A DNA stretch of 36,652 bases, taken from the sequence record SRR31156797_2820; one strand, 5' to 3'. The position numbers were made by a program, and so were the translations under genes. Positions 1-36,652 of the stretch are shown piece by piece (positions within the stretch are counted from its first letter, which is position 1; every line of letters begins with the position of its first letter). The notes beneath the pieces were generated by a model, which saw only the letters and a program-made list of their open reading frames with translations, ran no database searches and had not been told where the DNA came from.

Positions 1-193
1 CGTAAATTTCAGTACGATTACATGTTGATAAAACAATCATACCTTCAATTTCGTTGTTTTTAGCCTCCTTCAGTAAATTTTCCTGATCTTCAGCAGATAA
101 AGAAAATTTTCCCCTTACATCGAGAGCCGTTTTTCTATAGCTAATTCCTAGTACAAATAATTTTTGTAAATTTTCTCGAATTTCTAATGACAT
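1..193 (-). CDS. hemA: Glutamyl-tRNA reductase, N-terminal part (runs off window start)
   Basis: Not in the ORF track. Manual minus-strand translation from ATG at 193 gives MSLEIRENLQKLFVLGISYRKTALDVRGKFS...IVLSTCNRTEIY, containing the HemA catalytic STCNRTE motif. Confidence 0.92.
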   Translation of the reverse strand, partial: MSLEIRENLQKLFVLGISYRKTALDVRGKFSLSAEDQENLLKEAKNNEIEGMIVLSTCNRTEIY

Positions 194-256
194 AAAAACG
201 GAATTTGTTTTAAGGTTTAGCACACTTGCCATATAATTTGGTGCCACAACCAGTGC

Positions 257-264
257 CAAATATA
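257..264 (-). promoter_or_regulatory. Putative Bacteroidota -7 promoter element for hemA
   Basis: TATATTTG on the minus strand matches TAnnTTTG, about 65 nt upstream of the hemA ATG. No well-spaced -33 element seen. Confidence 0.45.
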
Positions 265-478
265 AAGGTAATAATTCAAAAATCCTTGCATTTGCTATAA
301 GTATACAAAGTATTATTAAGCACTTTGTATTTTATGAAAACCACAAAAACTCTAAAAGGATTTTAATATCTTAAATACCAAAATAATCGACATTAATTCA
401 TAATTTTCCTATTACCAATATATTTATTCATTTAAAATAAATATAAATTTGTGGAACGATATTTTTAGATAATTACAC

Positions 479-1312
479 ATGAATAAAACGTCTTTTAACG
501 GAAATAAAAAAGTAAGTATTTTGGGTTGTGGGTGGTTAGGACTTCCATTGGCTGAATATTTTATAAGGAACCAGTATGCTGTTAATGGTTCTGTTGCAGG
601 TATAGAGAAGATTGAACTGCTTAAAAAAGCAGGTATTATTCCCTATCACATTAATCTGAATCCGAATCTGAATTTAGGTTTTGATAAAGAGTTTTTCAAT
701 TCAAAAATACTAATTGTCAATTTTCCACCTAAAAGAAGAGATGATATTATTGATTTTCATGAGAAACAGGTCCTCTCGCTATTAAGTGTCATAAAAGGTT
801 CTTCGGTGAAAAAAGTAATATTTGTTAGTTCAACATCGGTTTATGCCAATACTAATTCTATTGTGGACGAATTAAATGTGGATACACCCGATAAGAACAG
901 TGGAAAAGCTTTAAGAATAGTAGAAGAATTGTTTCAAAATGAAAATTCGTTTGATACTACAATAATTAGGTTTGGTGGTTTAATTGGTTACGACCGCAAA
1001 CCAGGTAGATTTTTCGCTGGAAAAAAACAGGTGAAAGATGGTGAATCTCCAGTTAATTTAATCCATCGGGACGATTGTATTGGAATAATAAATCATATAA
1101 TTGAAAATGAATTATGGGGAGAAATCTTTAATGCTTGTTGTCCGGAACATCCTAAAAGAAAAGATTTTTATAAACATGCTGCAAAGCTTGGTGGTTTTGA
1201 ACTTCCAGAATTTTCATTAACAAAAGAACAATTTAAGATTATTAGTTCAGAGAAATTAATTAAAACCGCTGGATATTTATTTCAATTTTCTAACCCTATT
1301 GATGCGCTATAA
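479..1312 (+). CDS. NAD(P)-dependent epimerase/dehydratase, atypical SDR (YeeZ-like)
   Basis: N-terminal ILGCGWLG Rossmann motif; FVSSTSVY, IIRFGGLIG and VNLIHRDD motifs. Confidence 0.85.
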   Translation: MNKTSFNGNKKVSILGCGWLGLPLAEYFIRNQYAVNGSVAGIEKIELLKKAGIIPYHINLNPNLNLGFDKEFFNSKILIVNFPPKRRDDIIDFHEKQVLSLLSVIKGSSVKKVIFVSSTSVYANTNSIVDELNVDTPDKNSGKALRIVEELFQNENSFDTTIIRFGGLIGYDRKPGRFFAGKKQVKDGESPVNLIHRDDCIGIINHIIENELWGEIFNACCPEHPKRKDFYKHAAKLGGFELPEFSLTKEQFKIISSEKLIKTAGYLFQFSNPIDAL

Positions 1313-1686
1313 TTATAGACCTAAAGTTAAACTTCATATACACATCACTAAACCATTATTTAAAAACACCTTAAGTATTATTATCTTGTTTGATTTTGGA
1401 TAATAATTAGTTGTGCGAATATGTTATTTGCAATTTTCTTATTAACCATTCTCACTCATTCTTTCGCAAATAATATAATAATCCTTATTGTCTAAATAGA
1501 CACTTACTTATTGATTTATTAATAAAATATGATAGTTTTAAAAATTATTAAACAAATGAGTGTTGATTTTACTTTTTAAACTAAAAAAAGATATAATCAT
1601 CCTTTATTTTAATACTATAATCAATTTAATGTAAACTCTTTAAGTATTTTAATTACTTTAGAACTGAAGAGAGATATTATTAAAAA

Positions 1687-1983
1687 ATGGTTTATTTACT
1701 CATTAAACAACCAACTAGGGATATTAACTCCTGGAAAAAAGCGTTCAATCGATTTTTAGATTATCGAAAAATCGGAGGAGAGCTTTCTTGTGATATATAT
1801 GAAACCCCAAAAAAGGAAAACGAACTAATTGTCCTTTCTAAATGGACATGCATGAACGATGTTAAGGAGTTTCTCTCGTCGCAATCTTTTGAAATGATTA
1901 AGGAATTGGAAAAAGAAGAACCTCTTACTGTAAAACTTCTTAACAGACAATCTCTTGGAAAATACATTCAGGATCTACATTAA
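1687..1983 (+). CDS. Small protein, probable ABM-like dimeric alpha/beta-barrel fold
   Basis: 98 aa with pattern WKKAF...DIYE...NELIVLSKW...VKEFLSS, resembling ABM-superfamily proteins. Confidence 0.5.
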   Translation: MVYLLIKQPTRDINSWKKAFNRFLDYRKIGGELSCDIYETPKKENELIVLSKWTCMNDVKEFLSSQSFEMIKELEKEEPLTVKLLNRQSLGKYIQDLH

Positions 1984-2484
1984 ATCCTCTACCCTAATTA
2001 TCAAATCAGAATTTATTTCTTTTATCGTTGAAAGAGTTAAATCGCACAAAACTTCTCCAAAAGCCTTATCATACAAGCTGTTTTCTAATGAATTTATATA
2101 CTCTGATAAATTCATTTCATTTTGATCTCCATTGTTGATTTTTTTATAATATTCGATAATTTGAATCTCATTCAAATTAAACTGATCATCGTATAAAAGA
2201 GGTGTAATACTAATGCTATCATCCAGAAAAATCTTTCTTATCTCTTCCGAAACAGAGTTAATGTATGAGTTTAATACATCAATAATATCCTCGTAATTAT
2301 CAATTACTTTTGAATTCTTAATTTCATTTAAATCGTTGAAAGCATCGGAAATAAATGAACTCAATACAACCAGATATTCCTCAAGTTTATCCAAGTGATT
2401 ACCCTTTACACCTGGCTGCAATTTATAGAACTCAATAATGTTCTGTATGATCTCGTAATTATACCTATCAGTATTCAATTTCAA
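1975..2484 (-). CDS. Hypothetical acidic protein
   Basis: 169-aa ORF. Its start overlaps the upstream PHP-ACT stop (ATGA), implying translational coupling. No motif recognised. Confidence 0.6.
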   Translation of the reverse strand: MKLNTDRYNYEIIQNIIEFYKLQPGVKGNHLDKLEEYLVVLSSFISDAFNDLNEIKNSKVIDNYEDIIDVLNSYINSVSEEIRKIFLDDSISITPLLYDDQFNLNEIQIIEYYKKINNGDQNEMNLSEYINSLENSLYDKAFGEVLCDLTLSTIKEINSDLIIRVEDLM

Positions 2485-4202
2485 TTGTTGTTTTTATTCT
2501 TAACTCCATTTAAATGCAGATGTGTTGCCTCAAAAAATTGTGGACCTAATTTGCCTAGAATATTACTTGTTAGCTGCGCATCTCCTTCGACACCTAGTAT
2601 CGCGTAGCCTTTATTCCCTCTATGTCCCAATTGTAAATTAAGAATATTTATATTCTGAGAGGCTAAAGCAGAAAGCAAAATTAACAAAACTCCTGAAGAA
2701 TTATTATGAACAGAAAGTATCATTTGTTGATTTATTGCAATAGGTAAATTAACACCATCAACTTCTAATAAATAATTTTCACCTTTTTTCAGCTTGGGTA
2801 TCTCAAAATTATCACCAATTCTAATATTTATAAAACTATCTCCACCGGTTCCTTCAACAAATTCAACTGCCTCCCTTATAGAATCATCATTACCAGATAA
2901 GGTTAGAAAGGCTGTGGCTGTTCCATCGTTATTCGAATTTAAATAAGCAGTTTCAACATTTATTTCTTCAGAAGCCAAAGCATTAAAAATCACGGAAAGA
3001 ACACCTGGTTCATCTTTATGGTGAGATAAAAGACCTTTAACTTTATCTTTGGGTGATTCAGGAATGATATTACTAATAGTCACCGATCTATTTCCTTTCC
3101 GAATACGAATTGCTTCGAATTCACCTAAGGAAGTGGAATTTTTATGATGCTCAAGAAAAGTTCTAAAAGATCCACCAAATGAAAATTTAGGAATTCGTCT
3201 TTGTTTACTATTCTCGAAACGTAAATTCAACATTTCAATTCCAAGATTCATTACTTTATACTTCTCTTCTTTAAAGCCGGTACTTCGCAATGGGCGCTTT
3301 TCGGGAATGCACTTCGAAAAACTCAAATAATGCTTGTATCCAGCTTCATATGCATATTGAATTCCCTCCTTGTAGTGATTTCCCAAATTTTGAATTGTAT
3401 GAGTATCGGTTCCTAACGAAATAGGTATATCCAACTGTTTGGCTCTTTTCAGAATCGATGGATCCGGATAAATACCACAGCCTTTGTTTATACCAGCTAG
3501 ATTAACATCCAGAGCAAGATTGTATTCACTTATCATTTCCAATAAATACCTCATCCTACGCGCAAGAATATGATTTGAAGTTTCCAACTCTTTCAATGGG
3601 GCTGGAACAGGTACAAATAGTTTAGGAAGATCTATATGTCCGATAACCTGAATCATTTCCCAGGACGAATCCACCATCTCAACCAACTCTTCAATATATC
3701 CTAACCAATAGTTGTCAACACTTCCTCTTAGTTTTATTAACGCTTCAGCTTCTTCTACGGAGCCATCATAAGGAATTCCCTCCTTTGAAAAATGAAGGGA
3801 AGCAATCACGAAATCTGCATTCTGAGCCTGGAAAATCTTAGAACGATTCCATTGCAGTCCCAAATCTGCACCCAACCACTCTAATTCTATTCCATATCGT
3901 ATGCAAATTTCATCTCCGTATTTCTGTTTTAATTCCTCTATTATATTGGGATAGTTAAAATAGGCATTATCGCCGCGAATAAACTTTATATCCAATCTTT
4001 TTTCTGCTGCATATCGAAAACGAGTTAACCTTGGTGTATGAATGATAAAAGTGATATTTGGATGAGCTTTCTCAATCGCCAATTCTGTGATTTTTTCCAG
4101 CTCATCAACACCATGTTTAACATGATCGTTTCCTGTACCGGCGTGAATTCCATGGGTTTCCCAAATAAAATATTCAGGTTGATTTGTGGTATTTTGTGGC
4201 AT
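2481..4202 (-). CDS. PHP-family (HisJ/HisK histidinol-phosphatase-like) phosphoesterase fused to two ACT domains
   Basis: PHP motifs GIELEW, SLHF, IGHIDLPK, LGTDTH. C-terminal HKDEPGVLSVIFNALASEEINV and HNNSSGVLLILLSALASQNINI are ACT signatures. Confidence 0.8.
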   Translation of the reverse strand: MPQNTTNQPEYFIWETHGIHAGTGNDHVKHGVDELEKITELAIEKAHPNITFIIHTPRLTRFRYAAEKRLDIKFIRGDNAYFNYPNIIEELKQKYGDEICIRYGIELEWLGADLGLQWNRSKIFQAQNADFVIASLHFSKEGIPYDGSVEEAEALIKLRGSVDNYWLGYIEELVEMVDSSWEMIQVIGHIDLPKLFVPVPAPLKELETSNHILARRMRYLLEMISEYNLALDVNLAGINKGCGIYPDPSILKRAKQLDIPISLGTDTHTIQNLGNHYKEGIQYAYEAGYKHYLSFSKCIPEKRPLRSTGFKEEKYKVMNLGIEMLNLRFENSKQRRIPKFSFGGSFRTFLEHHKNSTSLGEFEAIRIRKGNRSVTISNIIPESPKDKVKGLLSHHKDEPGVLSVIFNALASEEINVETAYLNSNNDGTATAFLTLSGNDDSIREAVEFVEGTGGDSFINIRIGDNFEIPKLKKGENYLLEVDGVNLPIAINQQMILSVHNNSSGVLLILLSALASQNINILNLQLGHRGNKGYAILGVEGDAQLTSNILGKLGPQFFEATHLHLNGVKNKNNN

Positions 4203-4283
4203 TTTGTTGTGGTTTCGATTAATAGTCGAGTAAAATTAATCATTTGATTAGAAATTGAAAGAAGTATGAAAAATAGAATGCAT

Positions 4284-4316
4284 AAAAAATCCCGTCCCTA
4301 CAAAGAGAGACGGGGG
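4284..4316 (-). terminator. Rho-independent terminator of the RND/TolC/beta-barrel operon
   Basis: Minus strand CCCGTCTCTCTTTGTAGGGACGGGA followed by a T run. Confidence 0.7.
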
Positions 4317-4390
4317 AATCGAAGCACCCACTACAATAACTTCGATTAACCAAACAAGTTATTTATTTACCCAAAAATCATATAACTAGA

Positions 4391-5263
4391 TCACAGACCA
4401 AGCGAAATACCAATTTTTAAGTATAAGTCATTATCTAAATCATATTTCTTAACGCTATCTTTTTCATTAAGGAGTTCAAATTTTCGATAAAAAGTAAAAC
4501 CAGAGCTAAGATTAAATTTTAGCATTTTGTATAGCTTTTGTGTTAGCATTATACCTCCTCCTAAGTTCATGATTCGAATATTATCTATTTTTTTTTCCTC
4601 CTTATACAAATCTTCACTTAGCGTATAATTATCTCCAACCATAGTTAAATTGGCCGCAATTTCTGTATTATTTCCTGCTTTGTAATTGACTTTAAGATTT
4701 GGAAATCCAAAGTTAAATGACCACTTTTCGTTGTATTGCCACATCAAACTAAACATGGGCAAAGGTGCAGGAACTCCAGTTGTTGATGAATACATAAGCC
4801 CGAATTGAAGATCTACATTAGGCTTTACTTTTTTCATCATCATGAACATTCCCATTAGTCGAATATCATTCCACTGAACAGAAGATGTTAAATTTGAAGA
4901 AATCCTTGGTGAGATCATCCCCATCATTGCCCAATTATTTTTCAATTTCTTCATATATCCCATAGAGTAAGATATTGTGTGAAATTGTTCCAATTCTTTA
5001 AAATTTAAATCGCTAATCGGATAATCTATATTTGTTTGAGCATATTCAAATTTACTTATCAATAAATTTCTCTGATTTTTTAACCTTATGGGCATAGCAA
5101 ACCGGATACTATACTTGTCAAATCTCACACTATTCTTCGAATTATTATTACCTAAACTGATATAGTCAAAACCAGCAATTTCCTTTTTCATCTGCGCACG
5201 TGTAGCGCTAGAAATTAGCAAAATAAATAGAATTATAACTATTTTTCTTTGGTCAACATCCAT
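4391..5263 (-). CDS. Outer-membrane beta-barrel protein (DUF6268-like)
   Basis: Signal peptide ending TRAQ; alternating amphipathic strands; PAPLP...W..NEKWSFNFGFP motif; C-terminal strand YLKIGISLGL. Confidence 0.7.
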   Translation of the reverse strand: MDVDQRKIVIILFILLISSATRAQMKKEIAGFDYISLGNNNSKNSVRFDKYSIRFAMPIRLKNQRNLLISKFEYAQTNIDYPISDLNFKELEQFHTISYSMGYMKKLKNNWAMMGMISPRISSNLTSSVQWNDIRLMGMFMMMKKVKPNVDLQFGLMYSSTTGVPAPLPMFSLMWQYNEKWSFNFGFPNLKVNYKAGNNTEIAANLTMVGDNYTLSEDLYKEEKKIDNIRIMNLGGGIMLTQKLYKMLKFNLSSGFTFYRKFELLNEKDSVKKYDLDNDLYLKIGISLGL

Positions 5264-5287
5264 TTTTCTACATCTATAAAAATGATT

Positions 5288-6535
5288 TTATTGCTCCAAT
5301 AACACACCACTAATTCTCTGAATATTGAGCTCAGATAATTTCGAATCATAACGTGCTGTTGCTTTTTTATTTTTAGCTTCTACCAAATTTAACTGAGCCT
5401 CGCGAAATGTTGTTGATGTTACTTGCCCCAATTGATAGTATTCTTTCGTTTGATCAAAATTCAACTGGGCAGCTTCCAAAGCATCCTCTTCCAAAGCCAA
5501 TACTTTAATATTGTATTGATAGTCAGCAAAAGCATTTACCAAATCTTTTTCCAATTCTAAAATGGTATTCTCATACTCATATTCAGTAATTTGTTTTTCA
5601 ATTCTGGCATTCGCTATTTCAGTCCTTTTTCTCTTTCCATCGAAAATATTAAAGCTCATTGTAAGTCCACCAGTTAATTGTGTATTTGAGTTTGATCCTG
5701 CAATATTATTTTCATAATAAGAATACGAGGAGTTCAATTTTAATGATGGCAACTGTCCAGATTTGGCTTGCTTAATTGCAGTTTCATCCTGACGTAACAC
5801 ATTCGCTTTAAGTAAATATTCAGCATTTTGCTCCAATGTTAATTTTTTTAACTTAACTAGATTAAACTCTTGAAATTTTGTCTGGTCCGGAATTAACTGA
5901 ATAGTAGTTTCCGCTTTTCTACCCAATAGTAGATTCAGATCTCTCATAGCTTCCTCGTAAACCTGTTGAGATTTTAAATAACTGCTACTATCTCTGTTAA
6001 AATCAACCTTCGCGTTTAATACTTCCAATTTATTAATATTTCCAAACTCATATTTCGTTTCATTTCTACGTAATCTTTCTTTTGATATTTCAAGGTTTTC
6101 ATTGGTAACCTCTAAATCATCATAAGATTTACTTAGTTGGTAAAAGCTGGATATTACATTGGCAATTGTATTTTCAATATTATATCGAGCTGTAAACTCT
6201 CCTTGTTCTTTCTGAAGATTAAGAATTTTATATTTATATCGTCCACCTAAACCGTCGAACAAAGTATATGAGAAATTCAATGCTCCAGATGAAGAGATTT
6301 CATCAGCACTATACTCAGTATAATTTACTCCTCCACTAGCACTTAGGGTAGGTAATAAGCCTGCATTTCCTTTTGTCGCATTATTATCAGAAATTTGTGC
6401 CTGATTCTTAGCTACTTTAATATTTAAATTATTGCTTAAAGCAATTTGTATTGCAGATTCTAAGGTTAAAGCCTCTTGAGCGAACAATGGAGTCGAAAAC
6501 ATCAGGAATCCTATTAATATCCTTATCTTTTTCAT
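5288..6535 (-). CDS. TolC-family outer-membrane efflux protein
   Basis: LTLESAIQIALSNN start, two OEP repeats (LLPTLS...YTLFDG; QLPSL...FNIFDG), RNETKYEFG and YYQLG motifs. Confidence 0.92.
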   Translation of the reverse strand: MKKIRILIGFLMFSTPLFAQEALTLESAIQIALSNNLNIKVAKNQAQISDNNATKGNAGLLPTLSASGGVNYTEYSADEISSSGALNFSYTLFDGLGGRYKYKILNLQKEQGEFTARYNIENTIANVISSFYQLSKSYDDLEVTNENLEISKERLRRNETKYEFGNINKLEVLNAKVDFNRDSSSYLKSQQVYEEAMRDLNLLLGRKAETTIQLIPDQTKFQEFNLVKLKKLTLEQNAEYLLKANVLRQDETAIKQAKSGQLPSLKLNSSYSYYENNIAGSNSNTQLTGGLTMSFNIFDGKRKRTEIANARIEKQITEYEYENTILELEKDLVNAFADYQYNIKVLALEEDALEAAQLNFDQTKEYYQLGQVTSTTFREAQLNLVEAKNKKATARYDSKLSELNIQRISGVLLEQ

Positions 6536-6674
6536 TTGTTACTAATTTAATTTTTCACTTATCCTTTTCCATAAACTAATAAAAGAAGATGGCATTAACA
6601 TCAGATTAATTACATCTTAAGACATAACAGAATTTCACCCGTCAAATAAATCTGAAAAGCCAAATATTTAAAGT

Positions 6675-7133
6675 TTATAATTCGATATTTTGAATGGTGT
6701 CTTCATCTTGAATTCTGAATTTTGCCGCGTGAAATTTTGGAGGTCCAAAAAATCCTTTTGCATTATTAGAAACGCCAACTTTTTCCATAGGTCTTCCTTT
6801 ACTATTAAGATCCAACTCATTGTTGCCATTTTCATCATGAAAACACATAATTGCATAAGTTCCTGCTTTTATGCTTTCAAAATTCACACTTGCTTTTCCA
6901 TTCACAATTATTACCGTTTTACGAAAACAAGGATTTTTTAAATAACTGTCAGCATTACTGTATATTTCTACTATTACTTGCCCTTTGTCTGATCTCAATC
7001 CGGATACCAGTACCTTTATTGAATTGTTATTTTCTAAAGCAATTGCTGCTGCCTGCTCTAAGCTTAATACTTCTTGTGCAAACAATGAAGTTGATATCAG
7101 ACTAAAAATTATAATTATTTTGATTTTTTTCAT
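6675..7133 (-). CDS. DUF2141-like secreted protein with a TolC-like N-terminal segment
   Basis: GTYAIMCFHDENGNNELD...PMEKVGVSNN...FGPPKF is the DUF2141 pattern. Start placed at ATG 7133 (signal peptide MKKIKII...FAQ) rather than the track's 7169. Confidence 0.8.
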   Translation of the reverse strand: MKKIKIIIIFSLISTSLFAQEVLSLEQAAAIALENNNSIKVLVSGLRSDKGQVIVEIYSNADSYLKNPCFRKTVIIVNGKASVNFESIKAGTYAIMCFHDENGNNELDLNSKGRPMEKVGVSNNAKGFFGPPKFHAAKFRIQDEDTIQNIEL

Positions 7134-7221
7134 TCCGTCATTTTTTAAAACTGTCAACCCTAGCAACATTGACTCAATTAGTTTTAATTGGTTTAATCTC
7201 TTTGTAATTTAAATTGAAAAA

Positions 7222-10200
7222 CTAATTCATCATATTCCTTACCGCTGGTTCCACACTTTCTCTTGAAGGCATAATACCCGTTTTTAAATATTGCCAACGA
7301 CGTCTTAATGAGTTAACAACAATCAATAACACGGGCAATAGCAATAAGTTAAGAAACGTAGCAACCGCCATACCGTAGGCCATCGAAATTGCCATAGGAA
7401 TTACCATACCAGCCTCTGGATCATTTGAAACAATAAGTGGTGCCAATCCAACAATTGTAGTAATTGAGGTTAATACAATTGGTCTAAAACGAGAAACTGC
7501 TGTATCGAAAACCGATAAAACATAATCCTTACCAGATTTGAGATTTTCATTTAGTGTACTAATTAATACTATAGAATCATTAACCATTACACCCATTAGT
7601 GCAACCATTCCTAAATAAGAAGAGATATCAAGTGGAATACCATGAATCCAGTGTCCCCAACCCACTCCAATAAATCCAAATGGAATTAATGTAAAAATTA
7701 AAAAAGTTTGTGAAACTGATTTAAAAGTGAAAATAACAATTGAAAAGATTAATATTAAAAACACCGGTGCAATAAGAATTCCAGATGCTCCCGCCTTAGC
7801 CATTTCTTCAGTTTTCCCTTGAAATCTATGCTTTAATCCTGAGTACTTGGCTTCTAATGTTGGTAATATTTGTTCTTTTAACTCTGCATTTATGAGTCCA
7901 AGATTAACACTCGCACTTGTTATATCAGCCTGAATTGTAATTTCTCTTTGACCATTAAGGTGATTAATTTTAACCAGATTCCTTTCATAATCAAGGTTTG
8001 CAATATCCTTTAAAAAATACTCGCCCCCTGCAGACGTTCGAATCCGCATATTTTCCAGATTTCCGATGGAGGATCTATCCTTTTTTTCATATCGAACCCA
8101 GACACGAACCTCATCAATTCCTCTTTGCAATCTCTGCACTTCTTTACCGTAAAAAGCTGTTCGAACCTGAGCAGTTACAGAATTTAGGTTTAAACCTAAT
8201 TTATAAGCATTAGGTGTTAAGCTTAAATTGACTTCACGCATCCCTAACTGATCGTTATCAATAACATTTTTAAGCCCTTCTATTTTAGATAATGTTGATT
8301 TTAACTCCTCTTTTGCCAGATCCAGTTCCTCCAAATTGCTACTTTGCAAGGAAACAGAAATAGGCTTCCCAAAATGACTTTCCTGAACGAAATTAAGACG
8401 TTCTGCCTGAGGAATCTCACCAACATTTCTACTTATTGCATTTGAAAACTCGCCAGATTGAAAATCTCTTTTATCAGTTCCTAAAATATACACTGTAATT
8501 TTACCAACAGAAGTAGAGGTAAGATCCGTTTTGATATTCTCAATAATAGGTTCACCCGTTAAGCTTTGATCTTGAAATTCCTCACCTGTTAGAATTGCTG
8601 CTTTTTCAATAATAGCCAAATATTTTAGAGTTTCACTCTCTGGCGTACCTGCGGGCATCTCCAATTCAATATTAGTGTAGTTTGTATCATCAATCGAACT
8701 ATCTCCACTAATAATTATACCTCCTTGATATGCTCCAAGGGTTACTGCCATCACACCTAATGCAATTGCAATGGTAAGCATCTTATTGTTAATACAAAAT
8801 CGACTAAGAGGCTCAAAACTTACTCTTCGAATCCACAATACCGCATTTGTTGTATAGCTCTCAAACTTCGATACTTTTTTATCACTTTTTAAAGCTTTAG
8901 AATGTATAACATGTGATGGCAGAATCAAGAATGCTTCAACAAGAGAGAAAACCAAAGCAAAAATAACAACAAATGCCAGTTCGATAAAAAACTGTCCTAA
9001 CCTACCTTCAATAAAAAAGAAAGCTGTAAAGGCAACAATTGTTGTTAGCACAGCCGAAAAGACTGCTGGTAAAACCTCCATAGTTCCATCTATACCAGCC
9101 TGTAGTGCAGACTTTCCTTTTTCGTAATGTTGAAAAATATTCTCACAAATTACGATACCATCATCAACCAGAATCCCTACGACCAATATCATTCCAAACA
9201 ACGAAATTTTATTCAAGGTGACACCATACATTGCTGCTACCATAAACATTCCGAAAAATGAAATTGGAATTCCCAATGCCACCCAAAAGGATAATCGATG
9301 GTTCAAGAATAACGACAGGAAAATTAAAACCATAACAAATCCCATCAAGCCATTCTCCAATAAAATATCCAGCATTGTTCTTACCGATGAAGAGTTGTCA
9401 AATAAGATATCCAGCTTTACATTCTCGTGCTTACTATTGAAGTCCGTTGCATATATTTTTAAATTTTCCGAAATAGAAAGAATATCCTCTCGAGAAGTAT
9501 GAGAAACAGTAATACTTACTGCTGCATTACCGTCAACATAGGTTCTATTCGGTGTTTCCGACCATTTATCCTTAATTTTACAAACATCCATCAACCGAAT
9601 GGTTCCGCCTTCGTTTTGTGAACGAATGATGATTCCTTTTAATAGTTCAGAATAGTAGTTCTTTTCTCGAACTCTAATTTTCAATTCCTCATCTGATCCT
9701 TTAATCGAGCCACCCGTAATTTCAATATTTTCATTTGCTACGGCATTGTAAATATCATCGAAGGTCAAATCATAAGCAATTAATGCTTCTTCATCGATAC
9801 TAATCTCAATCTCTTCATCTGGAAAACCCGATAATGTTACTTTTGAGATTCCATCGATTCCTCTCAAATCATTCTCTATTTGTCGAGCATATGATTTTAA
9901 GATTTTCAAACTTAAATCGCCATTAAGCGTCATATTAACAGCCAAAAGCTCAAACTCTCTTTTTTTAACACTAATAGATTCAACACCTACTGGGAAAGAA
10001 CTAATCCCATCAACAGCATTCTTCACATCCTGCAAAGCGAGGTTTCCATCGTAACCCGACTCAATTGTAACTGTTATGACAGCTGAATTTTCTGTTGAAG
10101 AAGAAGTTGTTTTATCAATTCCACTAATTCCCTTAAGGTTATCTTCAATTTTAAGGGTAACTCCTTTTTCAACCTCTTCGGGTGAAGCACCTGGATAACT

Positions 10201-10350
10201 TGCCGTAACAGTAATTACTCCTGGATCTATTTGAGGCATCACAGTAGTGTTTAACTGCGAAATACCTGCCCATCCTAAAAGAAAGAAAACAACAGCAAGT
10301 AAGTTTCCCGCAAAAGGATTTTTTATAAAATATGCAACTAAAGCTTTCAT
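7222..10350 (-). CDS. RND transporter permease (AcrB/AcrD/AcrF superfamily)
   Basis: 1042 aa; YPGASPEEVE, GILVDDGIVICENI, VNDSIVL and RFRPIVLTSITT motifs. Confidence 0.95.
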   Translation of the reverse strand: MKALVAYFIKNPFAGNLLAVVFFLLGWAGISQLNTTVMPQIDPGVITVTASYPGASPEEVEKGVTLKIEDNLKGISGIDKTTSSSTENSAVITVTIESGYDGNLALQDVKNAVDGISSFPVGVESISVKKREFELLAVNMTLNGDLSLKILKSYARQIENDLRGIDGISKVTLSGFPDEEIEISIDEEALIAYDLTFDDIYNAVANENIEITGGSIKGSDEELKIRVREKNYYSELLKGIIIRSQNEGGTIRLMDVCKIKDKWSETPNRTYVDGNAAVSITVSHTSREDILSISENLKIYATDFNSKHENVKLDILFDNSSSVRTMLDILLENGLMGFVMVLIFLSLFLNHRLSFWVALGIPISFFGMFMVAAMYGVTLNKISLFGMILVVGILVDDGIVICENIFQHYEKGKSALQAGIDGTMEVLPAVFSAVLTTIVAFTAFFFIEGRLGQFFIELAFVVIFALVFSLVEAFLILPSHVIHSKALKSDKKVSKFESYTTNAVLWIRRVSFEPLSRFCINNKMLTIAIALGVMAVTLGAYQGGIIISGDSSIDDTNYTNIELEMPAGTPESETLKYLAIIEKAAILTGEEFQDQSLTGEPIIENIKTDLTSTSVGKITVYILGTDKRDFQSGEFSNAISRNVGEIPQAERLNFVQESHFGKPISVSLQSSNLEELDLAKEELKSTLSKIEGLKNVIDNDQLGMREVNLSLTPNAYKLGLNLNSVTAQVRTAFYGKEVQRLQRGIDEVRVWVRYEKKDRSSIGNLENMRIRTSAGGEYFLKDIANLDYERNLVKINHLNGQREITIQADITSASVNLGLINAELKEQILPTLEAKYSGLKHRFQGKTEEMAKAGASGILIAPVFLILIFSIVIFTFKSVSQTFLIFTLIPFGFIGVGWGHWIHGIPLDISSYLGMVALMGVMVNDSIVLISTLNENLKSGKDYVLSVFDTAVSRFRPIVLTSITTIVGLAPLIVSNDPEAGMVIPMAISMAYGMAVATFLNLLLLPVLLIVVNSLRRRWQYLKTGIMPSRESVEPAVRNMMN

Positions 10351-10418
10351 TAATTCTTTGTCTAATTAATAATTTGATGAATCATTTGTTGGTATTTGGC
10401 AAGACAAGCAATTCATTA

Positions 10419-11525
10419 TTACAATACAGCCTCTCCACTAATACCTTTATGTATTCCTGATGTTTTTAACACCAGCAAGCTTCCATTTTCTAAGCTATTG
10501 GTTACAATTGATCCTTCTTTTTGTTGAATGATATCTATCTTGAACTTTTCGACAATATTATCTTTCATTACATAAACATATGATTCATCAATCAACAGTT
10601 TTCGAGGAATCTCAACACCTTCTATATTAGTTTTCAAACTAATATCAGCAGATAAAAACATACCATCTTTTAGATTATCTCCTGACACTGCGATGTAAAC
10701 ATTCACCATTTGTGTTTGCGAATCAATCTTACTACCTATTCTTGACACTTTTCCAGTCCATTCCTGATTAATATTTTCTGAATAAAGCTTGACTTGATTA
10801 CCCAATTCAATATTTTTCAAATTGTTTAGGTCTACTCCAACTATTAAATCATAAGTATTAGTACTTATAAATTCACCCAATTTCTGTGCAGTTCTAACCA
10901 ATGTGCCTGGTTTAATGTACGATTCACTAACACGACCTGTAAAAGGGGCATCAATAGTATATTTAGTAAGCAACTCTTCTTCCGATTTGATATCGTAATA
11001 AGACTTGTAAATATTCTTACCTGCTATAAAATATTTCTCTTGGTCATTTTTAGCAATAGGAATTGTGGCTATGGGTTTTTCAACATCAAACTCACTTAAG
11101 TATTTTTTCCACCCTTCATAACTGTCAGGATAATCAAATTTCAGATCAGGAAGCAAACTAGCTATAGCAGTCATTAAACTGCTCTTATTTGCATATAAAC
11201 CTGTCCGCATCTGTGTATCATTAATTTTAAGCAAAGTCTCTCCCTTTTTATAAGTAATACCTTCTAAAAAGGATTTGTTGGAAAATTCCAATACTCCACT
11301 CACTTCTGCAAATACCTCAACTTTTTCATGCGCCTGTAAGGTGCCAATTACTGTATGCTTTAATTCCATTTGTTCATTCTCAATTTTCTGAACTGGAATC
11401 CGCAATACCTTTACTACCTCTTTCTTTTCGTGAGGTGGTTCTTTCATGCCTGCCAAAACAAATGCAACAACAAACAAGCTTAGAGCAACAAGTAAACCAA
11501 GTATGACACTTTTCTTTTTTAACAT
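10419..11525 (-). CDS. RND periplasmic adaptor (MFP)
   Basis: N-terminal TM; VFAEVSG, IDAPFTGRV and IDSQTQ motifs. Likely ATG at 11525 (track start 11570 is TTG). Confidence 0.9.
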   Translation of the reverse strand: MLKKKSVILGLLVALSLFVVAFVLAGMKEPPHEKKEVVKVLRIPVQKIENEQMELKHTVIGTLQAHEKVEVFAEVSGVLEFSNKSFLEGITYKKGETLLKINDTQMRTGLYANKSSLMTAIASLLPDLKFDYPDSYEGWKKYLSEFDVEKPIATIPIAKNDQEKYFIAGKNIYKSYYDIKSEEELLTKYTIDAPFTGRVSESYIKPGTLVRTAQKLGEFISTNTYDLIVGVDLNNLKNIELGNQVKLYSENINQEWTGKVSRIGSKIDSQTQMVNVYIAVSGDNLKDGMFLSADISLKTNIEGVEIPRKLLIDESYVYVMKDNIVEKFKIDIIQQKEGSIVTNSLENGSLLVLKTSGIHKGISGEAVL

Positions 11526-11885
11526 CTTGATAAGTTTTTTAGTATTTGCTGCAATAATAAGTCTCAACAAGCTATTAATTAAATTATATCGACAAGCGGA
11601 ATATCTCGGTCCATAAATTACTTAATCTGGTATTTTAACTCAGTTTAACTTCATTTTTAAATTGTTTGCCTTTATTCTGATTTAGTTTGTCGACAAATTG
11701 TTGAAATAAGCTTAAGATTTATTTGCTTCGCGTTAGAAGAGTAGGATTTGCAATATTTAATTCTAATAAGCAGAATAAATTCATTGCATTTGACTATTTT
11801 CATTTTTGGAAATAAATCATGAAGACCAACAGAGATAATTTTCTAAAAAATCAGTTAGCTCTGTTCTCTATAAGATCAAAATGTA

Positions 11886-12944
11886 ATGAATTTAAAAGAC
11901 AGATTATATCAGTTTTTCTCAATAAGGTTGGTTCAACATCTCTCCTTCTGGTCAGTATTTTTATTATTGGCTTTATGGCGATTCATGGATATGGAAAGAG
12001 AAAGAATTGCAAATGAAATATTCTTTGAAATTACTCAGTTATTTGTAATCGTATTATTCGTTTATTTCAATTTAAGATACTTAATACCTAAATATTGGAA
12101 CAAAGGAGAGTATTTCAATTATATTATCAATATCATATTTTACGAATTTCTTATCATTAGTTTTTTAAGTATTAGTATTAGATACTATCCAGATATCCAT
12201 TTTCAAAAAGTAGCAGGAGATAACCCTAGTAGACTAATAGTCATGAACTTTTTTAAGACAAATATTTTTGTCTTATCAAGTTCCTTATTTCATTTTGTAA
12301 AAGAATGGATTAAACTAAAAGATGAAAATTTAAAGTTTACTGAAAAAGCCCAGGAACAGCTCGAAGCTGAAATCAGTATTTTAAAAGCACAGGTAAATCC
12401 TCATTTCCTTTTCAATACACTAAATAATATTTACTCAATGAGTCTTTATGATTCAAAAAAGACTCCTGAGATGATTCTAAAGCTTAGTCAACTTATTAGC
12501 TACATGCTATACGAATGTAAAGATGAAGAAGTGAACCTTGAAAAGGAAATTCAATTTATAAAAAACTATATCGATTTAGAATCTGTACGAGTTGAAGATA
12601 TCGCAAGTATAAATCTCGAAATAAAAGGCGAAGATCCTGGACATAAGATACCACCTCTCCTATTCATACCATTAATAGAAAATGCATTTAAACATGGCAT
12701 TTCAACTGATCAAAATTCTTCAGAGATCAATATCAAACTAGAGGTTTCCAACAATAAAGTCGATCTTAAAATCAATAATCCAATTGATGAATCGAAGAAT
12801 GATAATAGAAAAGAACAATATGGTGGTCTCGGAATTGAGAATGTAAAAAAGAGACTCAATTTGTTATTTCCTAAAAGATACGAGTTTACAATATCTAAAA
12901 CTGATAATTTATACTCAACACATCTAAGTTTAACACTTTCTTAA
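11886..12944 (+). CDS. LytS-type membrane sensor histidine kinase
   Basis: N-terminal TM helices; LKAQVNPHFLFNTLNNIY, IPPLLFIPLIENAFKHG and GGLGIENVKKRL motifs. Confidence 0.95.
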   Translation: MNLKDRLYQFFSIRLVQHLSFWSVFLLLALWRFMDMERERIANEIFFEITQLFVIVLFVYFNLRYLIPKYWNKGEYFNYIINIIFYEFLIISFLSISIRYYPDIHFQKVAGDNPSRLIVMNFFKTNIFVLSSSLFHFVKEWIKLKDENLKFTEKAQEQLEAEISILKAQVNPHFLFNTLNNIYSMSLYDSKKTPEMILKLSQLISYMLYECKDEEVNLEKEIQFIKNYIDLESVRVEDIASINLEIKGEDPGHKIPPLLFIPLIENAFKHGISTDQNSSEINIKLEVSNNKVDLKINNPIDESKNDNRKEQYGGLGIENVKKRLNLLFPKRYEFTISKTDNLYSTHLSLTLS

Positions 12945-13684
12945 TGACTACTAATATGAAAATTAAATGTATCATAGTTGATGATGAAATTCATGCCAGA
13001 AAAGTTCTTGAGAAATACATACAAGATATTCCTCATCTTGAATTGATTAAATCGTGTAAAAATGCATTGGAAGCGATGGATATTCTACGAAATCAATCAA
13101 TAGATGCCATGTTCCTGGATATAAACATGCCAAAAATTACAGGCTTAAATTTTCTGGAAAGCTTACAAAATGCACCTGCTGTAGTAATTACAACTGCTTA
13201 TCGAGAATATGCTCTTGATGCATATGAATTAGATGTAGTCGACTATTTGCACAAGCCCATACCTTTTCCTCGATTTGTAAAATCAATTTCAAAAATTGAA
13301 GACAGATTACAGGTTAAAAGTCAGCCAATACAAAAAGTAAAAGAAAACAATCCCGAAATTGCTTCTGATTTCATATTTGTAAAGGCAGATAAAAAAACCA
13401 TAAAGTTAAATTTTAACGAAATTCAATACATCGAAGGTCTTGGCGACTATGTTAAAATTCATACTAAAGAAAGGAGTATTGTTAGTAAGCTAACCGTAAA
13501 GCGTATGGAAGAGTTGTTGCCTTCAAATCAATTCCCACGTGTTCACAAATCCTTTATTGTTGCAATGAGAGCAATTAACTCAATTGAAGGAAATCAAATT
13601 GAAACTGATACATGTAAAATTCCAATCGGACAAATCTACCGTCAAGGATTTATTGAATTAATTAATTCATTTCTTAAAAAATAG
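12944..13684 (+). CDS. LytTR-family response regulator
   Basis: Receiver motifs IVDDE, FLDINMP, TTAY, KP; LytTR motif FPRVHKSFIV. TAATG overlap with the kinase. Confidence 0.95.
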   Translation: MTTNMKIKCIIVDDEIHARKVLEKYIQDIPHLELIKSCKNALEAMDILRNQSIDAMFLDINMPKITGLNFLESLQNAPAVVITTAYREYALDAYELDVVDYLHKPIPFPRFVKSISKIEDRLQVKSQPIQKVKENNPEIASDFIFVKADKKTIKLNFNEIQYIEGLGDYVKIHTKERSIVSKLTVKRMEELLPSNQFPRVHKSFIVAMRAINSIEGNQIETDTCKIPIGQIYRQGFIELINSFLKK

Positions 13685-13765
13685 ATCAATCCTGTTCAAT
13701 TTATAGCTCCTTTTACCACTATTTACAGTCTTCTAAAGGATCTTTGTAGTTTTTTAACATTTTTT

Positions 13766-13785
13766 AGTTCGGAACAAACCGAACT
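13766..13785. promoter_or_regulatory. Palindromic operator copy 1 (AGTTCGG-N6-CCGAACT)
   Basis: Perfect 7-bp inverted repeat directly before the TATATTTG -7 element (13791-13798) of the regulator gene. Confidence 0.75.
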
Positions 13786-13809
13786 GTAGTTATATTTGCA
13801 TCGTTAAAG

Positions 13810-14334
13810 ATGACAAAAATGAAAGATCAAATCGATTTAGAAAATCAAAAAAAATTGCTTGTTGAAAGCTACGGTCTGTTTATGGAAAAGCAAGAAAAGC
13901 TCGCTCCTATTGCTGCTCGTATATTTGCAACTTTACTTATTGATAAAGAAAATGGATCTACATTTGAAGAATTGGTTAATTTTCTTGGAGCAAGTAAAAG
14001 TACTGTTTCAACAAATTTAAAAACTCTTCAGAAAACTGAAATTATAACCTATCACACAAAACCGGGTGATAGAAAAAAATATTTCACATTAAATCCTGTA
14101 GGTTTCTTAGCCAGAATAAATGAGAGTATCAAAATGTATCGCATAGAACAAAAATTATTGATACAGGTTAGAGAATACAAGCAATTAGCCAATCAAACTT
14201 CAAAAGATAAAAATTATACCATAGATCACGACATGCCCTATTTGGATTTTTTAACCAATACGATTAATCTGTTAGAACAACTTCATAAAGATATTGAAGC
14301 GAAATGTTCTATTTTCGATCACCTGTCTAAATAA
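13810..14334 (+). CDS. MarR/GbsR-type winged-helix transcriptional regulator
   Basis: PIAARIFATLL, TFEELVNFLGASKSTVSTNLKTL (HTH) and PGDRKKYF (wing). Confidence 0.9.
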   Translation: MTKMKDQIDLENQKKLLVESYGLFMEKQEKLAPIAARIFATLLIDKENGSTFEELVNFLGASKSTVSTNLKTLQKTEIITYHTKPGDRKKYFTLNPVGFLARINESIKMYRIEQKLLIQVREYKQLANQTSKDKNYTIDHDMPYLDFLTNTINLLEQLHKDIEAKCSIFDHLSK

Positions 14335-14372
14335 TTTTGATCAGCTAATTCATTAGTTTTTTAGCTTCCTAT

Positions 14373-14405
14373 GGTTCGTATACGTCCGAACTTAAAGAAC
14401 TAAAA
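14373..14405. promoter_or_regulatory. Operator copy 2 (GTTCG-N8-CGAAC) plus tail TTAAAGAACTAAAA
   Basis: GGTTCGTATACGTCCGAACTTAAAGAACTAAAA between the regulator and the MFP gene. Confidence 0.7.
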
Positions 14406-14466
14406 TGAATGATGATTAATAAAGATCAATTAATTGTAAATAAATAATCAAAACCAATATCTCACT

Positions 14467-14499
14467 AGTTCGCTTTCAGTCGAACTTAAAGAACTAAAA
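14467..14499. promoter_or_regulatory. Operator copy 3 (AGTTCG-N8-CGAACT) plus the same tail
   Basis: AGTTCGCTTTCAGTCGAACTTAAAGAACTAAAA, ending 8 nt before the MFP ATG. Confidence 0.7.
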
Positions 14500-14507
14500 A
14501 TAAAAGA

Positions 14508-15662
14508 ATGAAGAAAAACTATTTATTCGCAGGTATAGCAATCCTCCTACTAGGATTTACCTCATGCAAAAATGGAAACCAGCCTCAAACAGGACATGGT
14601 CCAATGCCTTTTCCTGTGCAAACTGTAGAGAAATCGAATGTAACTACATATACAGAATATGCTGCCAATATCGAAGGAGTTCAAAATATCGAGATTAGAC
14701 CTAAAGTTGATGGATTTATTGATCGAATTTATGTAGATGAAGGAGCCGAAGTAAAAAAAGGTCAATTGCTTTTTAAACTAAGTGCCGAAACTTTAAACCA
14801 ACAAGTAAATGCCGCTAAAGCCAATATTTCGGTTGCAGAAGCTCAGGTTGTATCAGCACAGGTTGAAGTTGATAAGATAACTCCATTGGTTGAGAAAAAT
14901 ATTGTGAGTTCAGTTCAATTAAAAACTGCAAAAAGCAACCTAAATGCTGCCAATGCGCAATTAGCTGCAGCAAAAGCAGATTACCAAAATGCCAAAGAAA
15001 ATCAGGATTATACTATAATAAAAAGTCCGGTTGATGGAATGATTGGAAGCATACCTTATAAAGTTGGTAGTTTGGTTGGGAGAACTGAAACTAATCCTTT
15101 AACAACAGTTTCTAATATTAAAAATGTGTACGCTTATTTTACACTGAATGAGAAACAATTATTACAATTTAACAGACAGTTAAATGGTAGTAGTGTTAAG
15201 GAAAAGATAGAGCAAATGCCAGAGGTAGAGTTGGTTTTAGCAGACGGATCAATTTACGATGAAAAAGGACGAATTGAAACCATTAATGGTATGGTAAATC
15301 CTAGGACAGGAAGTATTAGTTACCGAGCAATTTTTCCAAATACAAATCACTTACTAAGAAGTGGTATTAGTGGTAAAGTTAAAATGCCTGCGAATATTAC
15401 TAACATCGTTTTATTGCCACAACAGGCTACTTTCGAGCTACAAGGAAAGAAATTTGTCTACTTGGTGAATAAAGATAACAAAGTACAGTCAAAAGAAGTT
15501 ATTGTTTCGAATACTACAGATACTCATTTTATTGTAAAAAATGGAGTTCAAGCAGGACAAAAGTTTGTTGTTGATGGATTAATAAAGCTTAGAGAAGGAA
15601 TGGAAATCATTCCTCAATCAGGTGATAACACCCCTGGTAATGCTGCATTTTCAAAAGAATAA
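14508..15662 (+). CDS. RND efflux periplasmic adaptor lipoprotein (AcrA-like)
   Basis: Lipobox FTSC; EIRPKVDGFI, EGAEVKKGQLLF, IKSPVDG and LRSG motifs. Confidence 0.95.
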   Translation: MKKNYLFAGIAILLLGFTSCKNGNQPQTGHGPMPFPVQTVEKSNVTTYTEYAANIEGVQNIEIRPKVDGFIDRIYVDEGAEVKKGQLLFKLSAETLNQQVNAAKANISVAEAQVVSAQVEVDKITPLVEKNIVSSVQLKTAKSNLNAANAQLAAAKADYQNAKENQDYTIIKSPVDGMIGSIPYKVGSLVGRTETNPLTTVSNIKNVYAYFTLNEKQLLQFNRQLNGSSVKEKIEQMPEVELVLADGSIYDEKGRIETINGMVNPRTGSISYRAIFPNTNHLLRSGISGKVKMPANITNIVLLPQQATFELQGKKFVYLVNKDNKVQSKEVIVSNTTDTHFIVKNGVQAGQKFVVDGLIKLREGMEIIPQSGDNTPGNAAFSKE

Positions 15663-15696
15663 GTAAAATTTTTATTACAATTTTCAAGTAAAAAAC

Positions 15697-18600
15697 ATGT
15701 TACAGAAATTTATTGAACGGCCGGTACTATCGACCGTAATATCCATACTCATCGTAATTTTGGGGATTTTAGGTCTTTCTTCATTACCTCGAGAACAGTT
15801 TCCTGAGATTGCACCTCCAACGGTTCAAATTTCAGCCACATACCCAGGAGCAAATGCTGAGACCATTTTAAAAAGTGTTGTTGTACCAATCGAAGAAGCA
15901 GTAAACGGAGTTGAAAATATGACTTATATGTCATCAACCTCAAGTAACGACGGAACTGCATCAATCAGTGTTTATTTCGAATTGGGTACCAATCCAGATA
16001 TTGCCGCTGTTAATGTTCAAAACCGTGTTGCTACAGTTAACAGCAAGTTACCTCAACAGGTAATTCAATCTGGTGTAACAACCGAAAAGGTACAGAACAG
16101 TGTTTTAATGTTCTTTTCGTTGTACACTGATAATGATGATTTCGATGCAACCTTCATCGAAAACTACGCGCGTATCAACCTAATTCCTATGATCAAAAGG
16201 GTAAATGGTGTTGGTAGTGCCAATGTATTTGGTTCAAAAGATTATTCAATGAGAATATGGTTGAAACCAGAAAAAATGGCAGCTTACGGCTTAACACCTC
16301 AAGATGTTGTAAGCGCATTAAATGAACAAAATCTCGAAGCAGCACCAGGAAAATTTGGTGAGAATTCAAATCAGGCATTCGAATATGTTATTCGTTACAA
16401 AGGAAAACTTTCAACCCAAAATGAATATGAGAACATTATCTTAAGATCTGAAGGAAATAGTGATTTTCTAAGATTAAAAGATGTGGCAAAAGTAGAATTA
16501 GGAGCATTTAATTACGGAACAAAAAACATTACAAATGGAAACCCATCAGTAGCTGTTGCAGTTTATCAAACCTCTGGATCAAATGCTCAGGAAATTATTA
16601 AAGAGGTTGTTGCAACACTAGAAAAGGCAAAAAAGGATTTTCCTAAAGGCGTTGACTATGTGATACCATTTAACACAAATGATTTCCTTGAGGCATCCAT
16701 TAGCAAAGTGGTTAGCACCTTAATTGAGGCATTCCTTCTGGTGTTTCTTGTTGTATTCTTATTCCTACAAGATTTTAGATCAACTTTGATTCCTGCTATT
16801 GCAGTTCCTGTAGCTATTATTGGTACATTCTTCTTCCTGAATCTATTTGGATTCTCGATTAACATGTTGACCTTATTTGCGCTGGTGTTAGCCATCGGTA
16901 TTGTAGTTGATGATGCCATTGTGGTGGTTGAAGCAGTCCATGCTAAACTTGATAATGGAGCGAAGAGTGCTAAAAAAGCAACCATATCTGCTATGAGCGA
17001 GATTACTGGTGCTATTATTTCAATAACCTTGGTAATGTCCGCGGTATTTATTCCAGTTTCATTTTTGGAGGGACCAACAGGAGCATTTTACCAACAATTC
17101 GCCATTACACTGGCAGTTGCTATTGTAATTTCAGCAATTAATGCATTGACCTTAAGTCCAGCATTATGTGCAATTTTGCTTAAACCTCATGATCCTAGTG
17201 AAGAACACAAAAAAGGATTGGCTAATCGTTTTTATACTTCATTTAATACAGGATTCGATGTTGTAACTGAACGTTATACCAACTCTGTTCGTTTTCTGAT
17301 CCGCAAAAAGTGGTTGTCAGGAGTAATACTTGTAGTATTTATTGCTTTAGCAGGATGGTTCTTTAAAACAACACCAACCGGATTTATTCCAAATGAAGAT
17401 CAAGGTATCATATTTTGTGACATCACATTACCTCCAGGAAGTACTTTAGATAGAACAACTGAAGTTGCAGGTAGAGTTGAGAAAATCATTAACGAAATTG
17501 ATGTTGTTCAAGAGAACATGTTTGTAATTGGTTTTAGTTTAATGAGTGGTACAAATGGTGGATCAAAAGCATTTGCGGTAATAAAACTAAAAGAGTGGAA
17601 TCAGCGTAAAGAGGATCACCAAAAAGTAAATGCCTTAATTGGTCAATTGTTTGGAAGAACTGCAGGCATTAACGAAGCCAGAATATTATTCTTCGCCCCT
17701 CCTACAGTCCGAGGATTTGGTAATTCTGATGGATTCGAAATGCGTTTGCAAGATAAATCAAACGGTGAGTTTAGCGATTTAATGGCTAAAAGTGGTCAAT
17801 TCCTAGGAGCATTGAACCAACGACCAGAGATTAAGTATGCAATTACTTCATTTAACACAGGATTTCCACAATATGAAATGGAAGTTAATGTTGAGAAAGT
17901 AAAAGAAGCAGGAATATCAGTTAATGGACTATTTTCGACTCTGCAGGGATATTATGGAAGTTGGTATGCTGCCGATTTCAACCGCTTTGGTAAGCAATAT
18001 CGCGTGATGATTCAGTCTTCACCTGAAGATCGTGAAACCATTGAATCGATGAATAATGTGTTTGTGCGAAATTCACAAAACGAATTGGTTTCTGTAAGCC
18101 AGTTTGTGAATATGAAAAAAGTGAATGGACCTGATGTTGTGAACCGATTCAACCTGTTCAACTCTGCGACAATAAACGGAAATGTAAATCCAGGTTATAG
18201 TACAGGTGATGCTATTAAAGCAATTCAGGAAGTTGCCGCAGAAACATTACCGGCTACTTATGGATACGAATTCTCAGGAATGACACGTGAGGAACAGAAA
18301 GCAGGTAATCAAGCTATTTTGGTATTTGCCTTGAGTTTGATTTTTGTTTACTTCTTGTTAGCCGCACAGTACGAATCTTACATACTGCCATTCTCAATTA
18401 TTTTATCCTTACCTATCGGGATATTTGGAGCGATATTCTTTGTAAAAACCATTGGTTTGGAAAATAATATTTATTTCCAGGTTGCCTTGATCATGTTGAT
18501 TGGTTTGCTGGCTAAAAATGCAATTCTAATTGTGGAATTTGCTTTGCAACGTCGCCGACAAGGTATGGAAATAATTCAAGCAGCTGCAGAAGGTGCTAAA

Positions 18601-18849
18601 GCTCGTTTACGTCCAATCTTGATGACCTCTTTCGCCTTTATTCTTGGTTTAATGCCATTAATGCTGGCAAGTGGCGCAGGTGCTGTTGGTAACCGTTCTA
18701 TTGGGACCGGTGCTGTTGGAGGCATGTTAATAGGAACCATATTTGGTGTATTTGTAATACCTGCATTCTTTGTGATTTTCCAAATTATTCAGGAAAAAAT
18801 CACCGGAGCTCCAAAGTTGGAAGAAAACGAATTGGAAACAGCAGAATAA
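15697..18849 (+). CDS. HAE1-family RND efflux permease (AcrB-like)
   Basis: FIERPV, FPEIAPP, LAIGIVVDDAIVVVE, GLLAKNAILIVEFA and RLRPILMTS motifs. Confidence 0.97.
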   Translation: MLQKFIERPVLSTVISILIVILGILGLSSLPREQFPEIAPPTVQISATYPGANAETILKSVVVPIEEAVNGVENMTYMSSTSSNDGTASISVYFELGTNPDIAAVNVQNRVATVNSKLPQQVIQSGVTTEKVQNSVLMFFSLYTDNDDFDATFIENYARINLIPMIKRVNGVGSANVFGSKDYSMRIWLKPEKMAAYGLTPQDVVSALNEQNLEAAPGKFGENSNQAFEYVIRYKGKLSTQNEYENIILRSEGNSDFLRLKDVAKVELGAFNYGTKNITNGNPSVAVAVYQTSGSNAQEIIKEVVATLEKAKKDFPKGVDYVIPFNTNDFLEASISKVVSTLIEAFLLVFLVVFLFLQDFRSTLIPAIAVPVAIIGTFFFLNLFGFSINMLTLFALVLAIGIVVDDAIVVVEAVHAKLDNGAKSAKKATISAMSEITGAIISITLVMSAVFIPVSFLEGPTGAFYQQFAITLAVAIVISAINALTLSPALCAILLKPHDPSEEHKKGLANRFYTSFNTGFDVVTERYTNSVRFLIRKKWLSGVILVVFIALAGWFFKTTPTGFIPNEDQGIIFCDITLPPGSTLDRTTEVAGRVEKIINEIDVVQENMFVIGFSLMSGTNGGSKAFAVIKLKEWNQRKEDHQKVNALIGQLFGRTAGINEARILFFAPPTVRGFGNSDGFEMRLQDKSNGEFSDLMAKSGQFLGALNQRPEIKYAITSFNTGFPQYEMEVNVEKVKEAGISVNGLFSTLQGYYGSWYAADFNRFGKQYRVMIQSSPEDRETIESMNNVFVRNSQNELVSVSQFVNMKKVNGPDVVNRFNLFNSATINGNVNPGYSTGDAIKAIQEVAAETLPATYGYEFSGMTREEQKAGNQAILVFALSLIFVYFLLAAQYESYILPFSIILSLPIGIFGAIFFVKTIGLENNIYFQVALIMLIGLLAKNAILIVEFALQRRRQGMEIIQAAAEGAKARLRPILMTSFAFILGLMPLMLASGAGAVGNRSIGTGAVGGMLIGTIFGVFVIPAFFVIFQIIQEKITGAPKLEENELETAE

Positions 18850-18860
18850 TCTAGAGCAAA

Positions 18861-20273
18861 ATGAAGAAAAGATATATAATCATTAGTCTGGTATTGACAG
18901 CATTCAGTCTTCAGTCCTGTTTTGTTGCCAAAAAATACCAGCAACCTGAAATAGAAATTCAGGACCAGTACAGAAATGTATCTACAACTGATTCAAGCAC
19001 TTTGGCAAGTATGCCATGGAATCAGTTGTTCACCGATACAAAATTAAATGCACTTATTCAGGAAGCTTTGGATTCTAACCTGGATCTGTTAATGGCAGTT
19101 GAACGTGTGAATGCCGCTGAAGCCTACTATAAACAAGGTAAAATGGGTTATCTCCCTAGCTTAAATTTAAGTGCTAATGGTGGTAATTACGAATTATCAG
19201 ACAATAGTCAATCTGGTGTAGCTGCTGGCGGTAAAGGACCTAATTACGAGAACTACCAATTAACGGGTACTGTTTCCTGGGAAGCTGACATCTGGGGTAA
19301 AATAAGAAGCAATAAAAGAGCGTCACAAGCTTCGTACTTGCAAAGTGAGGCATCGAGAAGAGCTGTTGAAAGTAGCTTGGTTGCCAATATGGCTTCAACC
19401 TATTACCAGCTTGTTGCTTTAGATGCTCAGGTTGCTGTTGCCAGTAAAACGGTAACCAATCGTAAGGAAAGTTTAGAAACGATGAAAAGCTTAAAAGAAG
19501 CTGGGCAGGTAACCGAAGCTGCCGTAAAGCAAACCGAAGCTCAGTTGTACAGCACACAAATCTTACTGCTTGATTTGGAACAAAATGTTGCCTTACTGGA
19601 AAACACTATTTCTCTATTATTAGGAAGAAGTCCTTATTTAATAGACAGAAGTTCTCTGGAGGAGCAAAACATTACAATTGAGTTAAAAACAGGTTTTCCT
19701 GCTCAATTACTGAGAAATCGTCCAGATGTTATGGTGGCTGAATTTGGTTTAATGAATGCCTTTGAATTGACTAATGTAGCCAAAAGCAATTTCTACCCTA
19801 GCATTAGCCTTAGTGCAAGCGCAGGTCTCGAGAGTATTAACTTTGATGATTGGTTTGATTCAGGAGCTATCTTCAGCAATGTGGTAGGAAATTTAACCCA
19901 ACCTCTGTTCAACAAGAGAAAGGTTAGAACACAACACGAGGTTGCAAGGGCACAACAAGCTGAAGCCAGGTACAATTTCAAAAAATCAGTTCTAAATGCA
20001 AGTACAGAAGTTTCGGATGCATTGTATACTTATCAGAGTGAAGTAAACAAATTTGAAATCAGAAAGCAAGAGCTGAAAGCCTTAACCGATGCTGTAAGCT
20101 ATTCAGAAGAATTGCTGAATAATGCTTATCAAAACACAACCTATCTGGAGGTGTTAACAGCTAGAAGCAATGCACTTTCTTCTGAAATTAATATGATTGA
20201 TTCAAAATACAAGCAATTGAACTCCATTGTTAAGCTTTATCTGGCTCTTGGCGGTGGATGGACCAATAACTAA
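18861..20273 (+). CDS. NodT/OprM-family outer-membrane efflux lipoprotein
   Basis: Lipobox LQSC; WEADIWGK, LLRNRPDV, FYPSISL and LYLALGGGW motifs. Confidence 0.95.
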   Translation: MKKRYIIISLVLTAFSLQSCFVAKKYQQPEIEIQDQYRNVSTTDSSTLASMPWNQLFTDTKLNALIQEALDSNLDLLMAVERVNAAEAYYKQGKMGYLPSLNLSANGGNYELSDNSQSGVAAGGKGPNYENYQLTGTVSWEADIWGKIRSNKRASQASYLQSEASRRAVESSLVANMASTYYQLVALDAQVAVASKTVTNRKESLETMKSLKEAGQVTEAAVKQTEAQLYSTQILLLDLEQNVALLENTISLLLGRSPYLIDRSSLEEQNITIELKTGFPAQLLRNRPDVMVAEFGLMNAFELTNVAKSNFYPSISLSASAGLESINFDDWFDSGAIFSNVVGNLTQPLFNKRKVRTQHEVARAQQAEARYNFKKSVLNASTEVSDALYTYQSEVNKFEIRKQELKALTDAVSYSEELLNNAYQNTTYLEVLTARSNALSSEINMIDSKYKQLNSIVKLYLALGGGWTNN

Positions 20274-20382
20274 ACACATTATTTGTGGGGAAAGTGACCG
20301 GATCAAAATAGTGGGATATTTAGATTGAGATTATTTCAATCTTATGATCCGGTCCTACTTTTATTATATTAGCATATCAATT

Positions 20383-20420
20383 ACAGCATCGAAGACTTGG
20401 TCTTTGATGCTGTTTTTTTT
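20383..20420 (+). terminator. Rho-independent terminator after the HAE1 pump operon
   Basis: ACAGCATCGAAGAC-TTG-GTCTTTGATGCTGT stem with one G-U pair, followed by a T run. Confidence 0.85.
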
Positions 20421-20530
20421 ATGGGAAAAATTCATTTTTGCAGAGAGAAAAAAGAGTTGTAAATTGAGGAGTGCTATTCAAAACCACCCTACTCCTTCCC
20501 AATTGAGTTTAATTCTTAATTCAATCTAAA

Positions 20531-22006
20531 ATGAAAAAAATTACACACGTACACAAATTCATGTCAATTCTTACAGTTCTATTTTTCTTACTATCCACTT
20601 CTCTCCACTCTAACGGACAATCAAAAAAAGAAAAGCTGGATAAGGTGCTTGAAAAGTATACTGAATACAGTCAATTTAATGGATCTGTTTTAGTAGCAGA
20701 AAATGGTAAAGTGATTTACAAAAAAGGATTTGGCTTAGCCAATATGGAATGGGATATTCCCAACAAAGCAAATACAAAACATCGCCTGGGATCAATCACC
20801 AAGCAATTCACAGCCATGCTGATTCTTCAACTTAAGGAAGAAGGAAAATTAAAGCTGGATGCGACAATATCTGAATACCTCCCAAACTATTCCAAAATAA
20901 ATGGAGATAAGGTCACCATTCATCAATTGTTGACTCATACCTCGGGCATTCCCAGCTATACTTCCTATCCTAATTTCTTTAAAGATATGAGTCGAGACTC
21001 CTATCAGCCTATGGAATTCACACACTTTTTTGCAGATTCTACACTTCAGTTTCAGCCAGGAGAGAAATTCAGATACAACAACTCTGGATACTTTCTATTG
21101 GGCGTGATTATTGAGAAAATAACCGGTAAATCGTACGAAGAAGCATTACAGGAGAGAATTTTCACTCCTCTAAACATGAAGAATTCGGGCTTTGATCACC
21201 ACGGGACAATCATGAAAAACAGAGCTACTGGCTACGAAAAAAGAGGAGATGGTTTTATCAATGCTCCTTATTTGGATATGTCTCTTCCTTACGCTGCAGG
21301 TTCGCTCTACTCCACTGTGGAAGATTTGTATTTATGGGATCAAGCCTTATATACAAACGAATTACTTTCGAAAGAAGGAATAGATCTGTTTTTTGGAGAG
21401 CACATGCCCACTGGAAACAGATTTTATGCCTATGGTTGGAGTACTGGTGAGCAAAAAATTGGTAACACAGATAACAAAGTATACAGCATTTCGCATGGAG
21501 GAGGTATCAATGGATTCAACACTATTATTTCTCGATTTCCTGAAGATAAACATTTGATTGTATTGCTAAACAATACCGGAGGCACCAATTTAGGAGAAAT
21601 CAGTAATGCCATAACAGGAATATTGTATGATCTTACTTATGATATGCCTAAAAAATCACTTGCGAAAGCATTATTTGAATTGATTAATAAAAAAGATTTA
21701 AATTCTGGTTTAAAGTGGTTCAAAGCTAATAAAGATTCAGAAATCTATGCCTTAAAAGAAAGTGAGTTTAACAGGATTGGTTATCAATTTTTACAAAGTG
21801 GAAAGTTAAAGGAAGCAATTGCTGTATTTAAGATCAATGTAGATCGATTCCCAAAATCGAGCAATGTTTACGATAGTTTGGGTGAAGCATTCCTAAAGGA
21901 TGGACAAAAAGATCTTGCTGTGGTAAATTACAAAAAAGCATTAGAGCTCGATCCTGGCAATAGTAATGCAGAAAAGATAATTGAAGAACTAGAAAACAAA
22001 AATTAA
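20531..22006 (+). CDS. Serine hydrolase (beta-lactamase class C/PBP-like) with C-terminal TPR
   Basis: Signal peptide; SxxK (GSITK), LLTHTSG, YNN and HGG motifs; TPR-like NVYDSLGEAFLKDGQKDLAVVNYKKALELDP. Confidence 0.9.
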   Translation: MKKITHVHKFMSILTVLFFLLSTSLHSNGQSKKEKLDKVLEKYTEYSQFNGSVLVAENGKVIYKKGFGLANMEWDIPNKANTKHRLGSITKQFTAMLILQLKEEGKLKLDATISEYLPNYSKINGDKVTIHQLLTHTSGIPSYTSYPNFFKDMSRDSYQPMEFTHFFADSTLQFQPGEKFRYNNSGYFLLGVIIEKITGKSYEEALQERIFTPLNMKNSGFDHHGTIMKNRATGYEKRGDGFINAPYLDMSLPYAAGSLYSTVEDLYLWDQALYTNELLSKEGIDLFFGEHMPTGNRFYAYGWSTGEQKIGNTDNKVYSISHGGGINGFNTIISRFPEDKHLIVLLNNTGGTNLGEISNAITGILYDLTYDMPKKSLAKALFELINKKDLNSGLKWFKANKDSEIYALKESEFNRIGYQFLQSGKLKEAIAVFKINVDRFPKSSNVYDSLGEAFLKDGQKDLAVVNYKKALELDPGNSNAEKIIEELENKN

Positions 22007-22055
22007 AAATTGTAGTAGCAATTGCTGAGTAAGCTCACGTACAACTATCAACATA

Positions 22056-22082
22056 AAAAGGCAGCCCATTAGGCTGCCTTTT
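22056..22082. terminator. Bidirectional terminator between convergent genes
   Basis: AAAAGGCAGCC-CATTA-GGCTGCCTTTT. Confidence 0.9.
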
Positions 22083-22106
22083 CAACATATATTTTCAGAA
22101 ATAATC

Positions 22107-24011
22107 TTATTTCTCTAGCTTCTCAAGCTCAACAGCCAATTGATCTACCAATTGATCCAATTGATTGATAACAGCTAAAATGGTCTCTGGTTTCGACAAA
22201 TCAACGCCAGCTTTTTTCAACTGCTCCATTGGGAAATCGTTACCACCCGATTTTAACAAAGTAGTGTATCTCTCCAATGCTTCTTTTTTCTCTTTCTTGG
22301 TCCCTTCGGTTACATCTTTATACAATTTAGCAGACGATGCAAAACAAGTTGCGTACTGGTAAACGTAGTAAGGAGAATTGTAGAAGTGAGGAATTCTTGT
22401 CCATGGATAGTTTGAATACTTTGTTTTCTCAGTAACATCACCATAATATTTGTTTGCGATATCACCCCAAACTTTAGTTAGGATATCAGCATTAACAGGT
22501 TTCCCCTGCTCTACCATAGTGTGAACCTGGTATTCGTAATCAGCAAACATGGTTTGAGCGAAGAATGTTCCAATAATTCCTTCAATTGATTGAGTCAACA
22601 ATGCAATTCTCTCCTTAGGATTATCTGTATTTTTCATCATGTGATCCAACAACAAACGTTCGTTGAAAGTTGAAGCAACCTCAGCTACGAAAATAGTATA
22701 ACCATGAGTTGCAAATGGCTGGTTCTCGTTCGATAGAGTTGTGTGCATGGTATGACCCAACTCGTGAGCTAAAGTAAATACATAGTCTAAAGTTCCATTG
22801 TAGTTCAACAACATGTATGGGTGAACACCATAAACACCTGCAGAAAATGCTCCGGATCTTTTACCTGGATTCTCATATACATCTAACCATCCACTAGAAG
22901 TAGCTACTTTCAACTTCTCCTGGTAATCTTTGCCCAAAGGAAGAACCGATTCTGTTACAACGTCCACAGCTTCATCATATGGGTAATTTTTATTGAAATC
23001 AGTTAAACTGATAGAACCATCGAATCCGTAGTACTTCTCTAAACCTAAAACTTTCTTACGAAGTTTCACATACTTCTGCACTGGTGCAGTATTCTCTCTT
23101 ACAGTATTCACAAGATTTAAGTACACATCTTTAGGAATGTTATTTCCTTCCAATTTAGCATCTAAACAAGACTCATATTTTCTTGCACGAGCATTCGACC
23201 ATTCCGACTCAATTACGCCCTGGTAAATGGCAGCATAAGCATTCTTGTTCTTGTAATATACATCGTAAAGAGCCTCATAAGCTTTCTTACGATCTTCCTG
23301 ATTTAAGTTGTTGGTCACAATTTGTGAGTAAACACCTGGAGTTACTTTTACCTTTTTACCATCTGACAATTCCACTTCCTGAAATTCGATATCAGCAGTC
23401 GAAAGCGCAGTAAACACTTTTCCTGCTGTTCCTGAAACCTGAGAATAGAAAGACATCAATTGCTCCATTTCTTCAGTCAACACGTGCTTCTGAAGACGAT
23501 ACATATCCAATAAATCGAATTTGTGATCTTTTAAAGCAGGATTGCTTGCAACCCACTCTTTCATGGTAGCTTCAGGAATCTGAATCATCTCTGGAGAAAT
23601 CCATGCTGTAGCAACACCAAACTGCGAAAATAAGATCTGCACTTGCTGTAATTTCGCCTGCAATTCCATATTACGCATATCTACCGTACTCTGGAATGAA
23701 ACGAATTGGTATACTTTGTAAGCCTTCTTCATTAAATCTTCCTGAATCTTTAACATTTCTGCTAAATTTTCAGAATTCTCTCCTAATTTGCCTTTAAAGC
23801 TTTGTATTTTTTCCATGTCCTTAGAGATGGCTTTGAAATCAGCTTCCCAAGCTTCCCAATTGGCATAGATATCCGAAAAATTCCACTTGTATTTTGCTGG
23901 AATGTCTTCTCTCTTCTCATAATTTACCTGAGCTACAGATTGCACACATGTACAAGCAGCCACAAGTACAAAGACAAAAAATCTTTTTATCTGATTCATT
24001 TTTGTGTTCAT
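22107..24011 (-). CDS. pepF: Oligoendopeptidase F (M3B) with signal peptide
   Basis: REDIPAKYKW, GKRSGAFS, HPYMLLNY, LAHELGHTMH, AEVASTFNE and IPHFY..YYVYQYA motifs. Confidence 0.93.
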   Translation of the reverse strand: MNTKMNQIKRFFVFVLVAACTCVQSVAQVNYEKREDIPAKYKWNFSDIYANWEAWEADFKAISKDMEKIQSFKGKLGENSENLAEMLKIQEDLMKKAYKVYQFVSFQSTVDMRNMELQAKLQQVQILFSQFGVATAWISPEMIQIPEATMKEWVASNPALKDHKFDLLDMYRLQKHVLTEEMEQLMSFYSQVSGTAGKVFTALSTADIEFQEVELSDGKKVKVTPGVYSQIVTNNLNQEDRKKAYEALYDVYYKNKNAYAAIYQGVIESEWSNARARKYESCLDAKLEGNNIPKDVYLNLVNTVRENTAPVQKYVKLRKKVLGLEKYYGFDGSISLTDFNKNYPYDEAVDVVTESVLPLGKDYQEKLKVATSSGWLDVYENPGKRSGAFSAGVYGVHPYMLLNYNGTLDYVFTLAHELGHTMHTTLSNENQPFATHGYTIFVAEVASTFNERLLLDHMMKNTDNPKERIALLTQSIEGIIGTFFAQTMFADYEYQVHTMVEQGKPVNADILTKVWGDIANKYYGDVTEKTKYSNYPWTRIPHFYNSPYYVYQYATCFASSAKLYKDVTEGTKKEKKEALERYTTLLKSGGNDFPMEQLKKAGVDLSKPETILAVINQLDQLVDQLAVELEKLEK

Positions 24012-24211
24012 TTGTTATCGTATTTAAGAATTAAATATTAATTACAGTTGAACAAAAATATGGCTATCACGATTGAATTCATATCGGAGGGACACTTATC
24101 TTTAATTTTTTAGATAAGCGATAAAATAAGACGTTAAGATGGATAATTTATAAGATATATTTACAGTATACTACACCAAAAAATCATTAATTCTCTTCTT
24201 TTTGATCCAAT

Positions 24212-24898
24212 TTACAGCATCAATTTGTAGCCGATGCCCCGAATATTCACAATCTGTATATTGGGATCATCTCTCAGATACTTTCTAAGTCGAGTAATAA
24301 ATACATCCATACTTCGCGCATTAAAAAAGGAATCATCACCCCAAAGCTGATCCAGAACTAATTTGCGTTCCAGAACCTGATTTCTTTTCTCAAAAAGCAT
24401 CAATAGTACTTGAGCTTCCCGATGTGTCAAGCTCTTTGTCTTATCATTTAATTCGAGGGATTGCTTGATAATATCAAATTTGTATTTCCCAACAAAACAT
24501 GTTTCCAATTGACTCTCATCAGTATTTACAGTTCTTCCTGCCAAAGCCTTTATGCGTACAATTAACTCCTCCATACTGAAAGGCTTTTTCAAATAGTCAT
24601 TTCCACCCAATTCAAAACCTTCCACTACGTCTTCGGTCTGCGATCGTGCCGTAAGGAAGATAATTGGTGTTTCCCTGTTTACTTTACGATATTCCTTAGC
24701 CATGCTAAAGCCATCCATTTTAGGCAACATTACGTCAAGAACCAATACGTTATATTCATTTGATAAGGCAGCTTGCAAAGCACTTTCTCCATCGGAGTAG
24801 TAATCCACTTCAAATCCACGACTTTTTAGACTGTCACTCACCACCATTCCTAAGGCTTCTTCGTCTTCTACGAACAATATTTTAATTGTCTTTTTCAT
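24212..24898 (-). CDS. OmpR/PhoB-family response regulator
   Basis: VEDE, LDVMLP, GGNDYLKKPF, RSMDVFITRLRK and RGIGYKL motifs. ATG at 24898 preferred over GTG at 24907. Confidence 0.95.
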   Translation of the reverse strand: MKKTIKILFVEDEEALGMVVSDSLKSRGFEVDYYSDGESALQAALSNEYNVLVLDVMLPKMDGFSMAKEYRKVNRETPIIFLTARSQTEDVVEGFELGGNDYLKKPFSMEELIVRIKALAGRTVNTDESQLETCFVGKYKFDIIKQSLELNDKTKSLTHREAQVLLMLFEKRNQVLERKLVLDQLWGDDSFFNARSMDVFITRLRKYLRDDPNIQIVNIRGIGYKLML

Positions 24899-24900
24899 GA

Positions 24901-26352
24901 CTAACACGGTAAATTAATTGTAAATGTACTTCCTCTTCCTGCTTCGCTACTTAAACCAATTTTCCCACTATGTTTCTCAATAATGTTTCTTACATAATGC
25001 AAGCCTAAGCCAAATCCTTTAACATTGTGAACATCACCAGTTGGAACACGATAAAACTGATCGAAGACCTTAGCCTGATGTTTCTTATGAATACCATTTC
25101 CATTATCACTCACACTAATTTGAATAAAGTCAGGTTTGCGTTGGCATTCAATTTTAATATGAACTGGATTACCTGAATACTTGATACTGTTCTCAATTAA
25201 GTTTTGCATCACATTCACCATATGAAAACGATCTACCTTCAATCTCTCCGCTTCCTCATCTATCTTCAGGTCAAAAGAAACTTCCTTCTCTTCCTGTTTC
25301 ATTTTTTGACTGTTGATGATGTTGTCACAGATTTCACGGAAGTTCAATTCTTCGATATGCATTTGAAGAGGTTCTCTCTCTTCACGAGCCATATTTAAAA
25401 CCTTCTCTACCAATCCTGATAATCTTCCTAACTCTGTTTGAGACACGGTAAGATATTTCTGAGTTTTCTCTTTATCATCCAAGACACCAAAACTTTGCAT
25501 GGATTCTACAATAGCTGAAACCGTGGCAATTGGCGTTTTTAATTCATGAGTCATGTTGTTGATGAAATCACTTTTTATTTGCGAAAGTTTCTTCTGTTTA
25601 AAAATGGTTAGCAGCATGTAAATAAAACAAATCAAAACAAACAATATCAATATTAAGGATGCCAGTACTCCTGTCAACATTCTTTCCAGTATTACTTCCT
25701 GCTCATTCAATATCCTCACTCTCAACCTCTCATTACCCATAATATCTGTCTGAAAAGATCGAGTCTTTAATGAATTTATGGTATCGTAACTAATAATGGT
25801 AGAACTTACAAAAACAGAATCTTTCATCGATAATTGTTCAAAATGGTGTGATAAATTTATTCCTCTATCTTGTAGTTCCTGGGTAAACAAAGAATCAATC
25901 CTTTGGATATTTGCCTTAAATCCACCACTCATTTCACTGGAAAGCATAGAAGCCACCATCTCCTTAATTCTAAATTCGAATTTTTCAGGAATAGAGTCAA
26001 TATTATCTCCTGAAACACCAACCGAATTTATGTGCATGGTAAACTCTGCCCTTCCAGAATCCTGACTATTAAAAACTTTATTTAACAAGGAATCCATTTT
26101 TACATTGGGAATCGAATCTTTCTTTACTGTCATTACTGCAGCATTCTCACCTCTAAAAATGATTTCTGCCTGACCGTTCATTCGCTCATTCATTTCCACC
26201 TTCACACTTTTTTCCAAAGCCAGGTTCAACTCTTTTTGCAATTGTTCCTTATTAATTTGATAGGATTGCCTAATCCAATATACCTGAAGTAATACAACTC
26301 CTAACATGGATACAAAAACTAAAATCAGAATTATGCGAATGCGTTTTATCAT
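24901..26352 (-). CDS. Membrane sensor histidine kinase (HisKA + HATPase)
   Basis: Two TM segments; FINNMTHELKTP, NLIENSIKY, DNGNG, FYRV and GFGLGL motifs. Confidence 0.95.
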   Translation of the reverse strand: MIKRIRIILILVFVSMLGVVLLQVYWIRQSYQINKEQLQKELNLALEKSVKVEMNERMNGQAEIIFRGENAAVMTVKKDSIPNVKMDSLLNKVFNSQDSGRAEFTMHINSVGVSGDNIDSIPEKFEFRIKEMVASMLSSEMSGGFKANIQRIDSLFTQELQDRGINLSHHFEQLSMKDSVFVSSTIISYDTINSLKTRSFQTDIMGNERLRVRILNEQEVILERMLTGVLASLILILFVLICFIYMLLTIFKQKKLSQIKSDFINNMTHELKTPIATVSAIVESMQSFGVLDDKEKTQKYLTVSQTELGRLSGLVEKVLNMAREEREPLQMHIEELNFREICDNIINSQKMKQEEKEVSFDLKIDEEAERLKVDRFHMVNVMQNLIENSIKYSGNPVHIKIECQRKPDFIQISVSDNGNGIHKKHQAKVFDQFYRVPTGDVHNVKGFGLGLHYVRNIIEKHSGKIGLSSEAGRGSTFTINLPC

Positions 26353-26432
26353 GGTGATTTTATATAATTATTTTAATTTCTCAGCACTAAAGTACAACTA
26401 ATCTTCTTCATTTTCCAAGCCTTCACCCCACC

Positions 26433-26470
26433 GTTAACACACGTTAACAGTAGATAACAGAGCATTAACC
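26433..26470. promoter_or_regulatory. Four TTAAC-like direct repeats at 10-11 bp spacing; candidate OmpR-family binding site
   Basis: GTTAACA (26433), GTTAACA (26443), GATAACA (26453) and ATTAACC (26464), upstream of a TACATTTG -7 element at 26492-26499. Confidence 0.65.
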
Positions 26471-26551
26471 TAGTTTCTGTTCATCACCCGATACATTTGT
26501 TGATGTGATCAATAAAAAAACATTCAATTCAACATTTAAAATATTTGAAAC

Positions 26552-27241
26552 ATGAAGAAAATTATCCTATCAACCCTGGTAATGCTTTTAATAGTCAACT
26601 TCGTATCTGCACAAAAGCAAGGCACAATTGTTTACGAACAAAGCATTAACCTACACAAAAGTCTGAGTCCAAAACAACAAGCACTTAAGGCGATGATTCC
26701 TGAAACCACTACAAAAAAAATTCAGTTCATTTTTAATGAAGAGAAAGGATGCTTAAAAAATCTGCCAACAGATTCGCCCAAAGGCATGGTAATTAATGTA
26801 GGCGGATCGGATAAACCAACCTGGATCAATTTTCAAAAGGAAATATATAGAAAATACATTGATATAGATGATGAACTCTACCATACAGAAAATACAATAG
26901 ATGTTGACGATGCCAAACCTACGGGCAAAAGCAAAAAAATCCTAAACTATGCTTGCGATGAATACAAAAGCGCGGATGACTCCTATAGTTTTTGGGTAAG
27001 CAAGGAGTTGCCAAAGCACCTAACACCAATGGTACCCTTATTTCTCGACGGTGCCATTTTAGCCATTGAAAATGAGAAGATAAGCTTTTTAGCCATATCC
27101 TTTTCGCAGGAAATTGATACCAAGCAACTCATTCCTCTTGAATCAGAAGAAATCACTTCCGAACAATTCGAGGATCTTCAGGAAGAGAAATTGAATGAAA
27201 CGAAAGCCATGGGCGGAAAAGTAATGAAAATGGAAAACTAA
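26552..27241 (+). CDS. GLPGLI-family-like secreted protein
   Basis: Signal peptide ending SAQ; GTIVY; TGKSKKILNYAC...W.SKELP...P....LDGAIL pattern (degenerate GLPGLI). Confidence 0.7.
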   Translation: MKKIILSTLVMLLIVNFVSAQKQGTIVYEQSINLHKSLSPKQQALKAMIPETTTKKIQFIFNEEKGCLKNLPTDSPKGMVINVGGSDKPTWINFQKEIYRKYIDIDDELYHTENTIDVDDAKPTGKSKKILNYACDEYKSADDSYSFWVSKELPKHLTPMVPLFLDGAILAIENEKISFLAISFSQEIDTKQLIPLESEEITSEQFEDLQEEKLNETKAMGGKVMKMEN

Positions 27242-27294
27242 GCAGTTAGCAGTTCGGTAAACACTCTTGTAGTAACAATCAAAACACACATAAT

Positions 27295-28158
27295 ATGGAA
27301 TTAAGCATAAACAATATATCAAAGACCTACCCTAATGGAGTAAAGGCATTAAACAATTTAAACCTGACAATTGGAAACGGCATGTTCGGTCTATTGGGAC
27401 CAAACGGAGCTGGAAAATCCACTCTCATGCGCACCATAGCGACTCTTCAGGATCCCGATGAAGGAATCATCACTTTTAATGGTATGGATGTGATCAAAGA
27501 AAAGGATGCGATTAAAAAGGTACTGGGTTATCTTCCACAGGATTTTGGTGTCTACCCACGCATTAGCGCTCAGGAGTTGCTTACTCATTTTGCGGTTTTA
27601 AAAGGCATTCATATCAAATCGGAATGCCAGGAGATGGTTCAGTTTCTTTTGAATCAGGTAAACCTATACAAGGACAGAAAGAAAAGCGTTCACACCTTTA
27701 GTGGAGGTATGAAGCAACGTTTTGGAATTGCCCTTGCCCTTTTGGGTAAACCAGAGCTGATTATTGTAGATGAACCAACCGCAGGCTTGGATCCTGCCGA
27801 ACGCAACCGATTCAATAACCTATTAAGCGAAATTAGTGAAGATAAGGTCGTTATTCTTTCCACTCACATTGTAGATGACGTAAAAGACCTGTGCAATGAT
27901 ATGGCTATTATCAATCATGGAGAAGTATTGGTAAACGGTCGTCCATCGGATTTGATTCAGGAATTGAACGGTAAAATCTGGGAGAAGCGAATTAGCAAGC
28001 AGCAAATTGAAGAATACCAAGCCAGTTATCAACTGATTACCTCTCATCTGAACGAAGGCAAGCCATTAATTCATATCCTACAAGAGGAGCATCCCGATAA
28101 TGGATTTTCGAATGTCTCACCAGACCTGGAGGATGTCTATTTCTCGGCTATTAAATAG
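27295..28158 (+). CDS. ABC transporter ATP-binding protein
   Basis: GPNGAGKS, FSGGMKQR, IIVDEPTAGLDP and STH motifs. Confidence 0.97.
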   Translation: MELSINNISKTYPNGVKALNNLNLTIGNGMFGLLGPNGAGKSTLMRTIATLQDPDEGIITFNGMDVIKEKDAIKKVLGYLPQDFGVYPRISAQELLTHFAVLKGIHIKSECQEMVQFLLNQVNLYKDRKKSVHTFSGGMKQRFGIALALLGKPELIIVDEPTAGLDPAERNRFNNLLSEISEDKVVILSTHIVDDVKDLCNDMAIINHGEVLVNGRPSDLIQELNGKIWEKRISKQQIEEYQASYQLITSHLNEGKPLIHILQEEHPDNGFSNVSPDLEDVYFSAIK

Positions 28159-28200
28159 GCAGATACAAATTGCTTTATTCTTCATTAAAAACAAAACACA

Positions 28201-31200
28201 ATGTTCTACGAAATATTCAGATTCGAAATAAAACGAGCTTTAAGTCGACCTGCAGTCTACATCTACTGGGCTATTCTCTTCCTGATCGCATTTGCCATTG
28301 TAAATGCTGCCGGTGGAGCCATTGATGGAATCAACATCCAATTTGCTGGTGATAATGTTTACATCAATGCACCCGGAGTTGTTGATATCTTCTTGGGTAC
28401 TTTCTCCTACCTGGGCATCTTTCTGGTAGCTGCCATTTGCGCCAGTGTAGTTCTGAAAGATTACCAGTACAACACACTGGAACTAATGTACAGCACTCCA
28501 TTGCAAAAGGGAAATTATTTGTTTGGTCGATTTACTGCGGCTTATGTCCTAAGTATTTTTGCTTTTACCGGTGCAGGTATAGGTTTTTATATTGGCAGTT
28601 TGATGCCCTATTTAAATCAGTCCTATATGGGACCCAATGAGTGGGCGACCTATATCCATCCTTATTTGACTCGCATCCTTCCAAATGTATTCTTTGTAAG
28701 TGCAATATTTTTCTCCCTAAGCATCCTCTTGCGCAATGCTGTAGTGAACTGGATTTCCATTCTTGCACTCTATATTCTATACGGAGTAGCTATGAGTCTT
28801 TTCAGAGATTTGGAAAGTCAAACACTGGCATCTCTTCTTGATCCCTTTGGAATTGCTGCATCTTTAAAAGTGACCACAGGCAACTCCGCCTCTGACATGA
28901 ATGAAACCGGAGCTACACTTCAAAATGTATTTCTTTACAACAGGATGCTTTGGGTAGGCTTAGGAGTCCTATTGATTGCATTCACATATTTTCGTTTCAG
29001 ATTGGTTTACAATCTGCGTCATTTTCAACTGCTAAAGAAAAAGAATACTGAGGCTGAAAGCCAGACAAATGATGAACATATCATTACCAAATTACCAGAA
29101 GTGTCTCAAGTTCAGAATACTTTGCAAAGTCTATGGCAATTGACTCGTTTCGAAACCCGAAAACTTTTTGGAAGTGCCTATTTCTGGTTGATCTCCTTAA
29201 TTGTTGTCATCTTCTTATTCGTGGCATCAAAAGGCATAGGTAAAATATACGATACCAATACCTATCCGGTGACTTACCAGGTGCTACAAATATTTGGGGG
29301 TAGCATTCAACTGTTTATTTTTATCATTGTCCTCTTATTTTCTGGTGAAATGATATGGCGCGATCGTGATAAAAAAGTTCATGAAATATTCCAAACCTAT
29401 CCGCTTCCTCGTTGGATAAGTCTGGCAAGTAAATTCATAGCCCTAATAAGTGGAATAGCATTCATTAAATTACTATTGATTATCTGTGGCGTAATCGTTC
29501 AGAGTATGGCAGGATACTATAAATATGAATTGTCCTTGTATTTTATATCTGAATTTGGCATCAACTTCGTGGATACATTTCTACTAATGGCATTGGCATT
29601 CCTGGTTCATATCGTAGTCAACAACAAATATCTTGGCTATGTACTTATTGTTCTTTATTGGGTTTTAGACCAATATTTTGCCAGTCTAATTTTAAAGCAT
29701 CCTTTGCTAATTTACGGTTCTGGTCCACATGTTAGCTATTCTGATATGAATGGATATGGCTTTGAGCTCCTTCCTTACTGGATATTTAAATTCTATTGGT
29801 TGCTTATTGCAGGAGTCTTGATCGTTTTTGCCAACCAGTTATTGGTAAGTCAGACCGAAAACGATTGGCGCACCCGTTTTGAACTAATGAAACAACGATT
29901 TACAGGAAATGCCAGCAAAGGTATTCTTGCTTTAGGAATTGCTACTCTTCTAATGGGATCTTACATTTTTTACAATACCAATATCAAAGGCGATTTTCAA
30001 ACCCCTTATCAGAGAGAGCTGGAAACTGTGCGCTATGAGAAAGAGTACAAAAAGTATGAGAACATTCAACAACCTAAAATAACAGATGTTTTACTACAAG
30101 CAGATCTTTATCCTGAGAGTGGAGATTTTTATGCTAATGGTACATTTACCATGCAAAACCTGAGTTCTTCTCCAATTGATCTGATCTATATCAACTCAAA
30201 TAAATTTATTCAAAGTTTGGAACTGGATCAAAAGGCAGAGCTAATTACTAGCGACGAGGAGTTGCACATTAAAATATATCAGCTGTCGCAGGCATTACAG
30301 CCAAATGAGAGACTAAAGTTAGATTTTTCTTTTGAAGGAATGAATGATGGATTTACCTTGAAAGGCGCCAATAATATTTGCCAAAAGAACGGGACATTCC
30401 TATACAATTCTCTCTTCCCCTCGATTGGATACAAAGCAGATGGAGAACTGACAGACAAGAGAACCCGAGAAAAACACAATCTGCCTGAACGTGAAATTGT
30501 AAGAAGCATTGACGATTCCAAAGGAATACAGCAACATTTTATCTCCAATGATTCACATTTCATCAACTTTGAGGCTGTAGTTAGTACTTCTGCCGATCAA
30601 ACAGCTTTAACACCGGGAAAATTGCTAAAATCCTGGCAAGAAGAAGGCAGAAATTATTTCCATTACAAATCGGAACATCCAATGATCAATTACTATGCTA
30701 TTCTATCGGGAAAATACGAAGTGAAAACAGATCAATGGAAAGATGAGAACGGCAAATTGGTGGATTTAAGCATCTATTATCACAAAGGACATGAGTACAA
30801 TTTGGATAACATGATGAATGGGATTAAAATTTCATTGGGCACCTATACCCAATGCTATTCGCCTTATCAGTTCGACCAGCTAAGAATTGTTGAGTTCCCA
30901 AGGTATTCCAGCTATGCCCAATCCTTCCCCAACATGATTCCTTTCTCGGAAGGCATTGGTTTTATTGCTGATTTAAGAGAATTAAATAAGGAAGATGTAA
31001 GCAATGATCAAAAGATTATGGATTACCCATTCTTTGTAACGGCACACGAAATGGCGCATCAGTGGTGGGCGCACCAGGTAGCGGCAGCAGATGTGGAAGG
31101 ATCACAAATGTTAATGGAATCTATCACACAGTACAGTGCTCTGCAATGCATGAAAACCTATTTCGATAAGGAGAGAATGAATAAGTTCTTTAAAAACGAG

Positions 31201-31824
31201 CTGTTCAGATATGTAAGCTCCAGAAAGAATGAAGAACGCGGAGAAAGACCTTTGGCAAGAGTTGCTCCCTACCAACAGAGTACTTACTATCAGAAAGGTG
31301 CTTTAGCAATGAATGCACTTGGCAACTATTTGGGCGAAGACAAGTTTATGAATGTATTGAGTGGTTTTTTAAAAGATTACGCATTTAAGGGAGCTCCTTA
31401 CCCTACAAGTCAAGATCTGATTGACCGAATAAAATCGGAAACACCCGACAGTTTGCAATACTTTGTGGAAGATGTTCTGGAAAAAATCACCCTTTACAAA
31501 ACCAATATCGACTCGCTTAGTTACACACGAAACAAGGATTTTACCTATACCGTTGATGCTATTATCGACATAGAAAAATACTATGTGAACGAAAAGGGTG
31601 AGGAAAGCATAACAGATTGCAACGATTATATTGGTGTAGGTGCATTTAACTCTAAAAACAAAGAGCTTTACAACCAAAAAATAAAATTAAAATCAGGTAA
31701 AAATAAAATACAATTTAGAGTAAAACGAAAACCAAATACGCTCCTGGTCGATCCGGATTACATGATTGTAACCAAAGATTGGATGCGCGAGCCATCAGAA
31801 ATAGATAAAAAGAAAAAAGTATAA
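28201..31824 (+). CDS. ABC-2-type permease fused to an M1-family metallopeptidase domain
   Basis: Duplicated multi-TM permease (about aa 1-590), followed by a soluble domain with HEMAHQWW...ESITQY and YYQKG. Confidence 0.88.
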   Translation: MFYEIFRFEIKRALSRPAVYIYWAILFLIAFAIVNAAGGAIDGINIQFAGDNVYINAPGVVDIFLGTFSYLGIFLVAAICASVVLKDYQYNTLELMYSTPLQKGNYLFGRFTAAYVLSIFAFTGAGIGFYIGSLMPYLNQSYMGPNEWATYIHPYLTRILPNVFFVSAIFFSLSILLRNAVVNWISILALYILYGVAMSLFRDLESQTLASLLDPFGIAASLKVTTGNSASDMNETGATLQNVFLYNRMLWVGLGVLLIAFTYFRFRLVYNLRHFQLLKKKNTEAESQTNDEHIITKLPEVSQVQNTLQSLWQLTRFETRKLFGSAYFWLISLIVVIFLFVASKGIGKIYDTNTYPVTYQVLQIFGGSIQLFIFIIVLLFSGEMIWRDRDKKVHEIFQTYPLPRWISLASKFIALISGIAFIKLLLIICGVIVQSMAGYYKYELSLYFISEFGINFVDTFLLMALAFLVHIVVNNKYLGYVLIVLYWVLDQYFASLILKHPLLIYGSGPHVSYSDMNGYGFELLPYWIFKFYWLLIAGVLIVFANQLLVSQTENDWRTRFELMKQRFTGNASKGILALGIATLLMGSYIFYNTNIKGDFQTPYQRELETVRYEKEYKKYENIQQPKITDVLLQADLYPESGDFYANGTFTMQNLSSSPIDLIYINSNKFIQSLELDQKAELITSDEELHIKIYQLSQALQPNERLKLDFSFEGMNDGFTLKGANNICQKNGTFLYNSLFPSIGYKADGELTDKRTREKHNLPEREIVRSIDDSKGIQQHFISNDSHFINFEAVVSTSADQTALTPGKLLKSWQEEGRNYFHYKSEHPMINYYAILSGKYEVKTDQWKDENGKLVDLSIYYHKGHEYNLDNMMNGIKISLGTYTQCYSPYQFDQLRIVEFPRYSSYAQSFPNMIPFSEGIGFIADLRELNKEDVSNDQKIMDYPFFVTAHEMAHQWWAHQVAAADVEGSQMLMESITQYSALQCMKTYFDKERMNKFFKNELFRYVSSRKNEERGERPLARVAPYQQSTYYQKGALAMNALGNYLGEDKFMNVLSGFLKDYAFKGAPYPTSQDLIDRIKSETPDSLQYFVEDVLEKITLYKTNIDSLSYTRNKDFTYTVDAIIDIEKYYVNEKGEESITDCNDYIGVGAFNSKNKELYNQKIKLKSGKNKIQFRVKRKPNTLLVDPDYMIVTKDWMREPSEIDKKKKV

Positions 31825-31835
31825 ATAACAATTGG

Positions 31836-31873
31836 TGAGGACTTCCATTAAAAAGGGAGTCCTCATTTTCTTT
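31836..31873 (+). terminator. Rho-independent terminator
   Basis: TGAGGACTTCC...GGGAGTCCTCA followed by TTTTCTTT. Confidence 0.8.
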
Positions 31874-32006
31874 CAGCTCAATTTTCCTGAAACAATCTTA
31901 GCCTTCCTCCCAAAGAAATCTAAACCAATATCACTACTATTGTATTGGAACGATTTATTCTGTACAATCACCCCATACAAATTTCAATCTTTATCACCCA
32001 TTAATT

Positions 32007-32072
32007 TGACTCCTTCGGAGTCAGATGCTTATAGCTGATATTATCTATAAACAGACGACCCTAAATGGGTCG
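32007..32072. repeat. Inverted doublet of REP-like hairpins
   Basis: TGACTCC-TTC-GGAGTCA-GATGCTTATAG ... CTATAAACAGA-CGACCC-TAAAT-GGGTCG: two hairpin-plus-tail units facing each other. Confidence 0.5.
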
Positions 32073-32160
32073 AATCTATTCTATTATTGATCAGCATGTA
32101 AAAATTATGTATTTTCGATTCCCCGGTACAATGAACTGTTGATTTGGAAGAGAGTGTAAA

Positions 32161-32733
32161 ATGAAACAACTGATACAAGACATAAAAAAATGCAGAATTT
32201 GCGAATCGAGTTTGCCTCTAGATCCCAAACCCATTTTTACTGCTCATTCTAAAAGTAAAATTGTAATCATAGGTCAGGCACCAGGATTGGCTGCCCACAA
32301 CACCGGAATTCCCTGGGATGATAAGAGTGGTGAAAATTTAAAGAAATGGATGGGAATTGATGATGCCACCTTCTACGACCCTGAAAAGATTGCTTTAATT
32401 CCCATGGGCTTTTGTTATCCCGGAAGGGGAAAGTCGGGAGATATTCCACCACGAAAAGAGTGTGCCCCACAATGGCACAAGCTACTTTTAAATCAACTAA
32501 ACAAAGTGGAATTGATCGTATTAATAGGAAAGCATGCGCAAGATTATTACCTAAGAGAACAAGTAAAAAAGAACCTGACCATAAGGGTTGAAAATTACAA
32601 AAGCTATTTGCCCAAATACTTTGTTCTGCCCCACCCATCGCCACGAAATAACATTTGGATGGCAAAAAATGAATGGTTTATAAAGGAAGTGATTCCTGCA
32701 TTACAATTAAAAATACAAGACATACTTAAATAA
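32161..32733 (+). CDS. Uracil-DNA glycosylase superfamily protein
   Basis: CRIC, IIGQAPG, PWDDKSG, FCYPG and LPHPSPRN motifs. Confidence 0.9.
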   Translation: MKQLIQDIKKCRICESSLPLDPKPIFTAHSKSKIVIIGQAPGLAAHNTGIPWDDKSGENLKKWMGIDDATFYDPEKIALIPMGFCYPGRGKSGDIPPRKECAPQWHKLLLNQLNKVELIVLIGKHAQDYYLREQVKKNLTIRVENYKSYLPKYFVLPHPSPRNNIWMAKNEWFIKEVIPALQLKIQDILK

Positions 32734-32751
32734 CAAACTCAAATCCATAAA

Positions 32752-33549
32752 ATGAAATTGAAAACAAAACTTCTTCTTCTGGCACTTCTCCTAAATGCCT
32801 CGGTACATGCTCAATCGAAATCAGATGGCAATAAAATTGTAAAAGTTCTTAGTTTTAACATACTGCATGGGGCTACTACAAAAGGAGATTTTAATTTAGA
32901 TGTAATTGCAAAGGTGATAAAAGATGCAGATGCCGATTTTGTAGCCATGCAAGAGGTAGATTTTAAAACCCAAAGAGCTAAAAAATATGACTTAACTACA
33001 GAACTGGCCTACCGAACAAAAATGATTCCTCTGTTTGCCAGAGCCATGCATTACGATGGTGGCGAATATGGGGAAGGAATACTATCGAAACACACATTTT
33101 TAAGCACGCGAAATCTTGCTCTACCCTATTCGCCAGGCAATGAACCTCGTTCTGCCTTGGAAATTGTTTGTACCCTTGATTCCAATGATACCATTGCATT
33201 TATAGGTACTCACCTCGATCATTTAGATGATGAAACCGATCGCCTTTCTCAAGCAAAAAAAATAAATGAACGATTCAAAGCCAATGCCTATCCAACTATT
33301 TTGGCAGGAGATTTAAATGCCGTTCCCGGAAGTGCCACCATAAACACTTTGGAGGAAATGTGGACGGCGAGTTACGATAAGGAACATGTGGAATTCACTT
33401 ATCCATCGGGCACACCTAATCAGAAAATCGACTATGTACTATTTTATCCGAAGAACAGATGGAAAGTATTGAAAACTCAGGTGATTAATGATACCATAGC
33501 CTCTGATCATTGTGCTTATTTGGTAACGCTTGAACTTCTCGATGAGTAA
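32752..33549 (+). CDS. Secreted endonuclease/exonuclease/phosphatase (EEP) family protein
   Basis: Signal peptide; SFNI, MQEVD, THLD, LAGDLN, IDY and SDH motifs. Confidence 0.92.
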   Translation: MKLKTKLLLLALLLNASVHAQSKSDGNKIVKVLSFNILHGATTKGDFNLDVIAKVIKDADADFVAMQEVDFKTQRAKKYDLTTELAYRTKMIPLFARAMHYDGGEYGEGILSKHTFLSTRNLALPYSPGNEPRSALEIVCTLDSNDTIAFIGTHLDHLDDETDRLSQAKKINERFKANAYPTILAGDLNAVPGSATINTLEEMWTASYDKEHVEFTYPSGTPNQKIDYVLFYPKNRWKVLKTQVINDTIASDHCAYLVTLELLDE

Positions 33550-33818
33550 GTTACTATTGTAGGGAATAAATCGGGAAAAGGAATTGTTAAAACTACTCAA
33601 TACTACTACTGATTATGCTGATGAAGCAGTTATTGCCATAAAGAAATTGTTAAAGCAAAATTACGAGTAGATTATAGGTTTAGAATTGCATAGCAAGTTC
33701 TCATTTGTTAGCTTTACAAAACAATGGCTCCATTGTCTTTCGCGGCATGTGTAAAATAGTTTACAGACATTTGACACACATGCATTAAAAGATCAACAGA
33801 GCACATTGTTACTTAGTG

Positions 33819-33858
33819 ATAGTGAATCTTTGGGATTACATGCCCATGGGTTCACTAT
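33819..33858 (-). terminator. Hairpin overlapping the stop codon of the 241-aa gene
   Basis: ATAGTGAATC-TTTGGG...CCCATG-GGTTCACTAT imperfect inverted repeat. No clear U tract. Confidence 0.4.
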
Positions 33859-34580
33859 TCATTTTCAACAACTTCACTTTCAACTTCTGCTTCAGGTTCA
33901 CCCTTCAGGTATCGGTATTCGAAACCATAAGTTCGCATTATTCTACGTTGATTCGATTCTGTTTCCTTTCTTAAGGCAAATTGCAAATGATCCGCAATAT
34001 CCTTTATTAATATATCAACCGGAATACGCATACTACTCACTTCCTTCTGAAAGATATTATAGCTACGATCTGCAGGAGCAATGTCATCCCTCTCCTTCTG
34101 TGCTACTAATAACTTCCCTTCCACTTCAGCAGCGCTAGGATTTTCCATGGCAGGATAAGAATTGGCAACCAGACTAGCATCACCCTTTACAATATGAGTT
34201 GCAGCAGCCAAAATCTCCTTCTCATTGTTTAGATTCGGAATATCACCCGATAATGGTAAACCCAGTTTGGTAAACACTTCAGCAGGCTGATCTAATCGAA
34301 TGGCTCTACGTTTTGCTACAACCCAAAAATCGCGGACGTAAACATGCAAAATGTCTACACTTTGATTCTTTTCGCGAACTTCCTTTTCTTTATCCGATAA
34401 ACTGGTTTTAAGTTTTTCAAATAAAAGGTTAAATTCAGGCTTCAATCGTAATAACTCACTAACTACCAACTCTGGCAGATAAATAACACCAAGCTCTTTG
34501 TCTTTTTCTGTGGTGTTTGAGCACTGATTTAAAAAATCATTTCTTTTCAAATCAGATTTAGGATATTCCAAGTATGGCAT
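33855..34580 (-). CDS. Hypothetical alpha-helical protein
   Basis: 241-aa ORF with heptad-like helices. MPY..P..D start, NPS motif and YG..Y.Y..GE end recall, from memory, an uncharacterised Bacteroidota family. Confidence 0.75.
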   Translation of the reverse strand: MPYLEYPKSDLKRNDFLNQCSNTTEKDKELGVIYLPELVVSELLRLKPEFNLLFEKLKTSLSDKEKEVREKNQSVDILHVYVRDFWVVAKRRAIRLDQPAEVFTKLGLPLSGDIPNLNNEKEILAAATHIVKGDASLVANSYPAMENPSAAEVEGKLLVAQKERDDIAPADRSYNIFQKEVSSMRIPVDILIKDIADHLQFALRKETESNQRRIMRTYGFEYRYLKGEPEAEVESEVVENE

Positions 34581-34740
34581 ATCTTTAATTTTATTGGTTA
34601 AACAATTGGAGTAAATTCTATACTCCCTTACTATTTCACACTTAAATGATGTATGTTAACATCGAAAATTTCACTTTACAAGTTTCAGAAATACAATTGG
34701 CTATAAAAAGTGCTTATTCCTGGTGTAGAAAATCAACTAT

Positions 34741-34978
34741 CAGAAAACTGGGAAGACATTTTCGGTGCCGGAAACTCATCACCAGAAAACTGGAGAGGCA
34801 TTTTCGGGACCGGAAACCCACCATCAGAAAACTGGGAAGGCATTTTCGGGACCGGAAATACATCACCAGAAAACTGGGAGGCCATTTTCAGTGCCGGAAA
34901 CACTTCGCAGGAAAATACGAAAGGTATTTTCGGTGTCGGAAACACATCGCGGGAAAATTCAAAGAGTACCTTTAGAGC
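34741..34978. repeat. 42-bp tandem repeat array, 5 full units plus a degenerate partial
   Basis: Units start at 34741, 34783, 34825, 34867, 34909 and 34951. Consensus CAGAAAACTGGGAAGGCATTTTCGGTGCCGGAAACACATCAC. Confidence 0.95.
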
Positions 34979-35495
34979 TTTATTGGCAGGGCTTACAGTC
35001 GTTTTCTGTATATAATTCCTAAAAAAAGCTTTATCAAATTGTAAAGCTACATTTGCTTTTAGCGAAAAAGAATACGCCTTTGAAAAAATTTTGTTGATCA
35101 ACTTGAATTAATGCCAGCTGATTCACAGTACAAATTAAAGTGTAGTTTCATATTTGTTGATATTGATGATTAGTCCTATCCCCTCTTTTCAACAAATGAT
35201 TTCTTCGAAATCTAGATTTAAGTTAAGAAATGCTTTTAATTCTACAAAACACTTTTCTTATTTTTTTGTTCATATCATGCTCTACCTCTTGAAAATACAG
35301 GCATAGTTTTACAATTTTTTTTATGATTTCTTTTTTCGATAAGCAGTAATAATTAAAAATTTACATTATTTATATCTAAAACGCAGAAGAATCTTATTTT
35401 AAGGTGATTTGTAATTTTAATTAAGGATAACAAGCAATTATTTTGTTTACTGATTTAGCTTTTGTAATTTCATGAACATTATTCCTGTAAAGTAA

Positions 35496-36626
35496 ATGGG
35501 CACACAAATAAAACTATCATCGGATCATCATAAAGGCAAGAAAGTTGTTTTGTTGCAGTTTGAGTACAATTCTCAAATTGTAAACTTATTAAAGCAGCAT
35601 TTTCCTGTCCGTTGGAGCCAAACAAAAAAATGCTGGTGGATTGCCAGACGGGAGTTTGATTTTAAGAGATTTAAGGAAGTCTTCTCTCCTATTTGTGACA
35701 TTCAATTTAGTAAGAAACAAAATAAAGAAGAAATTAAAATTCAAAAACAAACACTCCCTGAAAATTATCTTGAAAAGTTAATTCGAGTTAGATATAGTGA
35801 AAGTACGATAAAAACATACACTTCGTATTTTAACGATTTTCAATCTGCTTTTTCGGAGAGTAATATTGATGAACTAGGCCCTAATGATATTAACAAATAT
35901 ATTCTTACTCTAATAAATAGAAATAAGATTTCGGTAAGTCAACAAAATCAACGAATAAATGCTATAAAATTTTATTACGAGAAAGTGTTAGGTAAAACAA
36001 AGCAATTTTATGAAATTGATAGACCTAAAAAAGGTCGGGTTTTACCAAAAGTTATTTCAGAAGAAGAGGTTCTTGGTATGCTAAAAGTAACTACAAACCT
36101 TAAGCATAAAGCCATATTAGCAACTATATATTCAGCAGGTTTACGAAGAGGTGAACTTATCAGGTTAAGAAAAATAGATGTCTGGTTTGATAAAAAATTG
36201 ATTTTTATAAAAGCTGGAAAAGGAAAAAAAGATAGAACCACAATATTATCTGATTCACTAATATTGGTATTAGATAAATATTTAAAGAAATTTAAACCGA
36301 ATTATTATTTGTTTGAAGGTAAAAATAGAACAAAATACAATCCATCTACCATTGTTAAGATTGTTGCTAAAGCCGGAGAGATAGCAAAAGTAACTCAACA
36401 TGTTACTCCTCATATGTTGAGACATTCATTTGCTACACATTTATTAGAACAAGGAACAGATTTGCGTTACATACAAACTATATTAGGACATGATTCAAGT
36501 AAAACAACAGAGATTTACACCCACGTGAGTAAAAAATCTCTTGCAAAAATAAAAAGTCCATTAGACGTAATCTTAACGGACAACACGAAGAATAACAACA
36601 ACTTACTAAAACCAACGGATAAGTGA
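35496..36626 (+). CDS. Tyrosine recombinase/integrase, integron-integrase-like but without the IntI insertion
   Basis: SAM-like YSESTIKTY and SQQNQRINAIKFYY; LPKV; YSAGLRRGE (R); GKGKKDR (K); HMLRHSFATHLLE (HxxR); LGH; TTEIYTHV (Y). Confidence 0.93.
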   Translation: MGTQIKLSSDHHKGKKVVLLQFEYNSQIVNLLKQHFPVRWSQTKKCWWIARREFDFKRFKEVFSPICDIQFSKKQNKEEIKIQKQTLPENYLEKLIRVRYSESTIKTYTSYFNDFQSAFSESNIDELGPNDINKYILTLINRNKISVSQQNQRINAIKFYYEKVLGKTKQFYEIDRPKKGRVLPKVISEEEVLGMLKVTTNLKHKAILATIYSAGLRRGELIRLRKIDVWFDKKLIFIKAGKGKKDRTTILSDSLILVLDKYLKKFKPNYYLFEGKNRTKYNPSTIVKIVAKAGEIAKVTQHVTPHMLRHSFATHLLEQGTDLRYIQTILGHDSSKTTEIYTHVSKKSLAKIKSPLDVILTDNTKNNNNLLKPTDK

Positions 36627-36652
36627 TATAAGTTGCATTGCAACATACACAA

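Follow-up and report, generated by a model that had tools for sequence, protein, structure and literature searches.

Introduction

In type III toxin-antitoxin systems, a terminator lies between the repeat array and the toxin gene, and the repeat units are similar in length to those described below. The known type III toxins are unlike the acidic, helical 241-aa protein considered here. TIGR-Tas combines a Nop-domain protein with units that contain hypervariable spacer segments. As given in passages of two reports on type III systems, the antitoxin is a repeat RNA (PMC8860590, PMC12283969). According to a section of PMC3177203, sopC of plasmid F consists of 12 tandem direct repeats of 43 bp, each of which contains a 16-bp inverted-repeat motif bound by SopB.

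The present study concerns a stretch of DNA of 36,652 nucleotides from sequence record SRR31156797_2820, referred to as the window, in which an array of 42-bp units lies upstream of the gene of a 241-aa protein. A search of the full-text literature on type III families, 42-bp palindromic repeats, DUF6261 and phased repeats in Bacteroidetes found no description of such a gene-array rule or module.

Structure of the Array

The 42-bp array upstream of the 241-aa gene is real. Tandem Repeats Finder (TRF) detected a single array at 34741-34948, with a period of 42, 5.0 copies, 79% matches and a score of 234, and a repeat search returned four overlapping 102-nt copies at 42-nt spacing with identities of 74-80%. 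At the near-identical locus L001, the self-identity is 0.82 at a lag of 42, compared with at most 0.44 in shuffles. On the basis of the TRF result, the register and the dyad geometry, the core array was placed at 34739-34948, without assignment to a strand, and comprises five 42-bp units, which are read on the gene strand as 34948-34907, 34906-34865, 34864-34823, 34822-34781 and 34780-34739. A decayed unit that keeps part of the first dyad adjoins the core on the gene side at about 34697-34738, and a decayed distal unit, the row preceding the first full unit, is located at about 34949-34990.

The first-pass annotation had described five and a half units, GC-richer than the flanks, with a faint further unit at about 34699-34740, lying about 160 bp upstream of the minus-strand gene. 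The array itself stands, and five units plus decayed ends is the more exact description; the faint unit corresponds to the decayed unit on the gene side. The array has a GC content of 47-51%, compared with 27-33% for its flanks, and the gap between the array and the ATG at 34580 is 160 bp.

Each 42-bp unit consists of a 16-bp dyad (7+2+7), a 7-nt C-rich spacer, a 12-bp dyad and a second 7-nt spacer, and the centres of the two dyads are 21 bp apart. The first dyad, TTTTCGG-NN-CCGGAAA, is present in the array of the window, where its arms match at 6/7 positions. It is one of the two inverted repeats that had been proposed for each unit. The other, an overlapping GAAAA...TTTTC pairing, was not retained; the second dyad conserved in relatives is the 12-bp element CCAGTTTTCTGG (gene strand), the centre of which is 21 bp from that of the first.

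The 241-aa Protein and Its Family

The gene at 33855-34580 on the minus strand encodes a 241-aa all-helical protein of an unnamed family. The predicted model, which is confident (pLDDT 87), shows a long central helix at residues 37-95 and an acidic disordered tail, and conserved Arg clusters at residues 83-95 and 204-216 are found at one end of the model. The pI is 4.8-5.5 in all 21 members examined, so that the protein is acidic overall. An acidic pI is unusual for a DNA-coating protein.

The window protein has no Pfam (E ≤ 0.1), PHROG, NCBIfam or PADLOC match, and no DNA-binding motif, fold or family was detected in it or in the sets of 21 and 98 members scanned. ParB and Rep are both absent from the 25 families listed at E ≤ 1 by members matched for the 21 members, and ParB is absent for the 98 members as well. 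The structure searches yielded generic helical bundles only, in a Foldseek search of PDB (best E 0.06) and in a search of BFVD (best E 0.008), and BAR and four-helix bundles only with VIA-align wide (best Z 8.5); the PDB sequence profiles gave no match for the protein. The ESM Atlas returned only unnamed Bacteroidota clusters and a weak DUF6261 lead (0.88), which was not borne out by hhalign or Pfam.

At E ≤ 0.001, the family comprises 1160 matching clusters at 50% identity. Its distribution is patchy and multi-copy, with about 10 copies in one Acidobacteriota assembly, and it is rare in Bacteroidota (7/301 genomes sampled). The family is chromosomal, and tblastn gave no match in 72,556 plasmid records; a phage collection likewise gave no match.

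Linkage of the Gene and the Array across Homologs

The DNA upstream of the homologs was analyzed for 51 genome loci and for a collection of metagenome loci, and autocorrelation was computed for the 47 genome loci with sufficient upstream DNA and for 63 metagenome loci. A TRF array with a period of 41-43 is present within 900 bp upstream of the gene at 25/51 genome loci, and only three arrays of this period were found elsewhere in these loci (L029, L032 and L035). The best autocorrelation lag is 41-43 bp at 36 of the 47 genome loci, 35 of which exceed five shuffles, and at 54 of the 63 metagenome loci, where 53 are above shuffles and four are near-copies of the window. Family members without an array account for 10-11 loci per collection and for 2/3 paralogs in genome G002.

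In a set of 65 non-redundant arrays, the period is 42 bp in 50, 41 bp in 13 and 43 bp in 2, the copy number has a median of 3.9 and ranges from 1.9 to 10.2 between loci, and the distance from the array to the start codon has a median of 159 bp and lies within 50-300 bp in 55 of them. Two dyad centres spaced 21 bp apart recur at L006, L010, L017, L019, L023 and L045. The homologs come from Bacteroidota, Chloroflexota, Verrucomicrobiota and Acidobacteriota records, and most have a 41-43-bp array 50-300 bp upstream, with unit sequences that vary from lineage to lineage. Across phyla, the gene remains linked to an array of conserved period and position. The first-pass annotation had proposed that the array and the helical protein form a dedicated, undescribed module. 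This proposal is supported, since most homologs keep the array and, as described below, the array is non-coding.

Some variation was observed within this pattern. The arrays of Marinifilum breve and M. flexuosum contain alternating types of unit, one of which retains just half of the first dyad; therefore, strict dimer symmetry is not universal. Differing second-dyad sequences were found inside one array. All five strains of the species of the window retain five units, and one strain (L072) has a 10-nt insertion in the last array unit. In Marinifilum species, the position of the gene and the array is syntenic. Neighbouring genes are not conserved: apart from the family, which accounts for 47 loci, each neighbour cluster is confined to at most 4/51 loci.

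These results bear on the possibility that the array is a selfish or neutral minisatellite of the 464/PgRS type, or a contingency locus at which the copy number tunes expression without a dedicated reader. There is a published precedent in the tandem 41-nt repeats of MITE-like elements, as described in part of PMC4596501. The presence of related arrays at several loci per genome, the spread of the copy number between loci and the indel in one strain would also agree with such an origin. However, while the sequence turns over between phyla, the link to the gene is maintained at a constant period and distance, which would not be expected of neutral repeats; the five units are kept in all five strains, and the syntenic gene and array in Marinifilum point in the same direction. 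Moreover, in the six loci examined, no array-flanking inverted-repeat pair recurs between loci. This explanation is accordingly regarded as very unlikely.

Coding Potential and the Neighbouring Integrase

Three plus-strand and two minus-strand frames are open through the array of the window, and a tyrosine recombinase, Xer-like or integron-like, is encoded 550 bp from it (35496-36626, plus strand). The former would agree with an array encoding a 14-residue repeat peptide (ORF 34710-35015, plus strand), and the latter with an array serving as a recombination site of the neighbouring integrase. Coding is refuted because periods of 41 and 43 bp occur in related arrays (15/65). In addition, all six frames are closed in 9/65 related arrays, the insertion in L072 is 10 nt long, and the sole Pfam match of the ORF is of low complexity and under its cut-off. 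The 42-bp array is non-coding, in line with the first-pass annotation, which favoured a role at the DNA or RNA level.

No recombinase is conserved beside the homologs, and homology between strains breaks off at 35665, within the integrase gene, at a distance of about 700 bp from the array. Related strains carry a different integrase allele at the same place. The integrase next to which the array and gene had been reported is real but not part of the module; it is incidental because no neighbouring gene is conserved. A peptide-coding array or a recombination site is scarcely credible as an explanation.

Orientation and Stem Tests

The array might instead act as RNA, with transcribed hairpin units that bind the protein, in the manner of a type III toxin-antitoxin system, a sponge RNA or an autoregulatory 5' leader. 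In a type III system, the neighbouring protein is neutralised by the repeat RNA. The array precedes a protein gene as toxI precedes toxN, every unit can form two hairpins, and the patchy, multi-copy distribution of the family would fit a defence or addiction module. Differing palindromes in one array preserve self-complementarity, which may itself be under selection, as would be expected in RNA or in cruciform DNA.

The orientation of the arrays was compared between lineages. The reverse-complemented unit of L019 matches the asymmetric spacers of the units of L010, L017, L104 and L106, and the gene strand is C-rich in 45/65 arrays and G-rich in 17/65. The orientation of the array relative to the gene is free and flips between lineages. 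Such a flip would turn the asymmetric parts of an RNA into their complement, which argues against a function as RNA.

The mismatches in the stems show no asymmetry between the G·U type and the A·C type on either strand, which again does not favour RNA: the counts are 68 and 51 (p = 0.14), and by array the split is 17 to 16, with 21 ties. An apparent G·U wobble on the G-rich strand (window, L020 and L045) was not upheld, with counts of 28 vs 25 and then 57 vs 62. Folding of the whole array on both strands merely tracked G-richness, and local stem counts were used instead. Among 30 consensus units whose outer stems pair perfectly, complementarity exceeds chance at d = 2, the position adjoining the 2-nt centre: it is Watson-Crick in 14/30, against 0.24 in shuffles. 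The d = 1 position is Watson-Crick in 11/30, against 0.25 in shuffles, which is not clearly above chance. The centre is 2 nt or 0 nt in many dyads, a further point against RNA, and the loop of the typical 7+2+7 site is too small for a hairpin. The first-pass annotation had left a choice between phased binding sites and a structured leader RNA; the flips in orientation, the lack of a G·U bias and the complementarity at d = 2 lean towards binding sites and away from a leader RNA.

The Leader between the Array and the Gene

The leader contains two elements. By-eye reading of the leaders showed a short box, GTTAACATA (gene strand), at 34652-34660 on the minus strand, which recurs as GTTAAATA in the leaders of Marinifilaceae relatives and may be located at or near a promoter or transcript start. 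A very weak hint in this direction is that, in one sample, an RNA-library contig stops at 34660. A stem-loop with 6-bp arms and a 7-nt loop, found as a terminator-like match, is located at 34608-34626 on the minus strand, 27 nt upstream of the ATG; its place is kept in relatives, where the arm sequences differ. Of 29 leaders folded singly, most have a hairpin 25-45 nt before the start, and z reaches −2 to −3 in six leaders from Bacteroidota; a T-run follows the stem-loop in L007-L009, L028 and L045. The call of this stem-loop rests on single-sequence folds; RNAalifold on a MAFFT alignment of 12 leaders, in which the stems were misaligned, gave no consensus. A stem-loop between the array and the gene would suit the RNA interpretation.

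In leaders of the Chloroflexota type, a −10-like box is situated 24-57 bp past the array and 55-116 bp ahead of the start codon; it is present in 7/55 leaders, against 1.06 expected. These consensus matches, from which the promoter positions are taken, suggest that the array lies upstream of the promoter. In the window region, a sigma-70 scan was at chance level (7 found vs 6.0 expected), and no Bacteroidota −33/−7 promoter could be placed by eye. The median gap of 159 bp and the intervening −10-like box are unlike a tight operon and speak against an RNA produced together with the gene.

Four RNA-library runs yielded contigs over parts of the gene, 34466-34660, 34893-35070 and 34986-35201; the interior of the array is uncovered. 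Because such contigs carry no information on strand or ends and repeats are poorly assembled, the gap at the array is uninformative. The contigs cover DNA beyond the array, over 34893-35201, and transcription through the array may occur, as the RNA interpretation would require. On the other hand, no ToxN, CptN, TenpN or PADLOC-model match was obtained, a search of 31000-36652 against Rfam at E ≤ 1 gave nothing, and the protein is acidic and helical, unlike the known type III toxins. Taken as a whole, a function of the array as RNA is rather unlikely.

Secondary Arrays

The first-pass annotation had suggested a search for other copies of the unit. In relatives' genomes, arrays with related units were found at other loci in G002, G003, G004, G006, G007 and G008, with no paralog alongside, and the number of arrays of one unit type is 1-4 per genome. 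In M. breve, three secondary arrays are located at L160, L161 and L163. The similarity between units is 77 within G002 and at most 47 between genomes; the corresponding values for G007 are 75 and at most 65. Across its loci, the arrays of one genome are thus more like one another than like those of other genomes. Orphan arrays adjoin ordinary genes, e.g., OsmC/AhpC, ThrE and fmt.

Arrays of similar period were also observed at loci of DUF6261 (PF19775), which has 10-18 copies per genome. Twelve DUF6261 loci were examined in four Marinifilaceae genomes, and at 7/12 of them, a 40-42-bp array is located 115-290 bp upstream.

The arrays beside ordinary genes and those that precede the unrelated-looking DUF6261 genes in the same genomes raise the question of a different reader. 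The array could be a DNA control element that is read by an unlinked regulator, or that responds to supercoiling through cruciform-prone phased palindromes, and the 241-aa gene would then be merely its target. The machinery could be shared with the DUF6261 loci, and the 241-aa protein is acidic and shows no DNA-binding family or fold. However, the units are specific to locus and lineage, and yet within a genome those of the primary array agree with those of the secondary arrays; because of this combination, a fast-evolving specific reader is needed. The sole gene linked to the arrays across phyla is that of the 241-aa family. A structural sensor would also have no need for the conserved asymmetric spacers of L010, L017, L104 and L106. 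A reader other than the 241-aa protein is therefore considered rather unlikely.

Discussion

Proposed Mechanism

The reading that we favour, at somewhat short of an even chance, is that the array is a platform of candidate protein-binding sites in double-stranded DNA, the likeliest binder of which is the 241-aa protein, regulating itself and a few other loci. Each 42-bp unit would present two dyad-symmetric sites, and because the dyads are 21 bp, i.e., two helical turns, apart, all sites of the array would face one side of the helix. Dimers could stack cooperatively on these sites to form one nucleoprotein complex directly upstream of the promoter of the gene, and the outcome would be that the expression of the gene itself is set by autoregulation. 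Where a genome has additional arrays of this unit type, the protein would act on them too, and the secondary arrays without an adjacent paralog suggest a reader acting in trans. We infer that the 241-aa protein is the binder, that its target is DNA rather than RNA, that it binds as a dimer, and that the control is transcriptional.

A broader proposal is possible, although doubtful. The 241-aa protein would found a new class of sequence-specific nucleic-acid readers, in which a helical bundle without a known DNA-binding motif polymerises on phased dyad arrays and thereby marks private, fast-evolving loci, comprising the promoter of its own gene and a small number of further sites. Together with the sequence-unrelated DUF6261, it would represent a widespread, hitherto unrecognised layer of genome control by an array plus its reader, extending from Bacteroidota to Acidobacteriota.

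The locus pairs an unnamed large family, which has no domain or structural relative, with a cis element of very precise geometry, and in at least four phyla this geometry outlasts the complete turnover of the sequence. Since both partners of the putative interaction are in hand, the function can be tested directly. Should the protein prove to read the array, it would represent a new DNA-recognition fold and a new design of operator, in which two dyads alternate at intervals of two helical turns. Should it not, some general machinery that reads arrays both here and at the DUF6261 loci awaits discovery.

Comparison with Known Systems

With regard to toxIN, cptIN and tenpIN, the likeness lies in a short tandem array just upstream of a single protein gene with a stem-loop between them. 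The differences are that the orientation is not fixed here (L019 vs L010 and L017; strand skew 45 vs 17), that the gap is longer, that ToxN/AbiQ as well as CptN, TenpN and PADLOC matches are absent, and that the protein is helical and acidic.

In the iteron arrays of plasmid replicons, phased direct repeats likewise accompany the gene of their binder, an autoregulated rep gene, but no Rep match was found here, and searches of plasmid and phage collections did not recover the family. The 464/PgRS MITE-like elements of Porphyromonas gingivalis, as described in part of PMC4596501, contain 41-nt tandem repeats scattered in a Bacteroidota genome and appear to differ in that no recurrent inverted-repeat pair flanks the arrays in the six loci seen here. 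Arrays such as L010, in which the units share 96% identity and spacer-like segments are absent, differ from TIGR-Tas, and no Nop match was obtained.

The DUF6261 loci share with the present family the period of the array, its upstream position at 115-290 bp and the locus-specific palindromes, and DUF6261 proteins are likewise helical and about 250 aa in length, a short N-terminal helix preceding a very long one. In the literature searched, the arrays at DUF6261 loci are also undescribed. However, 0/98 members of the present family match PF19775 at E ≤ 1, and the hhalign probability is 0.2-0.45%, i.e., there is no detectable homology. The present family also reaches Chloroflexota, Verrucomicrobiota and Acidobacteriota records and, as noted above, is rare in Bacteroidota.

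The sopC site resembles the present arrays in its period, which is 41-43 bp here in 65/65 arrays, and in its dyad, which is typically 16 bp (7+2+7); here, too, the array adjoins the gene of its candidate binder. The window protein differs from SopB in having no ParB/SopB domain, with no Pfam match at E ≤ 0.1, and the loci have no ParA-type ATPase as a neighbour, given that no neighbour cluster is found in more than 4/51 loci. In contrast to sopC, the present family is chromosomal, the array lies upstream of the promoter region instead of downstream of an operon, each unit contains a second dyad 21 bp from the first, and further arrays are present in the chromosome.

Structure of the Tandem Array

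TRF detected one long-period array in the window, located at 34741–34948 (period 42, 5.0 copies, 79% matches), and the repeat search gave four overlapping 102-nt copies spaced by 42 nt with identities of 74–80%; the observation of a phased array is confirmed. On the gene strand (minus), five units are read in register from 34948 down to 34739, with decayed units at both ends, and the GC content is 47–51% in the array compared to 27–33% in the flanks. The array ends 160 bp from the ATG of the 241-aa gene (33855–34580, minus). Separately, TRF reported an A-rich 22-bp tandem repeat of 2.2 copies at 31677–31725, in the 3′ end of a 1207-aa ORF.

On the gene strand, each unit consists of a 16-bp dyad, a 7-nt C-rich spacer, a 12-bp dyad and a second 7-nt spacer, with 21 bp from one dyad centre to the other. 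The 16-bp dyad has a 7+2+7 form, the arms of which agree at 6 of 7 positions, and corresponds to the first dyad recognised in the first-pass annotation; the overlapping GAAAA...TTTTC pairing also described there is not the element kept in relatives. The identical two-dyad geometry is found at the related loci L006, L010, L017, L019, L023 and L045, and the unit sequences are wholly different from lineage to lineage. The arrays of Marinifilum breve and M. flexuosum (L003, L004, L161, L184) have super-periods of 85 or 127 bp, in which two or three unit types alternate, sharing one constant motif while the second palindrome varies. Several arrays of the Acidobacteriota loci L041–L051 have a period of 41 bp and are centred on a GCCCGGGC palindrome.

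Linkage between the Array and the Gene Family

TRF arrays with a period of 41–43 lie at most 900 bp upstream of the family gene in 25 of 51 genome loci. In the autocorrelation test over lags of 30–59, applied to the 47 genome loci whose upstream DNA extends for 250 nt or more, the best lag was 41–43 in 36 loci, compared to about 10% by chance, and 35 exceeded five shuffles. Upstream DNA of 300 nt or more was available at 63 metagenome loci, four of which are near-copies of the window; the best lag was in this range in 54, and 53 passed the shuffle margin. The array and the helical protein had been proposed to form a dedicated module, and this hypothesis passes the test set for it, as most homologs in both sets have an upstream array. 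In 65 non-redundant arrays, the median copy number is 3.9, and the distance to the start codon has a median of 159 bp (quartiles 123 and 226) and is 50–300 bp in 55. In the literature searched, neither the protein family nor the gene–array rule appears to have been described.

Apart from the family itself, every neighbouring gene cluster is limited to 4 or fewer of the 51 loci; no neighbour is thus conserved, and the integrase (35496–36626, plus) is incidental to the module. The related strains L001 and L071–L074 match the window at 96–98% as far as 35665, inside the integrase gene, and diverge from there; over the gene and array, the identity is 96–99%. Their integrase allele agrees with that of the window at 57 of the first 58 residues but at only 58% of positions overall; the integrase gene is thus a mosaic, in which the breakpoint falls about 170 nt inside the ORF. 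In L071–L073, about 1.8 kb with a 536-aa minus-strand ORF lies between the 241-aa and exo/endo/phosphatase genes, where the window has 137 bp (about 33543–33680).

Several reading frames are open across the array in the window. Against a coding role, the period is 41 or 43 in 15 of the 65 related arrays, all six frames are closed in 9 and a single frame is open in 14, and strain L072, of the same species as the window, has a 10-nt insertion within the last unit. The plus-strand ORF over the array gave a sole Pfam match, which was of low complexity and under the cut-off. The array is thus non-coding. As an explanation, coding or recombination is extremely improbable.

Possible DNA-Level and RNA-Level Roles

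Four results lean towards the DNA level. Firstly, the L019 unit fits the asymmetric spacers of L010, L017, L104 and L106 only as the reverse complement, and the array is upstream of the gene in all five despite this flip; of the 65 arrays, 45 are C-rich and 17 G-rich on the gene strand. Secondly, no strand bias was found in the stem mismatches, with 68 of G·U type and 51 of A·C type (p = 0.14), or 17 and 16 when counted per array with 21 ties. Thirdly, 30 consensus units have perfect outer stems, and in 14 of them the bases adjoining the 2-nt centre (d = 2) pair, above the chance expectation of 0.24; d = 1 is paired in 11 of 30 (0.25 expected), where the excess over chance is not clear, and certain dyads lack a centre altogether. 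Finally, leaders of the Chloroflexota type have a −10-like box placed after the array and before the leader stem-loop; 7 of 55 leaders show it, compared to 1.06 expected. Three observations tell against the DNA level: differing second dyads inside one array each stay self-complementary, one Marinifilum breve unit type retains only half of the first dyad, and RNA-library contigs span DNA beyond the array. An RNA-level role is rated as unlikely.

In most of the 29 leaders that were folded, the stem-loop lies 25–45 nt ahead of the start codon; in the window, it is at 34626–34608 (minus). Its arm sequences vary by locus, and a T-run follows it in L007–L009, L028 and L045. A short box recurring in Marinifilaceae leaders is located at 34660–34652 (minus). 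About 70 bp past the distal array end, at 35021–35048 (minus), a hairpin (7-bp stem, 8-nt loop) has an A-run before it and, on the gene strand, six T after it, and resembles a bidirectional terminator; the terminator scan missed it because the stem has just 2 G-C pairs.

Protein Family and Secondary Arrays

The 241-aa protein had no match in Pfam, PHROGs, NCBIfam, PADLOC or PDB sequences. The AlphaFold2 model, built on 21 relatives, is confident (pLDDT 87) and all-helical (helices 10–29, 37–95, 120–139, 150–165, 167–202 and 208–218), with predicted short strands at both termini and an acidic, disordered tail, and fold searches with it returned generic bundles only. The protein is acidic overall (pI 4.8–5.5), and conserved basic residues are grouped at 83–95 and 204–216.

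The family comprises 1160 clusters (50% identity) at E ≤ 0.001 and 765 at E ≤ 1e-10, without a match in the plasmid and phage collections. It is patchy in Bacteroidota (7 of 301 sampled genomes), and named records come from Marinifilum, Labilibaculum, Ancylomarina, Chloroflexota, Verrucomicrobiota, Acidobacteriota and one Deltaproteobacteria MAG. The Acidobacteriota assembly of L041–L051 has about ten divergent copies, 25–28% identical to the window protein. Three paralogs are present in G002, a complete Marinifilum genome, and two of them (L186, L187) have no TRF-detectable array; one of these has isolated TCTGAAATTTCAGA-type palindromes upstream instead.

When each relative's genome was queried with its own array, further arrays of related units were found at other loci: one each in G002 and G007, two each in G003 and G006, three in G008, and two with one shorter single match in G004; G005 had none elsewhere. 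No family paralog lies beside these secondary arrays, and ordinary genes flank them (S41 peptidase and ThrE; epimerase and FMN dehydrogenase; fmt; mnmA; rhodanese and HemN). In Ancylomarina longa (L157, 1318–1694) and Marinifilum breve (L163, 1458–1726), 42/84-bp arrays resembling the primary array of the same genome lie between OsmC-like and AhpC/TSA peroxiredoxin genes, about 230–270 bp upstream of the latter. Array similarity is higher within than between genomes (77 and at most 47 for G002; 75 and at most 65 for G007), as would be expected of a lineage-specific reader, and the 241-aa gene is the only one tied to arrays throughout.

Within the 51 loci, period-41–43 arrays occur elsewhere in just three, all Verrucomicrobiota (41–42 bp; L029 2151–2468, L032 1610–1799, L035 770–955), where the family gene has no proximal array and the array, 3.5–5 kb away, adjoins unrelated genes (an ORF of 556 aa that lacks a Pfam match, a GntR-type regulator and a VWA protein). 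Reading by a different protein, or a structural sensor, is unlikely; a selfish or contingency repeat is very improbable. In the best-supported reading, which on sequence grounds we put at somewhat less than an even chance, the phased dyads in dsDNA would form a platform bound by the neighbouring 241-aa protein, which may thereby control a few other loci besides its own promoter.

Comparison with Known Systems

In the sopC site of plasmid F, SopB binds a 16-bp inverted repeat that is present in each of 12 repeats 43 bp long (PMC3177203). The cis element here resembles it, with repeats of 41–43 bp and a 16-bp dyad; however, the family has no ParB domain, ParA partner or plasmid context. Type III toxin–antitoxin systems also place an array ahead of a single gene but differ in orientation, spacing and toxin family. 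The 464/PgRS elements of P. gingivalis are 41-nt tandem repeats published as MITE-like (PMC4596501), and the available portion of that paper does not state a link to a gene family. DUF6261 (PF19775), expanded to 10–18 copies per genome in four Marinifilaceae genomes, has its own 40–42-bp tandem array 115–290 bp upstream in 7 of 12 loci (L167–L178). Its model is also helical, a short helix at the N-terminus being predicted to precede a long one, and no homology to the 241-aa family was detectable. Although it belongs to no tested family, the array would, by analogy, function like known operator or centromere arrays.
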